A stretch of DNA of 64,000 bases from Rhodoferax sp. (lineage in GTDB: Bacteria > Pseudomonadota > Gammaproteobacteria > Burkholderiales > Burkholderiaceae_C). The DNA is taken from positions 82,579 through 146,578 of the forward strand of contig NZ_JAQTWL010000005.1 of the NCBI RefSeq assembly GCF_028689295.1, given 5' to 3'. Below are positions 1-64,000 of the stretch, one piece after another (positions within the stretch are counted from its first letter, which is position 1; each line of letters opens with the position of its first letter). The position numbers were made by a program, and so were the translations under genes. The notes under the pieces are model-generated. The model ran no database searches and had not been told where the DNA came from. It saw nothing but the letters and a program-made list of their open reading frames with translations.

Positions 1-2
1 AT

Positions 3-449
3 CACGTGCTCAAGGTCGTTCTTGACCTTGGTGCCCAGGCCTTGCGCCAGCGCCTTGGCCACGCTGATTCCCTGGCTGTAGCGCCCCAGCGCATAGGCGC
101 GCAGGTAATAGGCGTTGATGTTGTCGGGTTGTTCGATGATCTGGGTCTCGGCGCGCTCGGCCACTTCGGAAAAAAGGGACTGCCGTGTCGCTTCCTGCTT
201 CTCAAGGTAGGTGGCGTAAATGCAGACAGCCTTGTTGGCCACGTTCAGGCCGGCCAGCCCCATGTCCAGCCCCAGCGACATGGATTTGTAAAACTCGCCA
301 TTGTGGAAATGTGCCCAGGCCTGCAGCAACTGGGGGTCTTTGGGCAGGGGCTCCAGATCACCGGCGTGCAACCGGGTCCATTTCTTCTTGACGCTTTCGG
401 CATCGAAGTTGTAGTCTCCCGCAAACGGGAATTTTGTCCATTTCGTCAT
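3..449 (-). CDS. Conserved hypothetical protein, helical/TPR-like (runs off the left edge)
   Basis: Not in the ORF track because its stop is outside the window. ATG at 449 with GGAGA RBS; open frame MTKWTKFPFAGDYNFDAESVKKKWTRLHAGDLEPLP...AYYLRAYALGRYSQGISVAKALAQGLG. Confidence 0.75.
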   Translation of the reverse strand, partial: MTKWTKFPFAGDYNFDAESVKKKWTRLHAGDLEPLPKDPQLLQAWAHFHNGEFYKSMSLGLDMGLAGLNVANKAVCIYATYLEKQEATRQSLFSEVAERAETQIIEQPDNINAYYLRAYALGRYSQGISVAKALAQGLGTKVKNDLEHV

Positions 450-478
450 TTTTGTCTCCTTTGCCATTCCCTGTCGTG

Positions 479-1141
479 CTACTTGACCTCCTTATTGTAG
501 GCATCGGCCAGTTTCAGCAAGTGGCTGCGCTGGCCTGGCTCCAGATAGGGCGCCAGCAGGTTGAGCACATGCTGGGCGCCACGCAGCAGCGCGGTCTGTG
601 CGTTTTGTTCTTCCAGTGCGTTGCGCGGGTCGCGCACGTATTCAAAACTGAGCCAGTAGGTCAGCACCACGACCATGCTGGTGGCGGTGGCATCGATCTC
701 GCGCGAGTCGATTTGCAGCGCGCCGCCGCGGCGCATGCCGTCGAGCAGGGCCTTGATGGAGCGGGTCTTGTTTTTCAGGATCGACTGGAAGTGCATTTCC
801 AGGCGCCGGTTCTTGCTCAGCAGATCGTTCAGATCGCGGTACAAAAAGCGGTATTTCCAGATCAGCTCGAACAGTGTGTGCATGAAAAACCAGGCATCCT
901 CGACATTGCGCACATCGTCGCCCGCTCCCAGCAACTCGTTCAAGGGGCGCTCAAAACGATCAAACAGCGCGTTGATGAGCTCGTCTTTGGCGGGGTAGTG
1001 GTAGTACAGGTTGCCGGGGCTGATGTTGAGCTCGGCCGAGATCAGTGTGGTGGACACATTGGGCTCGCCAAAGCGATTGAACAGTGCCAGTGTGACTTCC
1101 AGAATGCGCTCGGCGGTGCGTCGGGGGGCTTTTTTTACCAT
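479..1141 (-). CDS. TetR/AcrR-family transcriptional regulator (PhaD-like)
   Basis: N-terminal TetR HTH (TAERILEVTLALFNRFGEPNVSTTLISAELNISPGNLYYHYPAKDELI); start moved to ATG at 1141. Confidence 0.9.
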   Translation of the reverse strand: MVKKAPRRTAERILEVTLALFNRFGEPNVSTTLISAELNISPGNLYYHYPAKDELINALFDRFERPLNELLGAGDDVRNVEDAWFFMHTLFELIWKYRFLYRDLNDLLSKNRRLEMHFQSILKNKTRSIKALLDGMRRGGALQIDSREIDATATSMVVVLTYWLSFEYVRDPRNALEEQNAQTALLRGAQHVLNLLAPYLEPGQRSHLLKLADAYNKEVK

Positions 1142-2388
1142 GCCGACCGGCCTTGCGCGGGCTCGGCGGCTTGCACCACCTGGTTCAGGTTGTTCATGAT
1201 GTTGTGCAGCCTGGTCAGGGCGTGGCTGATCCGCGTGGGCTCGCGCTGGGGCCGGCACAGGTGGCGGCTGGTGTCGTCAAGCACAGCGTGGTTGAGTTTG
1301 ATACCGTGGTAGCCCAGTTTGGTGCTCAAGCCGGTCTGGCGCGAGCGCAGCAACTGGCGCGTTTGCTGGTAGGCATGCTCGGCCAGATGGCGGCGCTGGC
1401 TGTAGCTGAAGGTGTTGGCCAAATATAGTTCGGGGTCGCGGTGGTCGGGTTCGAACAATACGATGTCGGTATGGGGGTAGGCTTGCTCGTAACTTTTGAG
1501 CCCCAGCACGAGTCGCGAGTGGATAAGCGAGCGGAAGGTCTGGCTCAACACGGCGGGCAGGCCGCCGTCGGCAATGCGCGGAATCGGCTCGGGTGCGGCC
1601 CAGGGGGTGGCGGCATCGGTGACGCTCTGCCGCGCCGAGGCGTCGAATGGCACCAGCGGGTTGATGCACAGCATCAGGTCCACGCCTTCGTCCAGTGCAA
1701 TCGAGGCGTGCATGGTTTTGATCAGGGCACCATCGACAAAATGCTGGCCGTCGATCTCGACCGGAGGAAACAACCCGGGCAGGGCGGCACTGGCCTGAAC
1801 GGCCTTGGAGATGGGCACGTGGTCCCAGCCCGGGCGGCCGAAAGAGACGGCCTGGCTGCTGTCCAGATGTGTGGCCACCAGCGTCAGGCGGCTTTCGAGA
1901 TGGCGGAAATCGTTGCTGCGACCAGGTTTTGCAAAGAGCTTCGCCAGTTCCACATGGATCTGGGCATTGGAGAACACCCCGGTGGGCAGACTCGGTCCCA
2001 GGTATTCCAGCGTGCGCATCAAGGACTTGCGCCCCAGCGTGCCTTTCCAGGTGCCTGCCATCAACAAACCCGGCAGCAGCATGCTGCGCGAGAAAAATTC
2101 CGTAAAAGCGGGACGCAGCAACCAAGCCGGGTCGAAGGCCTCTGCCTGACGTTTGCGGTCTTCGATGAACAGCGAGAACAACTGGTGCGGCGTGATGCCG
2201 TTGGCAAGCCCCGCTGCAATAAAACTGCCGGCCGATACGCCCACGTAATGCTGCAGCCGGTTGAAATCGATGCCCTCGAGCGACTCCTGCAGTGCGCACA
2301 GAGCGCCGATCTCAAAAATGGCACCGAGCGGACCGCCGCCGGCCATGGCCAAGGCGATCCTGGGTGCGTTGGGTTTTTGTCGCGTCAT
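1135..2388 (-). CDS. Patatin-like phospholipase/esterase
   Basis: Gly-rich AGGGPLG, nucleophile GVSAG (GxSxG) and DGA motif (VDGAL). Confidence 0.9.
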   Translation of the reverse strand: MTRQKPNAPRIALAMAGGGPLGAIFEIGALCALQESLEGIDFNRLQHYVGVSAGSFIAAGLANGITPHQLFSLFIEDRKRQAEAFDPAWLLRPAFTEFFSRSMLLPGLLMAGTWKGTLGRKSLMRTLEYLGPSLPTGVFSNAQIHVELAKLFAKPGRSNDFRHLESRLTLVATHLDSSQAVSFGRPGWDHVPISKAVQASAALPGLFPPVEIDGQHFVDGALIKTMHASIALDEGVDLMLCINPLVPFDASARQSVTDAATPWAAPEPIPRIADGGLPAVLSQTFRSLIHSRLVLGLKSYEQAYPHTDIVLFEPDHRDPELYLANTFSYSQRRHLAEHAYQQTRQLLRSRQTGLSTKLGYHGIKLNHAVLDDTSRHLCRPQREPTRISHALTRLHNIMNNLNQVVQAAEPAQGRSAW

Positions 2389-2420
2389 ACTGTGCAGTGT
2401 AGGGCGCTTCAAGCCCCTGT

Positions 2421-3020
2421 TTATTCAGGGTTTACCTGAGCAGCCGGGGCTGCTTTTTTGGCTGCTGGCACCTTGCGCGGAGCCGTTTTTTTTGCAATCG
2501 GCTTGGCTGACACTTTGGCTGCTGGCTTGGCTCGGGCTGCCGTTTTGGCCGGGGTGAGCTTTTGCACGCTGGTGTTGAGCGCGTTGATGCGGGCAATCAG
2601 GGCGTCGATGTCTTTGGACGACGGCACGCCGAGCTTGTTGAGCGCCTTGGCCACGCGGTCTTCAAAAATGTTTTCCAGCTTGTCCCACTGACCCGAGGCC
2701 TTGCTCGTGATGTCGGTGGCCATGGTGGTCATCTTGTGAGTGGCCACGTTGATTTTTTCTTCGGCAGCCGACTGGGTTTTGCGCTGAAAGCTCACGCCTT
2801 CCTTGACCAGTGCTTCAAATGCCTTGGTGCCTTCCACCTGCGCCTTGGTGAATGCGCCCAGGCCGGCCTGCCAGATCTGCTGGGCCGAGTCCTTGACCGA
2901 ACCCGACAAAATGGACGACTTGGCGGCCAATGACTTGGCGGACTTTTTGCCGGAAGATTTGGCGCTGGATTTGACTGGCGATTTTGCTGCCGGGCTGGCT
3001 TTTTTGAGCTTGGTAACCAT
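2421..3020 (-). CDS. Phasin-family granule-associated protein (PhaF/PhaI-like)
   Basis: SAQQIWQAGLGAFTKAQVEGTKAFEALVKEG and WDKLENIFEDRVAKALNKLGVPS motifs; Lys/Ala/Pro-rich termini; AGGAG RBS. Confidence 0.88.
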   Translation of the reverse strand: MVTKLKKASPAAKSPVKSSAKSSGKKSAKSLAAKSSILSGSVKDSAQQIWQAGLGAFTKAQVEGTKAFEALVKEGVSFQRKTQSAAEEKINVATHKMTTMATDITSKASGQWDKLENIFEDRVAKALNKLGVPSSKDIDALIARINALNTSVQKLTPAKTAARAKPAAKVSAKPIAKKTAPRKVPAAKKAAPAAQVNPE

Positions 3021-3209
3021 GATGAACTCCTGCTGGGTTAAGGAAAAAATAGGTGCACCAGGATCATCGGTGCATGCCGGCGACTTTAAAGAGGATGAGC
3101 GCCAATGTGTAGGGGCAGCTTCCTAAAACGGGCGCACAGGGCCGGGTTTACGATAAAGTGCGACAAGCCCGATTCAGGCAAAAATGGCACCATTCTTTTG
3201 GAGACACCA

Positions 3210-5207
3210 ATGCGTTATTTCGTCACGGGGGCAACCGGATTCATCGGCAAACGGCTGGTCAGGAAACTGCTGGAGCGCAAAGGCGCGGTGGTGTATTTCC
3301 TGATCCGCAAGGACAGCGAGGGCAAAGTCAAGGCGCTACGTGAGTTCTGCGCAACCAGCGCCGCGCGCCTTGTTCCCGTTTTTGGCGACCTGACCAGCAA
3401 AAAGCTGGGTCTTGCTGCAGCAGACGTCAAAATGCTCAAGGGGCAGATCGACCATTTCTACCATCTGGCGGCCATTTACGATCTGGGCGCCGACGAGGTC
3501 AGCCAGATCAAGGTCAACATCGACGGTACCCGCAACACCATCGAACTGGCCCGCGCCATCGACGTCGGGCACTTCCACCATGTGAGCTCGATCGCCGCTG
3601 CCGGCCTGTATGAAGGCGTGTTCCGCGAAGACATGTTCAACGAGGCCGAGAACTACGAGCACCCGTATTTCATGACCAAGCACGAAAGCGAAAAAATTGT
3701 CCGTACCGAGTGCCAGCTGCCCTGGTCGGTCTATCGTCCTGCCATGGTGGTGGGCGACAGCCGCACGGGTGAGATGGACAAGATCGACGGCCCGTACTAC
3801 TTCTTCAAGCTGATCCAGCGTATGCGCCAGCTGCTGCCGCCGTGGCTGCCGTCGATCGGCTTGGAGGGTGGGCGCATCAACATCGTGCCGGTGGACTTTG
3901 TGGTGGCGGCGCTGGCCACCATCAGCCACCAGAAAAGCATCGACCAAAAGTGCTACCACCTGGTGGACCCGGTGGGCTACCGCGTCGGTGATGTGCTCGA
4001 CATTTTCAGCAAGGCGGCGCACGCCCCAAAAATGAACCTGTTCATCAACGCGGCGCTGTTTGGCTTTGTGCCGCGCAACGTCACCAAGGCCCTCATGGCG
4101 CTGGCCCCGGTGCGCCGCGTGCGCGCGGCCATCATGAAAGACCTCGGGCTGCCTGAAGACATGCTGACCTTTGTCAACTACCCCACGCGCTTTGATTGCC
4201 GCGACACGCTGGTCGCGCTCAAGGGCACCGGTGTCGAATGCCCCAATCTGCACGATTACGCCTGGCGCCTGTGGGACTACTGGGAGCGCCACCTCGACCC
4301 CGACCTGCACATCGACCGCAGCCTGCGCGGCACCGTCGGGGGCAAGGTGGTGCTGATCACAGGCGGCTCGTCCGGCATCGGCCTGGCCGCTGCGCACAAG
4401 TTTGCCGAGGCCGGCGCCATCACGCTGATTTGCGGGCGCGACCAGCACAAGCTCGATGAGGCCTGTGCCGGAGCACGGGCGCGCGGCTACCAGTTCATCG
4501 CTTATGCGGTGGACATTTCCGAGGCCGCTGGTTGTGAGGCCTTTGTGCAGAAAGTGACGGCCGAACACGGTGGCGTTGATTTTCTGGTCAACAACGCGGG
4601 CCGCTCCATTCGCCGCGCCATCGAGTCGAGCTACGACCGTTTTCACGACTACGAGCGCACCATGCAGCTCAACTACTTTGGCAGTCTGCGCGTGACCACC
4701 GGTTTCTTGCCCGGCATGGTGGCCAGGCAAAAAGGCCATGTGGTCAATATCAGCAGTATTGGCGTGCTGACCAACGCGCCGCGCTTCAGCGCCTATGTGG
4801 CCAGCAAGGCGGCGCTGGACGCCTGGACGCGCTGCGCCTCAAGCGAGTTTGCCGACCAGGGCGTCACTTTCACCACCATCAACATGCCGCTGGTGCGCAC
4901 GCCCATGATCGCGCCCACCAACCTGTACAACAACGTGCCCACGCTGACGCCAGAAGAGGCCGCCGACATGGTCGCCCAAGCCTGCATCTTCAAACCGGTG
5001 CGCATCGCCACCCGCCTGGGTATTACCGGCCAGATCTTGCATGCCGCCTTGCCGCGCGTGGCGCAAATCGCCATGAACACCAGCTTCAGGATGTTCCCCG
5101 ACTCGACCGCAGCCAAGGGCGCAAAGCCGGGCGACAAACCGGTCAAACAGCAGTTGTCAGCCGAAGCGGTGGCGCTGCAGCAAATGATGCGGGGAATCCA
5201 TTTTTGA
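3210..5207 (+). CDS. Two-domain SDR, fatty acyl-CoA reductase-like
   Basis: N-terminal extended SDR (TGATGFIG, YFMTK) fused to classical SDR (TGGSSGIG, NNAG, YVASK); about 665 aa; same architecture as Marinobacter Maqu_2507-type reductases. Confidence 0.85.
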   Translation: MRYFVTGATGFIGKRLVRKLLERKGAVVYFLIRKDSEGKVKALREFCATSAARLVPVFGDLTSKKLGLAAADVKMLKGQIDHFYHLAAIYDLGADEVSQIKVNIDGTRNTIELARAIDVGHFHHVSSIAAAGLYEGVFREDMFNEAENYEHPYFMTKHESEKIVRTECQLPWSVYRPAMVVGDSRTGEMDKIDGPYYFFKLIQRMRQLLPPWLPSIGLEGGRINIVPVDFVVAALATISHQKSIDQKCYHLVDPVGYRVGDVLDIFSKAAHAPKMNLFINAALFGFVPRNVTKALMALAPVRRVRAAIMKDLGLPEDMLTFVNYPTRFDCRDTLVALKGTGVECPNLHDYAWRLWDYWERHLDPDLHIDRSLRGTVGGKVVLITGGSSGIGLAAAHKFAEAGAITLICGRDQHKLDEACAGARARGYQFIAYAVDISEAAGCEAFVQKVTAEHGGVDFLVNNAGRSIRRAIESSYDRFHDYERTMQLNYFGSLRVTTGFLPGMVARQKGHVVNISSIGVLTNAPRFSAYVASKAALDAWTRCASSEFADQGVTFTTINMPLVRTPMIAPTNLYNNVPTLTPEEAADMVAQACIFKPVRIATRLGITGQILHAALPRVAQIAMNTSFRMFPDSTAAKGAKPGDKPVKQQLSAEAVALQQMMRGIHF

Positions 5208-5323
5208 TCAAATCCCGCCGCAGCGATAATTCGCAATGAGGCGCTTGTTGGCGCCTTGTTGCGCTGATTTCGCGTTGTCTGATGTCTGTTTGTGTGACCG
5301 GCGGCCGGACGAAATGGATCCCA

Positions 5324-6682
5324 ATGGCCAAGACTGCTCCCTCATCCCGTCAATTTGTCAATTCCGCTGTTTGGTCGCTCATGGGCACTGTGGTGCCAAT
5401 GCTTGCTGCATTGGCCGCAGTACCTTGGCTGATGCACTACATGGGCCAAGAGCGGCTGGGTGTGTTGTCTCTGGTCTGGGTCGTGGTGGGGTATTTCAGC
5501 TTTCTCGACATGGGCTTGGGTCGGGCGGTGACCGTGGCGGTGGCCGCAGACCGGTCAGGGAGGCCACGCGCTTTGGCCGATGAAATTCATGTGGTGGGGT
5601 CTGCGTTGGTGCTGCTTCTGGCGGTCGGCTTGGCGATGACCGCAGTGTTGGGCAGTTGTATTGCGATATGGGGTGCTCCCTTCAAGCTGAGCTCCGCAGA
5701 ACTGATCAATGAGGTGCGCTTGGCTCTTTTATGGACATTGCCAAGTCTGCCTTTGCTGCTTTTGTCCTCGGCGTTCAGGGGTCATCTGGAGGGTGTGGGG
5801 GCTTTCAGGGCACTGAACCAGCTGCGCATTCCCACCGGTATCTTGCTGGTAGCGATCCCCTGCCTGACTGCGTACTTTTCCCCCAGTCTGGTATGGGCCT
5901 GTCTCGGAATTTTTTTGGTGCGCTTGCTGCACCTGCTCGTTTTGTCGGCATTGACAGCGCATGAAATAGGTCACGCCATGGCCGCTATGCCCGCAGTTTT
6001 GCTACGGCACAGCACATGGCCCTGGTTACGTCGCCTGTTGTCCTTTGGTGGCTGGGTCACAGTGAGCAATGTGGTGGGGCCGGTGATTGTTTATGTGGAC
6101 CGGTTTGTGATTGGCGCGACACTCGCGGCGAGCTCCGTGGCGGTCTATGCCGTGCCATTTGACATGGTGTCGCGCTTGCCTGTGCTGGTTGCTGCGCTGT
6201 GCAGTGTGCTGCTGCCCGAGTTGGCGCGTTTGTCCAGCCTGGCATCGGCGACAGACCCGAGTGCCTTGCGTCGATCCCATCAATTGGTTCGACGGTCAAG
6301 CATTTTCAGTGCTCTGGTCGTCGCCGTCCTGGTTGTGGTGGGGGCCTTGGCAGCGCCTTGGGCGTTGGCGCTGTGGCTCGGGGAGGACTTCGCCCAGCAA
6401 AGTGGCACACTTACGCAGGTATTGCTGGTGGCTTTTGGCGTCAATGCCGTGGCGCAGATTCCATTTACCGCTTTGCAGGCGGTTGGCAAGGTGCGGGCTG
6501 TTGCCCTCTTGCATTCGGCTGAGCTGGTTCCCTATGCCGTGCTGGTGTTTTTTGCGATTTCCTGGCTGGGGTTGGTCGGTGCGGCGTGGGCTTGGCTGTT
6601 GAGAAGCATCATAGACTACGGGGTTTTGGGCTGGATGTGGCACAAGCAAACCCTAAGCCCATCGATGGGCATTAAATTTTGA
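5324..6682 (+). CDS. wzx: Wzx-type polysaccharide flippase
   Basis: About 12 hydrophobic segments; GQERLGVLSLVWVVVGYFSFLDMGLG and VYVDRFVIGATL motifs of the PST/MATE-like family. Confidence 0.88.
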   Translation: MAKTAPSSRQFVNSAVWSLMGTVVPMLAALAAVPWLMHYMGQERLGVLSLVWVVVGYFSFLDMGLGRAVTVAVAADRSGRPRALADEIHVVGSALVLLLAVGLAMTAVLGSCIAIWGAPFKLSSAELINEVRLALLWTLPSLPLLLLSSAFRGHLEGVGAFRALNQLRIPTGILLVAIPCLTAYFSPSLVWACLGIFLVRLLHLLVLSALTAHEIGHAMAAMPAVLLRHSTWPWLRRLLSFGGWVTVSNVVGPVIVYVDRFVIGATLAASSVAVYAVPFDMVSRLPVLVAALCSVLLPELARLSSLASATDPSALRRSHQLVRRSSIFSALVVAVLVVVGALAAPWALALWLGEDFAQQSGTLTQVLLVAFGVNAVAQIPFTALQAVGKVRAVALLHSAELVPYAVLVFFAISWLGLVGAAWAWLLRSIIDYGVLGWMWHKQTLSPSMGIKF

Positions 6683-6697
6683 AATTGACCTTGGGAC

Positions 6698-7354
6698 ATG
6701 CAAACTTACTCCGATAAATCAGGCGACTACTTTGCGCATGCGCGCAAAGAGATAACGCCCTTGCTACCCAAGAATTGTGGACGTGTGCTTGAGATCGGCT
6801 GCGGCTCCGGGGCCACGCTGGGGTGGTTGCGGCGGGACCATCAGGCGCTACATACCATGGGCATTGAAATCGCCGATGCAGCTGCGGGCCAGGCACGCCT
6901 TCTTGCAGACGAAGTGTTTTGCCTCGATTTTGAACGGCATGATTTACCAGGTGTTGCGCAAAAGTTCGACCTCATTTTGTGTCTGGATGTGCTGGAACAC
7001 ATGGTCGACCCGTGGCGGGTTGTCGATCGCCTGGCAACGCACTATCTGGAAACCGGAGGGACCTTGATCGTCAGCTTGCCCAATGTGCGGCACTACAGTG
7101 TGGTGCTGCCCTTGCTCTTTGGCGGACGATGGGATTATGAAGATGCCGGCTTGCTGGATCGAACGCATTTGCGTTTTTTTACCAAGACGTCAGCCAGGGC
7201 GCTTTTGTCACATCCGCTGCTCGGCTCTGTGACCTGCACAGCGACCGGGTTTGACGGTTGGTCTGCAAAGGGTGCGCTGAACTTGATGACACTGGGACTT
7301 TTTCAGGAACTGGTCTCTTACCAGTATTTTTTGTCAACGTGCAAAGTGCGGTAA
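6698..7354 (+). CDS. Class I SAM-dependent methyltransferase
   Basis: VLEIGCGSG motif I; FDLILCLDVLEH; GLLDRTHLRFFT motif typical of glycan-cluster methyltransferases. Confidence 0.9.
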   Translation: MQTYSDKSGDYFAHARKEITPLLPKNCGRVLEIGCGSGATLGWLRRDHQALHTMGIEIADAAAGQARLLADEVFCLDFERHDLPGVAQKFDLILCLDVLEHMVDPWRVVDRLATHYLETGGTLIVSLPNVRHYSVVLPLLFGGRWDYEDAGLLDRTHLRFFTKTSARALLSHPLLGSVTCTATGFDGWSAKGALNLMTLGLFQELVSYQYFLSTCKVR

Positions 7355-7403
7355 ATGAGTCTCCACCGCTTGATGCTTGACGCGCGCCAGTTTCATTGTG
7401 TTC

Positions 7404-8420
7404 ATGGCTGAGCCACAAAAAAATTCTTTTGATTTGTTGCGGCTGATTGCTGCTACCTTTGTGTTGTTCAGCCATGAATTTGCGATTCTTGGGACGGGCC
7501 AGCCAGAAGTATTCGCTTGGACGACGTTGGGCGGGTTCGGTGTTTCAATTTTTTTCTTTTTGAGCGGCTTTTTGGTGTGGACTAGCTGGGCGCAGGACCC
7601 AGACCTGAAGCGGTTCTTTATTCGGCGCTCATTGCGGATTTTTCCTGCATTGTGGGTTGCCGTGCTGCTCTGTCTTTTGATCCTGGGGTTGTTTCAGTCG
7701 AGTCTTTCGGTGGTTGACTATTTTGAATCAGCGACTACCTGGCGTTACCTTTTTGCAGGTGTTTTTGGCACACCAAATGAATTGCCTGGTGTTTTTGTCC
7801 AGAATCCCTTGCCATCCGTAGTCAATGGATCTTTGTGGACGTTACGGGTTGAATGCCTCTGCTATGTCTCCGTTGCCTTGCTGGGCAGCATTGGACTGGT
7901 GTCGAAAAATGGCTTGATGGCACTGAGCCTCGGCTTGGCTGTGCTGGCTGCCGCGTACGGATCGCTGCTGGTTGGCGTCCGTTTCATTCCGCATCTGGAG
8001 ATGGTGTCGCTGTTTTGGTGGGGGGTGATGTATGGCTATGTTCGGGCGCAACCAGCAGCGCAATCCAATCGTTGGGCCGTTGCGATTGTTGTCGCATTGC
8101 TGGCCTTTCTTTTGCTTGGCACGCGCGGTGTCGAGCGCACCGGCATTTTGGTTTTGGTTGCAGCGTTGGTCATGGCTGCACAGCATGCGCCCTGGGGTGC
8201 CAGGTTGACCGATCGCCTGGGTGACTTGTCTTACGGCATGTATATTTTTGCTTTTCCTGTTCAGCAGACGGTGGTGGCATTGGGGCGCAGCCGCGGTTGG
8301 ACTTTCTTGACGCACGTGACCCTGTCGCTTTTGATCACGAGCGTGCTTGCCTATGTGTCGTGGCATGCGCTTGAAAAACGCGCCCTGCGTTTCAAACCAA
8401 AAAGCAGGTCCTTGGCATGA
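7404..8420 (+). CDS. Membrane acyltransferase (acyltransferase-3/OafA family)
   Basis: FDLLRLIAATFVLFSH, FFFLSGFL, RRSLRIFP, NGSLWTL, GDLSYGMYIF motifs; multi-TM. Confidence 0.9.
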   Translation: MAEPQKNSFDLLRLIAATFVLFSHEFAILGTGQPEVFAWTTLGGFGVSIFFFLSGFLVWTSWAQDPDLKRFFIRRSLRIFPALWVAVLLCLLILGLFQSSLSVVDYFESATTWRYLFAGVFGTPNELPGVFVQNPLPSVVNGSLWTLRVECLCYVSVALLGSIGLVSKNGLMALSLGLAVLAAAYGSLLVGVRFIPHLEMVSLFWWGVMYGYVRAQPAAQSNRWAVAIVVALLAFLLLGTRGVERTGILVLVAALVMAAQHAPWGARLTDRLGDLSYGMYIFAFPVQQTVVALGRSRGWTFLTHVTLSLLITSVLAYVSWHALEKRALRFKPKSRSLA

Positions 8421-9244
8421 AGCAGGTTGCAGTGGTGGTGTTGAACTGGAACGGCTGGCGCGACACGCTGGCGTGTATTGCGTCCCTGCAAAAACTGAAC
8501 TATCCGGATTTTGACTTGATCGTGGTGGACAACGGTTCCACGGACGACTCGCAAGCTAATATCGAGACTGCTTTCCAGAACATCAAAGTCATTCAAACGG
8601 GCGCCAACCTGGGCTTCGGCGGAGGTTGTAACGCGGGCATCCGATACGCGCTTGAACAGGGTGCCGATTACGTTTGGCTGATCAACAACGATGCAACAGT
8701 GGATCAGAGTGCGCTCACTGAACTGGTACGCCTGGCAGATTCGCAGCCGTCGGCGGGTGCGGTGGGGTCGGTGTTGTATGAGGCAGACAGGCCAGCGCAG
8801 GTTCAAATGTGGGGCGGCGGCAAAGTGAATCTTTGGGCTGGGCTCTCGCGCCATCAGGTGTCGCCTGCTCAGCTCGATTTTGTATCCGGCGCCTCCCTTC
8901 TGCTTCGACGGGAAGCGTTGTTGCAGTCGGGTTTGTTTGATGATCAAACTTATTTCATGTATTGGGAAGATTCAGATTTGGGATTCAGGTTGCGGCAGGC
9001 CGGCTGGCAACTGGCGGTTGCAGAAAAATCTCGTGTCTGGCACAAACTCTCAGGCAGTCTGGGCAAGGGAAGCCGTCAATTGGACGTCTATTTCACACGG
9101 TCGGGCGTTCGGTTTTTACGACGTTATTCGCCCGCGCCTTTGCTGTCCGTGCTCATGATGGTTGGGCGCATGGTTCTCAAACGTGTGTTGATGGCTGAAT
9201 TCGGTCGTGCCAGGTCGGTTCTCAGTGGGTATTTCAGCGCATGA
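8417..9244 (+). CDS. GT2 glycosyltransferase
   Basis: VVVLNWN, VVDNGSTD, NLGFGGGCN, INNDA, YWEDSDL motifs; ATGA overlap with upstream gene. Confidence 0.9.
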   Translation: MKQVAVVVLNWNGWRDTLACIASLQKLNYPDFDLIVVDNGSTDDSQANIETAFQNIKVIQTGANLGFGGGCNAGIRYALEQGADYVWLINNDATVDQSALTELVRLADSQPSAGAVGSVLYEADRPAQVQMWGGGKVNLWAGLSRHQVSPAQLDFVSGASLLLRREALLQSGLFDDQTYFMYWEDSDLGFRLRQAGWQLAVAEKSRVWHKLSGSLGKGSRQLDVYFTRSGVRFLRRYSPAPLLSVLMMVGRMVLKRVLMAEFGRARSVLSGYFSA

Positions 9245-10053
9245 ACGATATGGCAGCAGTCTCCGTTGTGGTTCCCTGCTATCGGTGCGCCCGTACTCTT
9301 GAGCGTGCCATTGCCTCGGTTGCCGCTCAAACACAGCGTCCTGAAGAGGTGATCCTGGTTGACGATGCCAGCGGTGATGAAACCCGTGAAATCATGAAGA
9401 AGCTCAGCCGACAATTTGAATCAGGTTGGATCAAGCTGGTTTTTTTGGATGAAAACGTGGGCGCCGGCAGTGCCCGCAATGCGGGATGGTCGATAGCCAG
9501 TCAGCCGTACGTGGCCTTTTTAGACGCCGATGACGCCTGGCATTTTCGCAAAATTGAGATCCAGTATGGTTATATGCGTGCCTTGCCGGATGTGGTCTTG
9601 TGCGGACATGGTTTCCGCTTGCTCAAGCAGGGTGTGCTGCCCTACTGGAGCGTTGGCCTGGGTCATGCACGAGAGGTCAGCAAGTGGGCCATGCTGGTGT
9701 CCAATCAGTTTGTAACGCCATCAGTGATGATCAAACGTGAGGTCCACCACCGTTTTATCGAGCGGCAACGCTATATGGAAGACCACATGCTTTGGTTGCG
9801 CGTGGTCTGTGCAGGTGATCGTGTCGTCAAACTACCGGTGGCTTTGGCCGCGATTTACAAAGACCCGTTTGGCGTGACTGGTTTAAGTTCCCGCGTGTGG
9901 CTGATGGAGCGCAGCGATTTGGGTAACTATCGTCGTTTGTATCGGGCTGGTCATGTCAATGCGCCGCAGTTGGGTGTACTGGTGGCGTACTCGTTGTTGA
10001 AGTACCTACGCCGTTTGGTGATCTACGCAGGCTACTTGCGATGGAAAAAATAG
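9241..10053 (+). CDS. GT2 glycosyltransferase
   Basis: VSVVVPCY, LVDDAS, GAGSARNAG, AFLDADD motifs. Confidence 0.9.
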   Translation: MNDMAAVSVVVPCYRCARTLERAIASVAAQTQRPEEVILVDDASGDETREIMKKLSRQFESGWIKLVFLDENVGAGSARNAGWSIASQPYVAFLDADDAWHFRKIEIQYGYMRALPDVVLCGHGFRLLKQGVLPYWSVGLGHAREVSKWAMLVSNQFVTPSVMIKREVHHRFIERQRYMEDHMLWLRVVCAGDRVVKLPVALAAIYKDPFGVTGLSSRVWLMERSDLGNYRRLYRAGHVNAPQLGVLVAYSLLKYLRRLVIYAGYLRWKK

Positions 10054-10820
10054 ACCGTCCACCGCAGGCGCTTGTGTCGATCTCTGTCGTTAGTCACCGA
10101 CAAATGGCTTTGATTTGCGGATTAATGCAAGATATCCAGGAAAATTGTGCAAACTTGAACCTTGAACTGATCCTGACACTTAATCTGGATGAGGCGCTTA
10201 CCTTCTTCGACGCAGATTACTCTTATCCAGTCAAAGTCATCAGAAATTTGACGCCAAGAGGCTTCGGAGCCAACCACAATCAGGCTTTCAAACAGGCTTC
10301 AGGCCAGTTTTTTTGTGTCATCAATCCTGACATTCGTTTTGACTCAGATCCTTTTCCGATGCTTGTGTCCCGTTTGAGAGACCCGGCTGTCGGTGTTGTG
10401 GCGCCGCTGGTCGTGGGGACTTCCGGTGAGCTTGAAGACAGTGTGCGGTGCTTTCCCACGCCGCGGATTATTCTTGCCAAAGTATTTGGACATCAAGAAA
10501 AGGCAGTTGATTCATTGACCACACAGAATGCTGAGCCAGACTGGGTGGGGGGAATGTTCATGCTGTTTTCAAGTCAGGTCTTTGAGCGGTTGCACGGTTT
10601 CGATGAACGCTATTTCCTGTATTACGAAGATGTGGATTTGTGTGCCAGATTGCGCCTGGAAGGTTACCGGGTGGTGGTGTGTCCGCAAACGCGGGTGATT
10701 CACCACGCCCAGCGCAGCAGCCACCGGAGTTTGAAGTTTTTGCGCTGGCATATTGCCAGCATGTTGCGTTTCTTCTTGTCACCTGTGTACCGGCAACTCA
10801 ATCAGCGGCGACGGCCATGA
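10041..10820 (+). CDS. GT2 glycosyltransferase (rhamnosyltransferase-like)
   Basis: GFGANHN, INPD, GFDERYFLYYEDVDLC motifs typical of WbbL-like enzymes. Confidence 0.85.
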   Translation: MEKIDRPPQALVSISVVSHRQMALICGLMQDIQENCANLNLELILTLNLDEALTFFDADYSYPVKVIRNLTPRGFGANHNQAFKQASGQFFCVINPDIRFDSDPFPMLVSRLRDPAVGVVAPLVVGTSGELEDSVRCFPTPRIILAKVFGHQEKAVDSLTTQNAEPDWVGGMFMLFSSQVFERLHGFDERYFLYYEDVDLCARLRLEGYRVVVCPQTRVIHHAQRSSHRSLKFLRWHIASMLRFFLSPVYRQLNQRRRP

Positions 10821-11752
10821 CGATATTGGTCACCGGTGCCAGCGGTTGGGTGGGTTCGCGCCTTTGCCAACGCCTGATGCGCGATGGGGCAAAGGTTCGC
10901 GCGTCGGCGCGAACGGCCGATTCAACGCCCGGTTTGCCCCAGTCGGTCGCCGTTGAACAGATTGACGCTACCACCGATTGGCATCATGCCCTGCACGGGG
11001 CCCGCGTTGTAGTTCACTTGGCCGCCCGCGTACACGTCATGCATGACACGGCGTCTGATCCACTGGCTGCTTTTCGCGCCGTCAATGTTGACGGCACGCT
11101 GAATCTGGCGCGTCAGGCCTCAGTTGCAGGGGTCGAGCGGTTCGTGTTCATCAGTTCGGTGAAGGTCAACGGTGAAGGCACGCAGGCCGGGCAAGTGTTC
11201 AGCGAAACCGATGCACCCAATCCGCAAGACGCCTATGCATTAAGCAAGTACGAGGCTGAGCAGGGTTTGCGCCAGATTGCGTCTGATACGGGTATGGACG
11301 TAGTGATCATCCGCCCGCCGCTGGTCTATGGCCCCGGTGTCAAGGCCAACTTTGCGACTTTGATGCGCGCGGTGAAGAAAGGCTGGCCTTTGCCATTGGG
11401 CGCGGTGCACAACCAGCGCAGTCTGGTGGCGCTGGACAATCTGGTCGATTTCATCGTCACCTGCATCACCCACCCGCAAGCGGCCAACCAGATTTTTTTG
11501 GTGAGCGATGGGCAAGACCTTTCAACAACTGCACTGGTGCGCGGCATGGCAAGGGCGACCGGTGTGCCTGAGCGCTTGCTGCCAGTGCCGATGTGGGCTT
11601 TGCAGGCGGCGGGAGCTCTGCTGGGCAAGGGCGATGCGATGCAACGGCTGTGTGGTAATTTGCAGGTGAATATTTCGAAAGCGCGGGAATTGTTGGGCTG
11701 GGTGCCTCCGGTGTCGGTGGAAGAGGGTTTGACAAGAGCGATGAGGGGATAA
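10817..11752 (+). CDS. NAD-dependent epimerase/4-reductase (WbpV/WbfT-like)
   Basis: TGASGWVG, HLAARVHVM, SSVKVNGE, YALSK catalytic motif; start moved to ATG at 10817. Confidence 0.88.
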   Translation: MTILVTGASGWVGSRLCQRLMRDGAKVRASARTADSTPGLPQSVAVEQIDATTDWHHALHGARVVVHLAARVHVMHDTASDPLAAFRAVNVDGTLNLARQASVAGVERFVFISSVKVNGEGTQAGQVFSETDAPNPQDAYALSKYEAEQGLRQIASDTGMDVVIIRPPLVYGPGVKANFATLMRAVKKGWPLPLGAVHNQRSLVALDNLVDFIVTCITHPQAANQIFLVSDGQDLSTTALVRGMARATGVPERLLPVPMWALQAAGALLGKGDAMQRLCGNLQVNISKARELLGWVPPVSVEEGLTRAMRG

Positions 11753-11754
11753 GC

Positions 11755-12644
11755 ATGATTTTTGTTTTAGGCGTTGTCGGCCATATTGATTCCCACACGG
11801 TGGTCGAACTCCTCAGCGCAGGGTATGAGGTTACCGTGTTCGACAACTTTTGCAATAGCCAGCCCGAGGTCCTCAGACGGGTGGCGAACATCGCGTGCAG
11901 ACGAGCAACTGCGGTGCAGGGCGAGTCGGTTCAAAACCCGCTGACCAATTACGACAGCAATGTCGTTGGCACGGTGCGGCTGCTGCAGGCCATGAACGAC
12001 TGCGGTATCAAAACCAAGGTGTTTGGTTCTGCTGCGGCGGTTTATGGCGAGCCGCAGCGCCCGCCACTGATCGAAGACTATCCGCTCTCGGCGAACAACC
12101 CGCACGGCCAGACCAAGCTGCGCATTGAAGACGTGTTGCGCGACCTGTACCACAGCGACCCAGCCTGGTGCATCAGCATCCTGCGCTACTTCAACCTGGT
12201 GGGGGCGCATGCCGGCGGCCGGATCGGTGAAGACCCGCTGGGCACACCCAACAACCTGTTGCCGTTTGTGGGGCCGGTGGCGGTGGGGAGGCGCGAGTTT
12301 CTGGATGTGTGGGGCAATGACTACGCCATCCCTGACGATACTGGCGTGCGCGACACATTCATGTGGCTGACCTGGCGCTGGAGCTCCTCAAGGCGCTCCA
12401 GCGCCCGGCATGCCACGCCGAGTGCCGTGCGATCAGTCTGGGGACAGGGGTGGGCCATGGCTTGCTCGACATGGTTCTGGCTTTTGAGCAGGCCAGCGAA
12501 AAACAGATTCCTTACCAGGAGGCGCCACGACGACCTGCCCCGGCATTGCTGGTCCGGCGCGCCGGGCGCGACCTGGCAAACATGTGCCCCGATGCCTGGT
12601 GCTGGCAAAACAGCAACCCGAATGGGTATGCGCAGGAAATATGA
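11755..12644 (+). pseudogene. galE: Degenerate UDP-glucose 4-epimerase (galE) pseudogene
   Basis: GalE landmarks remain (GESVQNP, LRYFN, GEDPLGTPNNLLPF, GVRD, WQNSNPNGY). The NAD motif is eroded (GVVGHID), catalytic Tyr is replaced (HGQTK), there are two internal deletions, and a 1-nt deletion at about 12355 (GAC-AC-ATT-CAT for DYIH) shifts the C-terminus into ORF 12363..12644. Confidence 0.88.
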
Positions 12645-13201
12645 AAAGACTTTTTGATTTGATGCTGGCAGCCTTGGCTGGCTGTTTTTTGCTGGTGCCG
12701 GTGTTGGTGCTTGCGGCGTTGGTGCGCTTGACATCCAGAGGGCCAGCGCTGTATTGGTCTGAGCGGGTAGGGCGCAACAACACCATTTTCAAAATGCCCA
12801 AGTTCCGCAGCATGCAAATTGGCACCCCTGCGATGGCGACGCATTTGCTGAGGAACCCGGATACCTACCTGACGCCCATCGGCAGTTTCTTGCGTAAATC
12901 AAGCCTCGACGAATTGCCGCAGTTGTGGAGCATTTTGAAGGGCGACATGAGTTTTGTCGGGCCGCGCCCTGCCTTGTTTAACCAACACGATCTGATTGAA
13001 TTGCGTACCAGGGCCGGTGTTCACAAGTTGCTGCCGGGTTTGACGGGTTGGGCGCAAATTAATGGCCGTGATGAGCTACCAATACCTCAAAAAGTGGCTT
13101 TTGATGTAGAGTATCTGCACAGGAAAACCTTTTGGTTGGATATAAAAATTATTCTGTTCACTGCACTGAAGGTAATAAGAAGGGATAATGTGACCCATTA
13201 A
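12641..13201 (+). CDS. Monotopic phosphoglycosyltransferase (PglC-like sugar transferase)
   Basis: MKRLFD, KFRSM, LRKSSLDELPQL, VGPRP, PGLTGWAQING motifs; 186 aa. Confidence 0.92.
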   Translation: MKRLFDLMLAALAGCFLLVPVLVLAALVRLTSRGPALYWSERVGRNNTIFKMPKFRSMQIGTPAMATHLLRNPDTYLTPIGSFLRKSSLDELPQLWSILKGDMSFVGPRPALFNQHDLIELRTRAGVHKLLPGLTGWAQINGRDELPIPQKVAFDVEYLHRKTFWLDIKIILFTALKVIRRDNVTH

Positions 13202-13256
13202 AAGAGTCACGACAACGTGCCGACAGGTGTTTAAACCCTTATATTTATTTAATACC

Positions 13257-13565
13257 ATGACCAACTTGATCGATATTCAAAACCAGATTGCCATCCTGCA
13301 AAAACAGGCCGAAGAAATCAAGGCGCAAGAGTTCAACAAGACCGTACAGGAAATCAAGGCCAAGATGGCGGCCTTTGGGATCACAGTGGCAGACCTCGAC
13401 GGTGGCAAAGCCCGCCCGCGCAAGGCGGCTGGAAAGTCCGGTGGCACGGCACCGGTCAAATACCGTGGCCCCAATGGAGAAACCTGGAGCGGCCGGGGTT
13501 TGATGCCGCGCTGGCTGGCGGCCTTGGTGACGCAGGGGCAAAGCAAGGAATCGTTTGCCGTTTAA
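13257..13565 (+). CDS. hns: H-NS family nucleoid-associated protein
   Basis: N-terminal coiled coil (IQNQIAILQKQAEEIK) and C-terminal KYRGPNGETWSGRGLMPRWL; 102 aa. Confidence 0.9.
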   Translation: MTNLIDIQNQIAILQKQAEEIKAQEFNKTVQEIKAKMAAFGITVADLDGGKARPRKAAGKSGGTAPVKYRGPNGETWSGRGLMPRWLAALVTQGQSKESFAV

Positions 13566-13582
13566 GTTATCAGATAATAAAT

Positions 13583-13615
13583 CGTCAAAGCGCCGTCAAA
13601 GGCGCTTTGACGTTT
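13583..13615 (+). terminator. Probable intrinsic terminator after hns
   Basis: Perfect 12-bp stem CGTCAAAGCGCC / GGCGCTTTGACG with 6-nt loop followed by TTT. Confidence 0.7.
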
Positions 13616-15490
13616 AAGGGAGTTATTTTGCAAAGTCGGGTTTTGTATTGGCCGCGCACTGTCAAGCAATTGGTGGTGCTGTCACTTGATATTGTTTTGG
13701 CCTTGCTTGCCACTTGGTTGGCGTTCACTTTGCGACTTGATACACCCCATTGGCCAAGCGATGCGCAATGGTGGGCGTATGTGCTGGCGCCAGTCATCTC
13801 GATTCCCATCTTCATCCGTTTTGGCCTGTATCGGGCCATATTTCGCTATACCGGCCAGGCTGCACTGCAGGCCACTGGCATCGCGGTTTTTTTGTATGGC
13901 TGCGTCCTGACGGTGATTCTGCTGTGGATGCAATGGCCTATGGTGCCGCGCAGTCTTGGGGTGTTGCAGCCACTCATTTTCTTGTTTTTGGTGGGGGCCA
14001 GCCGTGCTGTTGCGAGATTCTGGCTGGCTGACTTGAGCCATTCCCGGGTCAAGATTGCAAGCCGATTGCTCATTTATGGTGCAGGTACCGCTGGTGTACA
14101 AACCGCGGCTGCGCTGCGCCTGTCGCAGCAGTATGCATTGCTCGGCTTTGTTGATGACGATGTATCCAAGGTGGGGCGCAGTGTCAACGGCGTGCCTGTC
14201 TTTGCGCCCAACGAGGTACCGCAGGTGGTCGAGCGCCAGGGCATCACCGACATCTTGCTGGCCATGCCCAGTGCCACGCGTGAGCGGCGCAATGCCATTC
14301 TGGAAAGCCTGCGGCCCTTGCCCGTTCATATCCGTACCTTGCCGGGTTTGGCCGACCTGGCCAGCGGCCGGGTCACGGTGCAGGATTTTCATGAGCTTGA
14401 CGTGGAAGACCTGCTGGGTCGCGCCCCGGTGTCGCCCGATGCCTCCCTGCTGGCGCGCGACTTGGCGGCCCAGGTGGTGCTGGTGACGGGGGCCGGTGGC
14501 AGCATTGGCGGCGAGCTGACGCGCCAGATTGTGCTGCAGCGGCCGCGCCAGCTGCTGTTGCTGGATCACAATGAATTTGGCCTGTACAGCATTCACCAGG
14601 AACTGCAGGGCATTTGCGCCATGCAAAAGTTGGACGTTGAACTGGTTCCGCTGCTGGGCAGCGTGACCAACCCGGACCGTCTGGCCGATATTTGCGGGGC
14701 CTATCGCCCGGTCACCGTCTATCACGCTGCGGCCTATAAGCATGTGCCCATGGTCGAGTGCAACCCCGGCGAAGGCATTTTGAACAACGTGTTCGGTACG
14801 CTCAACATGGCGCGCGCGGCCATGGCCAGTGGCGCCAGACGGTTTGTGCTCATTTCCACTGACAAAGCGGTCCGCCCCACCAACGTGATGGGGGCCAGCA
14901 AGCGTATGTCAGAGCTGGTGTTACAGGCATTGGCTCCTGGCTGTGCCACCTGTTTTACCATGGTGCGCTTTGGCAATGTGCTCGATTCCAGCGGCAGCGT
15001 GGTGCCGCTGTTTCGCCGCCAGCTGAGCGAGGGCGGCCCGCTGACCGTGACGCACGCCGAGGTCACCCGCTATTTCATGACCATTCCCGAAGCCGCGCAA
15101 CTGGTGCTGCAGGCTGGCGCCATGGCGGGCGGTGGCGACGTGTTCGTGCTCGACATGGGTCAGCCCGTCAAAATCATGGACCTGGCGCAGCGCATGGTGC
15201 AGCTCAGTGGCCGACAAGTGCGCGACGCCGCTCATCCAGACGGTGACATCGAGATTGCCATCACCGGCCTGCGCCCGGGCGAAAAGCTGTACGAAGAACT
15301 GCTGATTGGCGACAACCCCGAGCCCACCGCGCATGCCCGTATCATGAGAGCGCATGAGGCCAGTTTAAGCTGGGATGCGCTGCAGCCGCATCTGCAGGCT
15401 TTGCGTTTGGGTGCTGAGAAGGCAGACATTGTTGCCATCAAGTCGGTGCTGCAAACCTGCGTGCACGGGTATGGGGAAGCCCCGCACTAA
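13607..15490 (+). CDS. UDP-GlcNAc 4,6-dehydratase (WbpM/PglF/CapD family)
   Basis: N-terminal TM segments, [57 protein letters not shown]. Exact start uncertain. Confidence 0.92.
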
Positions 15491-15596
15491 AGTCCTGGAT
15501 TGCCACGTCGCTGAGCTCTTTGCAATGCCGCATCCGCAACCTGCTGCACAATTTGTCAGTATTTCACTGTCTTCCCCATTGAACACCGAGCCCACC

Positions 15597-16487
15597 ATGA
15601 CCGACGTTTCACACATTCCCCCGCGCGACAAAGCCGAAATCCTGGCGCAGGCGCTGCCCTACATCCGCAAGTTCCACGGCAAGACCATCGTCATCAAATA
15701 CGGTGGCAACGCCATGACCGACCCCGCCCTGCAGGCAGACTTTGCCGAAGACGTGGTGCTGCTCAAGCTGGTGGGCATCAACCCCGTGGTGGTGCATGGC
15801 GGCGGCCCGCAGATCGAGGCTGCCCTGAAGCGTCTGGGCAAAAAGGGCGAATTCATCCAGGGCATGCGCGTCACCGACGCAGAAACCATGGAAATTGTCG
15901 AGTGGGTGCTGGCCGGCGAAGTGCAACAGGACATCGTGGGGCTGATCAACCACGCCGGTGGCAAGGCGGTGGGCCTGACCGGGCGCGACGGCGGCCTGAT
16001 CCGGGCCCAAAAGCTCAAGATGGTCGATGCCGTCGATGCCACCAAAGAGCACGACGTGGGCCAGGTGGGCGACATCGTCGGCATCGACCCCAGCGTGGTC
16101 AAGGCGCTGCAGGACGACGCCTTCATCCCGGTCATCAGCCCGATCGGCTTTGGTGAAAACAACGAGAGTTACAACATCAACGCCGACGTGGTGGCAGCCA
16201 AGCTGGCCACCGTGCTCAAGGCCGAAAAACTGATGATGCTGACCAACATCAGCGGCGTGCTTAACAAGGCGGGTGAGCTGCTGACCGACCTGACTGCGCA
16301 CCAGATCGACGAGCTCTTTGCCGATGGCACCCTGAGCGGTGGCATGCTGCCCAAGATTGCCGGGGCGCTCGATGCGGCCAAAAGCGGGGTCAATGCAGTG
16401 CACATCATCGACGGCCGGGTGCCGCATGTGCTGCTGCTGGAAATTTTGACCGATCAGGCGTTTGGCACCATGATCCGCTCGCATTGA
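15597..16487 (+). CDS. argB: Acetylglutamate kinase
   Basis: [35 protein letters not shown] motifs. Confidence 0.97.
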
Positions 16488-16496
16488 CGGCTTGAC

Positions 16497-16572
16497 TGGT
16501 GGAGACAGGCGGGATCGAACCGCCGACCTATTGATTGCGAACCAATCGCTCTCCCAACTGAGCTATGCCCCC
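16497..16572 (-). tRNA. tRNA-Ala (anticodon CGC)
   Basis: Reverse complement GGGGGCATAGCTCAGTTGGGAGAGCG ATTGG TTCGCAA TCAAT AGGTC GGCGG TTCGATC CCGCC TGTCTCC ACCA; 76 nt, G3:U70 Ala identity pair, encoded CCA. Confidence 0.95.
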
Positions 16573-16617
16573 CAAGTTACCGCATTTTAAAAAGAATTCT
16601 GGGGTTTAATCCAGTTT

Positions 16618-17574
16618 ATGGAAAACAAATCACATGCGCTGGCCGCCGGCCTGTTTGTCTTGTTTGTCGCCGCACTGCTGGTCACTTTGGCGGTTTGGCT
16701 GACGCGTGACACGCGGCAATTGCGCAGTTATGAGCTTTCCGGGGAGGTCAATCTGAGCGGCTTGCAGCCTCAGGCCAGTGTGCGTTATCAGGGCGTGCCT
16801 GTGGGCAAGGTGACCGCGATCAGCCTGGACCCGCAGACCCGCGGAAAGGTGCTGGTACGCATTGCGGTGGATGACCTGGCACCGATCAGCGCCAGCACCT
16901 ACGCCACGCTTGGTTACCAGGGGGTCACCGGGTTGGCCTTTATCCAACTTGACGACGAATCGATCCAAGGTGCAGGGGCTCCCCAGGGGCGCCTGAGCGA
17001 CAACAGCCGCATTCCGCTCAAACCGGGGCTGATGAGCAGGCTGACCGACCGGGGCGAGCGCATTTTGGGGCAACTCGATCAGGCTAGCCAGCGCCTCGAC
17101 GAATTGCTGTCAAGCCAAAACCAGCAAACCCTGATGAGCACCGTGGGCCATCTGGGTAAAGCTGCCCAGGAAATTGAACAGCTGAGCGCACAAGCCCGCA
17201 CTTTGCTGCCAGAAATGGCCAGTGGCGCGCGCGACAGTCTGGCGACTCTGAAGGCGACGTCGTTGCGGGTCGGCGAAAGCGCGGACGCGGCACGCACGTC
17301 GGCGCAAGCATTTCAACGGGTGACCGAGCGGATGTTTGCACCGGGCGGCACGCTGGATCAACTGGGGCAGGCCACCGAGGTATGGGTGGTCACCAATCAA
17401 ACCCTGCAAGGCGTCACCCTACCGCACTTGAACAGTGCCGCGCAGGATCTGGCGCGCAGCACACGCCAGATCGGTGAACTGGCACAAACCCTTCGCGACA
17501 CCCCGCAAGCCATGCTGCTGGGAGCGCCGGCGCCAGCACCCGGCCCGGGCGAGTCAGGATTTTCTGCTCCCTGA
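16618..17574 (+). CDS. MlaD/MCE-family protein
   Basis: N-terminal TM, GLQPQASVRYQGVPVGKV and QGVTGLAFIQL MCE motifs, then long helical region. Confidence 0.9.
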   Translation: MENKSHALAAGLFVLFVAALLVTLAVWLTRDTRQLRSYELSGEVNLSGLQPQASVRYQGVPVGKVTAISLDPQTRGKVLVRIAVDDLAPISASTYATLGYQGVTGLAFIQLDDESIQGAGAPQGRLSDNSRIPLKPGLMSRLTDRGERILGQLDQASQRLDELLSSQNQQTLMSTVGHLGKAAQEIEQLSAQARTLLPEMASGARDSLATLKATSLRVGESADAARTSAQAFQRVTERMFAPGGTLDQLGQATEVWVVTNQTLQGVTLPHLNSAAQDLARSTRQIGELAQTLRDTPQAMLLGAPAPAPGPGESGFSAP

Positions 17575-17592
17575 TACCTGGATTGGAACGTC

Positions 17593-18282
17593 ATGAAAAA
17601 TACTGCTGTGCACACGACCCAAAGTCTGCTGTTTGTGTTGACGCTGTTACTGGCGGGCTGTGCCTCGCAGCGGCCGGCAGAAACGCACAAGGTGTACGAC
17701 TTTGGCCCCACACAGTTGCAAGTCCCGGCGGCTGCATCGCCTGCCCGCATGGCCCCGCTGGTGCTGTTTGACGCTCAAGCCTCGTCGTCACTGGCGGGCA
17801 ATGCCGTGCTGTACCGCCTGGCCTATGCCGACGCGCAGCAACTCATGCCTTATGCCCTTGCGCGCTGGAGTATGCCGCCGGCGCAATTGATCAGCCAGCG
17901 CCTGCGCCAACACCTCGGGCTTCAGCGCGCTGTAGTGGCGCCGGGCGAATTGCTGCCAGCCAGTGCGCCGCGCTTTGCATCGTCTGCCGCCGTGCCAGTA
18001 TCAGCGCCCTCGCCAAGCCTGGCTGCGCCGCTGCTGAACCTGCGTCTGGTGCTGGAAGAATTCAGCCAAGTCTTTGACTCGCCCGCTGACAGCCGCGGTT
18101 TGCTGCGCGTTCGCGCCACGCTGACGCAGCGCGCCTCCGGCAGCGAAATCCTGCTGGCGCAGCGTAGTTTTGTCCTGCAGCAGCCGGCGCCGTCACCTGA
18201 TGCGGTGGGCGCCGTGCGCGCCCTGACGGCAGCGAGCGACCAGTTGGCCGTGCAGATGACGGCTTGGCTGGCGTCACTTTAA
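17593..18282 (+). CDS. ABC-type transport auxiliary lipoprotein (PqiC-like)
   Basis: Lipobox LLAGC; YALARWSMPPAQL; LEEFSQVF motifs; follows MCE gene. Confidence 0.85.
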   Translation: MKNTAVHTTQSLLFVLTLLLAGCASQRPAETHKVYDFGPTQLQVPAAASPARMAPLVLFDAQASSSLAGNAVLYRLAYADAQQLMPYALARWSMPPAQLISQRLRQHLGLQRAVVAPGELLPASAPRFASSAAVPVSAPSPSLAAPLLNLRLVLEEFSQVFDSPADSRGLLRVRATLTQRASGSEILLAQRSFVLQQPAPSPDAVGAVRALTAASDQLAVQMTAWLASL

Positions 18283-19400
18283 CGCTGCGCGACCGTCACC
18301 TTGCCAAAGGCTGCCTGCGCCTCGCGCGGCAGGCAGCGCCAGTACTGCGGGCTGGCCTGCACCGCGCCACCCAGCGCGGCTGCCGCCTGCCAACCCCAGC
18401 GCGGCTGGTACAAAAAAGCTCGCGCGAGCGCAATCAGGTCGGCGTCGCCCGCCTGCAAAATCGCCTCGGCTTGCTGCGCTTGCGTGATCAGGCCGACCGA
18501 GGTGGTGACCATGCAGGTGGCGGCGCGGATGGCGCTGGCAAAAGGCACTTGGTAACCGGCACCCAGTGGAATGTGCTGCATCGGCGAAACACCACCGGAA
18601 GAGACGTGGACAAAGTTGCATCCGGCGGCCTTCAGGCGTTGCGAAAATTCAAAGCTTTGTGGTAAATCCCAGCCGCCATCAACCCAATCGGTGGCTGACA
18701 GGCGCATGCCAAGCACGCCGTCAAAAGCCTTGCGCACGGCGGCAAAGACTTCCAGCGGAAAGCGCATGCGGTTTTCCAGGCTGCCGCCATAGGCATCGCC
18801 GCGCTGGTTGGCCAGTGGCGACAAGAACTGGTGCAGCAAATAGCCGTGGGCGCAGTGTAGTTCCACGGCCTCAATGCCCAGGCGCGCGGCGCGCTTTGCG
18901 GCGGCCACAAAAGCGTCACGAATCCTGATCAGTTCTGCGGCAGAAAGGGCCGTGGGCGCCACCTCGGTCGGCAAATGCGGCAGGGCGGAAGGGCCAAAGG
19001 TTTCCCAGCCGCCCTGTGCCGGTGCCAGCAGCTGGCCACCTTGCCATGGCACGGCGCTGGACGCCTTGCGTCCGGCATGTGACAGCTGGATGCACACCGC
19101 CGTGCCCGGCGCCAGGGCGCGGGCGCGCTTCAGGCGGCCAACCAAAGCCGCTTCGGTGCGATCGTTCCATAGCCCCAGGCAGTTGGGAGTGATGCGGCCT
19201 TCGGGCAGCACGGCGGTGGCCTCGATGGTGAACAGCGCGGCGCCGCTGTTGAGCAGGTTGCCCCAGTGCATCAGGTGCCAGTCGGTGGCGCAACCATTGT
19301 GCGCCGAGTACTGGCACATGGGCGCCACCACCAGGCGGTTGGGTAATGTCAGGTCGCCACGCGGCGAGGGCAGGGTCAGGGGTGAAAACAGCAGGCTCAT
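18279..19400 (-). CDS. NADH:flavin oxidoreductase (old yellow enzyme, YqjM-like)
   Basis: NRLVVAPMCQYSA, QLSHAGRKAS, ELHCAHGYLLHQFLSP, YGGSLENRMRF motifs. Confidence 0.93.
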   Translation of the reverse strand: MSLLFSPLTLPSPRGDLTLPNRLVVAPMCQYSAHNGCATDWHLMHWGNLLNSGAALFTIEATAVLPEGRITPNCLGLWNDRTEAALVGRLKRARALAPGTAVCIQLSHAGRKASSAVPWQGGQLLAPAQGGWETFGPSALPHLPTEVAPTALSAAELIRIRDAFVAAAKRAARLGIEAVELHCAHGYLLHQFLSPLANQRGDAYGGSLENRMRFPLEVFAAVRKAFDGVLGMRLSATDWVDGGWDLPQSFEFSQRLKAAGCNFVHVSSGGVSPMQHIPLGAGYQVPFASAIRAATCMVTTSVGLITQAQQAEAILQAGDADLIALARAFLYQPRWGWQAAAALGGAVQASPQYWRCLPREAQAAFGKVTVAQR

Positions 19401-19712
19401 GAACAATCCTCCAAAAAAATCAGATCATGAGCTTTGACTTTACGCCATTGACTGGCTGGCTGTGAATTGGAAATTGCCGGCAAGAAGCCCATTCCTCGGC
19501 ACAATTCATGACAATTCGCATTTGTTTGTGGGGTTAGTAAAAAAATAAATGGAAAAACGAAAACTTGACGTATCATGCAGCCCGTATTGTTTTTTAAAAC
19601 AGTACATGGTTTGCGGTGAATGTCAGTCTCGCGTCTGCGCTAAGTCTTTATTGGTTTGTTGATTGCGGTTATGGACTCCATCGCGTTTTGAGTTATTTTG
19701 AGGAGTCCTTAC

Positions 19713-20141
19713 ATGGGCAACAAACTTTACGTCGGCAATCTGCCTTATTCTTTCCGTGATGATGATCTGCAACAAGCTTTTGCAGCCCACGGTACCGTCA
19801 CCAGCGCCAAAGTCATGATGGAACGTGACACCGGTCGCTCCAAAGGCTTCGGCTTTGTTGAAATGGCCGATGATGCGCAAGCACAAACCGCTATTGAAGC
19901 CATGAATGGCCAACAATTCGGTGGCCGCGGTCTCGTGGTTAACGAAGCCCGTCCCATGGAACCGCGTCCTCCCCGTTCGGGTGGCGGCGGCTTCGGTGGT
20001 GGCGGCGGTGGCGGTGGCTACGGTGGTGGCGCTGGCGGCGGCCGCTCAGGTGGCGGCGGCTACGGCGGCGGTGCTGGCGGTGGCGGTAGCCGCTCCGGTG
20101 GCGGCGGCGGTGGTTACGGCGGTGGCCGTAGCAGCTACTAA
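19713..20141 (+). CDS. RRM RNA-binding protein with glycine-rich tail
   Basis: RNP2 LYVGNL, RNP1 KGFGFVEM; GAGGAG RBS; C-terminal G/Y/R/S-only tail. Confidence 0.95.
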   Translation: MGNKLYVGNLPYSFRDDDLQQAFAAHGTVTSAKVMMERDTGRSKGFGFVEMADDAQAQTAIEAMNGQQFGGRGLVVNEARPMEPRPPRSGGGGFGGGGGGGGYGGGAGGGRSGGGGYGGGAGGGGSRSGGGGGGYGGGRSSY

Positions 20142-20150
20142 GCTGATACA

Positions 20151-20182
20151 AACAAAAAGGGTCCTTCGGGGCCCTTTTTGTT
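20151..20182. terminator. Bidirectional intrinsic terminator
   Basis: AACAAAAAGGGTCC-TTCG-GGGCCCTTTTTGTT between convergent genes. Confidence 0.9.
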
Positions 20183-20964
20183 TAGAGCAGTTTGTCTGTC
20201 TCGCGCGGTTTGCGCGGACGTCCGGCAAACAGGCGGTCGAACACCGCGTTGGGCAGAAGTCGCATCAACTTGGCCACCACACCCATTTGCCACGGGATCA
20301 CGCGGTAGCTGCAGCCTGCGGCAATGGCACGAACCGCTTTCTCGGCAAAAACTTCAGGCTGCATTAGGAACGGCATGGTGTACTGGTTGTTTTGCGTCAG
20401 CGGCGTGGCGATGTAGCCCGGGCACAGCGTGACTACCTTGACACCGCTCATGCTCAGTTCGCCGCGAAGGCTCTCGCAATAGCTGATTACTGCGGCCTTG
20501 CTGGCGCAGTAGCCGCCATGACCTGGCAAGCCGCGAATGCCAGCCACGCTGCCAATGCCCACCAGCGTGCCTGTGCCGCGCGCCACCATCGGAGCAATGA
20601 ACGGGCCGAAGGTGGCTGCTGTACCCATCACATTGGTTGCCAGAATGCGTGCCATCACGGCAAAGTCATCGGGCACCGACGAATCCACGCCGATGCTGAT
20701 GCCCGCGTTGGCGATCACCGCATCGGGCAGCCCCTGCCGCGCCATGCACATCTGCGCCATGTGGGCCATCTGCCCGACGTCGGCGACATCCGCGCTGTAA
20801 ATGACATAGGTTTCGGGGCTAATGGCGTTCTCATTCAGCCAGGCCTGCATCGCATCGCCGCGCCTGGCCACCAAAGCGAGTTGATATCCCAGTCGGGCGT
20901 AGTGCAGGGCCATGGCCTGACCAATACCACTGGAAGCGCCGGTGATCAGGACCAATGGCATCAT
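20182..20964 (-). CDS. SDR family oxidoreductase
   Basis: TGASSGIG, ANAG, YCASK motifs. Confidence 0.9.
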   Translation of the reverse strand: MMPLVLITGASSGIGQAMALHYARLGYQLALVARRGDAMQAWLNENAISPETYVIYSADVADVGQMAHMAQMCMARQGLPDAVIANAGISIGVDSSVPDDFAVMARILATNVMGTAATFGPFIAPMVARGTGTLVGIGSVAGIRGLPGHGGYCASKAAVISYCESLRGELSMSGVKVVTLCPGYIATPLTQNNQYTMPFLMQPEVFAEKAVRAIAAGCSYRVIPWQMGVVAKLMRLLPNAVFDRLFAGRPRKPRETDKLL

Positions 20965-20978
20965 GACTTGCGCTGTGT

Positions 20979-21593
20979 TCAAGGCATCCTGGCGGGGACC
21001 AGCTGACCCCGCACGCGCCCGGTCAGCAGCATGACGCGATCCTTGTTGTCGTAGTCCATGCTGTTGGCCGTAAAACGGTCCTGGCCACGGGTGAGTTCGA
21101 CAGGTTTGTTCGATATGACGCGCTCGGTTTCCATGAAGGCGTGCAAAAACTCGCCCCTGAAGGTTAAGGCCGGCTGGTCCCTGCCGCTTGTGTCGCGGCT
21201 GGGCTGGCGCTCCACCAGCGCCTGCCCGATGAGTCGGACTTCCGATGCATCGCTATTGCTGATGGCCTGCAGCGCCGACGCCGTGGTCAGCTCACCCACT
21301 TCGTTGATGGCGCGGATGAGAACCCGGTCAATTTCAAGTGTGTCGGTGTCCGGGTAATGGTGCGCTTGGGTTCCGGTGATTTCACTTTTGAGTTGGCCAC
21401 TGGCATCAAAGGTTTTGACAGAAAACTGGCGCATGAAGTAATCGGGCAGATGTTGTACCGGCGCCGCCGGGTGGGGTGGCTCAATGGTGGGCGTGCTGCG
21501 CACCAGCCAGTAGGTGGCCATGGCCAGCAGCCCCATCAGCAACACCGGCAAATACAGCGTCAGTTGATCGAACAGGTTGCGCAACCTGTTCAT
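20979..21593 (-). CDS. lptC: LPS export protein LptC
   Basis: Single N-terminal TM, PDYFMRQFSVKTFD, beta-jellyroll-like C-terminus; located downstream of kdsD-kdsC. Confidence 0.88.
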   Translation of the reverse strand: MNRLRNLFDQLTLYLPVLLMGLLAMATYWLVRSTPTIEPPHPAAPVQHLPDYFMRQFSVKTFDASGQLKSEITGTQAHHYPDTDTLEIDRVLIRAINEVGELTTASALQAISNSDASEVRLIGQALVERQPSRDTSGRDQPALTFRGEFLHAFMETERVISNKPVELTRGQDRFTANSMDYDNKDRVMLLTGRVRGQLVPARMP

Positions 21594-22135
21594 TGCAAGG
21601 CTTCCTGCAGTAAGTTGGCATATCGGCCGCTGGCGACCAGAAGCAGGTCGCACAGCTCGCGCACAGCCCCCTTACCGCCTGTTTGTCGGGTCACGTAATG
21701 GGCGCGGGCCAGCACCTCGGCCTGGGCGTTGGCGGGGGCGCAGGCGAAGGCGGAACTGGTCAGTATCGGCAGATCGGGCCAGTCGTCGCCCATGGCGGCG
21801 GCCTGCTGCCAGTCCAAGCCCAGCGCCTTGAGGCTGAGCTCGGCGGCGGGGCGCTTGTCTTCGGTGCCGAAGTGGGCGTGCTCGATGCCCAGCGCAGATA
21901 GCCGCAAGCGCAGCGCCTTGCTGTCGCGCCCGGTGATCATCACCGGCGTGATGCCGGCGCGTTGCAGCAATTTGAGGCCGTGGCCGTCGAGCGTGTTGAA
22001 GCACTTGAGCATTTCGCCGTGTTCGGAAAAATACAGCCCGCCGTCGGTCAGCACGCCATCGACATCGAAAAAGACGACGCGAATGCCCTGCGCCTTGAGT
22101 AGCAATTCTGGGGGGAAATTGAGTGCCGGGGCCAT
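21590..22135 (-). CDS. kdsC: KDO 8-phosphate phosphatase
   Basis: FDVDGVLTDG, GDDWPD, GGKGAVRELCD motifs. Confidence 0.95.
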   Translation of the reverse strand: MAPALNFPPELLLKAQGIRVVFFDVDGVLTDGGLYFSEHGEMLKCFNTLDGHGLKLLQRAGITPVMITGRDSKALRLRLSALGIEHAHFGTEDKRPAAELSLKALGLDWQQAAAMGDDWPDLPILTSSAFACAPANAQAEVLARAHYVTRQTGGKGAVRELCDLLLVASGRYANLLQEALQ

Positions 22136-23136
22136 CAGATCACCTTGGCCCGCATCAGGTCGTTGCTGTTGAGCGCGCCGCACAATTTGCCCTCGGCATC
22201 GAGCACCAGCACGCTGGTGATGCGGCGCTGCTCCATCAGTTCGGCGGCATCCACCGCCAGCGCATTGCAGCTGATCGTGGCGGGCTTCGGGTGCATGACA
22301 TTCTGCGCGGTGCTGTTGCGCAAATCAACGCCTTTTTCAATCAGGCGGCGCAGGTCACCGTCGGTAAAGATACCCTGCACCTGGCCGCCGGCGTCCACCA
22401 CGGCGCTGGCGCCCAGGCCTTTGGCGCTCATCTCGCGCATCAGTTCGCTGAAGCTTGCCTGCAAGCCAACGCGGGGCACTTGGTCGCCGCTGCGCATGAC
22501 GTCGCTCACCAGCGTGAGCAGCTTGCGCCCCAGTGCGCCGCCGGGGTGCGAGCGGGCAAAGTCTTCAGCCTTGAAGCCGCGGGCATCGAGCAGGGCCACG
22601 GCCAGCGCATCTCCCAGCGCCAGTTGCGCGGTGGTGCTGGCGGTGGGCGCCAGATTGAGCGGGCAGGCTTCCTTGGCGACATTGCTGTTCAAAAAGCAGT
22701 CGGCGTAGCGCGCCAGGGTCGAGCCGACATGACCCGTCATGGCCACCAGCGGCGCGCCCAGGCGCTTGATCATGGGCAGCACGGCGGTGAGTTCTTCGGA
22801 CTCGCCGCTGTTGGAAATGGCCAGCACCACGTCCACCGCCTTGATCATGCCCAAGTCGCCGTGGCTGGCCTCCGCGGGATGGACAAACATGGCCGGGGTG
22901 CCGGTGGAAGACAGCGTGGCGGCAATCTTGCGGGCAATGTGGCCACTCTTGCCCATGCCCATCACCACCACGCGGCCCTGCACCGCGAACATCAAGCGCA
23001 CCGCCTTCACAAAATCGGAACCGATGTGCTGCCTGAGGCCGAGCAGGGCGGCCGCCTCGATGTCGATCGTTTCATGCGCCAGCGCCACGGCGCGGGCCGC
23101 ATCAAATGTTGGGGCAGGGGTGGGTTGAGTCGTCAT
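22135..23136 (-). CDS. kdsD: Arabinose 5-phosphate isomerase (KpsF/GutQ family)
   Basis: GMGKSGHI, HPAEASHGDLG, EACPLNLAPTAST, HPGGALG, C-terminal CBS pair. Confidence 0.96.
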   Translation of the reverse strand: MTTQPTPAPTFDAARAVALAHETIDIEAAALLGLRQHIGSDFVKAVRLMFAVQGRVVVMGMGKSGHIARKIAATLSSTGTPAMFVHPAEASHGDLGMIKAVDVVLAISNSGESEELTAVLPMIKRLGAPLVAMTGHVGSTLARYADCFLNSNVAKEACPLNLAPTASTTAQLALGDALAVALLDARGFKAEDFARSHPGGALGRKLLTLVSDVMRSGDQVPRVGLQASFSELMREMSAKGLGASAVVDAGGQVQGIFTDGDLRRLIEKGVDLRNSTAQNVMHPKPATISCNALAVDAAELMEQRRITSVLVLDAEGKLCGALNSNDLMRAKVI

Positions 23137-23194
23137 GGCAGCATTCTATCGGCCAGGTCTCATAAAAAGGTCTTGCGCTTGGTAGTATCAGGGG

Positions 23195-25186
23195 GTGAAC
23201 CCACTTGATTTAACCCTGTTGTATTTGCTCGCCGCCGTGCTCGGCGTGGTGGCCTGCCGGTACCTGAAACTGCCGCCCATGCTGGGCTATCTGACGGTGG
23301 GCGTGGTGATCGGCCCAAACGCGCTGGCGCTGGCCAAGAACGCCGATGGCGTGCGCCATCTGGGCGAATTTGGCGTTGTTTTCCTGATGTTCGTGATTGG
23401 GCTGGAGTTCAACCTGCCCAAGCTGCGCAGCATGCGCAACCACGTGTTTGGCCTGGGCCTGTTCCAGGTGGCGCTGACCATGCTGGTGACCACGGCGTTC
23501 AGCATGGCGTTTGCCGTGCTGGCGCCGACCCATTGGGGCATGGACTGGCGCACCGCGCTGGCCTTGTCCAGCGCCATGGCCATGAGCAGCACCGCGGTTG
23601 TGGTCAAGCTTATGAGCGAGCGGCTGGAGATGGAGACCGAGCACGGCAAGCGCGTCATGGGCGTGCTGCTGTTTCAGGATCTGGCTGTGGTGCCGCTGCT
23701 GGTGCTGATTCCGGCGCTAAGCGCCTCGCCAGAGCAGATGGTGGAAACGCTGGCCTGGGCGTTGTTCAAGGCCAGCGCGCTGATCGCCGTGCTGCTGGTG
23801 GGTGGCCCGCGCATCATGCGCTGGTGGCTCACACTGGTGGCGCGGCGCAAGAGCGAAGAGCTGTTTGTGCTCAACCTGCTGCTGGTCACGCTGGGACTGG
23901 CATGGCTGACCGAGTTGGCGGGGCTGAGCCTGGCGCTGGGCGCGTTCATTGCCGGCATGCTGATTTCAGAGACCCAGTTCAAGCACCAGGTGGAAACCGA
24001 CATCCGGCCGTTTCACGACGTGCTGCTGGGCTTGTTTTTCATCAGCATCGGTATGATGCTGGACTGGCGACTTGTGCTGGAGCGCTGGCCGCTGGTGCTG
24101 TTGCTGGTCACGGTGCCGGTGCTGTACAAGGCGCTGGTGGTGACTTTTTTGACGCGCGCCCTGGGCTCGACCATGGGCGTGGCCTTGCGCACCGGGCTGT
24201 ATCTGGCGCAAGCCGGGGAGTTCGGTTTTGTGCTGCTGACGCTGGCGCAGGCCAACAAGCTGGTGCCGCCCGAGCTCCTCAATCCGATTCTGGCGGCGAT
24301 GGTGCTGTCGATGCTGGCGACCCCCTTTATTGTGATGCGCAGCAACCAGATTGTCATGAAACTTGTCAGCAACGAGTGGCTGATGGAGTCGGTGCAGATG
24401 ACCAGCATTGCGCGCAAGTCGATCATGGCCAACAAGCACGTCATCATTTGCGGCTATGGCCGCTGCGGTCAGAATCTGGCGCGCATGCTCGACAAGGAGT
24501 CCATTCCCTACATTGCGCTCGACCTCGACCCCGACCGGGTGCGCCAGGCCGCCGTAGCCGGCGACTCGGTAGTGTTCGGCGATGCGGCGCGGCTGCAGGC
24601 GCTGATGGCGGCCGGCCTGGCGCGCGCCAGCGCGGTGGTGGTCACCTACCTGGAAACCCCCAGCGCCATGAAGGTGCTGGCTCACATCAAGGAGCACGCG
24701 CCGCAGGTGCCAGTGGTGGTGCGCACCCAGGACGACCACGACCTGGAGGCGCTGCAGCAGGCGGGCGCCACCGAGGTGGTGCCCGAAGCCATTGAAGGCT
24801 CGCTGATGCTGGCCAGCCACGCGCTGGCGCTGGTGGGCGTGCCGATGCGCCGCGTGATCCGCATCGTTCAGGAGCAGCGCGATGCCCGATACAAGCTGCT
24901 GCGCGGCTTCTTTCGCGGCGCCGATGATGGCGCCGTGGATGAACTGCAGCAGGAACGCTTGAGTTCGCTCAGCCTGCCGATGAGCGCCAGGGCGGTTGGG
25001 CGTACTCTGGGCGATCTGGCTTTGCCCGTGCTGGAGGTTCGGTTGGTGAGCCTGCGCCGCGCCAACGGGCAGGCGATGCCCCTGGGGGATGATCTGATGC
25101 TGATGGATGGCGATGCGCTGGTGCTTTCGGGCAAGGCCGAAGCGCTGGAGCAGGCCGAGCGCGCGCTGCTCAAGAGCGGCTTCTGA
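23195..25186 (+). CDS. CPA2-family cation:proton antiporter with TrkA-N/TrkA-C domains
   Basis: Multi-TM N-terminus, LLFQD motif, ICGYGRCG Rossmann-like KTN domain; GTG start. Confidence 0.92.
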   Translation: MNPLDLTLLYLLAAVLGVVACRYLKLPPMLGYLTVGVVIGPNALALAKNADGVRHLGEFGVVFLMFVIGLEFNLPKLRSMRNHVFGLGLFQVALTMLVTTAFSMAFAVLAPTHWGMDWRTALALSSAMAMSSTAVVVKLMSERLEMETEHGKRVMGVLLFQDLAVVPLLVLIPALSASPEQMVETLAWALFKASALIAVLLVGGPRIMRWWLTLVARRKSEELFVLNLLLVTLGLAWLTELAGLSLALGAFIAGMLISETQFKHQVETDIRPFHDVLLGLFFISIGMMLDWRLVLERWPLVLLLVTVPVLYKALVVTFLTRALGSTMGVALRTGLYLAQAGEFGFVLLTLAQANKLVPPELLNPILAAMVLSMLATPFIVMRSNQIVMKLVSNEWLMESVQMTSIARKSIMANKHVIICGYGRCGQNLARMLDKESIPYIALDLDPDRVRQAAVAGDSVVFGDAARLQALMAAGLARASAVVVTYLETPSAMKVLAHIKEHAPQVPVVVRTQDDHDLEALQQAGATEVVPEAIEGSLMLASHALALVGVPMRRVIRIVQEQRDARYKLLRGFFRGADDGAVDELQQERLSSLSLPMSARAVGRTLGDLALPVLEVRLVSLRRANGQAMPLGDDLMLMDGDALVLSGKAEALEQAERALLKSGF

Positions 25187-25251
25187 CGCCTGGAGCTCGT
25201 GGCGCTCGTGGCGCGGGGCACAATATGACTTTTGATTGATCTGGACAACTT

Positions 25252-25806
25252 ATGCTGAATGTCAGTGTGCCCCACTACCTGCGCGAGCACATCCGCACCG
25301 TGCCCGACTGGCCCGCGCCAGGCGTGCAGTTTCGCGACATCACGCCGCTGCTGCAGGACGCCAAGGTGTTCCGGGTGCTAATCGATGCCTTTGTGCACCG
25401 CTACATGGACCCCGCGCGTCGCCCCGACGTGGTGGCCGGGCTCGATGCGCGCGGTTTCATTCTGGGTGCCGTAGTGGCTTATGAACTGGGTGTGGGCTTC
25501 GTGCCGATCCGCAAAAAAGGCAAGCTGCCCTTTACCACTGTCGAGGAAACCTACGAGCTGGAGTATGGCAGCGCCACCGTCGAACTGCACACTGACGCCG
25601 TCAAACCAGGCCAGCGCGTGCTGCTGATCGACGACCTGATCGCCACCGGCGGCACCATGATGGCGGGCAAGAAGCTGCTGGAAAAATTGGGCGCCGAGGT
25701 GACCGAGGGCGCCGTGATCGTCGATTTGCCCGAGCTCGGCGGCTCCGACAAGCTGCGTGCAGCAGGTCTGACGCTGTTCACCCTGGTTGATTTTTCTGGC
25801 CATTGA
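25252..25806 (+). CDS. apt: Adenine phosphoribosyltransferase
   Basis: [37 protein letters not shown] motif. Confidence 0.97.
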
Positions 25807-25829
25807 GGCCGATTGATGCGCGTCGCCAG

Positions 25830-26105
25830 ATGAAAGACCATTACGCCGCCCTGGACCTGCGCCCGTCTGCCACGCTGGCCGACATCAAAAAAGCCTTTCG
25901 ACAGCAGGCTGCCATTCACCACCCCGACCGCAACAGCGCTGCTGATGCCGCGGCACGCTTTCGGCTCGTACAGACGGCCTACGAGGTGCTGTCAGACCCC
26001 GACAAGCGCAAGGCTTATGATGACAACCGCCAGCGGAACCTGCTCGACAGCCCGCTCGACACCGCACGCGTCATTTGGCAAGATTACTTCAGCCGCATTG
26101 TTTGA
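25830..26105 (+). CDS. Minimal J-domain protein (91 aa)
   Basis: DHYAALDL...IKKAFRQQAAIHHPDRN...AYEVLSDPDKRKAYD with intact HPD; only about 25 aa beyond the J domain. Confidence 0.92.
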   Translation: MKDHYAALDLRPSATLADIKKAFRQQAAIHHPDRNSAADAAARFRLVQTAYEVLSDPDKRKAYDDNRQRNLLDSPLDTARVIWQDYFSRIV

Positions 26106-26698
26106 TGCCTTACCCCACACCCGAGAACGCCATGAGCATGTCCGCTTTTTTCCGCGCGCTGCGCACCTCCTACCAGGCCGAGATCGACGATCTCTCATTT
26201 GACTCGGAGGGTCGCAATGTGCTGCGCCAGCGCCTGTTGGAAAAGCGCGGGCAGATCACGTTCCTGAAGCAGATGATGGAGCTCAGCCCCGAGATGGTCG
26301 CCGTCATTTTTCATGGCGGCTTCCACTTTGAAGAGCCGGCGGTGATGGAGCAGGTGCTGACGCTGGAGTCCGATGAATTTCCCGACTGGAGCAGCCTGGG
26401 TGACGCCGTGCAGCTGACCCCTTGGGCGCAGGAGCTGGCTGATGCCTTGTTGCCGGAACCGCAGGGCGATTGGTTCATGGTGGTCGCGTCGGCGCTGGAG
26501 TATTTGTACCACCGGCCCTCGCCGCATCAGCTCGAAGCTGCGGCGCATGGCGATGAATCAGAGAGTGAACACGGCGCTACCCGTCGCCGCGACCATGGCG
26601 ATGATTTTGACAAGGACGACGAGCGCCATCACGACCAAGACCATGACGAAGCCAGCGCCCAGTGGCTGGAAGACCAGGGCTTTGACCGCAAGGAATAA
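26105..26698 (+). CDS. Hypothetical protein with Asp/Glu/His-rich tail
   Basis: TGATG overlap with J-domain gene; host-like codon usage; no recognisable family motif. Confidence 0.8.
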   Translation: MPYPTPENAMSMSAFFRALRTSYQAEIDDLSFDSEGRNVLRQRLLEKRGQITFLKQMMELSPEMVAVIFHGGFHFEEPAVMEQVLTLESDEFPDWSSLGDAVQLTPWAQELADALLPEPQGDWFMVVASALEYLYHRPSPHQLEAAAHGDESESEHGATRRRDHGDDFDKDDERHHDQDHDEASAQWLEDQGFDRKE

Positions 26699-26743
26699 GG
26701 TGCGTCAAGCACAACGACAACATTGAAACCAAGGGAATATCGT

Positions 26744-27487
26744 ATGCAGCATTTGGCCTTGATTGAAAAAACCCGGTCCCTGATTGCCGCCGGCGACATC
26801 GTCGGTGCCGAGTCTGCGTTGGTCGAACTCGCCGACCGCGAAGGCGACGGCGCGCTGATGGAGGTGCTGCAACAGTTGCCGCCAAAGGACGTGCTGGCGG
26901 TGATTCGAGAGTACGACGGCTCGCGCGCCTCCATCATCAACCTGATGCTCACACCCGAGCAGTTCGCCCGCGCCGTGGTCATTGAAAAACAGTACCGCGA
27001 CCTGACCCGCAGCCATTTGCGCGGCATGATGAACTCGATCATTTTCCGCGACGGCGCCGACCCGCTGGCCTTCATCAACGCCATCGGCGACCTAGAAGGC
27101 GGCGCCGAGGCGTTGGCCGACTATTTTGAAGAAAAATGGAGCCGCATCGAGGCCTTTGCCCGCACCGGCACCTTCGACACGGTCGAGGACGACGGTGCCG
27201 TCCTGTCCGAAGACGACTTGCGCGCCAACGCCTATGCGAGCGCCCGGCTCGACCAGGATGAAGTGGCCGACTCCGACTGGATGCAACTGGCCTGGCTGCT
27301 GCGCTACGAAAACCCTGACCTGTTCATTGAAATGCTGCTGGTGCTGCGTGCCAAGGCTCGCGCTTTCGAGCTGGGTCTGGATGAAGAGGACATGGCCGAG
27401 GACGACGGCAAGTTTGAAACCAGCGCCACCGACCGCGGCCAAGCCACGCCCGCCGCCATCGACCCCGACGAAGAATCCGCGATTTGA
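26744..27487 (+). CDS. Hypothetical acidic alpha-helical protein
   Basis: 247 aa, host-like codon usage, AAGGGA upstream of ATG 26744. Confidence 0.82.
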   Translation: MQHLALIEKTRSLIAAGDIVGAESALVELADREGDGALMEVLQQLPPKDVLAVIREYDGSRASIINLMLTPEQFARAVVIEKQYRDLTRSHLRGMMNSIIFRDGADPLAFINAIGDLEGGAEALADYFEEKWSRIEAFARTGTFDTVEDDGAVLSEDDLRANAYASARLDQDEVADSDWMQLAWLLRYENPDLFIEMLLVLRAKARAFELGLDEEDMAEDDGKFETSATDRGQATPAAIDPDEESAI

Positions 27488-27512
27488 GCCTTGCGCCTTG
27501 CCACTGATTCCC

Positions 27513-28730
27513 ATGACGCCGCCCAAGCCTGAAGCCACCCATGGCGTGTCGCTGTTCGACGCGCGGCCCTTCTTTGAGAAGGCCGTGTCCTACGGCATGC
27601 AGCACGGTCTGCTCGACCCGGTCAAACTGGCTGCCATGGCCGAGGAGGCGGCCAAGGGCATGGTGCAGATTGCGCACTATTTCGGCAGCGAGTATTTGCG
27701 CCCCGAACTTGAAAAGGCGCGCGACCGGCTGGTCAACCTGGTCAGTCTGCACCTGCAGGACGCCAGTCAGGGCGACCTGCGCGTGGCCGCCGAACTTCTG
27801 CGCGACCACTCCCTGCTGTCGCGCTCCAAGGCCGGCTCCGACCTGCTCAAGGCACTGATCGTGATGCCGCAAAACACCCACTTTGGCATGAACGAGCGCG
27901 GGGCTTTTAGCGACCGCCACTTGCCGCAACTGGCGCGCTGGTCGCTGGCCAGTTATGGCGACTACCAGGCCGAGTTTCTGGCGCGCCAGCACGCCGTGCA
28001 GGTGGTCGAGGCTGCGCTCTGGTACGCCGACCAGTTGGGCCTGTCGGCCGACGACCTGCAAGACGCCGAGCCCGATGCCGAGGCCGTCATCCGCACCGCA
28101 CTGCTGCTCAACATGGCGCGACGCAAGGAGTTACCCGATTGGGTTGCTTTTGAAAAACTGATCGTGGCGCTGCGCCAAAAGCAGCCGGCGCCTGAGCTGT
28201 TGGAGCTGCCCAAAAACCTGCCCGAGGCTTACCATGCTGTGGTGGAGACCGTGCGCCAGTCGGTGCTGGCGGACTGGCCGCGCTTGCTGGATAGGCGCCT
28301 GTCGCCGCGCAAGCTGTTCGACCAGACGCCTGCTTTCATGGGCCGCTACTTCTGGCTCGAAGACGCCTTGAGCGAAGTCGGTCAACATGACCGGAGCCGC
28401 TCAGCCGCCTGGGACAAGCTCACCCAGGGCCACAGCGATGATGGCACCGTGCTCACGCTTTGCCTGTGCGTGGCCACCGGCAGCGCGCTCAAAACCCTGT
28501 TGACCGACAAGACCGCCGCCACGCTGGTGCGCAAAATTCGCAAACACGCCTGGCAGCCGGAGTTGGCCACCCACTATCTGCAGGCGCATGCGCCGGAGCA
28601 GCATCTGGATGATTTCATCAGTCTCTGGCAGGATTTTGTCCATGAGTCGCAGGCAACCCTGCTCAGCGACCGTGACGGGAAGCTGCAAGACGCGCTGGCG
28701 CTGCTGCGCCGCGAGTGCAATGTGGCCTGA
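27513..28730 (+). CDS. Hypothetical alpha-helical protein (about 405 aa)
   Basis: Track ORF 27126..28730 trimmed to ATG 27513 so it does not overlap the previous gene; host-like codon usage from there on. Confidence 0.82.
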   Translation: MTPPKPEATHGVSLFDARPFFEKAVSYGMQHGLLDPVKLAAMAEEAAKGMVQIAHYFGSEYLRPELEKARDRLVNLVSLHLQDASQGDLRVAAELLRDHSLLSRSKAGSDLLKALIVMPQNTHFGMNERGAFSDRHLPQLARWSLASYGDYQAEFLARQHAVQVVEAALWYADQLGLSADDLQDAEPDAEAVIRTALLLNMARRKELPDWVAFEKLIVALRQKQPAPELLELPKNLPEAYHAVVETVRQSVLADWPRLLDRRLSPRKLFDQTPAFMGRYFWLEDALSEVGQHDRSRSAAWDKLTQGHSDDGTVLTLCLCVATGSALKTLLTDKTAATLVRKIRKHAWQPELATHYLQAHAPEQHLDDFISLWQDFVHESQATLLSDRDGKLQDALALLRRECNVA

Positions 28731-28756
28731 GTTGCCGGGTTAGAATTCAGCCCGCT

Positions 28757-28844
28757 GGAAGCGTGGCAGAGTGGTCGATTGCACCGGTCTTGAAAACCGG
28801 CAACCCGCAAGGGTTCGTGAGTTCGAATCTCACCGCTTCCGCCA
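28757..28844 (+). tRNA. tRNA-Ser (anticodon TGA)
   Basis: GGAAGCG...CCGGT CTTGAAA ACCGG, long variable arm AACCC-GCAA-GGGTT, GTTCGAATC T-loop, CGCTTCC GCCA; 88 nt. Confidence 0.97.
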
Positions 28845-29217
28845 GAGGGCCTTGTTTCATGCGGGTTTCAAGGCGTTCAAATAGCTCTACCCCCCATAAA
28901 ACCCGCCAATTCAGAATGTGGTTGATTTGGGCAGACAAACAGCCAAACATCCTGTTTGACAGGAAATGACGGCGCAGCCGTGCAGCACCACCAGCCAGCG
29001 GCCAACAGCACCGCGCGGCGCCAGCCTCTCAATACCGCTTCCGCTTCGCTGTCATCAGGGCTGCGCCCCGATACCCCGGTCGGCGCTGGTTGGCGTGGTC
29101 TTCCAATTTTGAAGGTTGATTTGTTGCCGTCATTGGCGCAGCCTTGTCAGGAGTGGACAGCCATATCACCTTGGATACGGGGGATGCACTGGCTGCAATC
29201 CCACGCTGTATGCAAAA

Positions 29218-29237
29218 TACTGTATTTTTCATCAGGG
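29218..29237. promoter_or_regulatory. Putative LexA (SOS) box
   Basis: TACTGTATTTTTCATCAGGG: CTG-N10-CAG core with a consensus TACTGTAT left half. Confidence 0.5.
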
Positions 29238-29242
29238 GGATG

Positions 29243-29269
29243 CATACCGGACATTTTGTCCGGTATGAT
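29243..29269 (+). promoter_or_regulatory. Palindromic operator overlapping the methylase -10 box
   Basis: CATACCGGACA-TTT-TGTCCGGTATG (perfect 11-bp arms, 29243-29267); TATGAT at 29264-29269, 8 nt before the ATG. Confidence 0.8.
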
Positions 29270-29277
29270 CACCTATC

Positions 29278-30546
29278 ATGGACACACGCTTAACCACCCT
29301 GAACGACAGTGCTGCACTTGAATACCTTGCAGCGGCACGCCTGCATCACTCGCAAGCTGCCATTGCCAAGCATCTTGGTGTCAGTGAGCGGCAGGTCAGG
29401 CGCTGGGAGGCCAGAGAGTCGAGCCCGCCCCAGTATGTTGGCATGGCTTTGCAACGGCTTTTGCCGTTCCAGCCAGTCACCAACCCGAATGCAGATTTCA
29501 AATTTATTGATTTATTTGCGGGTATCGGTGGCATCCGGCTGGCCTTTGAGGACATTGGCGGTGAATGCGTGTTCACGAGCGAATGGGACAGCTACGCGCA
29601 GCGCACCTACATGGCCAACTTTGGTGGGCAGCACCCGATCAATGGCGACATTACCCAAATACCTGCGGACGACATTCCAGACCATGACGTTCTTCTGGGT
29701 GGTTTTCCCTGTCAGCCGTTTTCAATTGCAGGCGTGTCCAAGAAGAATGCACTCGGCCGGGCGCATGGTTTTGCTGATGAAACGCAGGGCACGCTGTTTT
29801 TTGACGTAGCGCGCATCATTGCAGCCAAACAACCCAAGGCATTCTTGCTTGAGAACGTCAAAAACCTGCAGTCCCATGACAAGGGTCGCACCTTTGCCGT
29901 GATTCTGCGCACATTGCGCGACGAACTTGGCTATCAGGTTTTCCACAAGGTGATCGACGGGGCTCACTTCGTGCCCCAGCACCGGGAACGCATCATCATC
30001 GTCGGCTTCCGTGACCCGGTCGTCTTTAATTGGGACATGGTTGACCTGCCAGCAAAAGGAACACGCACACTGGGTGAAATCATCCACAAGAAGGCTGCTG
30101 AACCAGCGCTTGAAGCGGATGGCGTCAACTATTACGACCATGCTAAACACAAGGTACTGGACAAGTACACTTTGACCGACAAACTCTGGCAATACCTGCA
30201 AAACTACAAAATAAAGCATGCCGCAGCAGGCAATGGTTTTGGGTTTGGTCTGGTCACGAAAGAAGGTGTGACGCGAACGCTTTCGGCACGTTACTACAAG
30301 GACGGTTCGGAAATCCTGTTCAGCCAAGGCGCCAAGAAGAACCCCCGCCGCCTGACACCGCGTGAATGCGCCCGGCTGATGGGCTTCCCGGACTCGTTCA
30401 AGATTCCGGTGTCGGACACGCGCGCGTACAAGCAATTTGGAAACTCTGTGGTTGTACCGGTCATGGCAGCAGTAGCACGAGCCCTGCAGCCATTGATTGT
30501 TGAAGCCGTGCAGAATGACAGTGAACCCATCCGCCGCGCGGCTTGA
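29278..30546 (+). CDS. dcm: C5-cytosine DNA methyltransferase, Dcm/M.EcoRII-like, with N-terminal HTH
   Basis: FAGIGG (I), GFPCQPFS (IV), ENV (VI), QHRERI (VIII), [14 protein letters not shown] (Dcm/EcoRII-type TRD), [13 protein letters not shown] (IX), [10 protein letters not shown] (X); N-terminal [23 protein letters not shown]. Confidence 0.95.
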
Positions 30547-30564
30547 ATGGAAAGGACTCAGATC

Positions 30565-30825
30565 ATGAATGACATTTCACGCACTTCGGACATGCCCTCG
30601 GCTTCACGTTCTTGCGATGCCAAGGGGAAGTTGTTCAAAAAGGGGGACTTCGTTTCCATCCTTCCTGCGTTTCAGGATGCCGGTGATGACCAATTTACAT
30701 GGGTGGTTATGGCCGACGAGGAGAAAGGACGCGTCGATATCTGCCCGGTCAATTCGAGTCTGACCATCAAGCCGGTTTACACATTGCAGACTGGCCAGAT
30801 CACCTTGCGACCGGCAAACACTTGA
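30565..30825 (+). CDS. Small hypothetical protein (86 aa)
   Basis: AAGGA RBS 8 nt before ATG 30565; fills the gap between methylase and vsr on the same strand. Confidence 0.6.
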   Translation: MNDISRTSDMPSASRSCDAKGKLFKKGDFVSILPAFQDAGDDQFTWVVMADEEKGRVDICPVNSSLTIKPVYTLQTGQITLRPANT

Positions 30826-30885
30826 GTTGACTATGCGGGTCAACGCTGGGATGGATTGGGGTTGTCCGTCACGGGCACTGCCGAC

Positions 30886-31356
30886 ATGGCAGACGTAGTT
30901 GATGCGGCCACCCGCAGCCGGATGATGGCCGCCATCAGGGGCAAGGACACCAAACCTGAAATGCTCATCCGTCGAGCCCTTCATGCCAGAGGCCTTCGTT
31001 ACCGCCTTCATGACCCGGCGCTTCCGGGCAAGCCGGACTTGGTATTCCCCCGATACCGAGCCGTACTGTTTGTAAATGGCTGTTTCTGGCACGGCCACGA
31101 CTGTCGTTACTTCAAGATACCAGCTACCCGCACCGAGTTCTGGACTGAAAAAATCAATGCCAACCGACTACGGGATGAGCGCCAGATAATGCTGCTCAAG
31201 AAGCAAGGGTGGCGAGTGATGGTAATCTGGGAATGCACAGTTCGTGACCGCACATCTTTTGACCAATTGACTGCAACAGTGCACGACTGGATTACCAACA
31301 ATCAAGCCCCTCAAACCGGGGCGGCTTCCATCCAACAGGTTCAAGATGTTCACTGA
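30886..31356 (+). CDS. vsr: Very short patch repair endonuclease
   Basis: DVVDAATRSRMMAAIRGKDTKPE, LPGKPDLVF, FVNGCFWHGHDC, GWRVMVIWEC. Confidence 0.97.
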   Translation: MADVVDAATRSRMMAAIRGKDTKPEMLIRRALHARGLRYRLHDPALPGKPDLVFPRYRAVLFVNGCFWHGHDCRYFKIPATRTEFWTEKINANRLRDERQIMLLKKQGWRVMVIWECTVRDRTSFDQLTATVHDWITNNQAPQTGAASIQQVQDVH

Positions 31357-32599
31357 CAAAATTACAGACTACTTCGAAGGCGTTGCTGCGAAGTACCTGA
31401 GTGTGGTCGATGCTGACCCGGAACGCTCGAACGGGCATGAAATAGGAGGGCTTCCTGCGGCAGGTGCCAAGAGTTGGCTTGGAACGCCCGGCAAAGGTGA
31501 GGGGCAGGAAATCAGGTATCAGGCTCAGCAGGTCTACATTTCAGACGAGCTGGACGAGCCGCTCATCTACGAGAGCAGCGTTTCTTGGTACGACTCGCGG
31601 CGAAACAAACCTGCCCGGAGCCCGGAATATCGGCTGTACTACGAGGATTCGCCGGTAACGCTACAGTTCAAGCCCGGCGATTTTTTGCTGATAGCCAAGC
31701 ACCGCGATGGTCGGCTCTTGATGGTATTGGCTCCGCCGCAAAGCTCTGTTGAGAAGCAGCTACGCGTAATTTTCGGCTTGTCGGAAATCGATGAGGACTT
31801 TAATGCCGGTAATCTAGAGTCATCGATGCTCCTTTTACCACTGCGGTTGCTGCTTGAAACCCTTGGTTTTGAGTTGAGCAAGCCTGCGGCTGACGATGGA
31901 ACATGGCTGGATCGGCTAATGGCCGAGTTCGGCGACAAGCAGTTTCCGAGTACTGAGCGCTTTTCCACATTTGCAAGAAAGTCGCTGGAGAACGAGGTAG
32001 ACCCTCTCCGGTTCCCTGACAAGACTCTAATGGCGTGGATGGAACATGAGGAAAAGCTGTTCCGCATTTACGAATGTCATTTCGTGATGAAGCGCTTGGA
32101 CGTTGGTTTCTCTGCCGATAGTCATGGGGTAGAAACTTTCATCAGCTATTCGCTGAGCGTGCAGAACCGCCGGAAATCCCGAGTCGGCCATGCTTTCGAA
32201 GGCCACATCCGCAATCTTTTCAAGAAACATGCTCTCAAATTCGAGCAGGGCGCGAAGGCCCTTGTGACTGAAAACAGTGCGCGGCCAGATTTCCTGTTTC
32301 CCTCGTTCAGCGCATACCACGACAAAACTTTCCCCACCGAAAGCTTGATTATGTTGGGTGCAAAGACAACCTGCAAAGACAGATGGCGACAGGTTCTCAG
32401 TGAAGCCGCCCGAATCGAGTCCAAGCACCTGATTACGATGGAGGCGGCCATCAGTGAGGCCCAGACCAATGAGATGGTTGCCCACAAGCTGCAGCTTGTC
32501 ATACCGACAGCCATGCACACAACATTCAATGAAGGTCAGCGGGCCCAGTTGCTGGATGTCAGCGGCTTCATTGATATGGTCAAATCCGTACAGCGATAA
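31346..32599 (+). CDS. Type II restriction endonuclease, EcoRII-like
   Basis: C-terminal NRRKSRVGHAFEGH, RPDFLFP, AKTTCKDRWRQVLSEA motifs matching the EcoRII catalytic domain; N-terminal about 145 aa probable DNA-binding effector domain. Confidence 0.92.
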   Translation: MFTDKITDYFEGVAAKYLSVVDADPERSNGHEIGGLPAAGAKSWLGTPGKGEGQEIRYQAQQVYISDELDEPLIYESSVSWYDSRRNKPARSPEYRLYYEDSPVTLQFKPGDFLLIAKHRDGRLLMVLAPPQSSVEKQLRVIFGLSEIDEDFNAGNLESSMLLLPLRLLLETLGFELSKPAADDGTWLDRLMAEFGDKQFPSTERFSTFARKSLENEVDPLRFPDKTLMAWMEHEEKLFRIYECHFVMKRLDVGFSADSHGVETFISYSLSVQNRRKSRVGHAFEGHIRNLFKKHALKFEQGAKALVTENSARPDFLFPSFSAYHDKTFPTESLIMLGAKTTCKDRWRQVLSEAARIESKHLITMEAAISEAQTNEMVAHKLQLVIPTAMHTTFNEGQRAQLLDVSGFIDMVKSVQR

Positions 32600-32781
32600 C
32601 CCCCGCTTTTACGCGCAAGGTCTTGCGACTTGGGGTTGTTGTTTCGGTCACACGCCGGAAAGTATTTCTGTGTGAATTGTCCGGGTTGGCCCATGGACTA
32701 ATTGCCAAATCAGTGTTTCGCAACAGTCAATCAGTGCCGATGAAGATCGGCAACACCGACGAGCCTACGGGCAATGTCCCT

Positions 32782-33819
32782 TCAAACAACTTTCCATGTC
32801 AGCACCTCGCCCGCCCCCAGCGGCTTGAGCTCGGCTTCGCCAAAGGCGAAACGCTCCGGCACGGTCCATGCCTCGCGCTTCAATGTGAGTGTGCTGGCAT
32901 TGCGTGGCAGGCCGTAAAAATCTGCGCCGAAAAAGCTGGCAAAGCCTTCCAGCTTGTCGAGCGCGCCCATCCCGTCGAACGCCTGCGCATACAGTTCCAT
33001 CGCCGTGTAGGCGGTGTAGCAACCGGCGCAGCCGCTGGCATGCTCCTTGAGGTGCACCGGGTGCGGCGCGCTGTCGGTGCCGAGGAAAAATTTTGGGTTG
33101 CCGCTGGTAGCGGCCACCAGCAGGGCCTGGCGATGGCTTTCGCGCTTGAGCACCGGCAGGCAGTAGTAATGCGGACGGATGCCACCGGTAAAAATGGCGT
33201 TGCGGTTGTACAGCAGGTGGTGCGCGGTGAGCGTGGCCGCGGTAAAGCGGTCGGCCTCGGCCACGTATTGCGCCGCCTCTCGCGTGGTGATGTGCTCGAA
33301 CACGATCTTGAGCTCGGGGAAATCGCGGCGCAGCGGGATCAGCTGGGTGTCGATGAACACCGCTTCGCGGTCGAACAGGTCGATCTCGGGCGCGGTCACT
33401 TCGCCGTGCACCAGCAGCGGCATGCCCACCCGCTGCATGGCTTCGAGCGTGGGGTAAGTTTTGTGTAGGTCGGTCACACCGGCATCGCTGTTGGTCGTGG
33501 CGCCGGCCGGGTAGAGCTTGACGGCGACGATGCCGACCCCCTTGGCGCGGGCGATTTCGTCGGCGGGCAGCCTGTCGGTGAGGTACAGCGTCATGAGCGG
33601 CTCGAACGCCATGCCCGGCGGCACTGTGGCCAGGATGCGCGCCTTGTAGGCCAGCGCCTGGGCGGTGGTGGTCACAGGCGGACGCAAATTGGGCATGATA
33701 ATGGCGCGGCCGAACTGGGCGGCGCTGTGCGGTACCACCGTGCTCAGTGCGGCGCCATCGCGCACATGCAGGTGCCAGTCGTCGGGGCGGGTCAGGGTCA
33801 GGGTCAGGGTATTGATCAT
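32782..33819 (-). CDS. pyrC: Dihydroorotase
   Basis: [49 protein letters not shown]. Confidence 0.97.
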
Positions 33820-34790
33820 AAGGAATCCCCATGGGACAGCAGGTAGTCCCACAGGGCCTGCGCATTGTGCGTGGGGGTGTCGTGGGCGTGCCTGCCGGCA
33901 AGGTTGCCGGGTTTGAGCGCTTCACGATGGATGGGGCGTTCGCGGTAGGCGCGCACTTCCATGGTGATGGTGAGGTCCTTGAGCTCGGGTGGCGCAGCGC
34001 TGACAAGCTTGTGCGCGCGCAGGTCCTTGCGCACCGCGCTCATCGGCAAAAATGCCACGCCGTGGCCTTCCAGCGCCATGGCTTTGAGTCCCTCGGCCAT
34101 GTCGGTCTCATAGACCCGATCGAAGTGGATGGGAGCGCTGCTGTGCTTCAGGATCAGCTCCACCATCTGCCCCAGGTAGGCGCCTTGCGCATAGCCGAGG
34201 TAGGGCAGTGGGTGGCCCGCCTTGCCTGGCAGTTCGAACAAGGGCTTGCCGTGCTCGTCGGGCTTGGCGTAGGGTGCCACCACTTCTTCACCCAAGCTCA
34301 CCATTTCGTAGCGGTCAGCGTTGAGCTGGTTGGGCTGGGACGGGTGATGGTAGGCAATCAGCAGGTCGCAACTGCCTTCCACCAGGCGCATCACGGCATC
34401 GTGCACGTTGAGCGCGATCAGGCGGCTTTTGATGGGGCCAAAGCTGGCGCGCAGGGCTGTTACCCAGGCTGGGAAAAAAGTGAACGCCAGCGTGTGCGGC
34501 ACGGCAAACTCGATCACGTCCTGCGCCGCCGTGGCGTGCCCGCGCAGCATGGCGCGCGTGGTCTGCAGGGTCTGCAGGATTTCGAGCGCCTGGTCGTGCA
34601 GTGTTTCACCGGCGGGCGTCAGGCGCGTCGGGTAACTGCTGCGATCCACAAGGTCGGAGCCAGCCCAGGTTTCCAGCGACTGGATGCGGCGCGAAAACGC
34701 AGGTTGCGTCACATGGCGCAATTGCGCCGAACGGCTGAAACTGCGGGTTTCGGCCAAGCTGACAAAATCTTCAAGCCATTTGGTTTCCAT
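33816..34790 (-). CDS. LysR-family regulator (HypT/YjiE-like)
   Basis: [41 protein letters not shown]-terminal HTH. Confidence 0.92.
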
Positions 34791-34841
34791 GAGACGAGAT
34801 TGTCTATCAGACCGGACTGTTTGATGAGGGGGGACGGCCGC

Positions 34842-35447
34842 TCAATTTCCGATCAACTGGCCATAGGCCTGCCGGGTGGACGGCGCCAAGGCGGCCAGCA
34901 CCTGGGCATATGCGGTCTGGTGTCGCGCCAGCAAGCGGGTCGAGGCGACCATTTTGGAGCGGCAAAACCAGTGGCAACTGTGCTGCATCAGCATCAACTC
35001 GGCCGACAGGGTGAAGGCCTTGCGCTTGGGCGTCTGGGCCAGCCTGTTTTGGCAGGCCTGCGTGATGCCGCGGGCGTGCACGCTGAGCAATTTGCGCATG
35101 TCCAGCGCGGTGGAGGGGAAATATTGCGCGACAAAGGGCAGGGCCAGCGGCAGGCGGCTCAAGCGGGCCTGCGGCTCGGAGACCTTGGCAAACTCCAGCA
35201 CAAAACGGTTGAACTGCTCGCACAGCGTTTGTTCTGTCGGCTCCAGGTGTCGCCAGACCTGGGCCTGGCGTTGCTCGTCCGCTTCACCCAAAGCGCGCTG
35301 GTAGCCGTTCAGCACATCCTGCATCAACTTTTCAATCTGGAATTGCCCAAGATAACCGCCGAGCAAGGCAATGCGCTGCGCTTGCTCGCGCGTTTTGACA
35401 ACATGCACGGCAATGGCCAGCAGGGCGAAGACAACAAAAATATCCAT
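34842..35447 (-). CDS. Hypothetical membrane-anchored protein
   Basis: N-terminal hydrophobic anchor; helical body; MQHSCHWFC motif. Confidence 0.75.
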   Translation of the reverse strand: MDIFVVFALLAIAVHVVKTREQAQRIALLGGYLGQFQIEKLMQDVLNGYQRALGEADEQRQAQVWRHLEPTEQTLCEQFNRFVLEFAKVSEPQARLSRLPLALPFVAQYFPSTALDMRKLLSVHARGITQACQNRLAQTPKRKAFTLSAELMLMQHSCHWFCRSKMVASTRLLARHQTAYAQVLAALAPSTRQAYGQLIGN

Positions 35448-35503
35448 GGGTGAGTCACAAGAAAGAAAAGGCTGGCTGAGTGTAGTGGGCGGGGCTGATC
35501 CGG

Positions 35504-35728
35504 CTACTGATCCAGATAAGCCAGCGCCGCCCGGATGCGCGCAAGGGTGGCTTCGAGCGGCGCTTTTCTGGACACCTCCAGCCCTAGCTGACGCGCGATG
35601 TCATTGATGCGTGCCGGGTTCAGCGGGATGCCGCCCGCGTCGATGGCGGCGATCAGTTGCGCTGCCTGCTGCGCGGCCGACAATGGTCTTTTGCGCCGGA
35701 TCAACAGCTTGACGAGTTTGCTCAACAT
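35504..35728 (-). CDS. Small hypothetical protein (74 aa)
   Basis: Same strand and in line with neighbours; plausible helical sequence. Confidence 0.65.
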   Translation of the reverse strand: MLSKLVKLLIRRKRPLSAAQQAAQLIAAIDAGGIPLNPARINDIARQLGLEVSRKAPLEATLARIRAALAYLDQ

Positions 35729-35737
35729 CTGGGGGCT

Positions 35738-36745
35738 TTAGCCAACGCGCGACCGGCCGGTGGGCGGATAAACCGGATCGGTGTAGCCCGGCGTGGAGGG
35801 ATGGCCGGGCTTGACCAGGCGGTCCACCAACGCCTCGTCCTCGGGAGTGAACACGTAGTCGAGCGCGGGCAGGTAGTCTTGCCACTGCTGGAGCGTGCGC
35901 GGTCCGGCGATGACTGAACTCACCACCGGGTTGGCCAGAACCCAGGCGCAAGCGAACTGCGCCAGGCTGATGCTCCGGTTTTCAGCATGAACCTTGAGCT
36001 GTTGCGCAATCAGCAGGGATTCTTCGCGAAACTCGGTTTGTGCCAAACGCCGGTCGGCGCGGCCGGCGCGGCTGTCCGGGGCGGGTGCTTGACCCGGCAG
36101 GTATTTGCCGGTGAGCACACCGCGCGCCACTGGGCTGTAGGGCACCACGCCAATGCCGTAATGCGTGCAGGCCGGCAGGACCTCGACCTCGGGCATGCGG
36201 TTGAGCAGGTTGTAGTAGGGCTGGCACACCACCGGGCCCGGCATGCCTAGCTGCGCCGCCAGGCGCACCAGTTCGGCAATGCGCCAACCCCGAAAGTTCG
36301 AAACACCCCAGGCGCGAATCTGGCCGGTGCGCAGCATGGCGTCGAGCGCGCGCAAGGGCTCTTCCAGGTTCATGCCGTCAAAATCGCGGTGCAGGTACAA
36401 GATATCCACGTAATCCGTTTGCAGGCGCGCCAGCGAAGCCGCCACTTCGCGCAGCATCCAACTGTGCGAATAGTGGCCCTCGTTGACTCGCTCGGACATG
36501 GCATTGCCCAGTTTGGTTGCCAGCACCCAGTCGTGGCGCTGGCCCTTGAGCAGTTGGCCCACCATGGTTTCCGAGCCCCCTTTGCTGTAGACGTCTGCGG
36601 TGTCGATGTAGTTCACGCCATGGGCGTGGGCATCGGCCACGATGCCGCCTGCTTCGGCCAGCGCGGTCTGGTCGCCGAACATCATGGTGCCCAGGCACAG
36701 GGCCGAGACTTTCAAATTGCTTTTGCCGAGATTGCGGTAGTGCAT
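35738..36745 (-). CDS. Aldo/keto reductase
   Basis: LCLGTMMFG, IDTADVY, ATK, DILYLH, QPYYNLLNR, YSPVARGVLTGKY. Confidence 0.93.
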   Translation of the reverse strand: MHYRNLGKSNLKVSALCLGTMMFGDQTALAEAGGIVADAHAHGVNYIDTADVYSKGGSETMVGQLLKGQRHDWVLATKLGNAMSERVNEGHYSHSWMLREVAASLARLQTDYVDILYLHRDFDGMNLEEPLRALDAMLRTGQIRAWGVSNFRGWRIAELVRLAAQLGMPGPVVCQPYYNLLNRMPEVEVLPACTHYGIGVVPYSPVARGVLTGKYLPGQAPAPDSRAGRADRRLAQTEFREESLLIAQQLKVHAENRSISLAQFACAWVLANPVVSSVIAGPRTLQQWQDYLPALDYVFTPEDEALVDRLVKPGHPSTPGYTDPVYPPTGRSRVG

Positions 36746-36863
36746 GAAGGTGCTCTTTCAAGGGAATGAAGGCCTGCCAGTTTAGTCATGATGGCAGTCC
36801 ATGCTGGCAGAAAAGCAGGACTGCGCCAGCAGCTTTTGAACGCATTGACGGCGCGAAAGGCAG

Positions 36864-38702
36864 CTACTCTGAACTCTGCTGCAGCGCCCACATCTGCGCG
36901 TAACGACCTCCTGAAGCCAGCAGCGCCGCATGGGTTCCGCGCTCCAGGATGTGGCCGGCCTCCATCACCAGGATCTCTTGCGCATCGACCACGGTGGAGA
37001 GTCGGTGCGCAATCACCAGCGTGGTCTTGTTCTGCGCCACGCTCTGCAATTCGGCCTGGATGGCGCGTTCATTGGCCGAGTCCAACGCGCTGGTGGCTTC
37101 GTCAAAAATCAAAATAGGCGGATTTTTGAGCAGCGTACGGGCAATCGCCACGCGCTGCTTTTCGCCGCCCGACAGTTTCAGGCCGCGCTCACCGACCATG
37201 GTCTCAAAGCCTTTGGGTGTGGCGGCGATGAAGTCGTGGATGTGCGCCGACTTGGCCGCCTCGATCACTTGCTCGCGGGTGGCGCCGGGCTGGCCGTAGG
37301 CGATGTTGTATTCGACAGTGTCATTGAACAGCACGGTGTCTTGCGGCACGATTCCGATGGCCTGGCGCACGCTGGCCTGTGTCACCTGCCTGATGTCCTG
37401 TCCGGCGATCAGGATCTGGCCGCTTTGCACGTCGTAGAAGCGAAACAGCAACCGCGCCAGCGTCGATTTGCCCGAGCCCGACGGGCCGACCACCGCCACT
37501 GTTTTGCCAGCCGGGATGTCAAAGCTGATGTCGTGCAGGATCGGACGCGCCGGGTCGTAGGCGAAGTCCACGTGCCTGAAGGCCACGCTGGCGCTTTCGG
37601 GTGTCAGCGACAGGGCGGGCGCGCCCGGCACATCGGCAATTTCGCGTTCGCGCTCCATCAGGGTGAACATTTTTTCCAGGTCGGTCAGGCCCTGCTTGAT
37701 CTCGCGGTAGAGCACGCCCAGAAAGCCCAGCGGGATGTAGAGCTGGATCATGAAGGCATTGACCATCACCAGGTCGCCCAGCGTCATGCGGCCGTCAACC
37801 ACGCCCTGGGTGGCGCGCCACAGCATGGCCACCAGTCCGGCGGCGATGATGAGTTGCTGGCCGGTGTTGAGCAGGCTCAAGGTGGTCTGGCTCTTGAGCG
37901 CCGCCTTGCGGTAGCGCTCCAGGTTTTCGTCGTAACGGCGCGCCTCGAACTCTTCGTTGTTGAAATATTTCACCGTCTCGTAGTTCAGCAGCGAATCGAT
38001 GGCGCGGCTGTGCGCGGTCGAATCCAGCTCGTTCATGACCTTGCGGAACTGGGTGCGCCATTCGGTCACCAGAATGGTGAAGGCGATGTAGAGAATGAGC
38101 GCAATGATGGTGATCCAGGCAAACCACATGTCGAACTTGACCGCCAGAATGCTCAGCACCAGCGCCACCTCGATCAGCGTCGGGAAGATGCTGTAGAGCG
38201 AATAGCTGATGAGCGAGTGCACGGCGCGCGTGCCGCGCTCGATGTCGCGCGTCATGCCGCCGGTCTGGCGTTCCAGGTGAAAGCGCAGGCTCAGGGCGTG
38301 CAAGTGGCGAAACACCTGCACGGAGATGCTGCGCGAGGCGCCCTCGGTGGCCTTGGCAAAAATCAGCTCGCGTAATTCGGCAAACAGCGTGGTGGACAGG
38401 CGCAGCAGGCCGTACGCCACCAGCAGGCCCAGCGGCACCACCAGCAGCGCCTCGGGACCGATGGTCCCCTTGGGGTTCATGGTGTCCACCAGCTCCTTGA
38501 GCAGCAGCGGCACACTCACGTTGGCCAGCTTGGCCCCCACCATGAAGGCCAGCGCCGCGATCACGCGCCATTTGTATTCCCACAGGTAGGGGAACAAGCG
38601 CTGCAAGGTGGCCCAGTCCGAGCGCGCAAGCGCGGCAGCTTTGGGGTCGGATGACGTGCTGGAGGTGGTGCCGCTGTGACGGCTGGATGAATGGCTGCGC
38701 AT
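36864..38702 (-). CDS. ATM1-type (ABCB) ABC exporter, fused permease/ATPase
   Basis: HLERQTGG, NYETVKYF, Walker A GPSGSGKS, LSGGEKQR, ILIFDEATSALD. Confidence 0.95.
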   Translation of the reverse strand: MRSHSSSRHSGTTSSTSSDPKAAALARSDWATLQRLFPYLWEYKWRVIAALAFMVGAKLANVSVPLLLKELVDTMNPKGTIGPEALLVVPLGLLVAYGLLRLSTTLFAELRELIFAKATEGASRSISVQVFRHLHALSLRFHLERQTGGMTRDIERGTRAVHSLISYSLYSIFPTLIEVALVLSILAVKFDMWFAWITIIALILYIAFTILVTEWRTQFRKVMNELDSTAHSRAIDSLLNYETVKYFNNEEFEARRYDENLERYRKAALKSQTTLSLLNTGQQLIIAAGLVAMLWRATQGVVDGRMTLGDLVMVNAFMIQLYIPLGFLGVLYREIKQGLTDLEKMFTLMEREREIADVPGAPALSLTPESASVAFRHVDFAYDPARPILHDISFDIPAGKTVAVVGPSGSGKSTLARLLFRFYDVQSGQILIAGQDIRQVTQASVRQAIGIVPQDTVLFNDTVEYNIAYGQPGATREQVIEAAKSAHIHDFIAATPKGFETMVGERGLKLSGGEKQRVAIARTLLKNPPILIFDEATSALDSANERAIQAELQSVAQNKTTLVIAHRLSTVVDAQEILVMEAGHILERGTHAALLASGGRYAQMWALQQSSE

Positions 38703-38794
38703 GGAGGACAATCCTGACTATTTGCGGGACAGGCCTCAGCTACACGAAATGAGCCAGCTCTGTCCCCAACACTTTGTAACCCAGGATTGTGCCC

Positions 38795-39211
38795 ATGTCT
38801 GCAAACATTGCCTCCAACGCCGTGCAATTGCCCATTGACGAAAAATTGGTGCTCAAGGTGATCCCCATGCCGCGCGATGTCAATGCCAACGGCGATATTT
38901 TTGGCGGCTGGGTGATGGCGCAGGTGGACCTGGCCGGCGCCGTGATCGCATCCCCTTATGCCGCAGGCCGCATGGCCACCGTGGCGGTGAACGAGTTCAT
39001 TTTCAAGCAGCCGGTGCGGGTGGGTGACATCCTGTCATTTTTTGGCAAGCTGGTGCGCATTGGCCGCACCTCGATCACGGTCAAGATCGAGGTCTATGCC
39101 GAACACTTTCGCGCCCAGGGCAAATACACCAAGGTGACCGAGGCATCGCTCACCTATGTCGCCATCGACGACCAGGGCAAGCCACGCGAAGTGCCCAAGC
39201 CAGCCGCCTGA
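38795..39211 (+). CDS. Acyl-CoA thioesterase (YciA-like)
   Basis: MPRDVNANGDIFGGWVMAQVDLAG hotdog motif. Confidence 0.92.
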   Translation: MSANIASNAVQLPIDEKLVLKVIPMPRDVNANGDIFGGWVMAQVDLAGAVIASPYAAGRMATVAVNEFIFKQPVRVGDILSFFGKLVRIGRTSITVKIEVYAEHFRAQGKYTKVTEASLTYVAIDDQGKPREVPKPAA

Positions 39212-39228
39212 CTGTAGCGTAACCAGCC

Positions 39229-39717
39229 CTAGGACACGATGTAGGCGGCCGAGCCGGTGGATAGCAGCTTGCCGTCGGCGCCCAAAAACTCCATGCGGGT
39301 GGACGCCACGCGTGAGCCCAGGCGCATCACCTCGGCGCGCAACTCGAACCACTCGCCAATGCCGGGGCGCAGGTAGTCGATGCGCAGGTCGATGGTGCCG
39401 AGCTTGGCAAAGCGCTGCAGGCGCTGCGTCGGCGACTCATCCATGTGGCGCGCGCCTATGGCCGCCATCACCGCCAGCCCGCCCAGCGCGTCCAGGCTGG
39501 CGCTGATGACGCCGCCGTGAATGCGGTTGTAGGCGTAATGGCCGACCAGCTCGTGCTTCATTTTGATGCGCGCACGCACCTGGTCTGGTTTGATCGACGT
39601 GATTTTGAGACCCAACATCTGGTTGAAAACGATCAGCTCTTCAAAGACCTTGGTCAGACCCGCCAGGAATTCGGCTTCAAATTCAATCCTGGCGGGCGCA
39701 GCAACGGTTGGGGTCAT
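39229..39717 (-). CDS. Hotdog-fold thioesterase family protein
   Basis: IHGGVISASLD, TIDLRIDYLRPG motifs. Confidence 0.9.
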   Translation of the reverse strand: MTPTVAAPARIEFEAEFLAGLTKVFEELIVFNQMLGLKITSIKPDQVRARIKMKHELVGHYAYNRIHGGVISASLDALGGLAVMAAIGARHMDESPTQRLQRFAKLGTIDLRIDYLRPGIGEWFELRAEVMRLGSRVASTRMEFLGADGKLLSTGSAAYIVS

Positions 39718-39753
39718 CTGGAATCCTGTCGCAACAAAACCCGACGGTATCGG

Positions 39754-40344
39754 TCAACTGCCAATCAACGCTTTCTTGAGATTGCCGTCCACCGGCTTGT
39801 CACCCAGCCAGATGCGCAGCACTGAGGTGAAAAATTCTTCGCCCGCAATCACGTTGCCTCGCGCCTTGCCGTTGACCGTGACCTGCGTGCCCGCGTCTGG
39901 CACATACTCGAAATGGATCACATCACCCTTTTTGGCTTCGCCCACAGCCTTGAGGTTGGCATTGAGCGCGTCAATTTGCGGCCTCATTGCGGCAAACTGG
40001 GCCTCGGTGTGGTTGTCGCGCAAGCCGTCATTCAGGGCACTGGCAAAGCTCTCGGCATCGACGTTGCGTAGCATGGTGATGGTGACACGGCGCGCACCCG
40101 TTTGCGCCAGAAGTTGGGCAGCACTGGCGGCTTTTTGGGGCATGTACAAGCCGGCCACATAGACCTTGAAGAACACCTTGGTGCGCAAGCCTGCCCCGTT
40201 GAGTTGCAGCTTGGCAGCACCCAACTGGGTGGTGGCCTCAAGCTTGACACCCTCCACCTCAAGTGGCTGCGCCCAGGCAGCCAAGGCAGCGCACGCCAGC
40301 AGCAGGGTGGCGAGAGGTCGTTTTACAGAGTTGAATGGACGCAT
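39754..40344 (-). CDS. Chalcone isomerase-like exported protein
   Basis: Signal peptide; LNGAGLRTKVFFKVYVAGLY; IWLGDKPVD. Confidence 0.88.
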   Translation of the reverse strand: MRPFNSVKRPLATLLLACAALAAWAQPLEVEGVKLEATTQLGAAKLQLNGAGLRTKVFFKVYVAGLYMPQKAASAAQLLAQTGARRVTITMLRNVDAESFASALNDGLRDNHTEAQFAAMRPQIDALNANLKAVGEAKKGDVIHFEYVPDAGTQVTVNGKARGNVIAGEEFFTSVLRIWLGDKPVDGNLKKALIGS

Positions 40345-40453
40345 TGACGGTCTCCTTTTGTTAAAAATCACCTTTTATTGCCGGGAGATTCCCGGTGCCC
40401 CTAATTTCTTTGAGTATATGGGGCATGGCTTGATGGTCACAGACCGCAACGGC

Positions 40454-40987
40454 TCACTTGAATAAAAGAGAGCTTTTAAACGTGTTGCGGATCAATTGCT
40501 GCGCCTGCGGGCTATCCCATTCGCGCGCGCCGACGATTTTGTTGAGCACCCGTCCCTTGGCATCCACCAGCACCGTCAGCGGCAGGTGCTCGGCGCCCAG
40601 CATGTGTTCGAGCTCCAGCTCGCGGTCGATGTAATGGTTCATGGTGGCCTGGCTCTTGCGCAGGAAACCTTTGGCAGATTCGGGATAGTCATCGGTAGAA
40701 ATGCCGATCACGGTAAATTGCTGACCCAGGTCGCTCCAGGCCAGACGTTCCAGCGAGCCCATCTCCTGGATGCAGGGCGGGCACCAGCTGGCCCAGACGT
40801 TGATGATGAGCGGTTTGCCGCGAAAAGCAGACAACTTTTGGTCCGGCCCGTTCAGCCCGCGCATCGTGGCATCGCGCAACACGCTGCCCACTTCCACCTC
40901 GCCGGGAGTTTTCGCAGCGGTGTTGGTGACCAACCCCAGCGCCAGCCAGAGGGCAAGCAGACCGAGTTTTATGTCTATGAAACGCAT
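40454..40987 (-). CDS. TlpA-family thiol:disulfide oxidoreductase
   Basis: Signal/anchor; GKPLIINVWASWCPPCIQEM; cis-Pro LPLT. Confidence 0.92.
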   Translation of the reverse strand: MRFIDIKLGLLALWLALGLVTNTAAKTPGEVEVGSVLRDATMRGLNGPDQKLSAFRGKPLIINVWASWCPPCIQEMGSLERLAWSDLGQQFTVIGISTDDYPESAKGFLRKSQATMNHYIDRELELEHMLGAEHLPLTVLVDAKGRVLNKIVGAREWDSPQAQQLIRNTFKSSLLFK

Positions 40988-41062
40988 TCAACCTCCCCTT
41001 TTTCGTGTCAAAAAATTGCTGTGCGCATATTGATTTTGACACCTTCTGGCATTTGACTTACG

Positions 41063-41839
41063 TCAAAGTTTGACAAAGTCTGGTTTGCGTTTTTCCATGA
41101 AGGCAGAAAACGCTTCACGCGCGGCAGGCTCGGCCAGCATGCGGCCAAACAGCGTGCCTTCATCAGCCATGCGCTCGGCCACCAGGTTGGCTTGTCCCTG
41201 TTTCATCAGGCGCTTGGTGGCGAGCAACGAGGCCATGGGCTTGCTGGCCAGCTTTTGAGCCTGGCGCCGGGCCAGCGCGTTGACCTCGGCGGGTGGCACG
41301 ATGCGGCTGATCAGGCCCATCTCCAGCGCGGCCTCGGCCAGGAAAGGTTCGCCCAGCAGCAGTGCCTCGGCGGCGCGGCCGTAGCCCATGCGCTGCGGCG
41401 CCAGCAGGCTGCTGGCTGCTTCTGGACACACGCCCAGGTTCACAAAGGGCATGGAAAAAGCGGCGTTGTCACCGGCATAGACCAGGTCGCAATGGAACAG
41501 CATCGTGGTGCCGATGCCCACCGCCGGCCCGCACACCGCCGCCACGATGGGTTTGCTGAAGCTGCTGATGGCGCGCATGAAGCGAAACACCGGCGCCTCG
41601 AGCGTGGTGGGCGGCGCCTGCAGAAAGTCGGCAATGTCGTTGCCGGCGCTGAACACGGTTTCGTGCCCCTGGATCACCATGACGCGCACGGCAGCGTCGG
41701 CCTGCGCCTGCTCGACGGCCTCGGCCATGCCCGCATACATGGCGGTGGTGAGCGAGTTTTTCCGGGCGACACGGTTCAGCGTGAGGGTGATGACGCCACC
41801 GGTGGTGTCGAGTAGCAGGTCAGTTGTCGAATTGTTCAT
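41063..41839 (-). CDS. Enoyl-CoA hydratase/isomerase family protein
   Basis: FSAGNDI, AVGIGTT, PEAASS motifs. Confidence 0.92.
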   Translation of the reverse strand: MNNSTTDLLLDTTGGVITLTLNRVARKNSLTTAMYAGMAEAVEQAQADAAVRVMVIQGHETVFSAGNDIADFLQAPPTTLEAPVFRFMRAISSFSKPIVAAVCGPAVGIGTTMLFHCDLVYAGDNAAFSMPFVNLGVCPEAASSLLAPQRMGYGRAAEALLLGEPFLAEAALEMGLISRIVPPAEVNALARRQAQKLASKPMASLLATKRLMKQGQANLVAERMADEGTLFGRMLAEPAAREAFSAFMEKRKPDFVKL

Positions 41840-41858
41840 GGGCCGTAGGTTATCAGAC

Positions 41859-43055
41859 TCAAACGCGCTCGAAGATGCCGGCCGCGCCCTGGCCCATGCC
41901 GATGCACATGGTCACCATGCCGTACTTGCCGCCAGTGCGGTGCAGCCCGTGGATGACGGTGGCGGCGCGAATCGCCCCGGTCGCACCCAGCGGGTGGCCC
42001 AGCGCAATGGCGCCGCCCATCGGGTTGACCCGGGCCTGGTCCAGCCCCAGCGTGTTGATGACGGCCAGGCTCTGCGCGGCAAACGCTTCGTTGAGCTCGA
42101 TCCAGTCGATCTGCTCCAGCGTCAAACCACCGTTTTTCAGTGCGGCAGGGATGGCCTCGATCGGACCGATCCCCATGTACTGCGGCGGTACGCCCTTGGC
42201 GGCAAAACTCACAAAACGTGCCAGCGGCGTCAATCCGAACTGCTTGACCGCCTTTTCGCTGGCCAGAATCAGCGCACCGGCACCGTCCGAGGTTTGTGAA
42301 CTGTTGCCGGCCGTGACGGTGCCGCGCGCGGCAAACGGATTCTTGAGCTTGGCCAGGCCTTCGAGCGAGGTGTCGGCGCGCGCACCTTCGTCCAGCCTCA
42401 CCACACGCTTTTTCTCGATGACTTCGCCGCTGGCCAGGTTGGGTGATCGGTCGGTCACCTCGATCGGGGTGGTTTCGGCGGTGAAATAGCCGGCAGCCTG
42501 GGCGGCCAGTGCGCGCTGGTGCGATTGCAGCGCAAACGCGTCCTGCGCCTCGCGGCCGACCTTCCACTGGGTGGCCACCTTCTCGGCGGTCAAGCCCATG
42601 CCGTAAGCGATGCCCACGTTCTCATCGTTCTCGAACATCAGCGGCGAATACGATGGCGCGTTGCCGCCCATCGGCACCATGCTCATGCTCTCCACGCCGG
42701 CGGCGATCATGACATCGGCCTCGCCCACCCGAATGCGGTCGGCTGCCATCTGGATGGCCGTCACGCCCGAGGCGCAAAAACGGTTGATCGTGACGCCGCC
42801 CACGCGAGTGGGCAGGCCCGCCAGCACGGCCGCTGTGCGCGCAATGTTCAGGCCTTGCTGGCCTTCGGGCATGGCGCAGCCGCAGACGATGTCCTCGATG
42901 GCGTTGGGGTCGAGCCCGGGCACCTGCTTGAGTGCCGATTGCAACACCTTGACCAACAGGTCGTCGGGGCGCATGTTTTTGAAAACCCCGCGCGACGACT
43001 TGCCAATGGGGCTGCGCGTGGCAGCGACGATATAGGCTTCTTGAAGTTGTTTCAT
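41859..43055 (-). CDS. fadA: Acetyl-CoA C-acyltransferase (thiolase)
   Basis: NRFCASG, NEAFA, GHPLGATG, CIGMGQG motifs. Confidence 0.95.
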   Translation of the reverse strand: MKQLQEAYIVAATRSPIGKSSRGVFKNMRPDDLLVKVLQSALKQVPGLDPNAIEDIVCGCAMPEGQQGLNIARTAAVLAGLPTRVGGVTINRFCASGVTAIQMAADRIRVGEADVMIAAGVESMSMVPMGGNAPSYSPLMFENDENVGIAYGMGLTAEKVATQWKVGREAQDAFALQSHQRALAAQAAGYFTAETTPIEVTDRSPNLASGEVIEKKRVVRLDEGARADTSLEGLAKLKNPFAARGTVTAGNSSQTSDGAGALILASEKAVKQFGLTPLARFVSFAAKGVPPQYMGIGPIEAIPAALKNGGLTLEQIDWIELNEAFAAQSLAVINTLGLDQARVNPMGGAIALGHPLGATGAIRAATVIHGLHRTGGKYGMVTMCIGMGQGAAGIFERV

Positions 43056-43124
43056 TTTCGTATCTCAATCAGTTGAGGACAGAGCAAAATTGCTGCGCAA
43101 TTCCTGGTCTCTCCCGCAAAGTTA

Positions 43125-45524
43125 TTAATTGCGTACCGGTTTGCCGTTTTGCATCATGCCCATGATGCGTTCCTGCGTTTTGGGGTTGCCCAGCAGGGTG
43201 CCAAACGCTTTGCGCTCCAGCGTCATCAGGTAGTCCTCGTTGACCAGACTACCGGCATCGACATCACCACCGCACACCACCCAGGCAATCTGGCAGCCGA
43301 TGAAGTAGTCGTAGGCGCTGATGAAGCCGCCGTCGCGCATGTTGACCAGCGATCCCTTGATGGTGGCCAGGCCGCTGCGACCCGCCACTTGGAACAGACG
43401 CCTGAGCGGCGCGCGGTGACCCGAGTCGAACATGGCTTTTGCCTCGTTGAGGGCCACAAACAGCAGCTCGTCCTTGTGCGGCACGATCACGTCGCCCTCC
43501 ATCAGGTAGCCCAACTTGCGTGACTCGTGGGCACTGGTGCCGACCTTGGCCATGGCGGCTGCCGTGAAGCCCTCAGACAGGAAGGGCAGCAGGTCCTTGC
43601 CGGTTGAACTGGCGGCGTTTTCGGCCGCGCGACGGGCGATGTAGGCCAGGCCGCCGCCGCCGGGCACCAGGCCCACACCCACCTCAACCAGACCGATGTA
43701 GCTTTCCATCGCCACCACACGCCGGGCGGTGTAGGCAGCCAGTTCGCAGCCGCCGCCCAGCGCCAGACCCCGTACGGCAGAGACCACCGGCACGTTGGCG
43801 TAACGCAGTTTCAGCATGGCTTGCTGCATTTCGTATTCGGCGGCCGCAATCGCCTTGACACCGCCCGTCATGAAGGCCGGCAGCATGGCCTGGAGGTCGG
43901 CGCCGGCCGAGAACACCTCGTCGTTGGACCAGATCACCATGCCCTTGTATTGGCCTTCTGCCAGCGCCAGGCCTTGCAGCAGCCCGGCGATCACGTCCGG
44001 GCCGATCGCGTGCATCTTGGTCTTGATGCTGGCAATGACAACCTCATCATCGAGTGTCCACAGGCGGATGGCATCGTCCTCGAACAGGGTGGTGCCGGCC
44101 TTGGCGGCGGAGGTCGCCTGTGAGCCCAGCACACTCTCGGGGAAGTGCTGACGGGCATACACCGGCAGCTTGCGCACCGGCACAAACTGGCCTGCTGAAG
44201 GGTTCCACGAGCCCTGCGGCGTGTGCACGCCACCGGCATCTGCCACCGGCCCCTTGAACACCCAGTCGGGCAGCGGTGCGCTGCACAGCGCCTTGCCGGC
44301 GTCGATGTCTTCCTTGACCATGTTGGCCACGCTGAGCCAGCCGGCTTCCTGCCACAGCTCGAACGGGCCCTGTTTCATGCCGAAGCCCCAGCGCATGCAG
44401 AAGTCCACATCACGCGCGTTGTCGGCGATGGTGCCCAGGTGCACAGCGGCGTAATGGAAGGCATTGCGCAAAATCGCCCACAGGAATTGCCCTTGTGCGC
44501 CCTCGCTATTGCGCAGCAGTTGCAGGCGCTCGGCTGCGGGTTTTTTCAGCATGCGCGTATAGACCTCATCGGCCTTCTCGCCGCCGGTCACGTAGGACTT
44601 TGAAGCCAGGTCAAAGCGCAAAATATCGCGGCCGACCTTCTTGAAAAACCCCGCCTTCGTTTTCTGTCCCAAGTTGCCCATCTCCAGCAGAGTTTTGAGC
44701 ACCTCGGGGGTGGCAAAACTGGCGTAGAACGGATCGGCCTCCAGGCTCAGAGTGTCCTGCAGCGTCTTGATGACATGGGCCATGGTGTCTAGTCCCACCA
44801 CGTCGGCGGTGCGGAAGGTGCCTGAGCTGGCGCGGCCCAGTTTCTTGCCGGTGAGGTCATCAACCACGTCATAACTCAGGCCAAAGTTTTGCACCTCTTT
44901 GATGGTGGCCAGCATACCGGCAATGCCGACGCGGTTGGCGATGAAGTTGGGCGTGTCCTTGGCGCGCACCACGCATTTGCCCAGACTGCTGGTGACAAAG
45001 GTTTCCAGGTCGTCAAGGATGTGCGGCTCGGTGGTGGGTGTGTTGATCAGCTCCACCAACAGCATGTAGCGCGGCGGGTTGAAGAAGTGGATACCGCAAA
45101 AGCGCGGTTTGATTTCCTCGGGCAGCACCTCACTCAATTTGGTGATGGACAGACCTGAGGTGTTGGACGCTACGATGGCATGCGGCGCGATAAACGGCGC
45201 AATTTTTTTGTATAGGTCAAGTTTCCAGTCCATGCGCTCGGCAATCGCCTCGATGACCAGGTCGCAGTCCCTGAGAAGTTCCATGTGCTCTTCGTAGTTC
45301 GCCTGCTGGATCAGCGCGGCATCTTCGGTGACGCCCAGCGGTGATGGTTTGAGCTTTTTGAGTCCCTCCACGGCACGGGTCACGATGCCGGTTTTCGGCT
45401 CTTCCTTGGCGGGCAAATCAAACAAGATGACAGGCACTTTGCAATTGACCAGGTGCGCAGCGATTTGCGCGCCCATCACACCGGCGCCGAGCACGGCGAC
45501 TTTTTTGACATTGAAACGAGACAT
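43125..45524 (-). CDS. 3-hydroxyacyl-CoA dehydrogenase/enoyl-CoA hydratase fusion
   Basis: GAGVMGAQIA, SNTSG, HFFNPPRY, NFIANR; C-terminal crotonase domain (FSAGADL, ALGGGCE). Confidence 0.94.
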   Translation of the reverse strand: MSRFNVKKVAVLGAGVMGAQIAAHLVNCKVPVILFDLPAKEEPKTGIVTRAVEGLKKLKPSPLGVTEDAALIQQANYEEHMELLRDCDLVIEAIAERMDWKLDLYKKIAPFIAPHAIVASNTSGLSITKLSEVLPEEIKPRFCGIHFFNPPRYMLLVELINTPTTEPHILDDLETFVTSSLGKCVVRAKDTPNFIANRVGIAGMLATIKEVQNFGLSYDVVDDLTGKKLGRASSGTFRTADVVGLDTMAHVIKTLQDTLSLEADPFYASFATPEVLKTLLEMGNLGQKTKAGFFKKVGRDILRFDLASKSYVTGGEKADEVYTRMLKKPAAERLQLLRNSEGAQGQFLWAILRNAFHYAAVHLGTIADNARDVDFCMRWGFGMKQGPFELWQEAGWLSVANMVKEDIDAGKALCSAPLPDWVFKGPVADAGGVHTPQGSWNPSAGQFVPVRKLPVYARQHFPESVLGSQATSAAKAGTTLFEDDAIRLWTLDDEVVIASIKTKMHAIGPDVIAGLLQGLALAEGQYKGMVIWSNDEVFSAGADLQAMLPAFMTGGVKAIAAAEYEMQQAMLKLRYANVPVVSAVRGLALGGGCELAAYTARRVVAMESYIGLVEVGVGLVPGGGGLAYIARRAAENAASSTGKDLLPFLSEGFTAAAMAKVGTSAHESRKLGYLMEGDVIVPHKDELLFVALNEAKAMFDSGHRAPLRRLFQVAGRSGLATIKGSLVNMRDGGFISAYDYFIGCQIAWVVCGGDVDAGSLVNEDYLMTLERKAFGTLLGNPKTQERIMGMMQNGKPVRN

Positions 45525-45547
45525 GTTTGTTTTCCTAGAATGATTGA

Positions 45548-47344
<1,797 letters not shown>

Positions 47345-47366
47345 GGGGTTACTCCTGGTAAATGAA

Positions 47367-48056
47367 TTAGGTTGAATGTGAACGTGTCGTTGTAAACGTC
47401 AGGTTCTTACCGTAGCGCAGCACAATGTGCTCGAACCCGGTGCTGGCGCGCTCCAGGGCGCCAGGGTTTTTCAGGAAGCGTGCTTCGTAATGCAACGCCA
47501 GAATCAGGCCGTGGATTTCGAACGCCATTTGCGCCTCGTCGGCATCGCTCACCAGATGCTCCTCTTCCTTGGCCTGCACCACGGCGCGGTGCAAGGCCGT
47601 CAGCCAGGTTTGCACCGAGCTGGCCAGGGCGTCGCGCACCGGGCCGGGGCGATCATCGAACTCGACCGCACCGCTGATGAAGATGCAGCCCGACTGAATT
47701 TCGATGGCGACCCGCTTCATCCAGTTAGCAAACAGGGCGCGCACCCGCGGCAGTCCTCGTGGCGCGTTCAAGGCCAGGAAAAACACCTCGTTCGAAAAGC
47801 GCTGGTAGTACTCGCGAATGACCGAAATCTGCAATTCTTCGCGTGAGCCGAAGTGAGCAAACACACCGGATTTGCTCATGTGCGTGACCTCTGCCAACGC
47901 GCCGATACTCAAGCCCTCCAAGCCAATTTGCTCAGCGAGGCCCAGGGCCGCGTCGATGATGATCTGCTTGGTTTGCTGGCCCTTTTGCAGGGCCCGCACG
48001 CCGCTTGACGGCTTGCCAAGGTTATCCAGGTTCGGTTCGCGGTTGGGAGTGAGCAT
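47367..48056 (-). CDS. TetR-family regulator of beta-oxidation (FadP-like)
   Basis: GLEGLSIGALAEVTHMSKSGVFAHFGSREEL HTH; first gene of the fad operon. Confidence 0.88.
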   Translation of the reverse strand: MLTPNREPNLDNLGKPSSGVRALQKGQQTKQIIIDAALGLAEQIGLEGLSIGALAEVTHMSKSGVFAHFGSREELQISVIREYYQRFSNEVFFLALNAPRGLPRVRALFANWMKRVAIEIQSGCIFISGAVEFDDRPGPVRDALASSVQTWLTALHRAVVQAKEEEHLVSDADEAQMAFEIHGLILALHYEARFLKNPGALERASTGFEHIVLRYGKNLTFTTTRSHST

Positions 48057-48069
48057 GGCGATGGTGCAT

Positions 48070-48091
48070 AAATAGTACGGTCGTTCTATTT
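48070..48091. promoter_or_regulatory. Palindromic operator upstream of the TetR-fad operon
   Basis: AAATAGTACGGTCGTTCTATTT: near-perfect palindrome 14-35 nt upstream of the TetR start. Confidence 0.75.
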
Positions 48092-48167
48092 TGCAACATT
48101 TAAGACACCAGCGCCACCCCGGTCGCTTTTCTAGGGTGCTTGATCTAGGGGATTTGCGGGTAAACCC

Positions 48168-49244
48168 CTAGGCTATGAGCGGGTCTTGCTGCATGGCTTC
48201 AATCTGCTCTTGCAGCATGTGCAACTGGCCCTGCCAGTAGTCGCTGGTGCCAAACCAGGGGAAATGGATGGGAAAGGTGGGGTCGTCCCAGCGCCGGGCC
48301 AACCAGGCGCAGTAGTGCAGCAGGCGCAAGGTGCGCAGCGGCTCGATCAGCGCGAGTTCGCGTCGGTCAAAAGGGCGAAACTGCTCGTAGCCATCGATCA
48401 GGCAGCCGAGCTGGCGGATTTGCTGCTGACGCTCGCCGCTCAACAGCATCCACAGGTCTTGTACCGCCGGCCCCATGCGAGCGTCGTCCAGATCGACAAA
48501 ATGCGGCCCCGGCTGGGCGCTGGCGGGCACGTCCAGTGGCGTCCACAAAATGTTGCCGGGGTGGCAGTCGCCGTGCAGGCGAATCCGCTGCATAGCGCGG
48601 TTCGGGTCGCCGTCGTCCGCGGCAGAATGTGTTGGGTTCTTGGTGCCGTTGACGCCAACCAGGCAGGCCTGGGCGGCAATCAGATCAAGCGCTTGTTGCG
48701 AGGCCTTGGCCCAGCGCGACTGCACGTCGAGCGGCACCTGGTCGTGGGCCAGCAGCCATTCGCGCGAGACGATACCGAAGCTGGCCAGGTCGAGCGCGGG
48801 GCGGTGCGCAAAGGGCTTGACGCCACCCACGGCATGGAGGCGCGCCAGAAAGCGGCCGATCCACTCCAGCACCTCGGGGTCGTCAAGCTCCGGCATGCGT
48901 CCGCCGCGCCATGGGCTCACGCTGAAGGCAAAGCCGCCGAAATGGTTCAGTGTGCTGCCGTTCAGGGCGAGCGGCCCGACCACGGGGATTTCAGCGGTGA
49001 TGAGTTCCTGCGAGAACGCGTGCTCTTCCAGAATCTGATCGTTGCGCCAGCGCCCCGGACGGTAAAACTTGGCAACGACCACCGCACCGTCTTCCAGGTG
49101 CAACTGATAGACGCGGTTTTCGTAGGAACTCAGGGCCATCTGCCGGCCGTCGCCAAACAGCCCCACGCTGGCCAGCGCATCCATCACCACATCCGGGGTC
49201 AGTGACTGGTAGGGGTGAGCAGACGTGCTGCCGCCGTCAGACAT
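48168..49244 (-). CDS. srkA: Stress response kinase SrkA/RdoA (YihE family)
   Basis: LSSYENRVY, AKFYRPGRW, RLHGDCHPGNIL, FVDLDD, PAVQDLWMLL. Confidence 0.93.
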   Translation of the reverse strand: MSDGGSTSAHPYQSLTPDVVMDALASVGLFGDGRQMALSSYENRVYQLHLEDGAVVVAKFYRPGRWRNDQILEEHAFSQELITAEIPVVGPLALNGSTLNHFGGFAFSVSPWRGGRMPELDDPEVLEWIGRFLARLHAVGGVKPFAHRPALDLASFGIVSREWLLAHDQVPLDVQSRWAKASQQALDLIAAQACLVGVNGTKNPTHSAADDGDPNRAMQRIRLHGDCHPGNILWTPLDVPASAQPGPHFVDLDDARMGPAVQDLWMLLSGERQQQIRQLGCLIDGYEQFRPFDRRELALIEPLRTLRLLHYCAWLARRWDDPTFPIHFPWFGTSDYWQGQLHMLQEQIEAMQQDPLIA

Positions 49245-51798
49245 TGGTGTTGGCACGAACCTCTTCAATGCTGGTGAGTCCTGCCAGGACCTTGCCGATG
49301 CCGTCCTGGCGCAGGGTGCGGAATTTGCCGGATTTGAACGCCTCGATCTGGATCAGTTCAGAACGCGTCCCATTTTGAATCAAACGCCGGATGCCTGGCG
49401 TCATGCTCATCAATTCATGCAAACCGATGCGACCCGAGAGACCGGTACCCAAACATTCGGCACAGCCTGGTGAGTGGCTGTGGTTGAGCCAACCCTGCGG
49501 ACCGAGCTCCTGCAGCCATTGCGCCAGCACGTCTTCCGGTTTGGGGCGCATGTCGTCCGGAAAAGCTGCCAGGTAGTCATTCAGCAGTTCCTCGACATAG
49601 TCGTTACTGGCGCGTCCGACGACGCGGCAGGTTGAGCACAACCTGCGCACCAGACGTTGCCCCAGCACTGCCAGCAAGGAATCGGCAAAATTGAACGGAT
49701 CCATGCCGATGTCAACCAGCCGGGTGACGGTTTCAGCCGCGCTGTTCGTATGCAGGGTGGACAACATCAAATGCCCGGTGAGCGAGGCCTCGATGGCGAC
49801 GAGGGCGGTCTCGGCGTCACGGATTTCGCCTACCATGATGATGTCGGGATCCGCGCGCAGGAAGGAGCGCAGCGCCTTGGCAAAGGTCCAGTCGATTTTG
49901 GGGTTGATCTGCACTTGGCGCAAATCGGGCTGGGTGATTTCGATCGGGTCTTCTGCCGTCCATATCTTGCGCTCGGGCGTGTTGAGAAAACCAAGTATCG
50001 AATGCAGGGTGGTGGTTTTGCCGGAACCCGTGGGTCCCACGCACAACACCATGCCGTAAGGTCGGACGACGGCTTCGCGCAGTTGCTCGAGGTTGCTCTC
50101 GGTCAGGCCCAGTTTGTCCATGGCAATCGGCTTGGTCGACGTCAGCAAACGCATCACCACGTCTTCCAGACCATTGGCGGTGGGGATGGTGGCAATGCGC
50201 AGTTCCAGCCGGTGCCTGCTGGAAAACTTGTTGAAGTTGATCTTGCCGTCTTGCGGTTTGCGCCGCTCCGAAATGTCTAGGTCGGCCATGATCTTGAGTC
50301 GTGCCACCAGGGCGGCGCGGTAGGTGTGCGGCAACTCGAGGTAGGGTGACAAATGGCCGTCTTTGCGAAATCGGATGCGCACCTTGGCGCGCCGGGGTTG
50401 CGACTCCACATGAATGTCCGACACCCCGCGGTTATGGGCTTCGCTGATCATGGTGTTGATCAGGCGCACCAGCGTGTTGTCGGACTGTTCAATGGGTTTT
50501 TCACTTTCTTCAGTGGCGGCACCATGTGCATCGCTGTGCTCCATCGACTCCAGCAATTCCCTCGAACTGGTTTGTTCTTCATCAGGCTCCGCGAAGCCGG
50601 GCAAGTCTTCACTCAGGGCCTGGCGGTGCATGCCGAATTTCTCGTAGGTCTCGCGGATCTTCTGCTTTATCTGCTGTTCATCTCCCAGGGTAGCGATGAC
50701 CCTGCCCTGCACCAGAAACTCCAGTTCCTCGATCATCTTGCGCTGGGTCGGGTCGACCGCTGCCACAACCGTCAGGTTGTCGCGCGACAGCAAGGGCATC
50801 ACGTTCAAACGCCTGGCCGTGATCATCGGAATCTTCAGCAAGGCGGAAGACTCGATGGGAAACAGCTTGACGTCTACCACCGGATAGCCCATTTTGCGAG
50901 CCAAGGCAATGTTGAGATCATGCCGGGTCAGGAAACCCATCCGGATGAGAAGTTCACCTAGCGGCACTGCGCGTTCTGTTTTTTGCCTTTCAAGGGCTTG
51001 TTGCAGTTGCGCTTCGCTGATGTAACCAAGACGGGTCAAAGCTTCGCCCACCCGGATCATGGGCATTTTTGACTGCTCTGCCAGTGCCAGCATCAACTGC
51101 TCAGGGTAAACCACCGCCGTGTCCAGCAGGTAGTCTCCCAGCTTACGGTTGCGCATGCTTTGCTGCTCGTTGGCTGCCAGATCGACCTGCTGCTGCGTGA
51201 CCGCCTTGTCGGTCACCAGCAATTTTCCGATTTGGCCGCCCACACTGAAACTCACATAGGCTTCGCGCGGGATAAATACCTGTTCAACCGCACCTTGCTC
51301 CCCAATGGGCGGGAACAGGAACACGCCATAGTCGGTATCGACATAACCGATCGTCAAGCCGGCAAGCTCTTCCCCCTGGACCATTTTGAGGTGGTATTCA
51401 GCGGTCGCGCGGTAGCCCAGAATGTCGGAAAAATGATCGGAGGTGATCACCTCCTGAGGGTGAAGCTGCTGTCTCAGGCTCAAGCGCCGAAACTGTGAAA
51501 ACGACAGCGAAACCGGTGTCGGGGTTTGCTCGATCTGAATGATGGCGAGGTGTTTGGCGGTGTTCAGTCCGATCACCTTGCAACGCCTTACCACGCCCGT
51601 GAGGCCCTCAAGTTCGCAATCCTGTGGCTTGTTCCAGGGCTGCGCAGCGCTGTAAACCGCATAGGGCGGCGATGGCCAAATGAACTTATCCACTAGTTCT
51701 GGCGCTTTCGCAAGGCTCGCCCGTCCCGGCATGATCAGCCCCTGGCCCAAGGATTTTGCAGCTTCTTGAGAGGACAGGGAATTGTCACTTGGCATCAT
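49237..51798 (-). CDS. GspE/PilB-family secretion/pilus ATPase with extended N-terminus
   Basis: Walker A GPTGSGKT, TAEDPIE, DIIMVGEIRD, STLHTN, CxxC...CxxC zinc motif; four MshEN-like repeats. Confidence 0.93.
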   Translation of the reverse strand: MMPSDNSLSSQEAAKSLGQGLIMPGRASLAKAPELVDKFIWPSPPYAVYSAAQPWNKPQDCELEGLTGVVRRCKVIGLNTAKHLAIIQIEQTPTPVSLSFSQFRRLSLRQQLHPQEVITSDHFSDILGYRATAEYHLKMVQGEELAGLTIGYVDTDYGVFLFPPIGEQGAVEQVFIPREAYVSFSVGGQIGKLLVTDKAVTQQQVDLAANEQQSMRNRKLGDYLLDTAVVYPEQLMLALAEQSKMPMIRVGEALTRLGYISEAQLQQALERQKTERAVPLGELLIRMGFLTRHDLNIALARKMGYPVVDVKLFPIESSALLKIPMITARRLNVMPLLSRDNLTVVAAVDPTQRKMIEELEFLVQGRVIATLGDEQQIKQKIRETYEKFGMHRQALSEDLPGFAEPDEEQTSSRELLESMEHSDAHGAATEESEKPIEQSDNTLVRLINTMISEAHNRGVSDIHVESQPRRAKVRIRFRKDGHLSPYLELPHTYRAALVARLKIMADLDISERRKPQDGKINFNKFSSRHRLELRIATIPTANGLEDVVMRLLTSTKPIAMDKLGLTESNLEQLREAVVRPYGMVLCVGPTGSGKTTTLHSILGFLNTPERKIWTAEDPIEITQPDLRQVQINPKIDWTFAKALRSFLRADPDIIMVGEIRDAETALVAIEASLTGHLMLSTLHTNSAAETVTRLVDIGMDPFNFADSLLAVLGQRLVRRLCSTCRVVGRASNDYVEELLNDYLAAFPDDMRPKPEDVLAQWLQELGPQGWLNHSHSPGCAECLGTGLSGRIGLHELMSMTPGIRRLIQNGTRSELIQIEAFKSGKFRTLRQDGIGKVLAGLTSIEEVRANTNV

Positions 51799-52033
51799 GA
51801 CCTCGGCACCAGAAGACTGAATAACGTGAAGAAAAACATCGAACTCCCTCAGTTTTTATCATTGAATCAGGGCCGGTGATCATGCCTGAATTCGTTGATT
51901 AAATACAGTCTGTACCGTAAATCTGACGATTATTTGTGGTTAATCTTGGTCTCAGGCTCTAAAAATGCCGGTTTTTTTGCGCTAACGTGCTCAGGGCTTG
52001 CGTTTATCAATGTGCCAGGACTTGGAGAACTTC

Positions 52034-53632
52034 ATGTATGACTACCTCATCATCGGGGGCGGCTCAGCCGGCTGTGTGTTGGCCGGGCGACTCTCGGAAG
52101 ACCCGGATATCAAGGTGGCCTTGCTTGAAGCAGGACCGGTTGACAGCAGCGTACTGATCCATTGTCCGGCGGGCCTGGCGGTGATGGCCAAGTTCGGCCT
52201 GTCGGGCTGGGAACTCAATACCGTGCCGCAACCCGGCTTGAACGGCCGCTGCGGTTACCAGCCGCGCGGCAAGGTGCTGGGCGGTTCCAGTTCCCTGAAT
52301 GCCATGATTTACACCCGCGGCCACCCGGCTGACTACGACGCCTGGGCAGCGCAAGGCAACCCCGGCTGGTCGTATGCCGACGTGCTGCCGTATTTCAAAA
52401 AGGCCGAACACAACGAGCGCGGCGCCGATGACTTTCATGGCACCGGCGGACCGCTCAATGTGATGGACCTGCGCAGTCCTAACCCGTTCAGTGAACGCTT
52501 TGTGCAGGCGGCTGAGCAGGCCGGTTATTCACGCACTGCCGATTTCAACGGTGCCGTTCTGGAGGGCGTTGGTCGCTACCAGGTGACGCACAAAAACGGC
52601 GAACGCCACAGCGCTGCCAAAGCCTACGTGACGCCCAATCTGTCGCGGCCCAACTTGACCCTGTTCACCGGCGCGCACACCACCCGTATCCTGATGGACG
52701 GTAAACGTGCCGTGGGCGTCGAGTATGTGCACGAGGGCCAGACGCGGCGCCTCAAATGCCGCCGCGAGGTGCTGCTGTGCGCGGGCGCCATCCAGTCGCC
52801 GCAGATATTGATGCTGTCAGGCATTGGCCCGCACGAGCACCTGCTGGCGCAGCAGATCGAGCCGATCCACCACTTGGCCGGCGTGGGCCAGCATTTGCAC
52901 GACCACATCGACGTCGTGCAGGTGGTGGATGCGCCGCGCGCCAAGGAGTTGTTTGGTGTCTCACCCAGCGCCGCGTTCAGCATTCTTAAGGGGATTTTTG
53001 AGTGGCGCAAGCGGCGAAGCGGCATTCTGACCACCAACTTTGCCGAAGCCGGCGGCTTCGTCAAGAGCGACCCGGCAGAGGCCACCCCCGACCTGCAACT
53101 GCACTTTGTGATTGGGAAACTCATCAACCACGGCCGCACCACCACGCTCGGTCATGGTTTTTCTTGTCATGTTTGTTTGCTTCGCCCGTTGAGCCGTGGC
53201 AGCGTGCGTCTGGCCAGCAAGGATCCGCTGGCGCTGCCGCTGGTGGACCCGGCCTTCTTGATTGAGCCCGACGACATGGCGCGCATGGTGCGCGGCTTCA
53301 AGCAGGTGCGCCGCATTCTGGCCCAGCCGGCGCTGGCGCAATTTGGCGGGCGCGAACTGGCGGCCACGGCCCGGGCGCGAACCGATGCCGAGATCGAGCA
53401 GGCCATTCGCAACCTGGCCGACACCATTTACCACCCGGTGGGCAGCTGCCGCATGGGCCCGGGCCCGGTGGATGTGGTCGATGCCGAACTGCGCGTGCAC
53501 GGTTTGCAAGGCTTGCGCGTGGTCGATGCCTCCATCATGCCGGGCATCGTGAGCGGCAACACTAATGCGCCGGTGATCATGATCGCCGAAAAAGCCGCCG
53601 ACCTCATCAAGCAGGACGCCGTGCGCGCTTGA
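52034..53632 (+). CDS. GMC-family oxidoreductase (choline dehydrogenase-like)
   Basis: [43 protein letters not shown]. Confidence 0.93.
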
Positions 53633-53674
53633 GGGCCGGTGCTAGCATGCAGCCCTGAAAGCTGCACCACTGCC

Positions 53675-54718
53675 ATGACCTACCAAGCCAATTCCGCCCG
53701 CTACGACACCATGCCCTACCGCTTTTGCGGCAACAGTGGCCTGAAATTACCCGCCCTATCGCTCGGGCTTTGGCACAACTTTGGCGATGATACACCGCTG
53801 GCCACGCAGCGCCAGATGCTGCGCACCGCGTTCGATGCGGGCATCACCCACTTTGACCTGGCCAACAACTACGGCCCGCCCTACGGCAGCGCCGAGACCA
53901 ATTTCGGCGAGCATTTGCGGCGCGACTTCAAACCCTACCGCGACCAGCTCATCATCTCCAGCAAAGCCGGCTGGGACATGTGGCCCGGTCCTTACGGCTC
54001 GGGCGGTGGCTCGCGCAAGTATGTGCTGGCCAGCCTCGACCAAAGCCTGCAGCGCATGGGGCTGGACTATGTGGACATTTTTTATTCGCACCGCTTCGAT
54101 CCCGACACGCCGCTCGAAGAAACCATGGGCGCGCTGGCCAGCGCGGTGCAGCAGGGCAAGGCCTTGTATGTGGGCATCAGCAGCTATTCGGCCGGCAAAA
54201 CGCGTGAAGCTGCCGCCCTGCTCAAGAGCATGGGCGTGCGCCCACTCATCCACCAGCCGTCATACAGCCTGTTGAACCGTTGGATCGAAGAAGACCTGCT
54301 CAATGCGCTGGACGACACCGGCATGGGTTGCATCGCCTTCAGCGCGCTGGCGCAGGGTCTGTTGACCGACAAATACCTCAATGGCATCCCGGCCGACGCG
54401 CGCATCAACCGGCCCGGCGGCGGCTCTTTCAGGCCCGAATTTTTGAACGAACAAAACCTGCGCCATGTGCGCGCCCTGAACGACATGGCGCAGGCGCGCG
54501 GCCAAAGCCTGGCGCAGATGGCCATCGCCTGGGTGTTGCGCGATGCGCGCGTGACCAGCGCCCTGATTGGCGCCAGCTCGGCTGCACAAATCACCGAGTT
54601 GGCCGGGGCTTTGAGTCAACCGGGTTTCAGTGCGGAAGAACTGCAAGCCATTAACCAGCACGCGGTCGAGGGCGGCATCAACCTGTGGCAAAAACCCTCT
54701 ACTGACCAGCGCTCTTGA
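53675..54718 (+). CDS. gpr: Aldo/keto reductase, L-glyceraldehyde 3-phosphate reductase (YghZ/Gpr) type
   Basis: [48 protein letters not shown]. Confidence 0.9.
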
Positions 54719-55602
54719 AGCACGATCTTCACGCGCGCGCCAACTTGTTGGCGCTGGCCGCGATCGCCATGTGGGGTAGCCTGGCCAGCCTGGGGGTGGC
54801 CTTGAACCATGTGCCGCCGTTTTTGCTGACTGGCCTGTCGCTGCTGATCGGCGGGTTGATTGCCCTGCCGCTGTCGGGGTTCAGGCTGGCGGCGTGGCGG
54901 GTGCCGTGGCCGACGTTGGCGCTGGGTGTCTATGGTCTGTTTGGCTACCACTTCTTGCTTTTTGTCGGCTTGCAAAATGCGCCGCCGGTACAGGCCAATC
55001 TGGTCAATTACTTATGGCCGCTGCTGATCGTGGTGCTGGCGCCGGTGTTGCTGCCGGGGCTGGCCATGCGCTGGCAACATGTGCTGGCCGGGTTGATTGG
55101 TTTTGCTGGTGCCGTCATCGTGATTCTGGCCAGCGTGGATGGCGGTGCCGATGCGGGGGGACAGGTGCTAGGTGGTCTGCAAAACGATCGACTTTGGGGT
55201 TATCTGGCCGCCGCAGTCGCGGCCATCATCTGGGCCACGTACTCGCTGCTGACGCGCCGTGTGCCGCATTTCGACACCGCCGCCATTGGCACTTTTGCCT
55301 GGATCTCGGGCCTGCTCGCCTTGCTCTGCCACGCGCTGATGGAGCCTGCTGTGAGCCTGAGCCTGCGCGACTGGGCATTGATCGGCCTGATGGGTCTGGG
55401 GCCGCTGGGCGGCTCCTTCTTTTTGTGGGACAAGGCGCTCAAGACCGGTGACGCGCGCCACATCGGCTTGCTGAGCTACCTGACGCCATTGCTGTCCACG
55501 TCCATGCTGCTGTGGGTGAGCGATCGCGCTCTGACCTGGCCAGTGGCGCTGGCCGGCGTGCTGATTGTGGGGGCTGCCTGGCTCGGTACGCGCGTGAGAT
55601 AA
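54715..55602 (+). CDS. DMT/EamA-family transporter
   Basis: About 10 TM; ANLVNYLWPLL; LSYLTPLLST. Confidence 0.88.
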   Translation: MKHDLHARANLLALAAIAMWGSLASLGVALNHVPPFLLTGLSLLIGGLIALPLSGFRLAAWRVPWPTLALGVYGLFGYHFLLFVGLQNAPPVQANLVNYLWPLLIVVLAPVLLPGLAMRWQHVLAGLIGFAGAVIVILASVDGGADAGGQVLGGLQNDRLWGYLAAAVAAIIWATYSLLTRRVPHFDTAAIGTFAWISGLLALLCHALMEPAVSLSLRDWALIGLMGLGPLGGSFFLWDKALKTGDARHIGLLSYLTPLLSTSMLLWVSDRALTWPVALAGVLIVGAAWLGTRVR

Positions 55603-55630
55603 GGCGGCGCAAGACGTGCACAATGCTGCC

Positions 55631-56833
55631 ATGATTGAACTCTCACACATTCAAGCTGCGGCCCGCCGCCTGCTAGGCCACCTGCTGCGCACACCCTGCG
55701 TGGCCTCGCGCACGCTCTCGGACATCACCGGCGCGCAGGTGTTTCTCAAGTTCGAGAACCTGCAGTTCACCGCCTCGTTCAAGGAGCGCGGGGCCTGCAA
55801 CAAGCTGTCGCAGCTCAGTGCCGACGAGCGCGCCCGCGGCGTCATTGCCATGAGCGCCGGCAATCATGCGCAGGGCGTGGCCTACCACGCGCAGCGGCTC
55901 GGCATCCGGGCGGTGATCGTCATGCCGCGCTTCACGCCCGGCGTCAAGATCGAGCGCACGCGCGGCTTTGGCGCCGACATCGTGCTGCACGGCGACACCC
56001 TGGACGAAGCACGCGCCCATGCCTTGCGCTTAGCCGAGCAGCAACATCTGATCTTTGTTCATCCCTATGACGACCCCGACATCGTGGCCGGCCAGGGCAC
56101 GGTGGCGCTGGAAATGCTCGAAGACGTGCCCGAGCTCGACACGCTGGTGGTGGCAATTGGCGGCGGCGGCCTGATTGCAGGCATGGCGACGGCGGCCAGG
56201 GCGATCAAGCCCGGCATCGAGATCATCGGCGTGCAAGCCACGCGTTTCCCGGGCATGTACAACGCCATCAAGGGCACCCACCTGCCGCAGGGCAACAGCA
56301 GCATTGCCGAGGGCATCGCGGTGGGCACGCCCGGCGTGTTGCCGCAGGCCATCATTCGCGACAAGGTGAACGACATTGTGCTGGTGGATGAAGGCGACAT
56401 CGAGCAGGCCATCGTGATGCTGCTCGAAGTCGAGAAAACGCTGGTCGAGGGCGCCGGTGCCGCCGGCCTGGCCGCGATGCTGAAATACCCCGAGCGTTTC
56501 AAAGGCAAAAAGGTGGGCGTGGTGCTGTGCGGCGGCAACATCGACCCGCTCTTGCTGGCGGCCATCATTGAGCGCGGCATGGTGCGCGCCGGCCGCCTGG
56601 CGCGCCTGAAGGTGAGTGCGCGCGACGTGCCTGGCACGCTGGCGCTGATCACCGCCACGGTGGCCGCCGCCGGGGCCAATATCAACGAGGTGCACCACCA
56701 GCGCGCCTTCACCACCCTGGCGGCGCAAAACGTCGAGATCGAGCTGGTGATCCAGACCCGCAGCCCGCAGCACATCACTGAGGTGCTGACCGCGCTGCAA
56801 CAGGCCGGACTGCAGGCGCAACTGGTGCAATGA
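55631..56833 (+). CDS. Threonine ammonia-lyase with C-terminal ACT domain
   Basis: KFENLQFTASFKERGA PLP-Lys motif, SAGNHAQG, GGGGLIAG, CGGNID. Confidence 0.93.
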   Translation: MIELSHIQAAARRLLGHLLRTPCVASRTLSDITGAQVFLKFENLQFTASFKERGACNKLSQLSADERARGVIAMSAGNHAQGVAYHAQRLGIRAVIVMPRFTPGVKIERTRGFGADIVLHGDTLDEARAHALRLAEQQHLIFVHPYDDPDIVAGQGTVALEMLEDVPELDTLVVAIGGGGLIAGMATAARAIKPGIEIIGVQATRFPGMYNAIKGTHLPQGNSSIAEGIAVGTPGVLPQAIIRDKVNDIVLVDEGDIEQAIVMLLEVEKTLVEGAGAAGLAAMLKYPERFKGKKVGVVLCGGNIDPLLLAAIIERGMVRAGRLARLKVSARDVPGTLALITATVAAAGANINEVHHQRAFTTLAAQNVEIELVIQTRSPQHITEVLTALQQAGLQAQLVQ

Positions 56834-56985
56834 CCCGGTTGTCATTGCGCATGCAGTGTGCTCCATGTCCGTTTTGCAGCGCGGTTTTGGCATTCACTTT
56901 GCGCCTTGATGCCGGTTTGTTGACCAGAGACAAGCCAGCGCGGCGCGGCTTGGGTAAACTGGCGTCCCGTTTAAGGAGTTCCCTC

Positions 56986-57405
56986 ATGAAGATTCTTCTC
57001 GCCGTCGATGGCAGTGCGTACACCAAGAAAATGCTGGGTTACCTGGCTGCCAATGAATTGTTCTCGCCCAAGAACGAATACGTGGCGTTCACCGCCCAAC
57101 TGGTGCTGCCCACGCAGGCGCGTTCCGCATTGGGTAAGGAACTGGTCGCCAAGTACTACGAGGACGAAGGCCAGCGCGTGATCGCGCCGGTCAGCAAGTT
57201 TTTGGAGCGCCATGGCGTCAAAGCCAAAACGATCTGGAAAGCCGGAAACGCTGGCGAACTGATCGCCAAGCTAGCCGATGATGGCAAATTCGACTTGGTG
57301 GTGATGGGCTCGCATGGCCACGGCGCGTTGGTCAATCTGGTGGTGGGTTCGGTGGCCACCAAGGTGCTGGCCAATTGCAAGGTGCCCGTGTTGATCGTGC
57401 GCTGA
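56986..57405 (+). CDS. Universal stress protein
   Basis: MKILLAVDGS; LVVMGSHGHG...VGSVATKVL; AAGGAG RBS. Confidence 0.95.
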   Translation: MKILLAVDGSAYTKKMLGYLAANELFSPKNEYVAFTAQLVLPTQARSALGKELVAKYYEDEGQRVIAPVSKFLERHGVKAKTIWKAGNAGELIAKLADDGKFDLVVMGSHGHGALVNLVVGSVATKVLANCKVPVLIVR

Positions 57406-57430
57406 AGTCTGCAATTGATAGGCGGCCAAA

Positions 57431-58534
57431 ATGGCTAAAGGCATGATTCTGGCCGCCGGGCAAGGTACCCGCGTGCGCCCTTTGACGCGGGACATTCCCA
57501 AACCCATGGTGCCGATTCTGGGCAAGCCGGTGATGGAGTTCCTGATTGAGCATCTGGCACGGCACGGCATCACCGAGATTATGGTCAACGTGGCCTGGCA
57601 CCATCAAAAAATTGAAGAGTATTTTGGTGATGGCCGCCGTTGGGGGGTGCAGATCGGCTACGCCTACGAAGGCGTGCGCGATCAGGGCGAAATTTTGCCG
57701 CGACCCTTGGGGTCGGCGGGCGGCATGCGGCGTATTCAGGATTTCAGCGGTTTCTTTGATGAGACCACGCTGGTGCTGTGCGGCGATGCCCTGATCGATC
57801 TGGACATCACGGCAGCGCTGGCCGAACACGACGCCAAGAAAGCCATGGCCAGCGTGGTGGCCATGGACGTCCCCTTGTCCGATGTGCAAAGCTATGGCAT
57901 CGTGGTGGCAGCAGCTGACGGACGCATTCAGTCTTTCCAGGAAAAACCCAGTCCCGCCGAGGCTAAATCAACGTTGGCGAGCACGGGCATCTATATCTTC
58001 GAGCCGGCTGTGCTGGACTTCATCCCGCCGGGCACCATTTACGACATCGGCTCCCAGTTATTCCCCGACATGGTGGCGCATGATGTGCCATTTTTCGTTC
58101 AGAACCGTCCTTTCACCTGGCTCGATATCGGGCGGGTCGGTGATTATTGGTCGGTATTGCAACAGGTGCTGCGCGGCGAAGTGGCCGACATGACCATGCC
58201 GGGGCGCGAGATCAAACCGGGCATCTGGGTCGGCCTGAACACATCCATCACATGGCATCAGGTCAACATCGAAGGGCCGGTCTATATAGGTTCGAGCGTC
58301 CGCATCGATCCGGGGGTGGCGATTGTGGGGCCGGCCTGGATTGGCCACGGCAGCCACTTGCGCAGCGGTTGCAAGGTGGTGCGCAGCATTTTGTTCGAGT
58401 ACACCCGAATTGCCGCCGATATGCACTTCAACGAAATGATTGTGTCGCCGGATTACTGTGTGGACCGCCATGGTGTCACGCTATACCACGACGACGACGC
58501 CACTCAGTTGCGCTGGGGTGACGCGCGGGCCTGA
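57431..58534 (+). CDS. NDP-sugar synthase, CugP-like (non-GalU UDP-glucose pyrophosphorylase) / Man-1-P guanylyltransferase family
   Basis: GMILAAGQGTRVRPLT, PKPMVPILGKP, LGSAGGMRRIQDFSGFFD, FQEKP, C-terminal hexapeptide-like region. Confidence 0.85.
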   Translation: MAKGMILAAGQGTRVRPLTRDIPKPMVPILGKPVMEFLIEHLARHGITEIMVNVAWHHQKIEEYFGDGRRWGVQIGYAYEGVRDQGEILPRPLGSAGGMRRIQDFSGFFDETTLVLCGDALIDLDITAALAEHDAKKAMASVVAMDVPLSDVQSYGIVVAAADGRIQSFQEKPSPAEAKSTLASTGIYIFEPAVLDFIPPGTIYDIGSQLFPDMVAHDVPFFVQNRPFTWLDIGRVGDYWSVLQQVLRGEVADMTMPGREIKPGIWVGLNTSITWHQVNIEGPVYIGSSVRIDPGVAIVGPAWIGHGSHLRSGCKVVRSILFEYTRIAADMHFNEMIVSPDYCVDRHGVTLYHDDDATQLRWGDARA

Positions 58535-58541
58535 GCTGGCA

Positions 58542-64000: not shown

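Follow-up and report, generated by a model that had tools for sequence, protein, structure and literature searches.

The window is a stretch of 64,000 nucleotides from a Rhodoferax genome. Between apt and a tRNA-Ser gene it carries four open reading frames, all on the + strand, with products of 91, 197 or 188 (depending on the start retained), 247, and 405 amino acids (Table 1). Coordinates and flanks agree with the co-oriented four-gene cluster of the preliminary description, and so do the gaps of 45 nt between genes 2 and 3 and of 25 nt between genes 3 and 4. The first gene begins 23 nt after apt and the last one ends 26 nt before the tRNA gene. Codon usage had been called host-like, and the composition bears this out, with a GC of 0.61–0.64 and a GC3 of 0.72–0.82 in the four genes vs. 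0.55 and 0.62 in the downstream methylase islet (a low-GC Dcm islet). The scan for promoters and terminators gave no signal above background.

Table 1. Features of the putative atcJABC locus and its flanks (positions in the window)
Feature	Coordinates	Strand	Description	Basis
apt	25252-25806		left flank	NF002634, 295 bits
atcJ (gene 1)	25830..26105	+	91-aa class C J-domain protein: J-domain and ~25-aa C-terminal tail	Pfam DnaJ, NCBIfam AtcJ
HPD tripeptide (AtcJ)	25920..25928	+	H31-P32-D33, DnaK-contact motif	read from sequence
P75-X7-W83 (AtcJ tail)	26052..26078	+	P75-LDTARVI-W83, published AtcC-binding determinant	read from sequence
atcA (gene 2)	26132..26698	+	188 aa from conserved Met (197 aa if TGATG start 26105)	NF047888 AtcA
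atcB (gene 3)	26744..27487	+	247-aa acidic all-alpha protein, presumed RNA-polymerase-binding component	family alignment, NF047889 via relatives
Asp pair (AtcB)	26846..26917	+	D35 (26846-26848) to D58 (26915-26917), equivalent of RNAP-binding Asp pair	spacing 23
atcC (gene 4)	27513..28730	+	405-aa all-alpha adaptor, long form typical outside Shewanella	NF047890 AtcC
tRNA-Ser(tga)	28757-28844		right flank	

Gene 1 encodes, as first described, a J-domain protein with an intact HPD at positions 31–33, and its residues 3–64 correspond to Pfam DnaJ (E 9e-22). With the NCBIfam AtcJ model NF050028 (E 4.8e-13), residues 1–87 of the protein align with positions 1–93 of 93, the tail included; the other NCBIfam matches of this gene are generic DnaJ models. 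The HPD and the P-X7-W of the tail are both present in all 78 AtcJ orthologs (78/78). The Trp of P-X7-W is essential for AtcC binding in the systems studied (PMC6715715; preprint 10.64898/2026.09.07.749886). H31Q mutants have been made in the AtcJ proteins of Shewanella oneidensis and of Collimonas, where the HPD has the same numbering as in the window, and W83R is a mutation tested in Collimonas arenae AtcJ (preprint 10.64898/2026.09.07.749886).

In gene 2, the longest open reading frame spans 26105-26698, and the TGATG overlap with gene 1 that had been proposed is indeed present in the sequence (26103-26107). It is, on the other hand, probably not the real gene junction, because the invariant first Met of 39 AtcA orthologs corresponds to M10 of this frame and the upstream start is absent in most of them. 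The start of atcA is, thus, most likely at 26132, which would leave a gap of 26 nt after atcJ. The protein matches NF047888 (AtcA) with an E of 0.0035, and 22 of the 39 orthologs match the same model (best E 7.7e-7), with no other consistent match. It consists of a globular N-terminal part followed by a disordered tail rich in Asp and Glu (15 of the last 37 residues), the length and sequence of which vary among orthologs. Such an acidic tail is described for AtcA (PMC6715715; preprint 10.64898/2026.09.07.749886).

Genes 2–4 were said to encode soluble, acidic, helical proteins. Their pI values (4.5, 4.2, and 6.0, respectively) and the lack of any hydrophobic 19-mer resembling a membrane helix agree with that statement, as do the AlphaFold (AF2) models of genes 3 and 4, all-alpha in both cases (AtcB, pLDDT 87.9 and pTM 0.82; AtcC, pLDDT 88.1 and pTM 0.62).

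The product of gene 3 does not match the NCBIfam AtcB model NF047889 directly, and the link is transitive only: family representatives are related to the window protein with E from 1e-30 to 1e-111, and 5 of 33 such representatives match NF047889 (best E 3.4e-9). In 4 of 20 Burkholderiales genomes there are matches to NF047889, located at the loci of the AtcB relatives. In the alignment of the 33 diverse family members, D35 and D58, 23 residues apart, are nearly invariant, and G-D-X22-D occurs in each of the 79 Comamonadaceae orthologs (79/79). The Asp pairs needed for binding to RNA polymerase are D37/D60 in S. oneidensis, D28/D51 in Collimonas, and D33/D56 in Janthinobacterium B9-8, with a spacing of 23 throughout (preprint 10.64898/2026.09.07.749886). 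AtcB homologs of Oxalobacteraceae are ~45–50% identical to the window protein, and the homolog clusters include Dechloromonas and Deefgea, both listed as atc-bearing by the Atc authors (preprint 10.64898/2026.09.07.749886). A profile search with the most divergent AtcB group returned nine rare proteins (one of them labelled Candidatus Gracilibacteria), and Shewanella proteins were absent from its results. When NF047889 was searched against 400 sampled Gammaproteobacteria genomes, nothing scored above the cut-off and the single weak match is probably spurious. Two giant repetitive proteins (P0209 and P0272) that match AtcB residues 27–78 many times are fn3/MucBP surface proteins, and were discarded as compositional artefacts.

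The gene 4 protein matches NF047890 (AtcC) with an E of 6e-4 over its N-terminal part (residues 17–112 on model positions 10–106 of 297). The same model is matched by 29 of 41 AtcC orthologs (best E 1.7e-5), and no other family is. The length of AtcC is known to vary between lineages (PMC6715715; preprint 10.64898/2026.09.07.749886). AtcB and AtcC were also considered as two halves or paralogs of each other, an idea rejected because hhalign gives a probability of 0.8%, as for unrelated proteins. Sequence searches of the PDB gave no match for either protein, and Foldseek comparisons of the two models with the PDB gave none below an E of 0.19.

The order J-A-B-C and the common strand are kept in 76 of the 80 Comamonadaceae loci, and in the other four the cluster is cut by the end of a contig, so that the arrangement is far beyond chance. 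A locus search with an alignment of 12 AtcB sequences returned only loci of the Comamonadaceae type. The flanking genes differ from locus to locus while the four genes stay together, and the cluster, present as one copy per genome, tracks host relatedness. Among the carriers are relatives from Rhodoferax and Polaromonas, glacier MAGs included. The co-occurrence of all four genes, which the preliminary description had put forward for a neighborhood check, is in this way borne out for Comamonadaceae. Conservation decreases in the order B > J > C > A, in agreement with the published ranking of constraint, which runs from AtcB at the top to AtcA at the bottom (preprint 10.64898/2026.09.07.749886). 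On the host side, the genome encodes DnaK (940 bits) and, in RpoC, a basic helix KKNTKR equivalent to KKLTKR of Escherichia coli (E. coli residues 215–220).

The Atc ("adaptation to cold") system was described in 2019 in S. oneidensis (Maillot 2019, PMC6715715) and has since been extended to Betaproteobacteria, with Rhodoferax named among the atc-bearing genera (Figure 7 of preprint 10.64898/2026.09.07.749886). For genes 1, 2, and 4, the only specific NCBIfam matches are AtcJ, AtcA, and AtcC, in the corresponding gene order. All bit scores fall below the equivalog cut-offs (AtcJ, 49 for a cut-off of 150; AtcA, 17 for 200; AtcB, no match for 440; AtcC, 19 for 370). Those cut-offs are annotation thresholds for close orthologs and not the family definition of the Atc authors, who used BLASTP and synteny (PMC6715715; preprint 10.64898/2026.09.07.749886). 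The identity as Atc rests on gene content and order, diagnostic motifs, family-level similarity, and the DnaK and RpoC helix of the host, and it is very likely that the cluster is the atcJABC operon in the form it takes in Rhodoferax and other Comamonadaceae. It had been presented as unassigned and as a candidate for an undescribed system. That claim fails because the genes map to an already characterized pathway, the very outcome that had been named as speaking against it; the system is known and has already been recorded from Rhodoferax.

Compared with the system of S. oneidensis MR-1 (SO_1850, SO_1849, SO_1848, SO_1846; PMC6715715), the order J-A-B-C is common to both. In both, AtcJ has ~91–94 residues, the HPD at 31–33, and P-X7-W toward its C-terminus, the tail of AtcA is acidic, and AtcB has ~250 residues with two Asp 23 positions apart. 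The Trp of AtcJ, however, is at position 83 in the window and at 89 in S. oneidensis. AtcC has a similar N-terminal region, but 405 residues here vs. 298 in the S. oneidensis type, with a different C-terminal part. Overall the similarity is low, with scores under the equivalog cut-offs and an AtcB not directly detectable, and the position 23 nt after apt belongs to the lineage of the window, unlike S. oneidensis. The system of Collimonas arenae Cal35, also of Burkholderiales, shares with the window the "long AtcC" type of Betaproteobacteria and an intact P-X7-W (preprint 10.64898/2026.09.07.749886). Its H31 and W83 in AtcJ have residue numbers identical to those of the window, and its Asp pair in AtcB (D28/D51 vs. 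D35/D58) is equally spaced. Collimonas belongs to Oxalobacteraceae, whereas the window belongs to Comamonadaceae. A more distant parallel is offered by HscB-IscU and other class C J-proteins that have the partner gene as a neighbor. In these, as proposed here, a minimal J-protein uses its region outside the J-domain to bind a single partner from the operon and thereby gives Hsp70 a dedicated task. In HscB-IscU, the partner and pathway differ (Fe-S cluster assembly with HscA), and the homology between HscB and AtcJ is confined to the J-domain (E 0.063 for the HscB model).

A mechanism can be proposed, likely to apply here by homology to the systems of S. oneidensis and Collimonas arenae. On RNA polymerase, AtcB would dock onto the basic helix of the beta-prime subunit, and D35 and D58 would make the contact. 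AtcC would bind AtcB and, in addition, the P75-X7-W83 tail of AtcJ, and the J-domain of AtcJ, with its HPD, would recruit and activate DnaK. DnaK would then limit or remodel the complex between AtcB and RNA polymerase. Chaperone activity would thereby be coupled to transcription and support growth at low temperature, with AtcA and its acidic tail as an accessory protein. For the window, we infer all of these protein contacts and the cold phenotype from the literature. The earlier idea of a dedicated DnaK module acting on the partners encoded in its own operon was essentially right in the light of the match to Atc. The view of the three other proteins as simply clients of DnaK departs in one detail from the published model, in which AtcC serves as an adaptor by binding to the tail of AtcJ and RNA polymerase is the binding partner of AtcB.

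A cluster with true Atc homologs could have a role other than cold adaptation, for example a general chaperone-gated control of transcription in other stresses or growth transitions. The cold role is known from a single species, S. oneidensis (PMC6715715), neither target genes nor a mechanism of action beyond the complex of AtcB with RNA polymerase are known even for Shewanella, and the longer AtcC with its different C-terminal part would fit such a divergence. We consider this unlikely: the functional motifs are all conserved, the Rhodoferax and Polaromonas relatives with the operon include glacier MAGs, and Atc is reported to be overrepresented among psychrophilic and aquatic lineages and to be missing from thermophiles (preprint 10.64898/2026.09.07.749886). 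The Atc assignment itself could be mistaken, if the cluster were another J-domain operon, with no kinship to Atc, whose number of genes and short motifs match by coincidence. The HMM scores, all under the curated cut-offs, and the gene 3 product, with no direct match to the AtcB model, would be compatible with such a coincidence. It is nevertheless highly improbable: three proteins each have the matching Atc model as their sole specific match and in the right order, these matches recur over dozens of orthologs, the motifs agree to the residue number, and Rhodoferax and its Burkholderiales relatives are listed as atc-bearing by the Atc authors (preprint 10.64898/2026.09.07.749886).

The cluster might, finally, be a chaperone-dependent toxin–antitoxin or defense-like module, in which AtcB would be a toxin of RNA polymerase restrained by AtcC, AtcJ, and DnaK. 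AtcB is toxic when overproduced, with AtcC and AtcJ rescuing through DnaK (preprint 10.64898/2026.09.07.749886), and the operon lies just upstream of tRNA-Ser and adjoins the Dcm (restriction–modification) islet. The toxicity, however, appears only on overproduction, and deletion of atcB harms growth in the cold and brings no benefit (PMC6715715). With a host-like composition, a single copy per genome, four genes that remain together despite changing flanks and track host relatedness, and a reported vertical inheritance of Atc (preprint 10.64898/2026.09.07.749886), a toxin or defense function has very little to recommend it, and an Atc system remains by far our preferred reading.

Two terminal motifs are conserved across their families. 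AtcB ends in EESA[IL]-COOH after an acidic linker of low confidence, and the C-terminus of AtcA, after the acidic disordered region, reads W-x4-QGFDRK[DE]. Neither motif is mentioned in PMC6715715 or in preprint 10.64898/2026.09.07.749886. One or the other might be a determinant of the contact between AtcB and AtcC or a segment engaged by DnaK, a quite speculative assignment that we hold to be improbable; such tails could function rather like the EEVD tails of eukaryotic chaperone networks. They provide small leads on how AtcB, AtcC, and DnaK engage each other.

The value as a discovery is small, given the description of 2019 and the catalogued presence in Rhodoferax; the practical value lies in annotation. 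Public records label these proteins "hypothetical" because the Atc scores fall under the equivalog cut-offs, and automatic names of AtcB include MgtE-like and FliG. The mislabelling arises because the Atc models of NCBI were fitted to sequences of the Shewanella type, and the Comamonadaceae alignments with the motif positions would allow correct annotation. As to MgtE, the recurring partial match in the Foldseek comparisons is to the cytoplasmic N-domain of MgtE only (probability 0.4–0.5), and Pfam MgtE_N is matched by 3 of 33 AtcB family members (E 0.009), both of them weak hints.

The four genes between apt and tRNA-Ser, confirmed as co-oriented on the + strand by ORF listing and translation (see table), very probably form an operon of the Atc family. 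The Atc system was first described in Shewanella oneidensis, as an operon atcJ-atcA-atcB-atcC with atcJ first; AtcJ binds DnaK via its HPD motif and AtcC via a 21-aa tail, AtcC binds AtcB, and mutants lacking AtcJ, AtcB or AtcC grow very poorly at low temperature (Maillot et al. 2019, PMC6715715). In the AtcJ tail, the Trp of a P-X7-W motif is essential; AtcB uses two conserved Asp of its own to contact RNA polymerase at a basic helix of RpoC, and DnaK, recruited by AtcJ-AtcC, limits the AtcB-RNAP complex (preprint 10.64898/2026.09.07.749886). The same preprint finds the operon in 294 reference proteomes, mainly of Beta- and Gammaproteobacteria, with a constant gene order and an AtcC of variable length, and names Rhodoferax among the genera that bear it. 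The preliminary description had rightly seen a module dedicated to DnaK; its claim of an undescribed system falls, since Atc is known and Rhodoferax already catalogued.

Features of the probable atc locus and its surroundings (window positions)
Feature	Position	Strand	Product or model match	Basis or remark
apt	25252-25806		NF002634, 295 bits	left flank
gene 1 (atcJ)	25830-26105	+	91 aa	ORF listing and translation
gene 2 (atcA)	26105-26698	+	197 aa	as listed ORF
gene 3 (atcB)	26744-27487	+	247 aa	ORF listing and translation
gene 4 (atcC)	27513-28730	+	405 aa	ORF listing and translation
tRNA-Ser(tga)	28757-28844			right flank
Dcm-type cytosine methylase	29278-30546		TIGR00675, 335 bits	first in low-GC block

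The intergenic gaps, 45 and 25 nt, agree with the first description. The TGATG overlap between genes 1 and 2 is present (26103-26107), but the real start of gene 2 is most likely at 26132, 26 nt past gene 1, and the start in the overlap is probably unused, because the invariant first Met of 39 orthologs aligns with M10 of the window ORF and most of them have no earlier start. The resulting gap agrees with the short ones (8-24 bp) of the family (Maillot et al. 2019, PMC6715715). The atcJ start follows the apt stop by only 23 nt (25806-25830) and no promoter-like site was found; atc may thus share a transcript with apt in this lineage.

The decisive lead is an NCBIfam scan of the four window proteins. 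Gene 1 does encode a J-domain protein with an intact HPD (Pfam DnaJ, E 9e-22; H31-P32-D33) and matches the AtcJ model ("cold adaptation protein AtcJ", 93 positions) along its entire length, including the tail (E 4.8e-13). The sole matches of genes 2 and 4 are AtcA (E 0.0035) and AtcC (E 6e-4, in the N-terminal 100 residues and seen again on the genome); gene 3 has no NCBIfam match. The AtcA model is matched by 22 of 39 gene 2 orthologs (best E 7.7e-7), the AtcC model by 29 of 41 gene 4 orthologs (best E 1.7e-5) and the AtcB model by 5 of 33 gene 3 relatives (best E 3.4e-9), and no other family recurs in these scans. The AtcB model also picks out, in four further Burkholderiales genomes, the very loci that gene 3 identifies; these matches span model positions 30-88, the region with the two Asp. 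The link to AtcB is thus a transitive one by sequence (from the window protein to its relatives to the model), backed by motifs and literature. All window scores are far below the NCBI equivalog cut-offs, hence the "hypothetical" labels in public records; none of 400 sampled Gammaproteobacteria genomes reaches the Atc cut-offs.

The gene 1 tail (...DS-P75-LDTARVI-W83-QDYFSRIV) holds an intact P-X7-W, with H31 and W83 numbered as in the Collimonas arenae AtcJ mutants H31Q and W83R; HPD and P-X7-W are both kept in 78/78 Comamonadaceae orthologs. Aligning 33 diverse full-length members of the gene 3 family shows D35 and D58 to be almost invariant, and G-D-X22-D occurs in 79/79 Comamonadaceae orthologs. 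Their spacing (23 residues) is that of D37/D60 in Shewanella, D28/D51 in Collimonas and D33/D56 in Janthinobacterium B9-8 (preprint 10.64898/2026.09.07.749886). The C-terminal region of gene 2 is Asp/Glu-rich and variable in length, like AtcA as described there.

The initial reading of soluble, acidic and helical products holds for genes 2, 3 and 4: they are acidic or near-neutral (pI 4.5, 4.2 and 6.0), none has membrane-type hydrophobic stretches, and genes 3 and 4 are confidently predicted by AlphaFold to be all-alpha (pLDDT 88; pTM 0.82 for AtcB and 0.62 for AtcC, apparently with two lobes). Foldseek against the PDB gives no neighbour below E 0.19 for either model, and no sequence relatives of either were found there. 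The AtcB model bears a weak, partial likeness to the cytoplasmic N-domain of MgtE (Foldseek probability 0.4-0.5), and Pfam MgtE_N matches 3/33 gene 3 family members (E 0.009); this likeness, which probably underlies the automatic UniRef names "MgtE-like" and "FliG", is not used as support for the identification. AtcB and AtcC show no detectable relationship to each other.

The full set in J-A-B-C order on one strand is present in 76 of 80 loci taken from Rhodoferax, Polaromonas, Acidovorax, Limnohabitans, Curvibacter, Hydrogenophaga, Aquabacterium and other named genomes; contig ends cut the other four. Adjacency to apt is confined to the two closest relatives and that to tRNA-Ser to the ten closest; it is therefore the four genes that form the conserved unit. 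By identity the order is B (69-97%) > J > C > A (38-83%), in agreement with AtcB as the most and AtcA as the least constrained (preprint 10.64898/2026.09.07.749886). A phmmer search of the whole library with gene 3 gives only 186 clusters at 50% identity, some from Glaciimonas, Undibacterium, Dechloromonas/Ferribacterium, Deefgea and Aromatoleum; Dechloromonas and Deefgea are listed as atc-bearing in the preprint. Homologs occur in 21/301 sampled Burkholderiales genomes (18/143 genera). A rare divergent AtcB-like group (protein records P0233, P0235, P0236, P0245, P0261 and P0359, one labelled Candidatus Gracilibacteria) has its Asp pair mostly at 37/60, as numbered in S. oneidensis.

A look-alike of Atc arising by chance is very unlikely. 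A toxin-antitoxin or defence-like module is also unlikely: the operon is single-copy (as gene 3 is in the window's own genome), apparently inherited vertically, and host-like in composition, as first noted, with GC and GC3 resembling neighbouring core genes and differing from the downstream methylase islet. It is possible that the operon is a true Atc homolog with another physiological role, and a function in cold growth specifically is favoured less firmly than membership in the family, although still rather likely.

For the Atc reading, both the cold phenotype and every protein contact are inferred by homology. AtcB would dock via D35 and D58 onto the RpoC basic helix, and AtcC would link it with the W83 tail of AtcJ, whose J-domain would fire the DnaK ATPase at the AtcB-RNAP site; DnaK would then limit or remodel that complex, a chaperone-gated adjustment of transcription that would aid growth at low temperature, with AtcA as a putative accessory protein. 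The window's assembly encodes DnaK (940 bits), and the RpoC helix is kept (KKNTKR vs. KKLTKR at E. coli 215-220). Two full-length rpoC genes are present in this assembly, both beyond the window (G000:C38:108-4145 and G000:C71:8213-12253; 1772 and 1758 bits), reflecting either strain mixture or contamination, or a real duplicate.

Small residual leads are two family-wide C-terminal motifs, mentioned in neither PMC6715715 nor preprint 10.64898/2026.09.07.749886; the latter states that the determinants of the AtcB-AtcC contact are unknown. AtcB ends, past a low-confidence acidic linker, in EESA[IL]-COOH (27470-27484, residues 243-247), as do 78/79 Comamonadaceae orthologs, with SA[LI] ending most of the 33 diverse members. 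AtcA ends, after an acidic disordered region, in W-x4-QGFDRK[DE] (26663-26695). Both are possible docking motifs.

Right after tRNA-Ser, GC drops to 0.53-0.55 (vs. about 0.63) over 28845-32600, where several co-oriented ORFs follow the Dcm-type methylase; this block probably represents a restriction-modification islet that has integrated at the tRNA gene.
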